Shown: piece by piece, positions 1-64,000 of the stretch
Position numbering within the stretch: position 1 is the first letter of the stretch
Layout: every line of letters begins with the position of its first letter
Assembly: GCA_963514005.1 (NCBI GenBank)
Contig: OY740790.1
Location: forward strand, 45,570,001 to 45,634,000
Source of the DNA: Raja brachyura
Lineage: Eukaryota
Length of the DNA: 64,000 nucleotides
Direction: 5' to 3'
The notes under the pieces: generated by a model
What the model was told of the DNA's origin: nothing
What the model saw: only the letters and a program-made list of their open reading frames with translations
Database searches by the model: none
Translations under genes and position numbers: made by a program

Positions 1-2049
1 AATGTTATAACTATCTTTGGCACATTTTCAGGATTTAGGATTAACTGGAATAAAAGTGAAATTATGCCTATAACAGGAATTAACTTAAATATATTACAAC
101 AATATCCATTAAAAATCGTTAAAGACAAATTTAAATATTTAGGAATTAATGTAACTAAATCTTATAATTCATTAATTAAATCTAATTACCCTCTATTATT
201 AGATAAACTTAAAAAATATATTTTGTACTGGAAAACACTTCCCATATCCATGATTGGTAGAATAAATGCTATAAAGATGGTGTTTTTACCACAATTATTA
301 TATTTGTTCCAGGCTATTCCTTTTTTTCTCCCAAAGACCTTTTTTAAAAAAATAGATAATATTATTTATAGTTTTATTTGGGATTATAAAAATCATAGAA
401 TAAGTAAAAAACATTTATGTAAATCTAAGATAAATGGAGGATTAGCACTTCCAAATTTTTTATATTATTTTTGGGCAGTCCAGATTAAGAATATGAATTT
501 TTGGTGGGTAAATATGGATTATGAACCAATGTGGTTAAAGATGGAAAAGGAAGATTGTTTACCCTATAATGTAGGCTCGGTTCTCTTTGCCCCAAAGGAA
601 GTACAAAAAAAATTTATAGGGACAACCCTATAATTTATAATAATAGACGTATTTGGAAACAAATAGTTAAGACTTTACAGATAGATAATCTTTCACTTAG
701 ACTACCAATAATGAATAACCCATTATTTAAGCCCTCTATATTGGATGGAGGGTTTAGACATTGGGATGATTTAGGAATTAAAAGGATAGAGCACCTTTAT
801 AGAAAAGGAAAATTTCTTTTATTCCAAGAGTTACAAGATATCTACGGATTGTCTCCGCATCACTTGTTTAGGTACTTACAAATTAGAGATTATATAAAAT
901 CAAACACATTAGATTATAAAAATAAAGTACCAGGATTATTAGATGATTTGTTTAATTTACACCCAAATACAGAAAAATTAATAGCCTATATATATAACAT
1001 AATCTTGGATAAGGAGAATCCAACAACTGAAACATATCGGCAAGCATGGGAAAAGGAAATCGGTTTATCCATAACAAAAGAAAATTGGGAAGAAAGTTTA
1101 CAGCAAATACATTGGTGTTCGTTAAATGCCAGACATACATTGATACAATTCAAAGTATTATACAGATTACACTATTCAAAAACTAAATTAAATAGTATCT
1201 TTCACAATCTCTCTTCAATTTGTGATAAATGTAAGAACTTAGAAGCAAATTTAATACACAGTTTTGCTACATGTTCCAAACTGAATTACTACTGGACAGA
1301 AATTTTTAAGGTTATTTCTGAGGTTCTAAAAATTAGATTGGATCCAGACCCAAAGTTAATAATACTTGGGATTTTGGATTCAAATTCGGTACTTACAGGA
1401 AATCAAAGAAATTTCTTTGATTACTGTTTGATAATAGGGAAAAAAATCATATTGAAATTTTGGAAGGGAACATTATCCCCCACAATCAAAATGTGGGCAG
1501 CAGAGATGTTGGAGACGTTACAATTAGAAAGAATCAGATTTGTCCTATTGGACAAATATAATACTTTCGAACAAATATGGTCTCCATATATACAGTATCT
1601 AGAGAAGTAGCTGTTCTTGACGTCACAGCCTGACGGGTACCCAGCGGGATTTGATGAGAATAATTGATTCTTATACTAGGATTAATAGGCATGTCTTCAT
1701 TGATATTATTATTTGTAATAGTTTTAGATACAATATATTTTGTTGATTTTCATTGACATATATATATATATATAATATTTTTTCACTTTTTGTTAATCTA
1801 TAATCTTTTTTCCTTGCTCTATTTTCTTCTTCTTTTCTATATAATCAAATTATTATTTAATCACTTTCTTATTGATTTAAAACTATTCTATTCTTTTCTT
1901 TATTTCCAAAAAAATAGAAGATGATAACTGTCAATGGGTTATTTAAAAAATAATATGTAATTAAGCTGAGGTTTGTAAAGCTGTTTACATTATTGTAAAT
2001 AGATTACTTCTAATAAAATAAAGTAATCAAAAAAAAAAAAAAAAAAAAA
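1..2049 (+). mobile_element. L1-clade LINE, 3' part: ORF2 RT C-terminus and Cys-rich domain, 3'UTR, poly(A) tail; 5' part lies outside the window
   Basis: The frame is open from base 1 (FGTFSGFRINWNKSE..., KYLGI, GRINAIKM..LP, GGLALP) and continues in ORF 711-1610 (QFKVLYRLHY, C-x2-C...H..C motif CDKC...HSFATC). One frameshift in the A8 run at 605-612. AATAAA at 2012-2017 and A21 tail at 2029-2049. Confidence 0.93.
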
Positions 2050-2349
2050 GTAATGTAAGTGATGTCATTTATACAGAATGATGGAATTAACTAACAAGAA
2101 TAATTTTTGATCATTCATAAATTTATGTGTCATTATATATTATATAGCCAAGGGTTAGTCACCTTTTAAGCAGTCTGCCCTAATTCTCTTTGAAGTCAAC
2201 AGAAAGTAATATTGGACAGGATATATACGGAGCGGCCAGCTCGGAGAAGTATCTCTCCTCATTAAACATTTTGAACTTCCCCTCAACACCTTGAACATTT
2301 TGAGCTTCCCCTCTACCCTTTATCCTTCCAATTCATTTGGAACATCTAA

Positions 2350-4085
2350 AATAAAAACGGAAAATGCAGGAAATACGCAGCAGGTCCGGCTGCAACAGTG
2401 AGAAGAGAAACTGTTGCTTCAGGTCTGAGGCCGTTTGTCAGAACTGAAAAGGGAGATAAAATAAGTTTGTCAAGCTGCAGGGAGTGTGGGGGAGAGGTAC
2501 ATCTCTGATAAGGTGAAACCCGGGTGACCATGAGAGATAGATAAGCTGTAACTAGGTTATCGAGTCAGTCAGTGAATGGGAGCACATATAGAAGGGGTGA
2601 ACAATAGACAATTGACAATAGGTGCAGGAGTAGGCCATTCGGCCCTTTGAGCCAGCACCGCCATTCAGTGTGATCATGGCTGATCATCCACATCCACAAC
2701 CCTGTTCCTGCCTTCTCCCCATATCCCCTGACTTTGCTATCTTTAAGAGCCCTATCTAGCTCTCTCTTGAAAGTATCCAGAGAAGCGGCCTCCACCGCCC
2801 TCTGAATCAGAGAATTCCACAGACTTACAACTTTCTGTGTGAAAAAGTGTTTCCTCATCTCCATTTTAAATGGCTTACCCCTTATTCTTAAACTGTGGCC
2901 CCTGGTTTTGGACTCCCCCCAACATCGGGAACATGTTTCCTGCCTCTAGCATGTCCAAACCCTCAATAATCTTATGTTTCAATAAGATTCCCTCTCATCC
3001 CTCTAAATTCCAGAGTATATAAGCCCAGCCGCTCCATTCTCTCAGCATATGACAGTCCCGCCATCCCGGGAATTAACCTTGTGACAGCAAAATAATGTAG
3101 GAGTTGTGAAATGCAGAGTTGGAGGACAAACCCATTGGGTCACATATCCTCCACTCCCCGAGAGAAAGAAAATGGACTAAAATAAAATGTTAATACTACA
3201 AATGAATGACTGATACAGATGGCGAAATCAAGTTACGTAAAGTGTACAATTCAATATTGAGTCCAGATGTAAACTCAGGTGCTGCTCCTCAAGATCGTAT
3301 TGAGCTTGCTGTGACAGTAAAGGAGGCCAGAAGCTGAGAGATCAAAGTGGAAGATTCATGGGGAATTAAAGTGGCCAGCAGTGACTGAATGCAAGTGTGC
3401 AGCAAAATGATTACCCAATCTGTGTTGGTTTCTTCAATGTAGAGGAAAATACACTGTGAACACTGAATGCAGGACACTAGACTAGAAGAAGTGTATGTGG
3501 TGAGACTGTTTGGGTCTTCAAATGGTGGGAAGGGAGAGGTGACAGAACAAGTGTTGCAGTGCCTGTGGTTATAACAGGAAGAACTGTTAGACGGGATGGT
3601 TGGTGGGAATGGCAAAGCAGACGTGGATGTTCTGAAGGGAATGGTCCCTGAAAAATGCTGAAAGGGCAGGAAAGGACATTAGAATTTCATTGAAGATGAT
3701 GAAAATTGCAGAGAATGATTTGTTGAATGAGGAGCTGGTGGGGTGGAAGGTGAGGACCAGGGGAACTCTACCCTTCTTCTGCCCCCGAGCAGAGGAGGTA
3801 AGAACAGATGCATGGGAAATGGATGATATGTAGTCACGGGCTTTGTTAACCATGGTAGATGGGGTGCAGGCGTTCAGAAAGAAAGAAGACATTTCAGAGG
3901 CACCTCTACAGAAATCTCATCATTGGAGCAAATACAATGGAGGCAGAAAAACTAGTTGAATGGGCTAAAATCCCTATTGGTGGCAGGGTGGGGCAAAGAG
4001 TGGTCAAAATATAGCAGTGGAAGTCAGATGTACCCTGATCTACTGAGTAATCCAGATTTCCAGCATCTGCAGTTTTTTTTAAATA
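2350..4085 (-). mobile_element. Degenerate Penelope-like retroelement (RT C-terminus and GIY-YIG endonuclease remnant, terminal repeat), interrupted by a CR1 fragment
   Basis: Minus ORFs 3587-3892 (RVPLVLTFHP) and 3289-3615 (RHCNTC...TSSSLVSCIQCSQC..LYIEET) resemble Penelope RT-tail and GIY-YIG motifs. A degenerate hammerhead-type terminal repeat lies at about 2360-2447 and an inverted terminal piece at about 4027-4080. Confidence 0.75.
2601..3083 (-). mobile_element. CR1 LINE 3' fragment nested in the Penelope remnant
   Basis: Minus ORF 2565-2864 (EMRKHFFTQKVVSLWNSL...FKRELD) is a CR1 ORF2 C-terminus, followed by the typical 3'UTR and short tandem tail. Confidence 0.85.
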
Positions 4086-4314
4086 TTTCCTTTCTTTGGA
4101 ACATGCAGTGTTCACTTTATTCATGTCTGAAAAAAGCTATCTGGGTGTTTTTTTACAATGTCTATGTGGCTTTCTTAGCTTCACCATTTTAACTGGAAGC
4201 AGTTCAGACATAGGATGAATTCCATACAGGCAGCTGGAACATATTTAACAAGTTATAGGGCAGAGAGACAATCACTGTGAAAGAGGGACCTATTTTTATT
4301 AATTTCTGTAGGAT

Positions 4315-4390
4315 CACATCATGATCACATTGAATGGCGGTGCTGGCTCAAAGGGCCGAATGGCCTATTCCTGCACCTATTGTCCATTGA
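4315..4390 (+). mobile_element. CR1 3' tail fragment
   Basis: Matches the CR1 3'UTR seen elsewhere in the window (catgatcacattgaatggcggtgctggctc...cctgcaccta). Confidence 0.75.
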
Positions 4391-4749
4391 TCTCTAGTGG
4401 GTAGGATAAACTGGAGCACTCTGTGGCTCTAGTATCATTCCCCAGTGCCAAGCTTATTCCCTATTTCCAGTTACAATATCTGTTGGAAATGTCAACTTTC
4501 AGCATCACCCTCACCTCACAACCTGCATCCTTTTCAGCTCTAATTTATGCCACTAAGTCTCTGATAAAACTCGTTCATACCACAGCACACACATTCCCTC
4601 TGGCTCCGCTAATGTAGTTATTCATTTGAGGCTGGGACTATGCTGATCAACTCAGTAGGCCAGTTAGCATCTGCAGAGGGAAATGTACAGACGATGTATT
4701 GGGTCGGGCCCCTTCTTTAGGTCTGGCTCAAATAAATTACTTGACCTTA

Positions 4750-5018
4750 AGGGCCTGTACCACTTGGCCATTATTTCAGCGACTGCCGGCATCATATCAG
4801 TGTCGCCAAAAGATTTTGAACATTTCAAAATCCAGCGGCAACAAAAAAATGTTGCAACACTTGAAAAAACACCGTGCGTCATACATCATACGTCATTACG
4901 CGTCACCGCCACATCACGTCGCGTCACGTCACATCATGCCTTGATTGTTTTGGTGAGCTGATGCGTCAGTCAATGATGCCGGCAGTCGCCAAAAAAATCG
5001 GCAAGTGGGACAGGCCGT
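4750..5018. mobile_element. PIF/Harbinger-type MITE
   Basis: TIRs AGGGCCTGTACCACTT / AAGTGGGACAGGCCGT with extended internal complementarity; TTA on the left and CTA on the right; related to the element at 60113-60322. Confidence 0.75.
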
Positions 5019-5730
5019 CTAGCCTCACATTTCAGTCTGAATGGATTAAAGATTCCTTGATCCGCTGCATCCAGGCCTTAAAACACATCACTGCGATTGA
5101 AACACTTTCCTATTCAGCTGAGTAAGAGACTTCACTATAAACAATTGGACAATTAAACATATAAGCCATGCAGTGCTGCAGTTATCTATTGCCACTGTTA
5201 CTCATAACTTTATAAACATTACATTACAAATTGAACTTTTGAAAATCTTAAATGGAATCTTATTTTTTTTAATTGTGAAGATGAATTATTAATGTAATTA
5301 ATTCCATAGTTAAAGCAGAGCAAGGTTTATTTTTGCATTTAAAATGTCTCGATTCTAATTGATTTCCTGAGCACAATAGAGGGAATAATGGATTCCTTTG
5401 TCAATAACAATGGACAATAACTACTCTCACATCATTAGGATGGCACTCAGAATGACATTTAAATGATTTATAACCATCACACAAGCTTATGTTTTGATTA
5501 TTCCCACCATTACTATTACTGCCAGTCTTACAACTACAGCGACCACAATTAACACCTATATTACAACTTTCAGAAGGAAATTACTGCTAAGTTTCACAGA
5601 GGCATATGGTAAGCAAGCAATGTCAAATAAAGAAAGGTTGGGAAAATTATTCAAGAGGGGCCTGAAGAAATATGCTAATCAACTAATGACCAATTGGGAC
5701 ATTTGTTGAAAACAGAATAGTTTTAAAAGG

Positions 5731-6592
5731 GTCATAGAGTCATAGATTAATACAGTGTGAAAAAAGGCCCTTCAGCCCAACTTGCCCACACTGGCAACAA
5801 TGTCCCAGCTTCCCTAGTCTCGCTTGCCTGCACTTGGTCCATAACCCTCCAAACCTGCCGTATCCATGTACCTGTGCAACTGTTTCTTAAACAATGGGAT
5901 AGTCCCAGCCTCAACTACCTCGTCTGGCAGCTTGTTCCATACACCCACCTGTGCGAAAAAGTTACCTCTCGGATTCCTATTAAATCTTTTCCCCCTCACC
6001 TTGTCCATATGTCCTCTGGTCCTCGATTTCCCCTACTCTGAGAAAAAGACTCTGTGAATCTACCTGATCTATTCCTCTCATAATTTAGTATACCTCTATA
6101 AGATCTCCCCTCATCCTCCTACGCTCCATGGAATAGAGACCCAGCCTACTCAACCTCTCCCTATAGCTCACACCCTCTTGTCCTGGCAACATTCTCGTAA
6201 ATCTTTTCTGTACCCTTTCAAGCTTGACAATATATTTCCTATAACATGGTGCCAAGAACTGAACACGATATTCTAAATGCGGTCTTACCAACGTCATATA
6301 CAATTGCAACATGACCTCCCAACGTCTATACTCAATACTCTGACTAATGAAGGCCAAAGTGCCAAAAACCTTTTTGACCACCTTATCTAGCTGCGACTCA
6401 ACCTCCATGGAACCATGCACTTGTACTCCTAGATCCCTCTGCTCTACAACACTACCCAGAGGCCTACCATTTATTGTGTATGTCCTGCCCTTGTTCGACA
6501 TCCCAAAATGCAACACCTCACACTTTTCTGAATTAAATTCCATCAACCATTCCTCCGTCCACCAGGCCAATCGATCCCGATCCTGATACAAT
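5731..6592 (-). mobile_element. CR1 LINE 3' fragment (RT C-terminus, 3'UTR, octamer tail)
   Basis: Minus ORF 6085-6591 (WLMEFNSEKCEVLHFG, RDLGVQVH, LVRPHLEY, RRMRGDLIEVY) and 5814-6008; gtcatagagtcataga tail at 5731-5746. Confidence 0.92.
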
Positions 6593-6792
6593 CATTCATA
6601 TTTGAAATGTGCTAAAATTGGACCTCAATTTCCTAATGACCTCTACTCAAATCAGTGCAATTCCCAACTGTCTTTTTGGATGAAGAAACTCTGATTGTAT
6701 ACAAATCAGTGAAGATAACAAGCAGGAACAGCAACCAATTATGAATGTTGGCCTTTGTTGCAAATGGAATAAGATTGAAGATCAAAAGATCA

Positions 6793-7105
6793 AGTGTGTA
6801 GGAAGGATTTGCAGATGCTGGTTTAAACCCAAGAGACACACAATGCTGCAGTAACTCAACAGGACAGGCAGCATCTCTGAAGAGAAGGAATGGGTGATGT
6901 TTCAGGTTGTGACCCTTCTTTAGGTTGTCATGGAAAAGGGAAATGAGAGATATAGATGATGATGTAGAGATATAGAACGAATGAATGAAAGATATGCAAA
7001 AAAGTAACAATGATAAAGGAAACAGGCCAAATAGCAAACAGCTTACAATGGCCTGTTTCCTTTATCATTATAACTTTTTGGTATATCTTTCATTCATTTG
7101 TTCTA
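6793..7105 (-). mobile_element. Penelope-derived repeat with a degenerate hammerhead motif and an inverted (fold-back) end
   Basis: 6793-6920 matches the family at 40811-40942 and 34597-34690; 6973-7029 and 7049-7105 are near-perfect inverted repeats. Confidence 0.7.
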
Positions 7106-7171
7106 CACACACACACGCGCGTGCACACACATGCGCACACACATGCACATACACATGCGCACACACACACA
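7105..7171. repeat. (CA)n/(CG) alternating purine-pyrimidine microsatellite
   Basis: acacacacacgcgcgtgcacacacatgcgcac... read directly. Confidence 0.9.
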
Positions 7172-8019
7172 TAAATTACTTAGCAGCACCATAGAATTTC
7201 AGAGCAAGGAGCAGCTGCTGGAGCAAAATGAAAACAAATTGGTGACAAAACAGCATTGAGGGATGGTTAACGTTTCAGTTCAAGACTCTGCATCAGTACG
7301 GAGAATGCAGACAGGAGTCAGCCAGTATAAAGTTGTGAGCAGAATCTGACTGGTAATATGAGAAACTAGGTGAGAAGAGGGATGTTGAGCAGATGGTGCC
7401 AGCTAGGATGAGTGCATAGGGGTAGAATCAGAGGCTGGGAAGTGATATGCCAAAACAAATGTCTGCAGATTCTGTTGTCTAAATAAAGAAGGTGAGTTAT
7501 GGCCAAGTGAAGACTCTACATTTTTAATAACTTTGGACTCGAATCATATAAAATGGTGCCAGAAATCTGAGAATTATTATGTACTGCCTCAGGGTAGTAC
7601 GCTCTTTCTACTTAAGTATGATTGTGCCAATGTATAGTAAGATTTTACTGAACTGTATGCAAAAAATACATTTCACCGAATCAAGGTACATGTGATAATA
7701 ATGCACCATTGAACCATTAATGCTGAATATTCAGGGACAAACATTTTCACTGCTCACAAGCCCTAGCATCTTGCCTCAAAATGGTGGTCAGGCATGACTG
7801 TAACAATGCGACCATGGAGGCACAGATGGAACAAGCATTTTCACAGACAAACACAGGAAAACAAAACACTGTTAGTTTAAGTGCGCTCTGCACAATGTGA
7901 AAAGTGATTCAGCAGTTTCGAGTCAGTTCTGAAGATGCCTCGTCAGCTGACTCAGTGTCAGCAGAGTGTCCCTTTAAATAGTGAAGAAAGCACCAAACTT
8001 GTTTAAAGTAGCCTAGTTA

Positions 8020-9605
8020 TGTGGATCTTGGGCTTAAAGTGTGTAGCTTGCTGAAATTGACAACAGAAGTAGGTAGAGTTGTAAAGAGGTGCTTGCCTTC
8101 ATCAGTTGGGGCATTGAGTATAAGAATCAGGAAATCTTGTTGAATCTTTCTAAAATGTTTGTTAGCCCACATTTGGAGCATTGTGTGCAGTTCTGGTCTC
8201 CTCATCACTGGAAAATAGTGGACGGTTTGGAGAGGGTGCAGAAGAGGTTTACTAAAATACTGCCTGGATTAAAGGGTATTAGCCATAAGGAGAGTTGGAT
8301 TGTTGAGCGGAGACTAGATAGAAGTATATAAAATTACATGAGGCATTGATACGATAGATGGACAGAACTTTCTTCCCAGGGTGGAAATGTCAAAGGCCAG
8401 AGGGCACAGCTTTGAGGTCAGTGGGGAAATTTTAAAAGAGATGTGAGAGGGGGCGTTTTTTACACAGAGTGTGATGGCTGTCTGGAATGTGCTGCCAGGG
8501 GTGTTGTGGAAGAAGGTATGATAGTGGCATTTGACAGGCACCAGACTACGTGCAGACCCGTTTGGTCTGCTCACCCAACACAATATTCCACCACTCACCC
8601 ATAGCCCCAACTGCGCAGGCGCGGCTGACGGGTTCCCGTTGTGATGCCCCTAATCCCCCCCCTACCTCAAGCCTCCCAACTCTGCCCCTTGCCCTTCCCC
8701 CTAGTGGGGGAGGCAGCGAGCATGCTGTAACCGGAGGGGGGTGGGGGCGTGCATGCTGGAGCCGGAGGGGGTATGGGGTGGCAGGGGGAGGGGGGGAAGG
8801 GAGGAAGTGGGGAAGAGCGAGGAAGGGGGGGGAGCTGCTGTAGCCTGAGGGCGGATAGGGGGGAGGCAGTGAGCATGCTGTAACCAGAGGGGGGGAGGAG
8901 GGGGGAGGGGGGGAGGCAGCGGGCCAGCTGGAGCCGGAGGTGGGGCTGGGATGGGGGAGGCACGAGCCTGCTGTAGCCAGAGGGGGGAATGGGGGGAGGC
9001 AGCTAGCATGCTGGAGCCGCGAGACCTCCTCCGGTCCCCGCACCAGCTCCAACCCCAGCCTATGGCCCGGGGGAGCTAAAAATTAAAATAGTAACAAACT
9101 TACCTCGGTTTAACGTCGTAACGGGGGAAGAAATGGCGGTTTGAAACTCTAGATAGGCCCCAAATGCTTGGGGTGTCTTTTGTGACGCCTGTTAAGTAAA
9201 GATGGCAAATGGGGGTGGGGCAAATGGGGCGGGCATGTGGGTGGGGGCGGGGCAAGTGGGGGCACTGTTTTATCTTTTGTTAAAAACTTTTAAATGTCAA
9301 TAACATAAAATATATCATCAATCTGAACGTAACTCATTTCATTTACATCACAGGACAATGGTGAGTAAGGTGGGCCAAAATGGTAGTGCTATCCTCTACT
9401 GTTTTTGCGCAAATTAAGGTACAAACAAACAAACAAACAGACAAACAAGATGAGAGTTTTAGTAATATAAATTTAAATAGGCACATGGAAATGCAGGGAA
9501 TGAAGGGGTATGAATCATGTGCAAGCGGAGGAGATTTGTTTAACTTAGAACATTCATTGCCTGCCAAAGGGCATGGTCCTGTTCTGTATGGTTTTATACT
9601 CTCTG
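8020..9605 (+). mobile_element. CR1 3' fragment split by a Helitron-like insertion
   Basis: ORF 8089-8331 (LAFISWGIEYK...PHLEHCVQFWSP...LERVQKRFTK). CR1 sequence stops at 8540 (aggca) and resumes at 9472 (tttaaataggcacatgg). Confidence 0.8.
8541..9471 (-). mobile_element. Non-autonomous Helitron-like element with internal G-rich minisatellite
   Basis: Inserted between host A (8540) and T (9472) with no TSD. On the minus strand the 5' end is close to TCTATATTACTAAAACTCTC (one mismatch). GCAGACC-n5-GGTCTGC hairpin at 8552-8570 sits just inside a CTRR terminus. G-rich repeats at 8700-9020. Confidence 0.75.
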
Positions 9606-11849
9606 TACTATTGCCCTTGTCCTACTGAGATTGGTCCACAATGGGCTTTGAGTTCCAGTTTACACTGTTATAGACAAAGTTGGCCAATACGTTAGTAATC
9701 ATATCACTGGGTGGCTGCCTGTCACCAAAAAAAAGATTGGGAGTGCTGACGAGGAAGTGCCCAGCCTAATTTCATAATTGATGAAAACCTTTGCAATAAA
9801 ACCAGTTACATGATATGGGTGGGGGCAATGTGATCCAATTTTCAGGCATTTATCCTTCTAAGACTTGCTAACCAGTTAAAAGGTCTCTTATTACATGGTA
9901 TAGTTTGTCTTTCTGTACATATATACAACCTATTGAAATAATATATGGGTTTCTTAAATGATCTATGTATAGTCCTTATGAAAGGCAGCTTTGAAAAGAC
10001 TGTTTAGTCACAGCTAGATGCATCTTGCCTGCAGCGTTAAAATGAGTCTACAAATCCTTCTATCTGCAGCTTTTCTTGGTTCTGCAGGAATGGGGGATGG
10101 GTTTTTCTACATTATTCAATGCCATTCTGTGCAGCGTCTACCACTCTCAACAATCAACGAATGTCGTGAAATGCTCCCCACCTACTGGCACAAGGGACTT
10201 CTTAACACCTTGTCCTGTGTATTTGATTCTGAATGGCATTCTGTGCAGGGGCAGGTTATAAACCAGATGATACAGGGGTTTTATTATATGCTCAACCCTT
10301 ACCCTCCCCCTATTAATGCACACTCACCAGCCACCATCATCACTCCTTCTGCCTTCATGGTATTTTGTGTCAGTAATAAAATGGAAGTATCTAATGAGCC
10401 TGACTTGTGGCTGTTCAATTTCAAACTTTACAACAAGAAAAGAAAAGAGAGGGAGGAGAAGGAAAAAAGAGATGACACATGAACAATCTTAGCTTCTCAC
10501 AGTGCCATAACAGGGCTCCGAATTTTGGTGAGTTTCTTCCCACAATCCTGGCAATCACAATGGAATGTGTAGGAATCCTACAATTTAATTGTAAAGTATA
10601 AAAATCGCAATATTAATGGAAGAAATAAGGATAAATGTTGAGATAATACCTATTGTTATGACCATAATTTAACATTTCTCTTGCTAATACTTTTAAATAA
10701 ATGCATGCAATTATCTCTTACTGTATTCTCTGTAGTTACTGTTTGTACACACTTTTTCTTGCATTTTGTCGATATGCATTTTTTTTTCTTCTCAGATTCT
10801 TGGTTAATTTGTAGAACTATTCCAGAGCATTCTATTAAAGGAGCAAAAAAGAATAGAACTGATGAAGGAGTGAAATAATGAATTAAAATATATATTTAAA
10901 AAGTAACGTACAATCAAATAACTGAACGCATGGAATTGAAACTAAGTGATAAAGAATTTGTAATCTTTAAATAAACATGCCATTCAAATGTTTCATGAAA
11001 TAAAAGGAGTTGGCTCATACTCATTGTAAAAGAGTTTGCCAATCCTTTGTGGTCTGGTGTTGCGACAAATTTGAAAAGGTGATGCCTTTTTTGTCCTTTC
11101 AATCTTCTTCTTCTTTATGGCAGCACTTCTGCTTACTGTGACCCAGTCAACCAAGAAAGGCTCCTCAGAGCAAAGCTGACAAAGGCTGAGAAAGAGATAC
11201 AACCCCCATTTACCCAGTCTGAACTTTGGCACAAGGTGGTTTTTGTTTAATCAATCGTGACACCTTCTCAAAATCACTTACCAAGCACCTGCTGAATGGG
11301 AAAAAAACCTCATTGGAATTTTTGACAAAATGCCAGCAATATATTGTAGTATCTGACATTTTTGTTCACAATGCACAAGCAACAATCCAGTATTTTTTGG
11401 ATAAATTAGATCAATTTGTTGGTCCTCAGAATTCTTTTTAGTTTCCATAGGCCATTATGATGCTGAACATTGACAATGCACACTATCCAGTAGAGTTAAG
11501 ATTTGTAACCAGTTAATAAGAGATATTCTGGGGAATTCAGAAACATTGCCGAATAATAATCTACCAGTCTGAGAGGTAAACAATACTGTCAGTTTCTAAG
11601 CACAGAGTAAGTTCTCTTTACATCCTCACAAGTGACTGCCCAATGCTGAAGGTATATTTTCAGGTTAATTATACACTCTAATTAACAATGCACCAAGTTC
11701 AACAGGACTGGACAGAAATAAACAGTCTGCACAGCGGTTAGAGCCAATTGATTCATAAAACAACTTTTATTATTGAGCAATATAAAAAAAACCTCGCACA
11801 CATTCTTAATTAGCTTCAAATTTTAATCATAACAAAATGATTTGGATGC

Positions 11850-11982
11850 GAGAAACAAGGAACTGCAGATGCTCGTTTACAAAAAAAGAAGACATAAAGT
11901 GTTGGAGTAACTCAGCTGGTTAGGCAATATCCCTGGAAAACATGTATTAGATGACATTTCGGGTTGGGACCCCCTCTGACTG
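11850..11982 (-). mobile_element. Penelope-derived short repeat (degenerate hammerhead motif)
   Basis: ggaactgcagatgct...ggagtaactcag...gacatttcgggttgggaccc matches the family. Confidence 0.65.
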
Positions 11983-12775
11983 ACTAAATGAGTTGGAAGG
12001 GGGGGGAAGGGTGGTTGGAAGAAATCTAAAAGATAGCTAGAAGAGATTTGGAAGCTGTTGCTAGTCATCATCTACATTAGAATAGATTACAGGATTTTGT
12101 TGCCCCATTCTCCATGCCAACTCCGAAATATGGTCCAGGTATATTAAGTTTAACTGTCCTAATTTGAGTTATAAAATGTGCAATATGTTGCAACAGTTTA
12201 TGTGCCATTATTAGCTTAGTTAATATCTAGAGTTGTTGACTGATAATGAAAACTGGCTTGATTAAGGACTGCTTCAATAAAAACCCTGCCCTACTGGATA
12301 TATAATCCCATTGATTTGCTGGAAGGTAGGTTAATTAGCTGCTATAAATTATCTGAGTGTTTGTTGGTGGCAAGAGAGTCATGGTGAAGTTGATAATATC
12401 TGAGAGAGAATTGGAGGAATGAAGCAGGTGGGATTAATCTGAGTTCCGCCATAAAGAGCTGAATGGCCTCTTGCTAACATGTAAGAAAATATATGCCTAA
12501 ATATAACAGGGGTTGGAATTGGCGATGGTATGGCATATTCCCACAACACCATCCAGTCTCGTTGTTGAAAATAAGAATCTGTTAAATCTCAGATTTCAGG
12601 CTCAGGAATGGAAGATGATCTTGGGTGAACTCTGGGAAAGCAGGTTGTCTTGCATGGAATTCTTAACAGAGCAAGGTCAATTAACCTACCAACCCACGCA
12701 TCAATGGAATCACACACTTGTGCATACACACACGCGTACACATGTACATACACACATGGCAGTAAAGATCAGAGT

Positions 12776-13008
12776 AGAAACATGGAACTGTGGATGCTGG
12801 TTTACAAAAAAAAACCAAAAGTGCTTGAATAGCTCAATGAGTTCGGCAGCAACTCTGGAAAAAATAGATAAGTGATGTTTTGGGTTGGAACCCTTCTTCA
12901 GACAGGAAAAACTGAAAGGTCACAACCCAAAAGGTCACCTATCCATGATCTCCAGAGATGCTGCCTGATCCAATTAGTTACTCCAGCACTTTCGGGTTTT
13001 TTTTTGCA
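12776..13008. mobile_element. Inverted pair of Penelope-derived hammerhead-type repeats
   Basis: Minus copy at 12776-12903 and plus copy at 12912-13008 face each other across about 8 bp. Confidence 0.7.
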
Positions 13009-13552
13009 GAAAATATCAATGGTACAAATTTAATATCCACACTGTGATTCTGTATGCAGTGGGACTAGATTAATTAGCAAGATTATTAGAATGTAGAAAC
13101 TTTGGTTGTTTATTTTTCCATCTTCATTACAAATGTAACACCTTTCCTGCCCTTGCTGCATCTAGTTCTCAGCATGGATTAATCCTAGAACCTTCAGTTT
13201 TGCATGGGTAATTACTTGTTTAAGCATATATTTGCTAATTCTACTTTCGAATTCCTTTGGCAGGATTTTAGAATGACGCTGAACTTAGTACCTACAGTAT
13301 CTTGAACATCAGCATTCTCAGTTCATGCTGATTTATTTATGTCATTTTCCCGGTCTTTTTCCAACGTAAGAGAAATAAGAAAACTAAAGGGCCTTGGTTT
13401 AAATTGAGAGGGGAAAAATCTTTACACAGGTGAATATGAAACGAGGTACCAGAGAGAGTGGTTGATGCAGGTATAATAACAACATTGTTGTGTTCTTATT
13501 GTACAATAGAGACATTTGAACAAGTACACGGATAGGAAAGGTTTAGAGGATA

Positions 13553-16292
13553 CTAGACCAGGTGCGGACCCATTGGGCTTGTCCCCCAAGGCAATATTCC
13601 ACCACTGACCATAGCCCCCAACTGGGCAGGTGCAGCTAAGGGGCTCCCATTGTGACGCCAGAAAATCCCCGTTGTGACAAGAGTCACGGCAACCCTCCAT
13701 TAACTGCACCTCACCATCCCTTCCTACCCCTATCTTCCTCCATTCCCCCTCTTCCCAGCACTCCCTCCCCCTCCTCTTCACCTTCCCTCTTCTTTGCCCC
13801 CTCCTCCTCCCCTCCCCCACTCTCCCTCGCCTCTCCTTCCCTCTCCTTTTCCCTACCCTCAGTCACTCCCTCCCCCCTCCATAACCCCTCTCCCTTCCCT
13901 ATCCCCTCTTCTCCCTCTGTCTCCCTGCTCCCCGCTCCTCCCCTTCCCCTATCCCACTCCCCCACTCCCCCTCCTCCCCTCCCCCACTGCCCTCCTCTCC
14001 CTCTATCCCCCACTCCCTACCTGCCCTCCCCCTCCTCTCACTCTATCCCCACTCCTCCCCCACTCTCCCTCCTCACTTCCCCCACTTTCCCCTCCCTCTC
14101 CCCTCTCTACCCCTTCCTCTCCCTCTCCCCTCTCTACCCCTTCCTCTCCCTCTATCCCCCTGCTACCCCACTCCTCACCTCCCCCAATCCCACCCCTCCA
14201 CAATGAAAATTGCAAAGTTTTATTTTAAATGAAACCTTCCCCCTATCCCACCCTCCCGCAATGAAAATCACAATGTTTTTTGAAAATGAAACCTCCCCCT
14301 ATCCCACCCCTCCCCACAATGAAATGTTTTAAATTTAAAATTACCTGAACACAATGTTAACTGTTAATGAAAACAGAATAATTTGACTAAAACAGAGGTT
14401 TTTTTGAAAATCTTGATTTTTTTAAATGTAAATGACATTTGGGATCCCATTGTGACATAATTGTGAAGTCGACAAATGCGGCTGACAGGCAGGGCAAGTG
14501 GAAAAGTGGTTTGAAAAGTGTTTTTGTAAAGTTTAAAATGACAATAAATTGTAAATTAATACATCAATCCGAACATAACTTGTTTATTTTACATCCCAGG
14601 ACAATGGTGAGTAAATTGGGCCAAAATTTGTAGCGCTATTGTGTACCATTTTGGCAGGGTTTAGAATATCACGCACACACACGCATGCGTGCAAACAAAC
14701 AAGATGAGAGTTTTAGTAATACACAAGACCAAGTGGGACCCGTTGGATCCCTGTCACATGGGAGGCCTGGTCCCCCAATGCAACCCGTTCCCCAACGCAA
14801 TGTTGCACCACTAACCCGTAGCCCCCACGTGAGGCAAGGTCCCCCAACTCAACCTGTTGCCGACCGTAAGATTCTAACAATCTAACAAATGCCTCCCCCA
14901 GCACAGGACTTAAGAAGAAATGCAATTGCACTTCCCCAATTGCAATACCAATTCACTCTCCCCCTCCTGTCATGCCAGGAGCTGGAGTAAGTGTTGTATG
15001 ATGGCAACATTGTTGCAAATGTCAGGTGGAGGACTGTGATATCCCATTCAGGTGAAAAGTTGGTGTCAGCACAGAGTGTTCCTGTGTTGCAACTTTGTAT
15101 CATAGTTTGATGAAAGCTGGCAGGAAGGATTTTAACAGTAAGAATCTTGTTAAAGTTGGCTTTTTTAAAGCTTTAAATATCAATAATGTGAAATATAACA
15201 TCAAATGTGAATAAACTTTATACGAACGACCATTGGGAAAAGCCCTGTAACATTCTGCAAAAATGTTTGCACTATTGTGAACCGTTTTGGCATAGGTCCT
15301 GAGATGACAGACAGACAAACAAGTCGAGATTTTTAATAGTATATGGATACTAGATCAAGTGGGACCCATTGGGCCCAGTTGGGCCCCGTTACCCCAACGC
15401 AATATTCCACCACTCACCTGTTCCCCCAACGCCACCCGTTCCCCATATGCAATATTCCACCATTCACCCATAGCCCCCAACTGCACAGGCACGGCTCATT
15501 TCCCCACAACCCCCAGCAATCCCTCCCCCTCCTCTTCACCATCCCTCTTCTTTACCCACTCCTCCTGCCCTTCCCAACTCCCTCCCTCTCCTTTCCCCTA
15601 CCCTCAGTCACTCCCTCCCTCCCTCCATATTCACTCTTCCCTCCCTACCCTCCTCCTCTATTTCTCTGCTCCACAACTCCTCACATCTCCCCATCTCACT
15701 CCCTCACCAAATACAATGTTTAAATAACATTTCACCTTGTCCCATCCCCCACTCCCCCCCCCCTCACCCTACAACAATGTAACACATTTCTCAAAGCACT
15801 GGGAGTCCTGTCATTTGTTAACATTGTAACAGGCAGGGCAAGTTTTAAAGTGAAAAGTTAGATTTTTTGAAGTGAAAAGTGAATTTTTTAAAGTTTAAAT
15901 GTGAATAACTTGTAAAATATAACATCAATCTGAATGGACCGGAGATTTTTCTTTTATGTAAATGGGATCTCATTGTAATTACATTGTGTGGTGGAACACT
16001 GCTGATGGGCAGTTTATGTAAATTAAATCCCATTGTGACATCATATGCTGCAAACTGCCAGTGGAACACTGCTGACAGGCAGTTTATGTAAAGGAGATCC
16101 CATTGTAACATTATACACTGCTAATTGCCAGTGCAAGGTCAAGTGATTTTTGTCCAACTGGATTTTTAAATTTTTAAATGTGATAACGTAAAATATACCA
16201 TCAATCTGAATGAAACTTGATACACCACACCCCAGGACAATGGTGAGTAAGGTGGGTAAACTTGTAGCACTGTCATGTACCATTTTGGCGTA
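13553..16292 (-). mobile_element. Tandem array of three non-autonomous Helitron-like elements (about 13553-14723, 14724-15347, 15350 to gap) inserted in a CR1 tail
   Basis: Each unit starts on + with CTAG/CAAG-AyCArGTG and a GGACCC-RTT-GG(G/A) hairpin; the two complete units end with (ACAA/ACAG)n...TTTTAGTAAT-like sequence. The host CR1 breaks at 13552 and resumes after the gap (16440-16540). Confidence 0.75.
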
Positions 16293-16433
16293 NNNNNNNN
16301 NNNNNNNNNNNNNNNNNNNNNNNNNNNNNNNNNNNNNNNNNNNNNNNNNNNNNNNNNNNNNNNNNNNNNNNNNNNNNNNNNNNNNNNNNNNNNNNNNNNN
16401 NNNNNNNNNNNNNNNNNNNNNNNNNNNNNNNNN
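16293..16433. other. Assembly gap (141 N)
   Basis: Run of n characters. Confidence 1.
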
Positions 16434-19420
16434 CAAATGATACCAGCTTTGATGGGGTTTCTAGATGGGTTTCTTTGTCGGCATGGACAAGTTGGGCTGT
16501 AGGCCATGTTTCCATGCTGCATTACTTTATGGGTCCATGACTGTAGAATTAAGTAAGTAAGGCCATGTAGCCTAAGATATCGCTTAGGTTAATAATAATG
16601 CAGAATTTGCCTAGCAGCAGAAAGAAATAGGTTGACATTCACACAGCCTGTGAAATTCTAGGGGTGAGAATTATTGTGAGGGAAAGATGTGATGAAAAGT
16701 GGTATATAAGTGGAACAAAGGGGAAATATTGTGACCTGTCAGAATTATTCTAATATTGCAGCTGGCTCTGTTAAGAATAGAATGAAGCCGTATATTATAA
16801 TTTTCTTTCTTTGCTTCACGAAATTTAATTCATTCTTTACACTGGAGGTAGGACAGTGCTTGCAGCTGATAATAGCTTGGAATAAGAATGACTTGCTTAA
16901 AATGATTGGCAGACTGTTGCAGCAGGCAAGAGCAGGTCACATTGCAGTTGAGCATGACATCACCATTTTGGTTGAAGCTGCTGCTGCTAAGCTAAGTATG
17001 CAGTAGCTAGAACTAGGGATTTCCATAACTCACAGAGGTAATTCAGGCTAATGTGATGAATACATTATTGATCCCAATTATTAACCCAAAATAGTACATC
17101 ATTTTTGCATCCTGATAATCACATAAAACTACTTTTCATAATTGTCTTGCAGAATACTTTAGTATTATTAAAAATTAACTTTAACAAATAATACAAAAAT
17201 GTAAACTTATTGCCAGAAAATACCTATGATTTTTGTATTATCATTTTCTGTTCCAAAACTAAGTCCCAATTAGCTATATCAATGCTTAAAATTGTTTTAC
17301 ATTATATTTGTGCCAATTTACTTCCTCATTAGTCCTGTGCTTGCAGACCTGTTACGCTGCTACAAGTAAGAATTCCCATATCATTCCACTCTTGGTACAT
17401 CTGACAATTAAACACGCTTGACATATGAATAATTCGAAGTAGGACACTGTTGCTCAATTGACCTTCACCAGAGGTTTGTATTACTGAAAAATATGAGGTC
17501 CAGGACAAGATGCATAGTTACATGTTGATTCTTTTTTAAACACAATTTTAAATATTGAGATGTCACATTGTTTATCTAAGAAGACCAATTTTATCTGAAT
17601 GTATAATTGTCCAAGATTGTCTCATGACACAGTAAAATGTCTAGGGAAAACGTGAGATGCATTTTAATTTTAAGCTAGCCAATAGACCTAAAGATCCTTC
17701 AGGAATAGTTGTACTATTAAGGTAACTTTGCCAGTAGGATTTAAAAAGGTTGAGAATTGTAACTTCTCAATTCACTGACGAGATGTTTGAAGAATTTAAG
17801 CAGTTCAAAGGAAAGTTGCTGGAAATCCATGATCTGCCATTTTTTCCAATTTGTATCATGCCCAATTTCCCACTGTCTCAAAAGAAACATTCGTAGATTA
17901 TAGATTTCCCCCCTAATATCATCCTTGGGACTCAAGATCATGGATCTTTTGAGCTGCAGTGGTGAAAAGCCAACGATCATATACCCCACCTAGTGGATGG
18001 TCTGAGAAATATCATATTTTCATTTGTTATTAACTATCTCAGCACCCAATTGGGTTAAGAATGAAACCGCAGAATCTTCTTCACACTTGGAGGAAAATGT
18101 AATCCCATTTAAGCATCTTTTTCTCCACTTTGAGCTTAAACAAGAGTTTGGTTGAGAATCATTGAGGTATTATTAAGGATGATCATATCCACAGTTGAAA
18201 GCAAAAATACTAATCTGTTATGCACAATGAGTTCAATCTGAAGTTTGAAATCACTATTGCTTTATAAAAATATGCAGTGAGTAAATGATTTGTTGAATTC
18301 AAAAACTGGATATTTATTTTACCTTTGCCTCAATAGAAGGTTATATGCTTTGACAATGCTGAACATCATACAGAGTGCTCTTATACAGACTGGTTATGAT
18401 ATGTTGGCCTGCTGAATGCTCGTAAGATTAATAACCAACGTTTTCCCTTTGTATGGAACTGATAGCAGTTACTGACAAAATGGCTTCTGTGAAAATGAAC
18501 CAATTCCCCATTTCATTAGCTTGCAATCAACGGTTAAAAGTTTTTGCTTAAGTGTAGCTGTTTTGTAAATTTTATTTATTGATGTGAATTTCAGTGACTG
18601 TACAAGGCAAAGAATGAACAATGTGAATCTAAATGTAGATTAATATTATATTAGAGGCATTTTGTTAAAGGAAGGATCAAGTCATTAAAACTGTGATTAC
18701 CATTGTGGTATTCTGTCTGCATATACTTGACTGCACTCTTTTTTTTACAAAGTTAGAGAAAGCTAAACAATAGTAAAATGCTGTTCTCAGATATAACTGT
18801 TTAAATATTATAAATATTTGAAGTTAATCAAGAATCTGCAGTGATAGTATTTATTATTTTAGCATTTTCAAAAAATGTATTGGGAAACCTCTCTGTTTTA
18901 TTGGTAGCCTACGAATTGTTCGACACTTGGCAAAGTAGTGAATTACATTTAAAATATCTTGTATCCAAGAATGACATCATCTGCACCAGTATTTTTATGG
19001 GTGATAGCTTAGAAAGTATCCAGGTCGACAGTAAATTGTTTACTGTGGTGTGGCGTTGCTTTAAAAGTAAATTGTCAAGAATGATTTAAATGTTCTTGTC
19101 TAGCAGGCGAAAGAGTTAACAGTGGTTGGGTTCACTGGGGAATTAAGGGCTGCATATATTCGCATTCCAATCCTGTCTTCCTTAGCTTTGCAAGCAGTTA
19201 GAATTTTCGGTGCCTGAGCGATCTGTAACATAGGTTATTGATTTCTGGTCATATGGTTTGGGTAATTGTCTCCAAAATGCGTATCCTTACAGCTTTCACA
19301 CAATGGCAGGAAGCACTGTTCAATGAATAGCAAAGGGGGAAATTGGTGGATGGGTGAGGGTGATTTCAGTTTGCTTATCACTCAGATTTTCAGCCATCTG
19401 TTGGTCCCCCCTTGCAGCTA

Positions 19421-19516
19421 AGAAGAGAAAGAGAGGGAGGGAGAGAAAGAAAACAAGAGAGGGAAAGAGAGGGAGAGAGAGAGAGAGAGAGAGAAAAATA
19501 GAGCGAGAAAGAGAGA
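19421..19516. repeat. GA-rich polypurine microsatellite immediately upstream of the PIK3R3 promoter
   Basis: agaagagaaagagagggagggagagaaag...(ga)n read directly. Confidence 0.9.
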
Positions 19517-19519
19517 TCT

Positions 19520-19820
19520 CAGTTGCTCTATTTCAAATCAGCCTTTCCTTTGTCCCTCTTAGTAACTGTGGAGCCAATCAGCCAGCGGCTGGGCAGGCAG
19601 CTGGGAGTGGGTTGGCTGAGGCTGTGGCACGGTGCGCTCCAGCAGCCTGTGAGAGAGCAGACAAAGGCCGAGCTTGGCAGCAGTTGCGGTGATCTTGTTC
19701 CCATTCGCTGTGCAGCGCGGAGCTTGCGTGCGGCGCAGCACCAGCACCAGCCCCTGGCGAGGAGGCGACCCGGCATTGGGCCGTACCACTGAGGGGAGAG
19801 CCGGAGGGGGGGGGGGAGCA
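19520..19820 (+). promoter_or_regulatory. PIK3R3: Probable PIK3R3 core promoter / CpG-rich start of exon 1
   Basis: Consensus NF-Y box AGCCAATCAG (CCAAT at 19574-19578) followed by a non-repeat GC/CpG-rich segment about 550-800 bp upstream of the start codon. The TSS cannot be placed from sequence alone. Confidence 0.65.
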
Positions 19821-20371
19821 AATGACAAGGCAGGAAGCTTAACTACATGTGCTTTATCTGCATGTAAACATTTCGCTTTTGCATTCAAAGGGGAGCACTG
19901 ACGAGCCCAGAGATTAAAGCCATGGCTGGAATGCACCTTTTGCATTGATTGAGTTGCAAAGGAGCTACTGGTGACTTTTGCCTTTACAGACAGTTTTAAT
20001 TTGCAGCCCAGAGCTGGTTTTGACCCCCCCCCCTTGCATGCAGTGGCACTGCCTTGTGATGTCAAAGGTTACTGGTCAGCCCCCCTTCAGCTCTTAAAAT
20101 GAAGGCTAGCCTCTTGCTTCAAGGAAGTCCAGAATCGTAGAGCTGGTTTCTACATTCATCCCATGACTGTTAAACTATTCTCGTCCAATCCCCCTCATTT
20201 GAATCACGAGCATTTAAAGTCAGCAAGAAATAACAGCAACAACAAAAAAAAAATCAAACATAGGGGTTTCTTTGAAGAGCACATCTGAAGCAGGCTTTCA
20301 GAAATATTGTAAAGTGGAAGCTGTATGATAGCATTTTATATAAAAGAGTAAATATTAATACTGCGTAGACA

Positions 20372-20477
20372 ATGTACAACACAGTTTGGAATATGGACAA
20401 ATCTGATGCAGACTGGAGAGAAGTGATGATGCCCTATTCAACAGAGTTAATATTCTACATTGAAATGGATCCTCCAG
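20372..20477 (+). CDS. PIK3R3: PIK3R3 coding exon 1 (p55gamma N-terminal peptide)
   Basis: [35 protein letters not shown]; donor CAG|gtaaca, phase 1. Confidence 0.96.
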
Positions 20478-23400
20478 GTAACACGTCTTCATATTTTACC
20501 TTGGTCTGTTTGTTCTTGCAATCTTAGACTACTTAAAGCTTGAGTTTGTTGGGGTTTGCTCTCCCTCTTTGTTCCTTTGTGATTTGACTGGTCTGTTCAT
20601 AGCCTTTGCCGTGTACTGTCTATTGCTGGTCGGGCCTGTTTCCCATTCTTCTGAGCTTTACGTTGATTTTTTATCGTTTATTCCTTGAAAAAAGCTTTTG
20701 GATTGTCGGATATTGAAATAGAACCTGTACAGACACTTCCCCACTCGTGAAATGACACAAGGCATTGTTTATTCATATTGGAATTAACATATACTGTCTG
20801 AAACTTTGTAACAATAACTTGAGTAGGAAATATATTTTGAATTTAGAGTTGCTTGGATAATTCATATTTTAAAAGCAGCCTTTGGGCAGTATAAACTGGT
20901 CTCTGTGGGATGGCAGAAACCTCTTATCATAAGCAGGAGAGGGAAAGTTTTGCGTGCAAAGGAATTGTGTGAACAGCATAAACGATAAGAGGAGTTCTTT
21001 GTTAGCCATATCAGTCCCGAATATGGAATTAAAAAGTGTGCATTGTAGAATTTAAGCATTATTTCTAATGACTAACACTGCTATTGTCTTTGTTTTTGGA
21101 TAAGGAAAAGATAAGGGGAACATTGAATGATAAATCTTGCAGGAGATTAAGAAGAACGCTCACCCTAATTACTGCATACTATGGTTGAATTCTGAAAAAA
21201 CAGTCTAATTAGCATCACTGACCCGTTGACAATGGAATATAGTTACATTTACAATTTAGCTGTTCAGATTTTTTTTTGTGAGTGAAAAGTGGCATATAAT
21301 TTGATTTCAAAATAGTAATCCTGCCATCAGAATATCCATTTTGTATGCAGTCTGGGGTTGGAAGGGATTAATTTTGAAAGTTTCCAAGATACTATGGTTG
21401 TATTGGAGTCCATAATGAAAAGACAAAAGTTTAATAATGCTCCTTTCTTTAAAATGGTACTGCTGACTTTTAGACAAAGAATGCCAGCAGAATAGGAGAC
21501 AATGAAGAGGGCAAGGATCGAACCATGTTCACATAGGAATTGAGGGTAATGATGGGGTGGGGGAGGAGGAGTTTCAGCAGGTTTTCCACTTTAATATTTA
21601 TTGAAGAGAAACATGAGTCTGCTTGAACTTGGCAATATTTCTGTTGGAAGCTCTGGTATGCTTTATGAGGTTTGAATGCATAATCGGTGTGAACTCAGCA
21701 CCACCCTGATCCACTGGCCAGTCTCTTCCCAATAGAGTGCTGTACAGACCATGAAATCCTGCTAGCTTGGGACTTCTGGATGTGATTGTAATGATAAGAG
21801 TTTGGCCAGACTTTCCTTACCCCCCCCCCCCCCCATTCTCCCACCCACTTTCTGGCTGCAGCTCCCTTTGGCTCACCGCAGATCACATTGCAGTGTCTAG
21901 GGATTTTTAGGTGAGATTATAGAGGCAACAGCTATTTCTGCAGCAACCCTTTTTAACCTTTATTTTATACTTGGTGATTCAATGTAGGAGATGTGTTAAG
22001 AGCAATTTAAAAATAGTTGATGTATCCTTTTAAAGCAATGCATTACATCTTAATCCTATCAATTTCAATGAAACAGGTTTGCTGTCTTGCTGCTAAATAA
22101 TCTGTTGTCCAGTATCTGCAAAGATATTTGTTAAAGCAGCGATATTGATCTGAATGCATTAAAATGTGAAGCATAGTCAGTTTTATTTTTGCAAGAAAAA
22201 TTACGGCCATGCTCCAGATTGGGAACTAACGCTCTATTGCTGGCAAGAATATCATTTGCATTCTGAAGATGTACAGACATCAGTCCTTGCAAATGATGTC
22301 ACTCATATTTGAGAAGACAATAGCGCACGGAGCAAAACTCCAACAAAAGTCAAGTGTATTTCACTAAGACCTCTCCAAGAGTTAAAAGTTAACTATGCAG
22401 TTGCATCAGAACAGTGGCCTATTTGTAGCCACTATTTTTATTTGCATACTGTTACCAGATCCAGTGTAATAGGAATTAACACCACCTATATAATATTTTT
22501 CCGGCCTTCACATCCCAATGGGACTTGGCTGGGTACATTATTCAAGCTAAGATTACACAAGCAGTGAAGGGAGCTGGTGGTGTTGGGAGGGGGGATGGGG
22601 GTGTCATGTCTCGGCCCTTGATAATGTCACAGCAGCAAGTCTCCTTAAAACAGCTGAGCTTTGTGTTAGTGTTCTGTCAGGGTGTCGGTTAACTGCATTG
22701 CTGCATTTGATTCACTTTTGCCATCCTGGAGCTTGACATTAAAGTACCAAGTCCTGTATGAAAGGCCACTGTATCATTGCCAGTAGCCTAGATAATCCTT
22801 GGATCAATTTTTAGACAAATTTTGTTATGCTTGTATTTCTGTGTTTATTTTCTCCTTGGCCAAATTCTTTTTTGTTATAGAGGTTAAAATATAATATGAC
22901 AGGGCATTTTTGATACTGCACACAATTAGTTGCAGCAGTGACAGGGTATTTGTAACAGGCAATTAGTAACAGGGTATTTGTACTTATTGTCTGATAAAAT
23001 GCTAGTGATATGTTCACAACTCTATTCATACATTCTTGAGTTCTTCCATTTGAGTTTTCATCTATGCACTTTTAAAGTGGAAATAATGCTTTGTGATAGA
23101 AGCAGCAATATTGTTAAGCTATATTTGCAAACAAATCTTTACAGTTGTCCAGAGTGGGAAGGCTCAGCAGGGTTTAAGCTTATGAGTTACTTGGCCAGTT
23201 TGCCATAGATAATTTTAGGGGAAAGATATGATATGTCCATAAAACAAAATAACGTGACTTAATAAATATATCTGTTGGAAGCACTTTGCTCACAGATTGA
23301 GTTGAGCTAACCTAGCCAAAGTAATTAATCAAGCTGTGTAAAAATCAATACAACTAATTGTGTTTCCTGCTTCTACAAACTTGCTTCCCCCTTACTTCAT

Positions 23401-23944
23401 GTCTCTTTTATGTTAGCTTGATACAATTGTCTGAATTGACACAACTTTAGCAGAACAATGCCAGCCCGCCTGTTGGGGTTGGTGGTGTGATGGTAGCTTT
23501 TTGGGATGGAGGTGGGAGAAATGGACGTAACAAGGCAGTGGTAGTGATATTTTCTTGTATGGCAGCTGTACTCAAATAGGATTGGCATTTTTCTTGTCTG
23601 GAGGACATAACCAACAAACAAGGAGCTATGGGCAAAGAAAGCTCCTTCCATGGAATAATTAGCCTTAAAGGCCTTTGTTGGATTAAGCTGGACAGATAGT
23701 TCATGCACACTGACAATAGATACCTTGTAGGAGTGACTACCAACTTTAATTCAGAAATTGCCTCTTCTGGGGTTTTGATGCACTTCCAATATTATTTATA
23801 CCTGCATTTCGGATTCCTGTGCAAGGCTGATAGTAATTGTATGACTAAAACAAAATGTTGAAGGTATTTCTGAAAGATACAGAATTTCTAAACCAAGCTG
23901 CTTTTGTGCTAACAAGAGTAATGTTGTCAGACTTTGGAGATATT

Positions 23945-24150
23945 GGTGTTCAGTGGCACAGCTGTTAATGTTGCTGTCTCATAGCACCAGGGAGCTAGGT
24001 TTGAGCCTAGCTTGGGTGCTATCTGTGCAGAGTTTGCACATTCTCTCTGTGAACACATGAGTTTACTCTGGATGCTCTAGTTTCCTCCCACATCCAAAGA
24101 CAAGCTCATAGATTAATTGAGTACTCTAAATGACCCCGCAGTATAGGTTA
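23945..24150 (+). mobile_element. tRNA-derived SINE (HE1/V-SINE-like)
   Basis: tRNA-like head followed by ...ctgtgcagagtttgcacattctc...tttcctcccacatccaaagac core shared with other copies in the window. Confidence 0.75.
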
Positions 24151-24179
24151 ATAGCAACAAGAATCAAAAGGGAGATGAT

Positions 24180-25370
24180 AGATTGCTGATGCTGGAATCT
24201 TGAGGAAAGTACAAACTGCTGGAGTTATTGAGCAGGTCAGACAGAGGCTGTGGAGGGAAATGGGAGGATCACATTTCAGGTCAGGCTCTTTTTTAGAACT
24301 GATGGAATAGAGGAGGAAAGCTGGTTGAAAAGGATAAAGGGAAGAGGTGGTCAAAGGCTAGTATGCATTAGGCAAGTCTGGGTATGGAAGAGGTGATTGG
24401 TAAATGAGTCGGGGAGAGAGAAAAGGTGGAGACAACTAAGGCTGGATATGGCATGAACAAGGGGTGCAAAGGGTAGAATCTGATTAAAAAAAAAAGAAAG
24501 GTGGGGAATCAAAGCGAATTATGGTGGATAAATGGGAGATAAGAGACATGAGGGGAACTGGTTGGGCTGCTGTTTCAGGATGAAATGAGTGGTCCTGAGA
24601 CCTTGATGGGGAATGAAAGAGTAAAGGGAATTGGATGTCCATGTTAATGGTCCAGTGGTGGGTGCCAAGAAATTCGAAGTTGTTGAGGTGAAAGTGCGTC
24701 TCTAAGATTTCCCAGATCAGAAGTCCTGTTTGTGGATTTTGCAACTTATGGTAGAAGCGAGAAGCCTCACATTGGGGGCTGTGGAGGTAAGATTGCGGGG
24801 ACTGATGAGATCTGTGATGGTTTGGGAGACAGTGGCTGATATTTGTCGGTGGGGTTGTGGTGAAGGGATGGTGTCAAAGATGGTGTCCTAACCTCAGTCC
24901 ACCAGACTACAATGACATCACCCTTTCCTGCAAGTTTGAAGTTGGGATTAGAGCACAGTGAGTAGAGGCAGTGTGTTCAGAGGGGTGGAGATTGGATTGG
25001 AGAGGGGACTAGAGAAGTCAAGACTGTAAATGTCACAGTGGCAGCTGAAAATAAAAGAGTCGAAGAGGGTAGGTGGCTGGCAGGCAGGGGGTGTCCAAGA
25101 GGAAAAGTCAATGAGTGTTGGAAGTGCGAAAAATGTTCATCAGTGGTGAGCCATGACTCCTTGCCAAAGAAACAGGCATGGAGGCAGAGGCAATGAAAGA
25201 AGAGTAAGACATCATAATGGGTTCAGAACTGTGCCCCAGCCTGTGCTGAGGAAAGATAGCTGAGTATCAGAGGAGAGTGCGGAACTAGTGAAAAAATGAT
25301 ACGGGTAGGGACTGGGGCCACACCGCTAGATCCCACTTCTCTTCAAACTGGGGTCCCCAGCACCATGGAA
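24180..25370 (-). mobile_element. Old Penelope-like element remnant
   Basis: Hammerhead-type terminal repeat at 24185-24300; the minus strand near 24894-24940 reads KLAGKGDVIVVWWT, a decayed form of the Penelope RT motif KPADKGGAVVVW. Confidence 0.55.
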
Positions 25371-28300
25371 AGAAATGGGAGTTGAGGCAGGTTGAATTTG
25401 GGTTATATTTGATTCGTGCATGACTTCCACATTTCAGCGTTAATCAATTTAGGATCTTGCTTTATATAATTTATGTAAACATTTCAAGTCTTAAATGTGT
25501 TAATATTTTACATCTGAAGCCAATTTTACTTGATACGTTGCAGTTTCTAGACCTCAGACCTGTATCCCTTTCCCTTCAAAGAAGCTAGAATAATCAAAAT
25601 AAAATGATTAAAAGGCAGGAAGCACATGAGAGAGCGAATTCTTCATTAACATTCTTAAGACAAAAGCAGAAATCATGGAATACCTTTTTTACGAATCCCC
25701 ATTCCATTTTGCCACACCATTTTAGAAAAATACATGTCATTAAAGATTCAGTGTTATTGTGAAAGAACTGAAGGATAGTATAAGTAATGTTTTGTATTTG
25801 CAAACTCTATGCTTACAAATGCAATTTGGCACATGGTACAAATTGAGAGTGCGATGAAAATTATTCAAATGGCAGCCTCCTGTGATGCACTACTTTGTTT
25901 AATCATAGGATCAATGTGCAGTGCTTAATAATTGTCCCATCTGTGGTACATTTCCAAAAAAAATTTAATCGGGCCATGTTGAATACATTGAGATTCAACT
26001 GAACCTCCTGCACATTTGAAGTATTGGGGATTGTTTTAAATTTTAGATTGTTTTAAATTGTCAAACCATATTTTGACCAAGTGATAACCTGGATAAATAT
26101 AGTTCTTGTTATGATAATACTTTATGGACTTAGATCAGTTTTACGATTCTTTGGACCAATAATTAGACCAATTTTAAGCTTTAAGCACTTTCATGAGCAG
26201 AGCCATATCTATTGGTGGATAAGTAGTTTTGAATGATTGTTAGTGGAGAAGGGGTGGGAAGGACAGGGATGACATAAAGCAATGTAAATTGGTCTCATCG
26301 TTTTGTTTTAAATGCAGTGATTTGAAATTGCACTGCAGTTGGTTTGTCTGAATCACCATCTTTTCTCAGGTACACAGCTGTAGATTAATGAAACTTGCCA
26401 TTAAAGAAAAAATAGCAGGGATTAAATGAAAGAATTTAAAAAATAGCTAGGCCCTGTAGGAGTGAAGCGAATCCTTGTCATATGAAGGGATGAAGTTCTA
26501 AATGTCTTAGCGAGATAGATGAGTGTGTTGGTACACGTGTTTCCCAATATTTGCCACTTGCTGATATGTACTTGTTCTTCTTATTATTATTATATTTCAA
26601 TGTCAGAAGCACATGATTGTTATGCAGTACCCTGATTGGGTGAATGCTGTATTCATTCAAAAGGTTAGAACTATCAGATGGTTTTGATGTGAGCATACAA
26701 TTTAGCAAATGCTGAATTCAGTTTTGTTAGTTAGCATGATACTGGACAGGGAGCGAATCGGATACAAATAAAGGACTGATAATGCATGAAGTAGATATAA
26801 TGAACTTAGTAATGCTTGTTGACCTTCTATCAGGAACTATTCCCATGCACAATAAGGGAGAAAAAGTGTATTTCTGAACTGTATATTTAAATCGAAGGCA
26901 AATTGGAGAGAACATAAACGAGCTGGGATTAACACTAAGATTAGTTGTTGCCATTGCATAGCTTCATAATTTCTGTTCAATTTAATACATGTTGTTTTTT
27001 ATTTCTATTATATTTGAGGCACAGTACTCAATATTTTCATGAAACAACCAGTTAATTAAAACTGCAGATGTTTTATTTTGTGTAACATTCTTCTTAGCAA
27101 GTGCCCTTTGTTTGAAATAATTATTACCCAGATTAAACTGAGTTTTCACTATGGAGGACTAATTCTAATGAGCATTGCGAGAACTGGATTAAAATTATAT
27201 CAAAATGATGTGGCTGTTGTGTTTAAAGTACAGTTTATTAGGATTGGTTCTGCAGTCCACCCATCTCTGGACAATTTGAGGACAGCTATTGCTGTTTTCA
27301 GATTATGTGGCCTGTTGATCACTTTTTGAGTATTTAAACTTGTATTTCTATTCCTGCCGATGGGCTGTTGGAATATAATAATATTGTTTTAAATGTCATT
27401 GGTTTAAATTGAATCAGTTAATAATTGGTATTTTGAAAATTTGCTGGTATGTTAACTCGTAAACCATGTGAGCTATTGAACAGGAATTCACAATGAAATG
27501 TGTCGTTATGTTTTATAGCAGATTTTGGTGCACTTTTGACATTGAGAACTAATATTTATACAAAAAATATTTCCGACTGTTCCCGTTGCCAGAGCCAACT
27601 ATTTTGGGGTAATGGTTTAAAATGTTGGATATATTTTTGCTCAGTTAAAGTAACTGGGAGCATGATGCACAGACCTAACAAATGCATTACAGCCATTTTT
27701 TAAATTTTAATTATCTCAATTTATTAATCACATTTATTAATCTTACATTTTTCATCTAAAATTGGAGCAAATAGACGGTCAGGTCAACAATGTTAAATAT
27801 TTGAACCTAGAAATTGTAACAAACTACAAAGGGCAAAGTATTATTAGTTGCATGGGATGCCAATAACTGGGCCTTCTGTAGCAAAATTCAGCAATGCCTG
27901 AAGTGTCAACTATAACAGAAATGGAATGTCCAAAATCAGGTGGTGAGTGAAGGAAGCCTGTCCAGCCTATTGGATTGGGAGGAAAGTAATAGAAGCTGAC
28001 ATTGGTGGCCTGATAATTCTGCTCAGAAATTTAGTGCCTTATGCAAAGCTTTGTGTTGGAGATTAGGGACTTTCATGGAATCCTGATGTGTTTGGAGAGT
28101 GAAGATATACATGAAGGTAAATAATGGCACTTGGTGACATCTGAGTTTGACACAAAGTTATTAAAATGTAGTTCCAGGAATGACAACAATTGCTCTTTGG
28201 GATATTATGGTCTTGTGTCCCTGCAGCAATTGTGTGTCTAAATTGCAATTATGTAGGACCTATAAACACAACTCGCTCTTGAAGTTGACTCGTTGAATAT

Positions 28301-30559
28301 CCAGACTGGTGTGAAACGGTCTAAAACTTTCACATTACTGTGTGTTAATCTTGGGGGTGTAAGGGAAAAGAGGGAGTTAATTTGTTTTTTGGGGGTTTCA
28401 AGTGATGTAAATTTTGTCATGCCTATTGGTATGAATGTTATATCCATGCAACTGTGTGGAATGAATGGGCATGCCTCCACCTGTCATATTGGCCATATGT
28501 AGTTTAGTCCAATCATTCCAATAGCAGCCAATCAATGTTCAACTTGTTAACACCAGAAAATGGTAGGTAGGGCAAAATATCTTTTGTGCTTGGGAGTTGA
28601 TTTACTCCAGAGGTAACTGAAAATAAATATGTAAATTTAGGAATGGAACAAATGTGTTACCAAGAAGAAGATGGAGCCATATATCCTGAGTTGTTTGGCT
28701 CTCTTGGCATTTTTTGTTTTGATTTGGAAAAACATACATTGTGTTGTCTTGATGTCAAACTTTACTTTAAAAAAAGAACGGAACAAAGTTGTATTAGTTA
28801 CTTGTACGACTGCAATGATTGGAACATATGAGGCGCATTTTAAACTACAACCTTTTAAACTGCCAAGATTATGACCTGAAACTTGTGGTTTTAAGGGTCG
28901 CCAACCTTGCCATGTAAAGTTGACAGCAATCACTTGCATCCCACATGCAAAATTAAAAGTAGAAATCCAGACCTTGCTCTCATTACTTCTGTGCTTTTCA
29001 ATAGAGGGCACTGCTGCAGCCATTGGAGATCTAGTTGATGTAGAGTAACTTAAATTTTGTCAAAGCCATTCTTTCTATAAAAATATGTGTGACCTGAATT
29101 TTTAACGCTGTACCACTTTGCAATTACTGCTGAACCACTCCCAGCTGTACAGCTTTAAAACATTTTATTTAGGTCAAATTTTGCCTGCTTAATAGTTTGA
29201 ACTTTTTGCTTCCTGACTTACTGTTGGTCTGACTGGAATCTTGAAATGTCCAAGCTGATTTTGTGGGCAAACATCTTTGATTAAAAATCTGGAACATAAT
29301 ATTTATTTTTGGGGCAGTAGTTTAAAACATTTACTAAATGTAAAGGTAATTTTATTTTTATTTTTTGAAATGGACTAGGCCACAGCAGCATTCTGATTTT
29401 GAGCATCGTAATTCAAAATGCTTTTGCATTGTTTTTTGCGGGTTTCTCCTTTAAATTGCAGTGAAATAAGCAAAGCAATTGCCATACAAGGAAATTAAGT
29501 GCATGGAAATCTCTACTAATTTTGCAAAGAAGCCACAATGAACACATTTTGTATCTTAACTTGTGATCACTTGCGTATTAAGCGTCAATGTTTTTGGCAA
29601 ATTGCCATATTCACTCTTTAGAGTAGTTCAGTTGATAAAAACACTTCAAATTAGTTAGTCCAACCCCATGAAACTAGATTTAAGTTCTGTATTATCTTAC
29701 AGTTTGGTGTTCAGTAACTGAAACTAACTTAAGGCGACACCTAGGATTAGGTGCATTACTCTTGGGTCTTCATACCAAAGTGACATGATTTTGCCCTGCA
29801 AAGTTCGACTTGTCATTTTGTACGAGACAATTAAATGTAAAACCTTTGGTTTAATTTTTTTTTAAAATGCCTGATTATTAGCTGGAGGGAGCAATAAGCA
29901 TGGAATATTTAGGTTTGTAAATAATATCTGGATTATTTTAATTAACTGAGTTGGATGCCCTTATGTTTTCTTTTGACATGTGTCAAAGTGCTGCAAAACT
30001 TTATTTTAAAAATGAACAGAAATATTTTTTCATTATGAAAATATGTCATTATGGTGAACTCCATTAATGAAGGTTAAATTTGAGGTATCCTAGAGAAGGT
30101 GCATTCACAGTGCGTTGATTAAAAATTGTTTAATTCCTTGTGTAAAGTGAACAAAATCAATTGGGATCAGAAACATTTATATTGCCAAAGGCACTTTTAC
30201 TGTACAATGGGAGCAAGATAAAAAAGCATTCACCCATTCAAGTATGTTTAATGGAGGAATCCATCAGCATTGTTTTGCTTGCTTAGTCATAACCATGAAT
30301 GTGGGATGACATTGTACAATAGGTTCAAAAATCTTCTAATGTAACTAAACTGGTTGTCCATGATGAGATAGAACAAATATGGGTCTTGTAATATATTTCA
30401 CCTTTGCGCAAAAGTTACTGTGAATGAACAGAACAAAACTTAACCTATTTAGCAGGTGCATTTTGGGGTGTGTGCTAGATTCTATTTCAAATCAAAATAC
30501 AAGCAGCAGTGGATCCTTTGAGTACTGATTTGTATAGAGTACATTTTACAGCATGGAGA

Positions 30560-30950
30560 AGGTCCTTCAGGAAAGCAACCAAAATAATCAAGGAGCCTTT
30601 TCACCCCGGTCATTCCCTCTTCTCCCCCTTACCTGTCCGGCAGAACACAAGAACTTGAAAGCACTTGCCACAGATTCGGGAATTGCTTCTTCCCTACTGT
30701 TATCAGATGACTATTCCTCCCATAAGATAGGTTGGAAGATCGGGACTACACCCTTTCTCATTGTAGACCTTGTACTTTTTCTCTAACTGTAATGCTGTGA
30801 TATTGTAATACTAGATTTTGCACTCTGGTACTCTGTGCTGCCTGTTGCAAGTGTGTGGCTTCATTGTCCTTGTCAATAGTATGATTTGACTGGATAGAGC
30901 ACAAACATAGCGCTTCACTACATCTCAGTACAATAGACAATAAACCAATA
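30560..30950 (+). mobile_element. LINE 3' end (Rex1/Babar-like)
   Basis: Decayed ...cagattcgggaattgcttcttccctactgttatcaga (RF.NSFFP.VIR-like) followed by a tail ending gacaataaaccaatacca. Confidence 0.5.
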
Positions 30951-30954
30951 CCAA

Positions 30955-31712
30955 GTAATTCATGCTGACCAAGATATCTACCCGAGCTCGTCCCATTTGC
31001 TGCATTTCGCCCGAATCCCTGGAAATGTTTACTATCCATGTACTTGCTAAAATGTCTTTGAACATCACAGTTCCTCAGCTTCCTCAGACAGTTTGTTCCA
31101 TATACTACCACCATCTTGTGGAAGAAGTTGTCCCTCAGGATCTTTTGTCTCTCACCTTAAACTTATGCCCTCAGATTTTAAGTTCCCCTACCCTGAGAAA
31201 AAGACTAACAATTCACCCTATCCATACCCTCATTATTTTAGTAGATCTCTATAAGAACACCCCCCAACCTCTATACTCCACGGGAAAAAAAATCCAGCAT
31301 ATCCAATCTGTCCTAACTCAAGCCTCCCAATGAATCTTTTCTGCACTCTTTCCAGCTTAATGACATCCTTCCTATAGCCGGGTGACCAGAACTGCATGTA
31401 TTTGCTACCTTGACCAATAAAGACAAGCAGCCAAATATAATCTACACCACCCTGTCTACTTGTGTTATCACTTTAAAGGAATTATATAACCCCTATCTTG
31501 TGTTAGCTCTGATTTACAGCACCGTCGAGGGCTCTACCATTAACTCCAAGTCATGCCCTTGTTTAACTTGACAAAATGCTATACCTTTTTGTTGAAGTTA
31601 AATTCCATTTGCCATTTCTTGGCTTTCTGTCAGTTTATCTCGATCCTGTTGTAATCTTAGATAGCTTTCACTATTCACTGTACCCTCAATGTTGCTGTCA
31701 TCTGCAAACAGG
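30955..31712 (-). mobile_element. Degenerate CR1 3' fragment
   Basis: Minus ORFs with FADDSNIEGTVNSESYLRLQQDRD (31598-31816) and CR1 tail similarity. Confidence 0.75.
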
Positions 31713-33096
31713 AAAAGGAATGGCCCAAGTACAATGACTATGGTAATTAATCCCAGCCATTGGTAACATACTGCAAATAAAAATGGAGCCTTAACCAAAG
31801 AGGAAAAAAAAATCACACGGTGATCACAAGTGATCCCTGTCCAGTGATTGCCACTGGCTTTTAGAGGACAGTCTTGGTGTCAGTGTAATACGTTGATATG
31901 AGGAGCATAATGGTGAACTGACTGAGGAACCATCCAGAGGTTAACTTCAATGAAAAAGTATGGTGGGAAGAAATAAATGGAAATTGAGGAAGGGTGAAAT
32001 ATCACATTTGATAGATGATTTTTCAAATATGGTTCCCATAGTGGTGTTCAGCAGGCGAAAAGTCCATAAATGTTCCAACAAAATTCTCACGTTGACTTCT
32101 CTAAGCTAACAAGAAATTCTGAACTAAACATCTTTGTCGTCCCTATACCTCTAGCAACAAATCGATTATTGTTTTGTGCTTTAACACCCACCTCAAATTT
32201 TGATCGCATTCCCCTTGCAGTATTTCACATTAAAGATCATTTGAGCAGACTGGAATTTAAACTTTTTTGGGGGTTAAACTAGAGGTTTCTGGACCTCTTC
32301 CAACCGCCACCCAGTAAAACTGCCATAAAGTGTGTTTTATTTTGCCAGATTTAATAACCTACTATGCAGTTTTAACATTTTACAACAGTCTACAAAAATA
32401 ATGAGTTTGTTTGGTGTTAGTGCCTGGTGATGTATAGCACTCTTTTATCAGTTGAATTTGGTCAGTTTTTGGAAAGCTTGTTAAATGGAATGTTATGTCT
32501 TGAAACCCTGAGGGAACTGTCTGAGAGTTAAACAACCTACAGAAAGATTCATGGGGAATGGAGTTCCAGGCTGAATATCACCATTGCTTCTTACAACTCT
32601 AGTTTACTTTCATGGAAGGATGTCCCATAGTAAAAGAGCTATTCACGTGTTGGGATTCTTATTAAAATGCAGATAACAGAAAGTGAGCTTGGAAAATTGA
32701 ACAATAAATATTCACCTTTATACATTGTGATTGGTTTTTCAGTTCCCTGAAATGCTTAGATTTAGAACACAATTTTTTAAGTATTCCAGTAGAACTTTCC
32801 TATCAAGTGTGAGTAATGTCCTGCAGTGCACAATGAAAGAAAAATGTCATGTGATTAAATATTTTAAATAAAGATACTTTCGAATAGCCGATCCTAAAAT
32901 GGCGATTATGAAAAATAGCACAATTTAGCATTTTAAGCAAAAGGTTTTGTGTATTGCTCACGATTCCAGTGCTTGAAGTCACTTGTATCTCCAATTTGGC
33001 ATATTAATTGTTTGAGGGCAAACTAACTCTTCACAAATTTCATGTTTCAACCTGCTTCACAAATTCTAATTGTAAACAATTCTCTAAGTTTTTAAG

Positions 33097-33190
33097 TCTG
33101 AAGAAGGGTCTCGACACGAAACATCGCCTATCTCCTTCGCTCCTTAGATGCTGCTGTACCCGCTGAGTTTCTCCAGCTTTTTGTGTAACG
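33097..33190 (+). mobile_element. 94-bp hammerhead-motif mini-element with 15-bp target-site duplication
   Basis: CTCTAAGTTTTTAAG at 33082-33096 and 33191-33205; the interior starts tCTGAAGA AGGGTCTCGACAC GAAA CATC. Confidence 0.85.
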
Positions 33191-33384
33191 CTCTAAGTTT
33201 TTAAGCCTTGACAGATAAATATCATGTTTCTGTTGCTGTATAGCTTGCTTAAGCATTAAAATGCAACTTATACTATTATACGTCCAATATTTCAAACTAG
33301 TCCATGTTTACTAGTCATAATTTTCATAGCTAAGGGAAAGTCTACAAGGATTTTTTTTGAAAAGACTGATTTTGTTTGAATAAA

Positions 33385-33605
33385 CATGAGTAATTCCCTG
33401 CCACAGAGGGCAGTGGAGGCCAAATCACTGGGTGGATTTAAGAGAGAGTTAGATAGAGCTCTAGGGTCTAGTAGAGTCAAGGGATATGGGGAGAAGGTAG
33501 GGACAGGTTATTGATTGGGGACGATCAGCCGTGATCACAATGAATGGTGGTGCTGGCTCGAAGGGCCGAATGGCATCCTCCTGCACCCATTTTCTATGTT
33601 TCTAA
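33385..33605 (+). mobile_element. CR1 3' tail
   Basis: aattccctgccacagagggcagtggaggcc...ttctatgtttcta tail. Confidence 0.85.
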
Positions 33606-34591
33606 AAAAAATGTGAAGGAGTGAAATTTGGATAATTTGAGTTTGGTGTTAAATCTTGAAACTATGAAATCTAGCATCTGATCCAAGTTGGTTGAACACT
33701 TCCTTCACATATTTACAGCAATAGACCTTCTATCGTTCTCACCAAATAGTTACATGGTGCCTAGTCTTTATGTTAATTTCATCTGGATGAACTGTTTGTA
33801 TAACCCTTAGTATGTGCACATATCTATCATTCAGTTTTACATTTTCCATTTGACTAAATGGTGTGTTTGGTCGAGGCGCGGCAGTTTTGGTGTTGGTTGG
33901 AAAGAATTCTGGGTTTTCTTCACTTTCGTCTTGATCTAGCTTTTTTTAAGGTTATGCTCTTTTTCCCTGGCCTCATTCATCAGAGAAAATATTATTTTTA
34001 TGTCAAATCATTCAGTCATCTTTAATACTTCTGTTAATTGACCCTTTAATCTTCCGTGCTACAAGTCTTATTCATGCAGCCTGCCCTTACAATTTAATCC
34101 TTTGAGGTGAGTTTGTTATGCCCTCTCCCAGATTAATATATTAATTTTAAGTTGGTTCTGAGTATAGTCCTGCTGATGAAATCTATTTGGAGCAATATTC
34201 ACCTTAATGCAGTGTTTGCAGCTGTAATGTTCCATTCCTTTTGAGATAAAGACAAGATAATTCAATTAGCTATTTTAATATTTTTTAACATGCTTCTCCC
34301 CCATTTTTGTAGAAAAGTTAGTCTTTAACTGTTCCGTTCATAAGTTTCTTGGTGTTTAGATTAACTGCACATGTGTGTAAAAACTATCAATAATCTGAAA
34401 CTTTATGCTGTCAACTGTACCATTTACCATACCACCCAATTATGTAATCAACAAGTTATTATCCTAAATTATCTACAAATATAACATAAAGCCATGGCTT
34501 GATATGCATTCCCATAGGACAACGCATGCCATGTCTTGCCTGTTTGAGTACATTATCCAATATCCATATAATCTGTTTCAAAAATCCAAGC

Positions 34592-34630
34592 TAGTTCTGA
34601 AGAAGGGTCTCGACCCGAAACGTCGCCTAT
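34592..34630 (+). ncRNA. Minimal type-I hammerhead ribozyme motif (Penelope-associated), within a short repeat ending at about 34690
   Basis: CTGAAGA (34597-34603), A, stem II GGGTC-TC-GACCC, GAAA, C-GTC cleavage triplet (34622-34624); palindromic ACGT in place of stem III. Stem I pairing is weak and activity is untested. Confidence 0.6.
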
Positions 34631-35092
34631 CTCATTTGCTCCTTAGATGCTGCTGCACCCGCTGAGTTTCTCCAGCCTTTTGTGTACCCTCTGATTCTAG
34701 CTTGATAGATTGCCTGCAACTTTTGCTTATGCTGGAAATGGCATTCAAAAGCAGTCTCTTATCTTATTTGTTACCACCTGAAAACAAGGCAATTATTTCA
34801 TTGTTCATTATTCAGAAATTCTCCCATAGTCTACCAACATCTATCAGCATACATTTATTATTATACATTAATAGTTTGCCTCCTTTAAAACTCTGGAGTG
34901 GAAACCATTGGGCACCAAAGATCTATTAATCATTTTATCTGATTGTTTAAAAAAAAGTGATGAGAAATAAACATTCTTTTTAAATCATCATATTGAATTT
35001 AGGTAGCTCCTTCTCTCAACATACGTTGCTTGTAGCTCGGGTTATATAAATTTTTTCCATCACAAGACTCTTATCCTCTAAAAGAAAGGAAT

Positions 35093-35257
35093 GGGCAATA
35101 GGCACTAGGCAATAGGCAATAGGCAATCGGTGCAGGAGTAGGCCATTCAGCCCTTTGAGCCAGCACCGCCATTCAATGTGATCATGGCTGATCATCCCCA
35201 ATCAGTATCCCGTTCCTGCCTTCTCCCCATATCCCTCGACTCTGCTATTTTTAAGAG
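35093..35257 (-). mobile_element. CR1 3' tail
   Basis: (ggcaata)n tail followed by ggtgcaggagtaggccattcagccc... Confidence 0.85.
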
Positions 35258-35956
35258 AAGATGAATGGATAAATAAAGCCCATGCACTTCTAATTTGGTC
35301 TTTAGGTTTGGAGTAGCTTGTACCAGTTGGATCTTCACGGCACACGAGGCACCATGCTCTGCCCATTAGAATTGTCTGAAGTGTGCAAGGAGATTCAATT
35401 GCTTAACACTGCATTCCACCATACAGCCAGACAATGTAATAATTTGTTCTATTTATATTTGTCTTTTTTTCTCTTGTGGAGAAAATAAATTTAGTGAGGT
35501 CTACAAAGGATTTCCTTATCATTTTACAACCAGAAGCAAATTATACAAGAACCAGAGATACTTTTACATTGGTAAATCCAGTACTGATCAATCACATTTG
35601 GTCATAATCATATTATTTTCACTGACTTTTTTTGAGAATTCAGCTCTGTAAACCTCTGCAAATAAAGCGTGTTGCATCTGCCAATACCTGCCATGTCAGT
35701 TCATTGTTCATTTAAAATGTATGTCAATTATTTGTTTGAGTGGTAAGCTTCTAAACTAGTTTGTAGAATGCTGCGTATGAGAAATTAATAAAATACAATA
35801 GAATATATCACAGATAGCTATGAACAAGCCAACACCTAGAGGATATCTTGTGTAAATTATGGTCTGATTATTCTCTAACCTTTCAGAAATAGCTATTTCA
35901 TTGCGATGCAAATGCTGTACAGTTCCTACATCAGTGCTTCTTTTTATTGCTTGCAG

Positions 35957-36068
35957 CTCTTCCTCCAAAGCCACCTAAACCCATGATGTCATTATCTGCC
36001 AATGGAATCAAAGATAGTGGAAGCATATCTCTACAAGATGCTGAATGGTACTGGGGAGACATATCTAG
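35957..36068 (+). CDS. PIK3R3: PIK3R3 coding exon 2 (Pro-rich motif, start of nSH2)
   Basis: (A)[36 protein letters not shown](R); ttgcag| acceptor, AG|gtgggt donor. Confidence 0.96.
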
Positions 36069-36592
36069 GTGGGTATATTTGTTGTGCCTATTTCATTCCT
36101 ATCAACTTGAACTGCAATGTTTGCTTAACAAAAACCACTCAATAGCTAATTAATAGCCTCCACCAAATTCAGTTGCTTCTCCTACAACTACTATTTAACA
36201 GAAATGCAAAATTATATTTATGCACTGTTTAGCTTTAGCTTCATGGCTTTAAAAAAAAAAAAAATTAAAAAAAACTCATAGAATACACATAGACTATCTC
36301 ATAAAAATCCTTATAGACAAAAAGCTTGCCTATAAGCATATCAGCAAGAAACCCAATGAAAAAGCAGAATGTTCTTGAATAGGAAACGGAAAAGGCACAA
36401 AGATGAACAGAAGTATTTTACCACCTTTAAATGCTGTTGTAGCTTCGCATAATTAAAATGTGCACAAAAAGGTATTCAGAATAGAGTTGCTAGTCTTGTT
36501 ATAGTGGTAGCATAGCAAATTGAGTTTTGGTTGTGATGGCTTTGCATTTAAAAGTGACCTGCTTTGGAACCTTCTAATCCCTCCACTTTTAA

Positions 36593-36790
<198 letters not shown>

Positions 36791-37020
36791 TAATTGGATT
36801 TAAAAATTCAACTCTACCTTTTGTAATTCACTTATCACCAAGTGACATGTAAATGGTGCAGAGAGATCTCTCAATTTTCAGCACACCTCCTACGCACATC
36901 CTTGTGCTGCATCTGTACAAATATCTCCAAGGAAATAATAAGTAACTTCTAAATTATCAATTCTAATTTAACTTCCTTGACTATTTGCCTCCACAGTCTT
37001 TTGCAAGAGACTAGAATGGT

Positions 37021-37058
37021 GGGGGGGGGGGGGGGGGGGGGGGGAGGAGGAGGAGGAG
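37021..37058 (+). repeat. G24 homopolymer plus (GGA)n tract
   Basis: Read directly. Confidence 0.9.
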
Positions 37059-37644
37059 TTTATCCCAATTAAATATTGGGAAAGTTGAAGCTGTCATCTT
37101 TAGTGCTTGCCGCAAAGTATCCTCATTATATTTGAAAACTCACAAATTGCCTATGTATTTGTATTTTGTTTCTACAATGATTTAAAAACTGGAAAACAGA
37201 AACCACTGGTTTCACTTAAAAATGTATTATATGTATATAATTGTAGAATTTTTTTCGCAATTATATCGTTCTTGAAATTGCACAAACTACTGCTTGATTT
37301 GTTAATGCAGCCAGTGTACTGTTAAATCTTTTATTTTTATGTTGGCTACAAATAAGAATCCATGCACAAGAAGTGTCCATCAAAGGATTTAGTCATTTGT
37401 CCATCTAACTTCTAACTGCACTAATTTGTGTAATGTTTCTAAAGACATTAGTTGCCTTTCTCCTTGATCAAGCCTCTACCATAAATATTAACAGCAAATT
37501 TGGGTTTGGGTGCAGTGTATCACAATATCATCAGTTTTTAACTCCACGAGAACTTTTTTAAAAATCGGTAATTCTAAGGGAGTGACATAAATTTCCAGCT
37601 GCTTCAAATCTGCATGCATTTTCCACGTGACGATGGACCAGAGT

Positions 37645-37885
37645 TACATAGAAACATAGAAATTAGGTGCAAGAGTAGGCCATTCGGCCCTTCGAGCCTG
37701 CACCGCCATTCAATATGATCATGGCTGATCATCCAACTCAGTATCCCATACCTGCCTTCTCTCCATACCCTCTGATCCCTTTAGCCACAAGGGCCACATC
37801 TAACTCCCTCTTAAATATAGCCAATGAACTGGCCTCAACTACCCTTTGTGGCAGAGAGTTCCAGAGACCCACCACTTTCTGTGTT
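37645..37885 (-). mobile_element. CR1 3' tail
   Basis: catagaaacatagaaa tail followed by taggtgcaagagtaggccattcggcccttcgag... Confidence 0.88.
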
Positions 37886-38897
37886 TAAGCAAGAGTTGTG
37901 ACCACCCAATTCTTACCAATGAAACTCCAGACTTGCAACAATATAACTGTAATGACCTTGCCAGCCACTCCGTTTAAGCATTGTTGGGATTTAGTATTAA
38001 TTGCTGGCCTTGTCATTGACAGGCCACATTCTGTCTACTCTTTGTGTCTACAGTTAATTCTCAAAGTGGACACGAATGATGGGTATGGGATAGGCTTGCT
38101 GTAAATTATTACAGAGGCAAATACTTTGCATTTTCGTATTGGAAACATCTTTCCAATTCCCCCCCCCCCCAGAAAAAAAAGGAATTGCACTGGACAGAAT
38201 AGATCTATTTTGGTTAAAATACTGTGGACAAGTTGCTTCACTAGTTTAACATACATTTACTGAAACCCAAAATAATTTATTTGACTTGAACTTGGGTGCA
38301 TGAAATGACAATGGCCAACTAACCTCGGTTGTAAAGCCCCAAACTTATGTTGCTGTTCTAACATGGTGGAATGCTCTAGGGAATGGGAATATTCCATGAA
38401 TCTGGGGATACTCTGAACATGGTATGTAAATTTACAACACTTTGAGATGTAGTAGTCGGTATCATCCTGCATTGGACTGCATGTACCTGTCCTTGGGTGA
38501 AAAACAAATTGCCATTAATAATTGCCTTGCATTTTCTATGGAACCATTGTCATTGATTTTCAGCACCAGGACATAAAAACATTGAAACCTTTTAGTTCAT
38601 CAGTGCATTTGACACTGCGTATGGCAACTCAAGATGTATATATTATGTGTACTACAAGTTGCCTTTTCGATTTTTGGGTTGCTTTCATCGTTCCATGATC
38701 TTAAAAAAAGTACAGGCAGATTGTTAAACAGATTTGAACAGAAGATTGCAGCTGAGGTTGTAGTTTCATGTCATAGTCCAGTATTCTACCACTGAAGCTG
38801 CTCAGCTGCATTTTAGTTTGTTGTATTAATTTGCCGGACTATTTTTTGACATAAAAACAACAGAAGAACCTTTTTGAGTTTAATTGCAACCGTTTGA

Positions 38898-39197
<300 letters not shown>

Positions 39198-39339
39198 TAA
39201 TCTATTGTTAGAATCTTTTGTTAGACATGTGGTATTGGAATGTTTGGCAATAAACCATATGGTTGGGCAGGGTAGGCACTTGTTTATAAAAACAAATCAT
39301 CTTTGTTCTGAGAACTAATTTCAGTTGTTACTTATCAAG

Positions 39340-40220
39340 GTATGTATGAGGTTTGATGTATTTGAATTTTCAAAAGGCATTTGATAAGTTCAAGTGCTTA
39401 TTACAAATTAATTTCTCTTCATTCCTACAAACCTGAATTAAGAATCTGTTGAGACACTAAATGGATATAAATAGCTCATTTTCAGATTAACACGTTTGAA
39501 TTATTGGTAAATCTCAGACATACTCTCAGCATTAAACTGAAGGAAGGGTACTATGAGGAGGGTGCAAATTTGCTCCAAGGATGTTAAATATGAAAATAAA
39601 AGGCAGATTAAATTTAATATGACTTAGAAAATGGTGCATTTCAGCAGAAAAAAAAGGTTTCAAACAGACTGGGAAATGTTGATATTTAGAATATCCAGAT
39701 TGTACTTGGACATGAATCAAAGTTAATATGGAGGGGTAGCAATTAATTAAGAAGGCAATGGTTTTTGCTCTCATTACATACCGATTTTGGTACGGGTAAA
39801 AGAATATTAAATAGTGCAGTGTTCTTAGTAAGGGCCTATGTTGTGGACTCCCTACCCAAGGAAGGGTATCCTTGGAGAAACGCAATACAGGTTGATACAT
39901 GAGATGAGGTGTAGGAGGGTGCATTTTCCTATGGAGATGCCTATTTTTGCCCAGAATTTAGAAGATAATCTCTCAAACATTTCAAATGCTTGGGAGCTTG
40001 GCAGATTCAGAGCAGAGAGAGTGCTGGCTTTAACTGGACAATCTGGAATGTCTCAGTAAATCTTTAAAATACTTGATCCAAGAGTGATGTGGAGAATTTT
40101 AAATTTTGATACAGAGAATCATTTCATTTGGAAATACTATTGGCATGATCTTATTGAATAGTGAAGCACTCTCATCAGGCCAATGGACAGAGTGATTGAT
40201 CTACTCCTGCTGCAGTTTCT
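39340..40220 (+). mobile_element. Highly decayed CR1-like LINE
   Basis: Remnants of DFQKAFDK-coding DNA at about 39365-39390 and a decayed CR1 tail near 40140-40215. Confidence 0.5.
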
Positions 40221-40680
40221 CAGGGGAGTTGCGCAGTGAGAGTGCTATATCCTAAGAGCGGTTACTGTAACAGGACAGTCCACCATTTAAAAGGCTGTCC
40301 ATTAAAAATTCATGCAGTCAAAGTAATATAATGACAGATCAATCTGTCATACCAAATATTTATTAGTAAGTGAATCTGATGCCTCAGGTGCTGCATGAGG
40401 TCTGCCTCTCTTGCTGATTATTTGGTGCAGAATCTGTATAGACTGCTGTCCTGGAATACCAGTTTTATTTAGCCTTGTGCAGAAGGATTTTATCTGCACG
40501 TCATTATATATAATGTTGTGTTTATTATATTCAGTGAATGGTGAAAAGACAATTGCCTTTTGCAGATTTAAAACTTTGGTAATATAACAAATTATTTAGT
40601 GTAATTTTAGCAGTCATCGTAATGAAACAAATCGTGGTGAAAATATAGTTATTCTATGTGTGGTTCACTTTATTAAACAG

Positions 40681-40806
40681 GATCAGGTGGTGAAAGAAGA
40701 TAATATTGATGCTGTTGGTAAAAAACTGCAGGAATACCATAACCAATATCAGGATAAGAGTAAAGAATATGACCGGCTTTATGAAGAATACACAAGGACG
40801 TCACAG
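40681..40806 (+). CDS. PIK3R3: PIK3R3 coding exon 5 (iSH2)
   Basis: [42 protein letters not shown]; aaacag| acceptor, CAG|gtatgt donor. Confidence 0.97.
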
Positions 40807-40810
40807 GTAT

Positions 40811-40942
40811 GTGCAGGAAGGAACTGCAGATGCTGGTTTAAACCGAAGATAGACACAAAAAGCCGAAGTAACTTAGTGGGACAGGCAGCATCTCTGGAGG
40901 GAAGGAATGGGTGACGTTCTGGGTCGAGACACTTCTTCAGAC
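40811..40942 (-). mobile_element. Penelope-derived hammerhead-type short repeat
   Basis: The minus strand reads gtCTGAAGAAGTGTCTCGACCCAGAACGTCACCCATTCC...; the GAAA core is mutated. Confidence 0.8.
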
Positions 40943-41683
40943 ACGTCTCTACTGGATTGTGTTATAATCTCAAATGCTAGTTTTGACTCTTTCTTCTATT
41001 CAAATATCATCAGCCATCTTTTAATCAGATCTTGTGGACCTAAGCAACCAGCAATGATACACTGTGGATAACCAGCTAGGCTAACTGAAGAGACATGAAT
41101 TTATAATTGAACTTGAATTTATAATTTAAGTCTCTTCATTCACATTTAGGGCATCCAAAAGCACTTGACAACATGATTTTATCTAATGTGTGTTTTTGGT
41201 TGAAACATGCTGGGGATTACTACTTTCTTCGGAGAGAGCATACAGGGCTTCATTTTTAAGTTTTGAAAGCAGGCCTTTCAATTCTGCAGTTATGCCTCAA
41301 TATGGCAGCGTGTCTCATCATAGTTTTTGGTATGCAGGTCTATAAATTCAAACTTAAATCTGGAATCTTCCAACTTGCCAAGTGTCCCAGCTGCTAAGCG
41401 ATGGCGAGCACTGAGTTTGATGTATTTATAAAGACTGAGGCAAAGAGGGGGAAGGTGAAAGCAGTGCAGGGCTGAACAATGGGAATAGGATATTTTTGTC
41501 GTTTTTTTTCAGGGTGCTATCGGAAGTTCTTGGGGAGCAAATTACAAAAGATTGTAACAATTGCTTAAGGTTGATTGTTCAATGGACTTTTTTATTTTGC
41601 AATATGGAAATTACTTTAGTTTGGGTAGCTAATACTGGTAATGACAGTGTTGGCACTTATCGTGTGCGGAATATGATGGTTTA

Positions 41684-43300
41684 CAGTGCCCTCCATAATG
41701 TTTGGGACAAAGACCCATTTATTTATTTGCCTCTGTACTCCACAATTTGAGATTTGTAATAGAAAAAAATCACACATGGTTAAAGTGCACATTGTCAGAT
41801 TTTAATAAAGGCCATTTTTATACATTTTGGTTTCACCATGTAGAAAGTACAGCGGTGTTTGTACATAGTCCCCCCCATTTCAGGGCACCATAATGTTTGA
41901 GACACAGCAATGTCATGTAAATTAAAGCAATCATGTTTAGTATTTTGTTGCATATCCTTTGCATGCAATGACTGCTTGAAGTCTGCGATTCATGGACATC
42001 ACCAGTTGCTGGGTGTCTTCTCTGGTGATGCTCTGCCAGGCCTGTATTGCAGCCATCTTTTTTTGTGCTTGTTTTGGGAACTAGTCCCCTTCAGTTTTCT
42101 CTTCAGTATATAAAAGGCATGCTCAATTGGGTTCAGATCTGACGATTGACTTGACCACTGAAGAATTGACCATGTTTTAGCTTTGAAAAACTCCTTTGTT
42201 GCTTTAGCAGCATGTTTGGAATAATTGTCTTGCTGTAGAATCAACCATTGGCCAAAGGGTTTTGAGGCATTTTTTGGAACGAGCAGATAGGATGTGTCTA
42301 TAAACTCCAGAATTGTTTGTGCTACTACCTTCAGTTGCATCTTCAATGAAGAGAAGGGAGCCAGTACCGTCAGCAGCCATACATGCCCAGGCCATAACAC
42401 CCCCACCACTGTTTCACAGATGAGGTGGTATACTTTGGATCTTGGGCAGTTCTATCTCTTTTGCATACTTTGCTCTTGCCATCACTCTGTTATGTTAATC
42501 TTCGTCTCATCTGTCCACAAGACCATTTTCCAGAATTGTGGTTGCTCTTTTAAGTACTTCTTGGCAAACTGTAACCTGGCCATCCTATTTTTGCAACTAA
42601 CGAGTGGTTTCATCTTGCAGTGTAGCCTCTGTGTTTCTGTTCATGAAGTCTTCAGTGGTCAATGACAAATCTACACATGACTCCTGAAGAACGTTTCGGA
42701 TCTGTCAGACAGGTGTTTTGGGATTTTTCTTTATTATAGTGAGAATTCTTCTGTCATCAGCTGTGGCCTGCCATTCCCTTTGCGATTAGTAAGCTCACCA
42801 TTGCTCTCTTTCTTCTTAATGATGTCCCAAACAGTTGGTAAGTCTAATGTTTGGCCGATGTCTCTAACAGTTTTATTCTTGTTTCTCAGTCTCATAATGG
42901 CTTCTTTGACTTTAATTGGCACAATTTTGGTCCTCATGTTGATAAACCACAATAGAAGTTTCCAAAGGTGATGGAAAGACTGGTGGAAAGACCAGGTGCT
43001 CAAAGCTCTCTTATACCTGCATGAAGGAGTCAATTGAATACACCTGAGCAATTACAAACACCTGTGAATCCATGTGTCGTAAACATTATGGTGCCCTGAA
43101 ATGAGATGGACTATGTATAAACACAGCTGTAATTTCTACATGGTGAAACCAAGATGTATAAAAATACCCTTTAATAACATCTGACCATGAGCACTTTAAC
43201 CACATGTGATTTTTTTTTCTATTACAAATCTCAAATTGTGGAGTACAGAGGCAAATTCATAAATGATGGGTCTTTGTCCCAAACATTATGCAGGGCACTG
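41684..43300 (-). mobile_element. Full-length (1617 bp) defective Tc1-family DNA transposon, IR/DR type, DD34E transposase pseudogene
   Basis: TA TSD at 41682-41683 and 43301-43302; about 220-bp TIRs starting CAGTGCCCT; inner direct repeats near 41881 and 43075-43100; minus ORFs with a paired-like HTH/GRP motif (42734-43051) and QQDN-x33-E (DLNPIE, 41999-42409); frameshifted. Confidence 0.95.
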
Positions 43301-44252
43301 TACATACTTGGATACTGCCGTCAACTTTCAATTAATATGTAGGACTGTACGATCTGCTAATCATCACTTTGGCTTTTTGAAAGAACCAATGAGTATTCAA
43401 GAGCTATCTTTCAAACATTGCTACCTTAAAATGTATTTAGTCGTGTTTGGTTGGATTTTTTTTTAAAGAGGTGACACGCTACCTTTGTGGTTTGCTTCAA
43501 GCTGTGTGCTGAGGCCAAGTCTTTCAAAATGCACACTTTGCAGCCTTGTTATTATAAAAACACTTTTTTCAATGAAGTTCACTAACTTGTGGTTCTTGGA
43601 AAAATTGTTACTAAATCTTTCAAAGATTGGATTAAAATATACTTGTCCCAAAATCCCTTTTTTTCTTTTATTTGGAATGTTTTGGCATCTACTTTAGTTA
43701 AATTGTGAGTGTACTTGGATAAGCTTTGTCTTATGTTTGTGCAAGCATTCTTGTGTTCAAAGTGGCCTGTTGATCTCTTACAGTACTGAGTTTGTCCTCA
43801 AACTCTAGCTCTCTTTGGCTAGTGATAGAATAGTGATGCATTAGTATAAATCTAGAAATCATGTGATAGCAATTTATTTCCCCCTCTATCTATTATTAAT
43901 TGAAACCATTGCACAGATGTTGATACAGTACTGTGATTGTATTGTGGGATAAGTTTCACATTGACAGAACTTCTCAAATTTTGTTTCTCCTTGTTAAACA
44001 TTTCACTTAAGCTATGGTTTGCAAAATGAGCTGGAAATTTAGACCCTTCACCAAAAAAATTGCATTGTATTGGTGATATGAGCTGTTTGGTTTCAGGGCA
44101 TTGGTAACTCTATCCCATCATGAAAATTGAGATTACCCTTTAAGAAGAGTTGACCAACTTTATTAATAGCAGTGGTTAATGGGCAAACTATTACATTGTT
44201 TACAACTGATAAATTGGTCACTTAACCATAAAACTGATCTGAATCTTAACAG

Positions 44253-44395
44253 GAAATACAAATGAAGAGAACTGCAATTGAAGCCTTTAATGAAACAATA
44301 CAAATATTTGAAGAACAGTGTCACACTCAAGAGCGCTACAGTAAAGAATATATTGAAAGATTTCGCAGGGAGGGCAATGAGAAGGAAATTGAACG
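44253..44395 (+). CDS. PIK3R3: PIK3R3 coding exon 6 (iSH2)
   Basis: [47 protein letters not shown](R); taacag| acceptor, CG|gtatgt donor. Confidence 0.96.
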
Positions 44396-45363
44396 GTATG
44401 TTGTTTTGCTTTTACTCAAATAATAACTTAATGAAGTAACCCTAATCTCTCACAGAATACAACTAATATTAACTGTCATTTAAAAGTTCAACACAGGGAG
44501 GTCATTCAACTAACATGACCTGTACCTTTGTGTATGCTCCCACCTGCGTCCTTCCCATATACCCTTCAGCTTGGAAGCATAAACTGACTTCCTTCCTTGC
44601 TATCTCTTGGATCTCAGACAAAAACTGCAATTGTTGTAAATCCTAAATAAGAGCCAAAGTTATGAGAAATCCTCTCCAACACCAGCATTTCTAAAAAGAG
44701 AGAACAGTTAATGTCTCCAGTCAATTACTTTTCATTAGAACATGCATTTCTTGGCTTTTATTCAATTTTAGATCTGCCTGTTTTTAAATTAATTCCACAA
44801 TATGCATTTGTCGCATTTAAACCTAATTTTTCCACTGTTAACTATCCCCTGGTTTGATGACATTAGCTAACTGATACATTCAGAAACTGAATCCAGCTGA
44901 TCAGTTCATTTCACAATAAGAATCTCCTTCATAATGTACTTAAATCACTGGAATGGGAGTAAGTCTTTTAGCCCCTCTTATTGGTTGTGCTCTTCAATGA
45001 GATCATGCCTAATCTGAATTTAATTAACCTCAGACTATTCTTCCTAAACCCTGACATTCCAATGAGTGGAAATATTGTCTTGCTGCCTCCTGTTGTTCTA
45101 CTTTATTATCTTCAACATTACCATAAAATGCCATATATTGAAGGCATGCAGTGTTTAGGATAATTTTGTATTCATAAAGCGCATCCTATGTAAACCTACC
45201 TCAAGTCAGCAATATACACAAATATCCTGTCAGGTTATAAGATACAGGAAAGGTGAATTTGTGAAAGACTTTGTAAAGTTTGACTCAATAAATATAAACC
45301 ATTAGCACCATTCATGTAGTATCCCGATGTGCAAACTGAAACAAACCTTCCCTTGTATGCCAG

Positions 45364-45540
45364 GATAATGATGAATTATGAAAAACTCAAATCTCGTCTT
45401 GGGGAGATCCATGACAGCAAGATGCGCCTGGAACAGGATCTGAAGAAACAAGCGTCTGATAACAGAGAGATTGACAAGAAAATGAACAGCATCAAGCCAG
45501 ACCTTATTCAGCTGCGAAAGATCAGGGATCAGTACCTTGT
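45364..45540 (+). CDS. PIK3R3: PIK3R3 coding exon 7 (iSH2)
   Basis: [58 protein letters not shown](V); tgccag| acceptor, GT|gtaagt donor. Confidence 0.97.
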
Positions 45541-45640
45541 GTAAGTAGCGACACAAAATAAATGACATTAAATTTACTTTATTGACAGGCCATACTTGGC
45601 TGAGTGTAACAATTAACAATTTATGTCTGTCCATTTGCAG

Positions 45641-45715
45641 ATGGCTCAATCACAAAGGAGTACGTCAAAAACGAATAAATGACTGGCTAGGAATCAAAAA
45701 TGAAAATACAGACGA
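45641..45715 (+). CDS. PIK3R3: PIK3R3 coding exon 8
   Basis: WLNHKGVRQKRINDWLGIKNENTD(D); follows a 100-bp intron; ttgcag| acceptor, GA|gtgagt donor. Confidence 0.96.
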
Positions 45716-45799
45716 GTGAGTGTAATTTTTCATGTAAATACTTGTTAAACTTCAAGCTGAAATAGTAATACAGTTACTATTATCCTTGCAACTGTTAAC

Positions 45800-46078
45800 G
45801 TTAGATTTTAGAGATACAATGCGGAAACAGGCCCCTTTGGACCACCCTGTACACTAGCACTATCCTACACACAAGGGACAATTTATAATTTTACCAAAGC
45901 CAATTAACCTACAAACTATGTCTTAGGAGTGTGGGAGGAAATCTGAGCACCCGGAGAAAACCCACATGGTCACAGGGGGAATGTACAAACTCGTACAAAT
46001 AGTACCCATAATTAGGATAGAACTCGGGTCTCTGGCGCTGGAAAGCAGCAGATCTACTGCAACGCCACTGTACCACTG
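45800..46078 (-). mobile_element. tRNA-derived SINE (HE1-like)
   Basis: gagtgtgggaggaaatctgagcacccggagaaaacccac...ctctggcgctg...gccactgtacc, the reverse of the SINE head and core. Confidence 0.8.
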
Positions 46079-46527
46079 TTTTCTTTTAGACTAATTTATA
46101 AATGCCAATATCTTTCAATCTGTATCCGTACAGCACTTGGAAAGGTATTGGCTCGGAAGTACATTTCTTTTCCACTTTAACTAGGAGTTGAGCAACTGCT
46201 TTCAAGTAAACCTCCTCTGAGTGTTAGTGACTAAGAGTCAGCTTCCAGGATTCTTCCTTGTTGTGGTAATGTAGCCAAAATAGCATTACAAAAATGTTGA
46301 AGGAGATGGTTATTTACAATAAAACATGACTTCAACATTTTATGAGTAAAAAATTCTACTTTGATCTACTTTGTTTTAAGTGCAATAGGGGATAGAAATC
46401 AGTGATACATTAATTTACCTGGTTAGCAAATAGGAAAAGGTTGATGTTGTATCAGAAAATAGTTAAGAGAAGTGCATATTTTCAGATTTGCAGTATTCTA
46501 GTTTTGTCTTTTTTTAATTGAATTGAT

Positions 46528-47040
46528 TAGAAACATAGAAAAATAGTTGCAGGTGTAGGCTATTCGGCCCTTCGAGCCAGCACTGCCATTTGATACGATC
46601 ATGGCTGATCATCTAAAATCAGTACCCTGTTCCAGCTTTTCCCCATAACCCTTGATTCCTTTAGCCCTGAGAGCTAAATTGACCTCCCTCTTGAAAACAT
46701 CCAGTAAATTGGCCTCCACTGTCTTCTGTGGCAGAGAATTCCACAACTCTCTGGATTGAAAGACACAGCATGGAAATAGGCTCTTCAGCCAACCAAGTCC
46801 AGGCCAGCTATCGGTCACACATTCAAACTTGTTCTGTCTTGTTCCAATTTCACATCTTCAAACTAGGGACAATTTATAGAGGCCAATTAACCTATAAAAC
46901 CACATGTCTTTTGGATGTGGAAATAAAACAGATCACCGGGAGGAAACTCACATGGTCACGGAGAACATGCAAACTCCACACAGGCAGCACTTAAGTCAGG
47001 ATTAAAACTGTCTGGCGCTGCAAGGCACCATCTGTGGCAC
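46528..47040 (-). mobile_element. CR1 3' tail (46528-46750) abutting an HE1-like SINE (46760-47040)
   Basis: tagaaacatagaaa tail and WNSLPQKTVEA..FKRE in minus ORF 46609-46818; SINE core follows. Confidence 0.78.
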
Positions 47041-47615
47041 CTTTAGCTGGGAGAAGAATAAATATGCTTTAAAACTGTTGATTCTGTAGGAAACTTCACT
47101 AATCTTGGAATCAATATCTATTTTCCAGGAGTCCAAATTTGGTGCTGCTCCTCATTACATTTTCAAAGCACAATTCAAAGCATGCTTTTCTATCTGTTGG
47201 CAAATCATTAATTGTGCAATTAATCATGTTATCCAGATTATATACATTGGTTTTGTAATGGTGAATGTCAAGCTAATGATTTAAATAAGTGGTTGTGTTG
47301 TCATGAATACCTCAGAGGTCCAGTAGAAAGATAGTTTCATCTCTTCACTTTTTAAGTAATGGAGCCAATTCTATGTGTCTCGGCCATGTTGATCTATTTA
47401 AATGGGCTTTTGACTCGATTGTTTGGAAAAACCTTTGTGCCATTCATTATACCAGTTTAATAGTGTGTACGCTGCAATGTTATTAGGATAGGGTTCCTAT
47501 TTAGGTTTGGTTTGTAGTCGTTGACATTTGGGTACAAAATAAAGTATTGATAACATCACTGACATGCACTCTGCAGGTTTCAGTAAGTAACTTGTTATAT
47601 ACAATTTCACCTCAG

Positions 47616-47786
47616 CACATATTTCATGACTGAAGAAGATGAAAATCTTTCTCACTATGATGAAAAGACCTGGTTTGTAGGAGCTATTAATCGAACACAA
47701 GCTGAAGATTTACTTCGAGGAAAATCAGATGGTGCCTTCCTAATCAGAGAAAGCAGTAAAAAGGGCTGTTACGCTTGTTCTGTGGT
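47616..47786 (+). CDS. PIK3R3: PIK3R3 coding exon 9 (cSH2)
   Basis: [56 protein letters not shown](V); cctcag| acceptor, GT|gtaagt donor. Confidence 0.96.
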
Positions 47787-49720
47787 GTAAGTAACTTAGA
47801 TTTTTTTTATTAAGGATTTATTTTGGCATATCCAAAAAATTACTAATGTTAGATTGGATTTTTTCTTCAATTAAAATTGCATATGTGGCTGTCCTGTTAC
47901 TTGGAGGAAATGTGCAGAATTTTATTATACATTTACAATTTGTCATCTAAATTCATTTTTGATATTTGTACAAATGTGTTGCCCATTTTTCATACTTTGC
48001 AGTCCTTATTGAGGTCCTGTTCTACCCTTCATCAAATGCCAATGATCTTCATATGTTTCCTTGAATCATTGTCACTCTTGGTTTGTTAAAACAGCAAATC
48101 GGGTGGTATTAAAGGAAGAACAAAAGCACAGCAACATTGCTTCTGATTGAAACTGTCAGTGGAGAAAGGGGGACATTGAAAGCAAGATTCTAGTCACTGA
48201 ACAATGATATATGCATAAGCTTGTTAGTTTTGGTGTGGAAGAGATAATGCAAATTGGATGTGAGGTGTCATTCGACATGATGGGATGTGAAAATCAGTCG
48301 AAGGATAGAAGGGAATGCATAGGAGAGGTATCAGAGCATTAGCATTTTTCTATGCGAGGTGTGATATAGATGAGTTGTATGCAAGACAGGTGTCTTAATG
48401 TTAAGGATGTATCAGTACAGCTTTCTTTTCCATGATGTTCATAGAAATCTCTTTACCTTCTGCCAGACGTTTTTGGAATTTTATTTTCACTCGTCCAATT
48501 TCCACAGTTTGGGGCCAGACCTAGGGCAGGGCTCATCCTATGGGAAGCCAGCACTTCAGAACAAGTATCGAGGGATATATTGAAGGCTTTGTCTGCAAGG
48601 TCTGGCACATGACCAGTACTCTGTGTGACCGACTGAGCAGTTCGATATGCTTCAGAAGGGTGATTGTGCTGAAAAAGAATGCCTTTCTGCTGCATTCACA
48701 ATAAACCACAGTAAAAATCCAAAATCCTATTGCCACAAACAATTAAAGCAGTCTTTCTTCTGGTTGGAAGACCTTGGTGGCACTTTGACCAGCTGCATGG
48801 TAAACTTCTATATATAGTTGCCAATATAACACATGGGCATAACTTTATATGAGAGATTATTTTTTTATTACTTCAGTAGCTGCCCAAAAAAGCAGACGTA
48901 TGAAAGAGAGATAATTGTGCAAAATAATGAATTTAAATTGTATCCTAAACCTTTGAATTTTCAGCAAAACTGTTTGGTAATTGCAAAATATAGACAAATG
49001 ACTAAAGTAACAGATTCCTAAGAAATTTTATATCCGAATTGGAATCTCAAAAAATTACCATTGATTTTGCCATGACATGGGAACAAAACTCTAGTATGTT
49101 AAAGGAAATGATAGTCACTTTTTGAAATGCAAGTAAAATCTTTCATTTACACTTTGTGGTAACAGTAGCTGTAGTCAATTTGTGGTACAGATTCATATAA
49201 GAATAATTACAAACTATTTATTGCTAGGTCTACAAAGACATATTAAAGCAGAATCTATTATTTTGTATATAAAGTTAACAAAGATATGATTTTCGTTTAA
49301 CGATTTGGAAGGTGAATCTTCAAATTGATTCTGACTATTCAAGTTCTGCATTAAATTAGACTTTTCAGTAATTTCAGGTCACTGAGATTTTGCTGTGAGC
49401 AACTGTCATATTGACCTTTTGATCAGGAAATGAATTAGGAAGACATAGTGTTTGAACCAAAGAGATTGCTAGTTTTAATTCTTGCCATGTAGTGAATGTC
49501 TTATGTCGACAAATTAAACTTGGAATTCTCAATAAATTGTTCATAAGCCTTGAGTGGTGTAGAGGGAGGAGTAAGATAATCTGAAAGAGATAAAAATTGC
49601 CAAAATATATGAAATGTATTTCAGCCATTTTCTTGTAATTATATGAATGGAATAAGTTACTTGACTAAAATGTGCTGTGAACACTTTCTCTTACCGTACC
49701 TTGTTGCATCTTCCCCTTAG

Positions 49721-49919
49721 TGCCGATGGAGAAGTGAAACACTGTGTGATTTATAGCACGCCGAGGGGTTATGGATTTGCCGAACCATACAACTTGTACA
49801 GCACTCTTAAAGACCTGGTGTTGCATTATCAACAAACTTCACTGGTCCAGCACAATGACTCTCTGAATGTGAGACTGGCTTACCCTGTTTATAGTCAGAT
49901 GCCCTCTCTGCGCAGATGA
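49721..49919 (+). CDS. PIK3R3: PIK3R3 coding exon 10 (cSH2, stop codon)
   Basis: [65 protein letters not shown]; ccttag| acceptor. Confidence 0.97.
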
Positions 49920-52900
49920 ATGTTCAAGAGTTGGCCGTGAAAAATTACAGAATACTGAGGGCATTGTACTTGGCTGCTTTTGCACAGTGAGTACAGAATG
50001 TGAATCAGGACAGTGGTGTACTCAAGAGTTCAGGTGACCTGGTGCTACCTAAACTCCAACTGTGACATTCTGTTTTCTGCTTTTATTTCAATCAGAGAAA
50101 CACAAAAAAACTGGAAATGTATCTAACTTTCTTTTTGGTTTTTGTTTTGGTGTCATACGTGTGGGGCTGAAACCTTAGTCCAAACAATCTGGTGCTGATG
50201 GCTCTGGGCTATTCATCTTGAGAGTTTAAAATTTTCCAACTTTCAGATGTTCTCTTTTTCACGGAACAGCCAAGAAGGACTCTGTTAGTCTTAACTCTGC
50301 AACATCTAGTGCAACTCTTACAAGAGACCCAGTGTATGAAGAAGACTTCTATACTTTTTTAGTTTAGTCAACATATTCTTCTTGAACTAGACTCGACCAG
50401 ATTAACTGATTTCTTTCATTCGTTGGATGACGCTGAACTCGGTGTGAAAGAAGACCAAAGGCATTCAGGAGAGCTTCTGACGAAAGTTAATTCTCGTGAA
50501 ATTTGAATTAAAAGTTGCACAAAGGGTCGCTTTTCAATGTACTGGAGTACAAGTAAAAAAGAAATACAAATAAAGAACATTTTATGGCTTCTGTGACTCT
50601 AGAGCTCTTCACAAAAAATATATAACCAAAATGAAAAGACCAGGGCATCTTTTGATGTTGGTTTTAGCACTTAATATTCAGTCAGATGTCTGCAGCCGCA
50701 CATATTTGCACCAAAATGTTAGTGTTTTTAAAGAATAAAAACACTAATGCATAATGTTATTAACATAATCTTAAAACTTTGCAGTTTTTTCTTTGACTAG
50801 TCATGCATAACCCAGAAAGTAAGCTTCAAATCGTAGCTGCAAGGAGGCAAGTACTTTAAAGGTGAATAGAAAGACTAAAGAGAGAAATGGGCAAGGCTTG
50901 AAACAATACTTTTGTTTCATAGCTCAAGAAAAGAAAGTGCAATTTGCAATGCTTCTGGATGGCAAAGAAAGATCCTGTTGTTTAAAGGGTTTTTTTTTTT
51001 TTAAAGGAGTGGTTGTGCGAGTACAAGATTGGTGGATAGTTACTATTCCAATAAAAAAAAAACACAAGCTGAATTAGATGCTTTTCATATTTATGGAATC
51101 AGATTTGTGCATTGTGGCTGGAAATATACACCAGTAATTTTTGAGGAATTGGTCTTTGTAGATTGTGAACAGTTTAATTTTAAATGAAGCAGAAGACTAC
51201 TTGTTCGCTAAGCATGTTCCCTGAGATGCCATTTTGAAAAGGATATGGCTAGTCCAGGAAACGGGGCCCCATGATGCACCGGGCATTTTGTTTAGATATG
51301 TGCAATTCAAATAAAAAGCATTTTACAAATCTTTTTCCAAAAGAATAAAAAGATGGCAGCTAATTTTCTGCAATAATTGTCTTTCTTGAAACTAATATTT
51401 GCTTTAAATACTTTTTTAGGAACTGGATCAGCAGTTTCGTATATTTACAAGTAATTTTTAGCCTTTTCCTATCTCTAACACTAAATACTCTCCACTTTTT
51501 TTCTTCTCCCTGTTTTAATCCCCTGAGCCATTGCTACATTATGCACCAATGCTGAAATAGTTTGGTTCCTTTTTGTTATGTCTGAAAAGCAATGGGCTCT
51601 CAATGAAAAATGTAATTGTTGAAATTTGCCCCAGCATTTTGAGAGAGCCATGGTAAGTTCTCTGCATTTCTGATTCTTTTCCCAGATAATTAACAATATA
51701 CAAAACATATTAAATGGTTAGGCTTTCTTTTTTTCTAGCCATCCAGATGCAATTGATTTGCATTTGTAGTGTTTTTTCTTGTCATTGCAGACACCTGATG
51801 CACTATATATCAATTTATATTAACAGTGAAGCTGAATAGAATGTGCATCCACAGGTCTTGAGGGCAAATGGCACAAAATGAAACATTGCCATTTTATTTT
51901 GCAAGAGTCCTTGTTTAACTGCAGGTATTAGCAGAAATGGAGCATTTTAACTCTTCACTGTGCACAAGCTGGTGCTTATCCAGCATTTATCAAAGGTGCG
52001 TCTGTAACTAACTGTTGCCCACTTACTAAAAAATCGTTTTTGGTACCTGAGCAATCATATTTCTGTTTAATTTTTTTGGTACTGGTTTTGCGAGTTGGAC
52101 CTTGGAATAGAGTTGAACATATTTCTTGGATTCATGGAAGGGGGTGGGGATGGCATTAGCGGTAGTGGATGATTGTTGATAAGTACTTCTGAAAGAAGTT
52201 TAAATGCAGATGAGATGCACTTGTAAACTAAAGTGTATCTGCCAATATTCAGATTTTTGTTACAGTGGGAAGCCTGTATTTTACTCTTTTCAGAGAAAAT
52301 CTGTTTTAACACTAAATCTGGGTAATTTGATCAAATTATTAAATGTTGAAGATCAAAAAATCCTTTTGGGAAGTTGCAAGAATGTTAATTCATCGTGTTG
52401 TTTTGGTTGCCATTGTACAATTTTGTTTATTCCTTGCCATACCCTGTGTCTTGGAAGTACATAACAATAGTTTTTTTTCTTTGTGGCTATAAGCATTAAT
52501 AGGAATAATATACAACCCACACTAGTTCTGCCAGTGAAATGTTATGCTTTGAGGTTGCAGATTTGCCGCAGTTGGCATTTCATGACTGCAGAGCTAAATC
52601 CTCACTCTGGAACACCTCCACAGTAGAATAGCATTCCCACTGGATGCTTGTGAGAAGGAAATGACAATAAAATGGAGAACAATCTTGCATCTCATCAACT
52701 ATGCTTGGTGTTTGTTGATGCTGCCATTATTCTCCAGGCTGTCCAGCTCGTTCACTGAACAAAGACAATGATTGAAAATGACAACTGCATGAAGAAAGCA
52801 GGAAATTTTCCAAAATGCAGGTGTTAATGTGAGTCGGGTGTTTTGTTAGTGATGGAAATGAGGAGAAATGTCTTGTACATTTTACAATGCCATTTTACAA

Positions 52901-55900
52901 ATCATGCCAACAAAATAACATGTAAACTGATCTGAACACAGATGCAATGTGTTCAGTTCAATTAAGATAAATTCTGAAGTGCTGAATGAAGATTCAAATT
53001 ACAATATTTAATCTGATTTTTCAGATAAATGTTTCAATTTATCACTGAAATAAATTTTCATGTACTTGTGTAGCAACCAGCAATTAAAACTAAATTTGAA
53101 ACAATTGTGGTATAAGGGCTAAAATATGTAATATTTCTTGATCTATGTTTTTAAAGGATTGTAATTTTTCAGTGCCACTTGCCCCTTTTTCATCTGTCCT
53201 TTCAGTCTGCACAGACCAATCTTTCTGTGCTTGTTTTTGAAGGAAGGACAGACCAACCTCTTTTGGACTTGATTGCTTGTGAAGAAGGGGGTGAGAGGGA
53301 AGGAATGCGAGTTAGGATGTTTTTACCCTGGCATCTAATTGCAGGTTGCATTCTGGTGCTCCCTTTGAACAAACTAAAATATTTTCAAGGATTCTTGAAA
53401 TTAATATTCAAAGCATTAAATTAAACTATTTAAACTGGAATACTTAGAATTGTGTCTAGGATTGCAGTTCTAACTTGATGAAATGTCACGCTGAATGTTT
53501 TGTGGAGGCGGGGGGAATGTGGTTGGTACATGGAAGTGGAGCCATACAATTATAAAAGCCACCTTTATCAAATCGGCATTTTACTTAAAGTGACCAATAT
53601 CCACGAGTAAAGGAAGTTTATTGCTGCAGAAAGCATGGTTTATAAAGTGTTTTCAATTTTACAGCAAAATATTTTTTTAAACAAATAACTTGTATGCTAT
53701 TTGAAATAGCCTCTTGTTTTTTCCAGAATTGAAAGGGGGGGAATATGATCAACTTGTGCTATTGTATTGCTTTGTATTTTGAGTTGCAGGCACTTTAAAA
53801 ACATTGCATTTATCCACTAATTTAACTTCTCTCTATGTTTATTTTTTAATTGAATTTCACAGGGTCACCATTTATGAGCAGAGACAAATCTTCAATTCAA
53901 AAAGAGGGAATAATACAATTAGCAGCACCAGGTACATAGGAATATTTCACCCTTTCAATTCTACGAACTTGACTGGTTAAATGAACACTGCCCCTTTGCT
54001 CCGTGCTAAGGCCCAACATCAAATAATTTTAGCAGCTGTAGTTTAGTTCCTAATAGACAGATGTCTGAAATTCCTCATTAATTTGTACCAGACTAAACAA
54101 TAACTACCTGGGCCACAAAGGTGGTGATGGTATTGGAAATAAGGTAAAATTTCAGACTGGTAACAGAGAAAGGTGTTAGTAAGGAGATGCTGATGAGAGC
54201 ATAGTAAATTAAGCTTTACTATATAATCTGGTAGTTTGTGCTTGACTTGATTCTGATAACAAAGGAATGTGGCCTTCATTCTTGTTGCAATAGGTTATTT
54301 TATAACTAAAAAATGTGCAAGAATCCTTCACAATGTTATATGCAACTATTATTCCCTCCTCCCACCAGGTTTGCTTGAGTATAGCATACAAATCAGGCAT
54401 TTGTGAATCAAATCTAAATATGTGCATAACCTACCAAAATGAAGCCCTGCAAGTACAGCAGATAAACCTTAACTAGGAATTGAGTAGAGTATTAGTACTG
54501 TACACATAATATAAAAACAGCTAAAACTTCTGTTTGATTGGGAACAATGTCTTCACCTTTGGTACAATAACTGCATCAAACCATCGCAAAATGTTAGTAA
54601 AACAAAAGACCCTATGGTACCGTTCCATAGATGGTATTCTGAATTCCCAGCTTCGGGACTTAAAAACAAGTCACGGCAGTTTTTTCAAGTTGCCAATTTA
54701 CCACTGAATTTAAAACTAACATTGAGCTCAGTATTGATGTCCATTGGATTGGACGTATCCAAATTTAATTAATTTGCACTTTGAGCTGTTAAACCCTAAT
54801 TACAGATTTATTTGGGAAGGGAGAATAAGTAAATTTGCATACTTTTCAGCATTACCGTCTCCTGGTACCTAGTCTTTTTGTAGCAATGCGTTTCCTACAC
54901 TTGTGAAGAAAGCACATTATTTATAATCAGTTGACAACACAGATTTCCAAGCCCTGGTAGAAACTCCTAATGGTGGAGCAATGCTGTGGTTCCAATGGCA
55001 TAGTCACCAATTGCTAAGTTAGTTAGTTCCATGATAACTTTTTATGCCTTTTTAGTCAGTATTGTATTTGCACATTTTTATTTCAAGAAAAACTAGGTAC
55101 AGCAAAATATATTTTCAAGTTTTTGTTTTTTTGTGAACACTTTAGTTCTACCTGAGAATACTTGCTTCATTTGAATGATTATGTTCTTTGATCATTTTAA
55201 TTGTTATAAATTGGGTTGTTTTGGTTCTCTGCGGGACAGAAGGCTTACATGGTATGTTCCAGGCAGTGGAGTCAAAAACAAACATTTTTGTTTTCATTTT
55301 TGTGTGCTCATTTTCATTCTGTCATTTCTCTCACTCTCGTACTTTTTTCTGTTTCTCTTTCTTTGTTTTCTTTCTCTTTTCTACTTTTTCTGTTTCTTTC
55401 TCCACCTCTATTTTTATTTGTTTATTCTGTTTTCACTCTCTTGCACACTCACAAATGTCATGCACTTTTCAAAGACAAACCCAGCATGTAACTTAAGTAT
55501 GTTGACTGTTGTATCTGTGTAATTCAACTTTGTTCTGTCTGTAAATGGTGTAGTTTAATATGAACTTATGTAGCTTACAAGAAAAGGTCACATCGTACAT
55601 TACAACTAATAGAGTAGCATTTGCTCCCATTCCTGGTATGTTATATTTTACAGATAACTGTATACTGCACTAGGTTGTATCAATTGTGCAAATCTGTTCC
55701 TCGTCTGCAGCTGAGTCTTTTGTGACACCAATAACAGGTCGCAGCATGTATGGGATTTTCTGCATTATACGCGTTGACTCTGTTTCACTCTCCACACAGT
55801 AACTGCTACTGTCTTCACAACTGGTGATATTTTCTCTTTTGTCAAGTTGCCATAACTTCATATTATTCATCTATCTTGCAGAATAAAAATGTATTTTGTT

Positions 55901-55910
55901 GAGAATCAGT
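49920..55910 (+). other. PIK3R3: Probable long PIK3R3 3'UTR
   Basis: About 6 kb with no recognisable transposon, AU-rich, many miRNA seed matches and several AATAAA; transposons resume at about 56.8 kb. The end point is inferred. Confidence 0.55.
55882..55887 (+). terminator. Candidate distal polyadenylation signal AATAAA
   Basis: AATAAA followed by GT/T-rich sequence near the end of the transposon-free block; more proximal AATAAA sites also exist. Confidence 0.4.
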
Positions 55911-56857
55911 GTGAAGGGTTTAACTTTTTAACAAAAATAAAACCTATTTCACCTACAAAATTCTCCTTTTGCACATTTGATTATAATGCCCTTCTGTATA
56001 TTGAAAGAAATAATACAATTCCTATAGAAGTTTCACCAAACGAATCTCATGAGATACTTATAAATCGATAGGATTCTATAACATCCTAAGGACACTCCAC
56101 AGAACCATTTAGACACTGGGGTAAGAGGAAATCTATGCAGACAGTTAATGTCCATTTTGACGTGGAAAGGCACAAATTTGTTAATCCTCATTGCAAATCA
56201 GAGAAGTTCTCTGTAATGAAAGTAAAACATGTTAAATTTAAAAATCGTTTCTTCAACTGTTCATATGCCTTTGGAAAATATTTGGAGGAATCTCATGTAA
56301 AATTCCTTTTGAGGAAACGTCCAGCAAAAGAAAATGAATTTGTAACTGAGAAGGATTAGCATTCCTGCAAAATATTTTCATCAGTTTTCTTCACTGCTTC
56401 GATAATGGATAAATCTGGGCCTCAAGATAGTGGACAGCACAATGCCTCTGTGAAATGTGATGCCGTGCAGCATTATTGTTTACAAAATATGTGACTTGCA
56501 AAGTTCACAATCTTGATTTCTCTAGTGTCAATGATATCACATTTGTAATGTACTTAAATACTTGATTTCCACATGTTTCGTAATGTCACATACAAGAAGG
56601 GCAAGAGCCCAACGATGGTATTTTCTCATTCAAGAAAAAAAGATTTCCATTGCTAGTGCATTGTCTCTAGTAATACCTGGCCTACATTGGATGTTGATTA
56701 AAAAAGCTGGCTATAAAATCAGTTTGGGATACTGTACTAATGCAAGTTCCTTGTTTTTTAAAATAACATGGGGAGGAAGAGACTATTTTCATTGGTAGAT
56801 GCAAATAATCACATTGGACTCCTAAACTATCATGCATCCATGTATTTTTTTTTTAGC

Positions 56858-58022
56858 TGCAGCATGGAAACCAACCCTTCAGTCCATCGAGTCCACGTCC
56901 ACCATCGATCACCATTCGCATTAGTTCTAATGATTCAGTTTCTCACTGTTCCCGATACATTATGAGCAATTTTACAACGGCCAATGGTCCTACAACATTG
57001 GGATGTGGGAAGAAACCTATAGTGTATTCAGACCCCTTCACTTTTTCCACATTTTGTTACGTTACAGCCTTATTCTAAAATGGATTCAATTCTTTTTTTT
57101 TATTCTCAATCTACACTCAATACCCCATAAAAAGGTGAAAACAGGTGTTTAGAAATTTTCGCAAAGTAATTAAAAAATAAATATATATCACATTTACATA
57201 AGTTTTCAGACCCTTTACTAAGTCCCTTGAGGCACCTTTCGCAGCGATTACAGACTCAAGTCTTCTTGGGTATGACGCTACAAGCTTGGCACACCTGTAT
57301 TTGGGTAATTTCTCCCATTCTTTTCTGTAGATCCTCTCATGCTCTGTCAGGTTGGATGGGGAGTGTCGATGCAGAGCTATTTCAGGTCCCTCCAGAGATG
57401 TTTGATCGGGTTCAAGTCCGGGCTCTAGCTGAGCCGCTCAACGTCATTCACAGACTTGTCACAAAGCCACTCCTGCGTTTTCTTGGCTTTGTGCTTAGGA
57501 TCGTTGTCCTGTTGGAAGGTGAACCTCTGCCCCAATCTGAGGTTCAGAATGCTGTAGAGCAGGTTTTCATCAAGGATCTCGCTGCACTTTGCTCCGTTCA
57601 TCTTTCCCTCGACAGGTGTGTGCCTTTCCAAATCATGTCCAATCAATATAATTTACCACTTGTGGACTCCAATCAAGTTGTAGAAACATCTCAAGTATAA
57701 TCAGTGGAAACAAAATGAACCCAAGCTCAATTGTGAGTGTCATAGCAAAGGGTTTGAACACTTATGTAAATATGATACTTGTTTTTTTACTTTTAATTAC
57801 TTTGCAAAAATGTCTAAACACTAAACTGTTTTTGCTGCTTGATTCTGGAATATTGTGTGTCGATTGATGATAAAAATGAATTTAATCCATTTTAAAATAA
57901 GGCTAACGTAACAAAATGTGGAAAAAGTGAAGGGGTCTGAATATTTTCTGAATGCACTGTACATAGCCACAGGGGAAGCATCCAAATTCTATACTGACAG
58001 CACCAGAGATACCACTACTGCA
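56858..58022 (-). mobile_element. HE1-like SINE split by a Tc1 insertion
   Basis: SINE sequence runs to gggatgtgggaagaaacc (57017) and resumes at tacatagccacagggg...gacagcaccagag (57960 onward). Confidence 0.65.
57020..57959 (-). mobile_element. Internally deleted Tc1-family transposon (second family)
   Basis: TA flanks at 57018-57019 and 57960-57961; long TIRs (TATTCAGACCCCTTCACTTTTTCCACATTTTGTTACGTT and its reverse complement); minus ORF FTFQQDNDPKH followed by S*SPDLNPIKHLW. Confidence 0.92.
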
Positions 58023-58039
58023 GGAAGACCACTTTTTTT

Positions 58040-59935
58040 AATCGACCCTATGGTCTGATAATCCCACAGGGAAAAAAAATCTTACCCAGCCTATCCAATC
58101 TCTCCCCATAACTTAGTGCTCCAATATTCTGCTGGATGTCCAGTACAACCATGTTCCTGTATTTGCAATGACCATATTGAACTGCACACAATACTTCAAG
58201 TGCAGTCTGACCAGTGTTGTGCAAGGTTGCAATGTAATGTCTTAACTTTTATATTCTACGCTCAACCTATGAAGGCAAACATTCCATATGTCTGCTTCAC
58301 CATCCTATCTGTGTTGCCATTTTCAGTGAACAGTGGCCAGCACAGTGGTGGAGGTGCTGCCTTACAGCTGCAGCGACCTGGCTCAATCCTGACCTTGAGT
58401 GCTGTCTGTGTGGAGTTTGTTCTCCCTGTGACCATGTGAATTTTCTTTGGGTGTTCTGGTTTCCTTCCACATTCCAAAGACATGCAGGTTTGAAAGTTAA
58501 TTGGCTTCTGTAAATTATCCCTAATGTATAGGATGCAGCTACTGTACTGGTGTTTGTTGGTTGCCATGGGCCAAAGGGCCTTTTTCCACGCCTTATCAGT
58601 AAAGTATAAACTTGATCCCCAAGATTCCTCTGTTCATAAACATCCCTTCATGTCCTACTATTTAGTGCATGTGCCCTACCCCATTTGACTTCCCAAAATG
58701 TATCACCTCTCACTTGTAATTAAATTTCAACACTCTGCCCAACTTTCCAACTGATCAAGGCAACCTTTCTTGCTATCCACGGCACCATCAACTTGAGTGA
58801 CGTTTGCAAATTTGCCACTCATCCCTCTTGCATTCACGCTCATCATTTAAATAAGCACAAGTGACAAGGGGTGTGACATGGATTCCTCCAGTGTACCACT
58901 AAACACAAACTTTGATTCAGAAAAGTTATTACAATTCTCTTAACCTCAATTCTCTTTGGGCACCATATCTGAGGAAGGGTGTGCTGGCTCTGGAGGTGGT
59001 GCTCTCTCCAGAGAATGTTTACAAGAATAATCCCAGGAATGAGTGGATTAATATATGATGAGCGTTTGACGACACTGGGCCTGTACTCACCCGAGTTTAG
59101 AAGGATGTGGGGAGACCACATTGAAACGTATCGAATAGTGAAAAGCTTGGGTTGAATGGATGCGAGGACTAGAGGTTATAACCTCCTAATTGAAGCATGT
59201 TCCTTTAGGAAGGAGATGAGGAATTATTTAGTCAGAGGATGGAATCTGAAATTCTTTGCCACAGAAGGCTGTGGAGGGTGTCAATGGGTATTTTTACGGC
59301 AGAGATAGGTTCTTGATTAGTACGGGTGTCGGGCGTTAATGGGAGAAGGCAGGAAAATGGGGTTAGGAGGGAGATATAGATCAGCCATGATTGAATGGCA
59401 GAGTAGACTTGTTGGGCCAAATGGCCTAATTTGCTCCTATCACATGACCGTATGCAAGTTTTTAAAAATGCAATTAGCCAGTTCGCTTTGGATCCCATGT
59501 GCCTTGGACCAGCCATATGGGACTTTGTCATATCCTGCACTAAAATGCAGATGGATAATGGATGTCAATCTACCTTCGTCAGTGATATTGGTTACCTCTC
59601 CAAAAACTTAAGGAGGTAGGATTTTCCTTACACAAAGCCATGTTGACTATCCCTGATCAGCCCATGCCTTTCCAAATGTACATAAATCCTATCTCAAGAT
59701 TTTCTCAAACATTCCCTACCAACGATGTTTGTTCAATTGGCCAGTAAATTCCTGGCTTATTCCTGATGCCCTTCTTAATTATCCTCCAGTCGTGTGGCAC
59801 ATTTTCTGTGGCTAACAAAAATGCAACATTTTGTAATGGTCTCAGCTTCCCTCTCCCTTGCTTCCCCACAGCAACCAGTGATAGATCTCACCCTGGGCCT
59901 GGAGGCTTATTAATCCTTGTATATCAGCTTTGGGT
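58040..59935. mobile_element. Cluster of nested CR1 fragments (minus 58040-58330, 58600-58840, 59460-59930; plus 58960-59450) and a plus-strand SINE (58335-58600)
   Basis: CR1 RT-tail similarity on both strands; SINE head and core ggtgctgccttacagctgcagcgacctggctcaatcc...tgtgtggagtttg. Confidence 0.7.
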
Positions 59936-60112
59936 TATCTTCGTGACTTTGCAATCTTCCATGACCTTCTAGGTGCATACATATGGGAAGGATTCACCTT
60001 GCATACATTGCCTGACTGCGCAAATTGATTACCCCATTGTCCCTAAGCTCTTTCCCTGGCTAACCAATTGGTCCTAATACATTTATAGAATTTCTTGAGA
60101 GTCTTTATCTTA

Positions 60113-60322
60113 AGGACCTGTCCCACTTACGCAATTTTTTCGGCGACTTGCCGGCACCTCTCATAGTCGCAGAAGGTTGCCGAAAACTTTCGACATGATG
60201 AAAATCCAGCGGCGACCAGAAAAAGGTACAACTCTTTAGGCGACTACTCACCACCAAACCTGCTGCGACTATTGACGGGTGCTGCCAAGTCGGGGAAAAG
60301 TTGCGTAAGTGGGACAGACCCT
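60113..60322. mobile_element. PIF/Harbinger-type MITE
   Basis: TTA TSD at 60110-60112 and 60323-60325; TIRs AGGACCTGTCCCACTTACGCAA / TTGCGTAAGTGGGACAGACCCT. Confidence 0.85.
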
Positions 60323-61494
60323 TTACTTGCTGTGTTCTTGACAATGTGGAAATATTTGGTTATTCATGATACCTGTCTTAGGGACAGTGGTAAACAATAT
60401 TGCAATGTTATCTCCCATGTTTGCAACCAGATTCCCAACAGATCATTTATGTACTGTGACAATCTATCTTTCTGATCCCAATAATCTTGTTCTCCATTCA
60501 GTCCTTCAAATATCTTTCAATTTTTAACACTACATTTTTAACGTCTTTTAGATGTTTATCTTGCATTTATCTATTATTGGCAGCAGTTTCCTTTTAACAT
60601 GCTAAGAAATTATAGAAACATCAAGAAATTACTTTCCAATTACCAATTGGGCAATAGAAAAAAATTGAGTTGGCTTGTACTTCTGAATGTTTGACAAAAG
60701 AGCTTGGTAAAATGGTTTTATATATGCAGGGAGTTGTTTGGGTCTGGAATGTACAGCTGACATGGAGGTGGATTCAGTTGTAGCCTTCCAAAGGGAGCTG
60801 GATAAATGTGAGGGGAATTAATCTGATATTTTGTGGGGAGAGTTGATGTAAGTGAACTGGCTAAATTGTTATTGCACCGATTCTGTACAGACTCGATGGG
60901 TGCAATTTTCTTGCAGCCATTCTGTAATTTTCTAGTTTAAGTTCTGAAATCGAATATTTGGCATGAGGTTGGAAGACATTCATGTTTTTGAGAGGTTATA
61001 ATATCCTTGACTAATTGAAAAATTGCCGTCGTGGATTTTCTGAAATAGCCATCTTGTCAAAGGGTCATAAATGTGAAACTCGAAATGCATTGGTCTTGTA
61101 ACATCTACATAAACGTTCCTTGTGAAATGCTTGACCCTAGTGGTTTAAATTGGGAGATAATTAAGAGATCTGGGTTGACTTTAGAACTGTCTACAATGTA
61201 GACCTGTGGCTTAACATTAAGTAACATAACGATTAAATTACAGTCCTTTCTGTTTGGTGAGAATTTGAGAATGTTACCATGTGCCTCCTTTGTCCAAGCT
61301 CTTTCTGCTTACTAAAATTCAGCTTGTTAATCTGTAGCCAAAGGTACATTAAGCAACTTGTTTAAGTAATTGGATGACTTTTTTTTTTTGCTTCTGTGGC
61401 AGTGTAATCATTGGTAAATCTCAGGTCTAGAAAAAGGCCAATTGTTACATTCAGCCAGTCATTAACAGACTTGAGGTGATTCTCCAACACTAGA

Positions 61495-61725
61495 CAACAG
61501 TACGGAAACAGGCCCTTCAACCCACTGAGTTTGCACCGATCAGCGATCCCTGTGCACTGAAGCCAAATTAACCTAAAAAGCTTGAACATCTTTGAAGTGT
61601 GGGAGGAAGCCGGAGCACCTGGAGAAAACTCACGCGGTCGCAGGGAGAATGTACAACTCTGAACAGACAGCACCTATTATCAGGATAGAACCCGGATCTC
61701 TGGCGCTGTAAAGCAGCAACTTTAA
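61495..61725 (-). mobile_element. tRNA-derived SINE (HE1-like)
   Basis: Same core as 45800-46078. Confidence 0.8.
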
Positions 61726-62032
61726 ACCGGAGAAGGGGAAAAATACACAAACAATGAGCAGATTTCACTGAGAATTTAAAAAAAAAAATTTTTTTAAATT
61801 CAATTCTGAAATAACACAAAACATTGGAAACATTTAGGTCAGGCTGCATCTGTGGGGAGTAGGGAAGGAAGAACGTATTCAATGTTTAGGGTCAAAGACT
61901 GCTGCGAGATCCTAGCATTTTCTGCTTTCTTTCCAGTATCATCTTTCTCGGCGATTAGAAATGGCTATGACATGACCCTAAAGGCTCTTTCTCGAGATAG
62001 AATCTTCTAACTCGTCCAATTCCTCCTTTACA

Positions 62033-64000
62033 TCTATCATATATGTATGTATATAAAAACTGTGTGGCTGCCTGCCGAGAACCATCTGCCGCGTCTCCGC
62101 CCTTTGATGTCGCGCTCTGCCAAAACCCGGACCCTCGGACGCCGCCGTTTTTCCCACCGGGCCAGACGTTACGCTTGTGCTTTCCCAATGGTGCTCCCCG
62201 TTACATTTGTACATTGTTACATACACCGTTTTTAATAAAATCCGTCGCCCCCCCCGCCCCCCCCCCACTTTTTCAAAAATCAAACTGGTCTCACCCATAG
62301 AATGTTGGTAAACATTCCATCGTGCGATGTCACAATGCCCAAGGCTCACAGATGGCCAATCGGAACGGATCTCATTTACATCTGCCTTTGCCCCAGCCCC
62401 ACCACCCCCCCCCGCCTGATGTTGCAGCACGTTCCATTGTGTGATGTCACAATGCCATCCCTCACAAATGTCCAATCGGAATGGATCTCATTTACATCTG
62501 CCTTTTCCCCAGCCCCGGCCCCTCCCCCCGCAGCCTGTGCGGACATATGATTGGGGGGACATTGCCGACTCGCGTTGCCTTGGAAACCTTTTCAAGAACA
62601 TGCTTCACTAATGGTCATTCGGATTTCATTTCTCGACAGCGATCGATCTAAACGCTGGATTTCTGCCGCTATTTCATTTTTCATTTGACACTTTTGTTTT
62701 GAAAATCTTATCGATTTACACTTTTTTCAAAAGGTAAAGGTAGACGATGTTTTCAATATTAATTTATATTTGAATAATTCTTTTTATTAAGTGCTTCGTT
62801 ATTTGTTCCGCCAAATTAACACACTTTCCTGTTTTTTTAATATTCTCTTTATTCAAAGAACTCCCTTACTCCACTTCGAAGAGATTGCTTTTTTCTTTGC
62901 CGATTTCCACAGCCGTGTTTATCAAATGTTATCTTTATTTTCAATTTCATTCATATTGAACAGATAATTGTGTTTAAAAACCTTGCGCTTATTATCTGCT
63001 GTTTTAGACAAGTGATAATTTTATTTCATTTTCTGGTTTTATTGCGTATCTATAATTTACATTAGACAAGTAATTTTTAAAAAATGCTTAAAAACCCCAT
63101 TAAAAATTCGTTTAAAAAAATTCTCTCTTTATTTCGATTTACAGCATTTTTAACAGTTTTAATTCTCTGTTATTTGCTCCGCTAAATTTACCCCCATTTT
63201 TCACCGTTTTCTTTTAAATTCTTTTGGTGTGTTTGATTTAATTCTACAGGAAAGTAAACTCTCCCTCCCCTTTGTTTCTCTCACTCTCCTCTCTCTCCAC
63301 CTCCCCTCCCCCTCTCCCCGCCACCTCTCACTTTCCTCCCCTCTTCTCCACCACCCCTCTGCTCTCATCTTCCCCTCTCCCCTCCCCTTCGTTTCTCGAC
63401 AGCGATCGATCTAAATTATTTTTCATTTTCAAAATCTTATTATTTGATTTAGTTTGACAGGAAAGTCAACTCTCCCTCCCCTTTCTCTCTCTCCCCTTCC
63501 ACTCCCTCCCTCTCATCTCTCCCCCTCCGCTCTCTCTCCACCTCCCCGCTTCCTCTCTTCCTCCCCTCTCCTCTCCCACCTGTCCATTTCCTCCCCTCTT
63601 CTCCACCACCCCTCTGCTCTCATCTCCCCCTCTTCCCCCTCCCCTTCCCCACCCCTCTCTACTCCCCTCACCCGTTCCCTCTCCCCCACCCCCTTCCTTC
63701 TCTCCACCTTCCCCTTCCCTCTCCCCCGCCCCCTTCCCCTACCCCTGTCCCTCTTCCACCACTCCCTCCCACCCCCTTCCCCCTACCCCTCTCTCCCTCT
63801 CCCACCCCACCTCTCTCCCTCACCCACCGTCTCTCTCCCCTCCCTCCCTATCTCCCCATCCCTTCCCCTCCTCCTCTCTCCCTCTTCCACCACTCCCCCT
63901 TCCCCCTCTCTCTCCCACTTCCGCCACTCTCCCCTACACCTCTCACCCTCCCTCTCCACTTCTCTCTCCTCTCTCCCCCATCCCCTCCCTCCCCCCTGCA
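62033..64000 (+). mobile_element. Probable Helitron-related element (5' end) with internal tandem duplications and a CT-rich tract; runs off the window
   Basis: A|TCTAT...ATATAAAAACT start; GATGTCACAATG repeats are the reverse complement of the CATTGTGACAT motifs in the 13.5-16.3 kb Helitrons; about 117-bp duplication at 62297-62535; polypyrimidine at 63260-64000. The 3' end is not seen. Confidence 0.45.

Follow-up and report, generated by a model that had tools for sequence, protein, structure and literature searches.

The closest described counterparts of the insert analyzed here are endonuclease-bearing (EN+) Penelope-like elements (PLEs) of the Neptune and Nematis type, which, in the accessible portions of two accounts (Craig et al. 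2021, PMC8557442; Arkhipova et al. 2013, PMC3846280), have the same ORF with reverse transcriptase (RT) and GIY-YIG domains, the same CX2-5CxxC linker, and the same hammerhead in their terminal repeat (pLTR) as the element that we describe. These portions also report the same 5'-truncated, partial-tandem and inverted insertions, solo pLTRs, short target-site duplications (TSDs), and an optional tail of 30-40 nt on one end. However, what is described there is truncation and no genome-wide accumulation of left ends at one 4-nt site, and the TSDs in our data measure 10-17 bp. In the PAc element (Poseidon, from Anolis carolinensis), RT starts at two internal sites that lie downstream of the hammerhead and bracket the tail, the same arrangement that our right ends suggest, and the template is uncleaved RNA; its protein needs sequence downstream of these starts, ribozyme activity is dispensable, and the target nick comes from the endonuclease (Frangieh et al. 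2024, PMC11167929). The PAc ORF begins inside the hammerhead, whereas the first ATG lies about 30 nt past the tail here, and the text of the PAc paper, as far as it is available, gives no position at which cDNA synthesis stops on the 5' side (PMC11167929).

Minimal type I PLE hammerheads have the same core and pairs as the motif found here, and the available sections of their description ascribe dispersed single motifs to truncated PLEs (PMC4209133). Animal non-LTR retrozymes share the origin from a PLE pLTR, the type I hammerhead and the non-coding nature of our short copies, according to the accessible part of a recent preprint (Li et al. 2026, bioRxiv 10.64898/2026.07.22.740005). There, however, the units form tandem arrays with one hammerhead each and are bounded by the cleavage site, whereas the copies here are dispersed monomers bounded by TSDs, together with inverted pairs, and their genomic ends are unrelated to the cut site. 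The original prediction of a retrozyme-like unit consequently did not hold, the copies being neither tandem nor cut-to-cut. Several reports, in their available text, already describe truncated and solo pLTRs, inverted ends, tails and dispersed minimal hammerheads (PMC3846280, PMC8557442, PMC6765202, PMC6155905), and Penelope promoters are described in similarly partial sources as internal, i.e., located within the pLTR (PMC2377424, PMC8557442). Our search of the full-text literature, with most subscription papers outside its reach, found no report of a genome-wide peak of left ends at the hammerhead. The statistics of the family are of greater interest than the insert itself, a dead by-product of the ordinary kind that a known retrotransposon class leaves behind: roughly 44,000 young copies record where RT starts, stops and jumps, and bear both on the Penelope cycle and on the role of the hammerhead, neither of which is settled (PMC11167929, PMC8557442).

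The insert lies in a window of 64,000 nucleotides, the whole stretch of DNA that was analyzed, within a host genome of 2.7 Gb that, judging by its repeats, looks like that of a cartilaginous fish. On the forward strand, a 15-mer at 33082-33096 recurs exactly at 33191-33205, the match cannot be extended in either direction, and the two copies enclose 94 bp (33097-33190) whose right end falls 65 nt past the presumed cleavage triplet. Exact 15-mer repeats spaced 60-200 nt apart occur 28 times in the window including this one, and 25 of the 27 others sit within tandem or low-complexity arrays. With element coordinates counted from the C that opens the hammerhead core (window position 33098 = 0), the final AG of the left TSD copy also matches the bases upstream of the core in the parent element, a microhomology because of which the true 5' end of the insert may lie 2 nt further left; this copy (L001) was scored with a 3-nt 5' extension. 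The TSD and the right end thus stand as originally predicted, as does the absence of a Pol III promoter and of a poly(A) tail, in that a crude scan of the insert gave no B-box-like match and its longest run of A is 3 nt. Folding predicts a stem-loop at 33155-33187 (plus strand), directly 5' of the short RT start site, with an outer stem that is weakened in this copy and with z-scores that are not significant at such a length. Of four contig sets compared, those from two organisms span the flank and carry both this insert and a second one at 34.6 kb, those from two others do not reach the flank, and no empty site with a single 15-mer was seen. The insert is located upstream of the first PIK3R-type exon that we found and in the same orientation as that gene.

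The left edge of the insert holds the motif of a minimal type I hammerhead (33098-33125, plus strand), whose features the available text of PMC4209133 gives as a CUGANGA core, GAAA, a helix II with G10.1-C11.1, an extra base between positions 9 and 10.1, a palindromic 15.2-16.2, and a UH triplet. Its parts are the core (33098-33104), an extra A (33105), helix II (33106-33117), GAAA (33118-33121), and a degenerate helix III with the triplet (33122-33125), after which the RNA would presumably be cut. This particular copy is damaged, with one helix II pair broken at 33116 and a change at 33123 that abolishes the 15.2-16.2 pair and leaves AUC as the triplet. Cutting by such a lone, mutated minimal hammerhead is unlikely in view of the result for monomers in the accessible part of PMC4209133. 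Across the family, the minimal features are present, and an intact motif occurs in 139 of the 184 short copies and in 39 of the 61 long ones; subfamilies differ by one-sided changes that keep the hammerhead pairs, and they include a second helix II subfamily.

Helix I comprises only 2 bp in the parent and its relatives, short of a criterion of 4-6 bp; the accessible text of PMC4209133 gives the same 2 bp for Drosophila virilis as opposed to 4-5 bp for Schistosoma mansoni. At the gathering level, Rfam gave no hammerhead match in the window or at the parent end, and in folding the hammerhead shape is not the predicted minimum. Of the predicted hammerhead insert, the motif at the left edge was confirmed, while the copy itself is mutated in two pairs and escapes Rfam. 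An Rfam match to a lncRNA at the parent end was dismissed as chance. A non-circularly permuted hammerhead (as in the available portion of PMC10085705) was also considered and rejected, the strand order here being that of plain type I.

A 23-nt probe from the right end of the insert has 43,778 exact matches in the genome, in line with the predicted abundance of the family, and many of these copies share sequence leftward for more than 1.5 kb, into an ORF. Three of six loci extracted at 9 kb are full-length copies of 3.97 kb, and the frame of 1204 codons is open in two full-length copies (L141 and L144). Its translation matches the Pfam models RVT_1 (E 2e-4) and GIY-YIG (E 2e-3), both below the Pfam cut-off, and these matches are still weak when the C-terminal half is used (E 3e-5 and 5e-4, respectively). 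With a single RT + GIY-YIG ORF, a pLTR in partial-tandem and inverted structures, and a tail on one end, the parent is an EN+ PLE. The linker that separates RT from EN contains a CX4CXXC motif, and CX2-5CxxC at this position is the mark of Neptune and Nematis elements in the available text of PMC8557442; this motif, from which we assign the clade, points to an element of the Neptune/Nematis type. Sequence identity between the insert and the terminal repeat of the 3.97-kb parent is 96%, and the insert is almost certainly a short by-product of this known element class; that Penelope inserted it, with a true TSD, agrees with the original prediction. Words sampled from the first 555 bases of the element are present at 64-87% in contig sets labelled as seven organisms (A-G), and the family is therefore near-identical across several species labels.

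The right ends are fixed. Among 250 copies, 115 end at +93 to +96, the short-tail class to which the insert belongs, and 72 at +127 to +131, and the difference is a tail of 36 nt; exactly one arm is long-tailed in 37 of 38 head-to-head pairs. We attribute the two right ends to internal RT initiation at two sites that bracket the tail, as in PAc (PMC11167929). Of 295 copies, 77 lie within exact TSDs of 10-17 bp (mode 14), compared to 1 of 295 in a shifted control, which makes the 15-bp TSD of our insert typical of the family.

The left ends are not random. Genome-wide, 18,948 exact copies stop directly before the core (2,719 at -1, 7,107 at -2, 4,511 at -3, and 4,611 at -4, the last count taking in fold-backs and other subfamilies), while 8,549 match through -20, a lower bound because the probe was longer; the counts cover positions -1 to -4 and -20. 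By comparison, at most 316 copies, point mutants included, have a purine directly before the cleavage site. In a sample of 91 distinct copies among the first 100 right-end probe matches listed, all from the initial 3.9 Mb of a single contig and with three near-duplicates among them, 8 end inside the unit (+19 to +51), 55 end between -8 and +7, and 28 extend further, with no end at +28. The boundary is thus real but not set by cleavage, contrary to the idea of ribozyme-defined ends that we had started from and have rejected. Ordinary random 5' truncation without a special boundary would explain why the 28 longer copies end at scattered upstream points, but 55 of the 83 copies at risk stop within the 16 nt at the core, about 60 times the upstream rate, and with the genome-wide ratio of 18,948 to 8,549 we give random truncation virtually no chance. 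Truncation of this kind was to have refuted the original prediction, which in this respect withstands the test.

Older families represented in our loci show the same fall in upstream conservation and the same boundary, and each of the five family groups that we tallied has the same four bases as the commonest before the core. The peak of left ends spans several bases, with its mode at -2 where copies adjoin target DNA and at -4 where they adjoin another copy after a template jump. One short copy (L199, at about 6,190,200 on contig C1 of genome G000) carries several hexamers of the vertebrate telomere type between its TSD and the core.

LTR elements offer a familiar precedent for a fixed cDNA end: their RT primes near the 5' end of the RNA and runs off it, yielding minus-strand strong-stop DNA, and may then jump. 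The Penelope stub presumably differs in that it is target-primed, uses no tRNA primer, and is itself integrated as the run-off product. In the explanation that we favor as probable, the insert represents a short pLTR copy that arose from an internal RT start and ended by run-off at the 5' end of the RNA, likely its transcription start. The endonuclease would nick the target, RT would start inside the front end of its own element's RNA, and it would run off the RNA 5' end 2-4 nt before the core to leave the 94-nt stub. The stop would thus be the physical end of the RNA and that end the capped transcription start, whereas longer copies would come from a second kind of template, an RNA of several units or a circle, which lacks an end at this point. 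Read from genomic copies, the fixed left edge probably marks an RNA start 2-4 nt before the core. The bases in front of the core resemble an initiator motif, and together with the internal promoters of Penelope pLTRs this makes a transcription start the likeliest cause of the fixed end. In D. virilis, transcription starts about 120 nt upstream of the hammerhead and behind an intron, in the available parts of PMC2377424 and PMC4209133, so that a start at the hammerhead is not a general layout.

Template jumps offer a second view of this end. The junction of tail and ORF occurs 751 times in the genome, and the 30 loci that we examined are mostly not full-length. Their jump products consist of a piece from the ORF start that ends at about +175 to +268 and is fused to a further copy at the left end of the latter; in L238-L267 and others, the piece mostly ends at +184 to +267 and is followed by an A-rich linker, a G, and the second copy. 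Such products may record short oligo(A)-tailed transcripts. Over all loci we tabulated 38 junctions, not all of them independent and with two non-core rows that are double counts or alignment artefacts, of which 21 fall at -6 to +4. The A-rich linkers end in G at 15 of 17 core junctions, with only 7% G among other linker bases, and at 4 of 8 non-core junctions (p 0.06 for core against non-core). These junctions indicate that RT had reached an end and jumped, and that the templates bore ORF sequence downstream of the tail.

A G also stands directly before 54 of 113 core ends (48%), compared to 16 of 54 upstream ends (30%) and 7 of 29 internal ends (24%), with p 0.005. Counted by eye among the first 100 matches listed, it precedes 52 copies of the -3 class and 62 of the -2 class, though slippage and fold-back on helix II of the element itself, which is rich in G, account for part of the excess at -2. 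The extra G could be the signal of a cap or an untemplated addition, and it need not be a cap.

The structure of the templates also bears on the proposal that the short copies are an independent, ribozyme-defined non-autonomous family with short masters of its own, SINE- or retrozyme-like and mobilized in trans. Fixed boundaries, TSDs and a very high copy number would all suit such a family, and non-autonomous derivatives of PLEs are known from the accessible text of PMC8557442 and bioRxiv 10.64898/2026.07.22.740005. However, we consider it very unlikely: the sequence is simply the pLTR of an autonomous parent, the ends do not match the cut site, the copies are not tandem, they have no common upstream flanks, and the ORF sequence downstream of the tail in jump products is not expected of short masters. 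In addition, a position-by-position comparison of the 184 short with the 61 long copies gave no significant difference (lowest p 0.07), with a mean distance to the majority base of 2.2/93 in short and 1.6/93 in long copies. Lacking any diagnostic site, the short copies form no separate lineage, and the variants common to both classes refute the original prediction in this respect. They likewise show no private diagnostic mutations that would mark a SINE-like family, and the insert has neither Pol III boxes nor a poly(A) tail. Annotators should be warned that Penelope stubs resemble a SINE family without being one. The stub, made in cis, is a dead by-product and not a replicating unit, although a minority of short copies could have been re-mobilized.

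Run-off at an RNA end has to be weighed against an intrinsic stop, in which RNA structure or a protein clamp would act just upstream of the core like the template boundary of telomerase. Such a stop would account for the same boundary in older families and for read-through by about a third of the short-start copies, and in a predicted fold of the RNA from -3 to +130 the core pairs with the end of the tail in a helix that closes at about -3 (z -1.9). Even so, the folds show no stable structure upstream of -3, and the G-ended linkers suggest a template end. In one full-length copy (L141:8184-8316), the same -3 to +130 RNA is predicted to form a rod in which the tail is paired with the core and with +48 to +55, and a stem precedes both RT starts.

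A further objection comes from long copies, for which 30 loci (L283-L312) were chosen at +347 to +547. Among 17 insertions that are continuous to at least +1796, 5 reach the core and pass it while none ends there; the remaining left ends fall at +122 to +183 (7), at +34 (2), or earlier (3). When L142 and an array on contig C1 are included, continuous copies that arrive from the ORF side pass the core in 7 of 7 cases, several of them more than once (p about 6e-4 given the pass rate of 0.35), and in three of the seven a single TSD encloses the whole insertion, one of which comprises 4.3 units. This uniform passage argues against an intrinsic stall, which we regard as rather unlikely overall, though in a variant the clamp may be active only near the RT start site. 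The absence of any end at the presumed start among the 17 continuous insertions also speaks against the simplest form of the run-off explanation, since a one-template model predicts some.

Several observations on long copies deserve mention in their own right. Near-full-length copies show a cluster of left ends at +122 to +183, where 7 of 14 copies at risk end within 62 nt and about 1 would be expected, and the two ends at +34 lie just after the cut site. The insertion of 4.3 units is a head-to-tail array of 17.2 kb (G000:C18:46,360,022-46,377,243; L313-L315) within one 14-bp TSD. It contains three identical units and a fourth with 6 differences; units may have been added by later local duplication or through assembly effects.

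Run-off could be reconciled with the long copies if there were two templates, an extension that we put forward only tentatively. A capped linear RNA starting at the hammerhead would give rise to the strong-stop-like stubs of 94 or 130 nt and to the template jumps. RNA cleaved at the two hammerheads and then sealed to a unit-length circle would be copied by rolling-circle RT into long and multi-unit insertions. This reading fits the 4.3-unit array in one TSD, the seven read-throughs out of seven, and the pile-up at +122 to +183, which would correspond to one turn of the circle. Circular templates have already been proposed by Cervera and de la Peña, as the available text of PMC4209133 documents. 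If true, a two-template cycle would provide a role for the PLE hammerhead and an account of how pLTRs form.

An RNA-processing site is a further candidate for the fixed edge, because every family group has a pyrimidine-rich tract and CAG before the core that could constitute a 3' splice site, in which case spliced or otherwise processed RNA would be the template. A donor-like site is present at the ORF start (about +160), and the D. virilis intron ends at helix I in the accessible sections of PMC4209133. However, the +160 donor is joined to the core in none of the 38 element-element junctions, and no good donor was apparent by eye in the 3' UTR. Searched over 45 nt for extra bases, the 54 core-class copies with TSDs divide into 22 without any and 32 with 1-44 mixed bases that reveal no common exon, and we judge processing of this kind to be improbable. 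Back-splicing from the ORF-start donor, for which the same 38 junctions gave no instance, was rejected.

Within the window, the second short copy of the family (34596-34698, plus strand) is independent of the first; its motif is intact and it has no direct TSD. The original prediction of a near-identical copy is thereby borne out in substance, with 8 differences in 93 positions instead of about 7, and with boundaries that need correction from 34597-34690 since the copy takes in roughly 10 nt of the tail and ends near position 34698. Relatives elsewhere in the window were sought by nhmmer, for which a shuffled window gave 0 matches. Eight of the ten that had been listed were recovered, i.e., those at 4.7, 6.8, 11.9, 12.8, 24.2, 40.8 and 61.8 kb as well as a weak one at 2.4 kb (E 0.04), while those at 7.3 and 44.7 kb gave no match. 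Old relatives on the minus strand lie at 4646-4721 (E 2.6e-5), 11855-11984 (E 2e-17) and 24183-24296 (E 3e-4), with a 3' fragment of another at 61812-61864 (E 3e-4). Two matches (E 1e-17 and 7e-17) form an old head-to-head, i.e., inverted, pair joined at the core (12775-12997). Two minus-strand copies belong to older families by nhmmer: one of the long class that reaches about 107 nt beyond the core upstream (6792-7029), and one with a long tail that starts at the core and sits 4 nt inside an intron of the PIK3R-type gene (40812-40942).

The window further contains a stop-free frame of 346 codons at 570-1610 (plus strand, 27% GC), for which Pfam gave no match, and a remnant of a DDE_3 transposase at 42,002-42,451 (minus strand, E 1.6e-6). 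The PIK3R-type gene spans 36,593-47,790 on the plus strand, with exons at about 36.6, 40.7, 44.3, 45.4 and 47.7 kb that include SH2, inter-SH2 and SH2 exons. The old stub at 40812-40942 now provides the +5 and +6 donor bases for the exon of this gene that ends at 40807.
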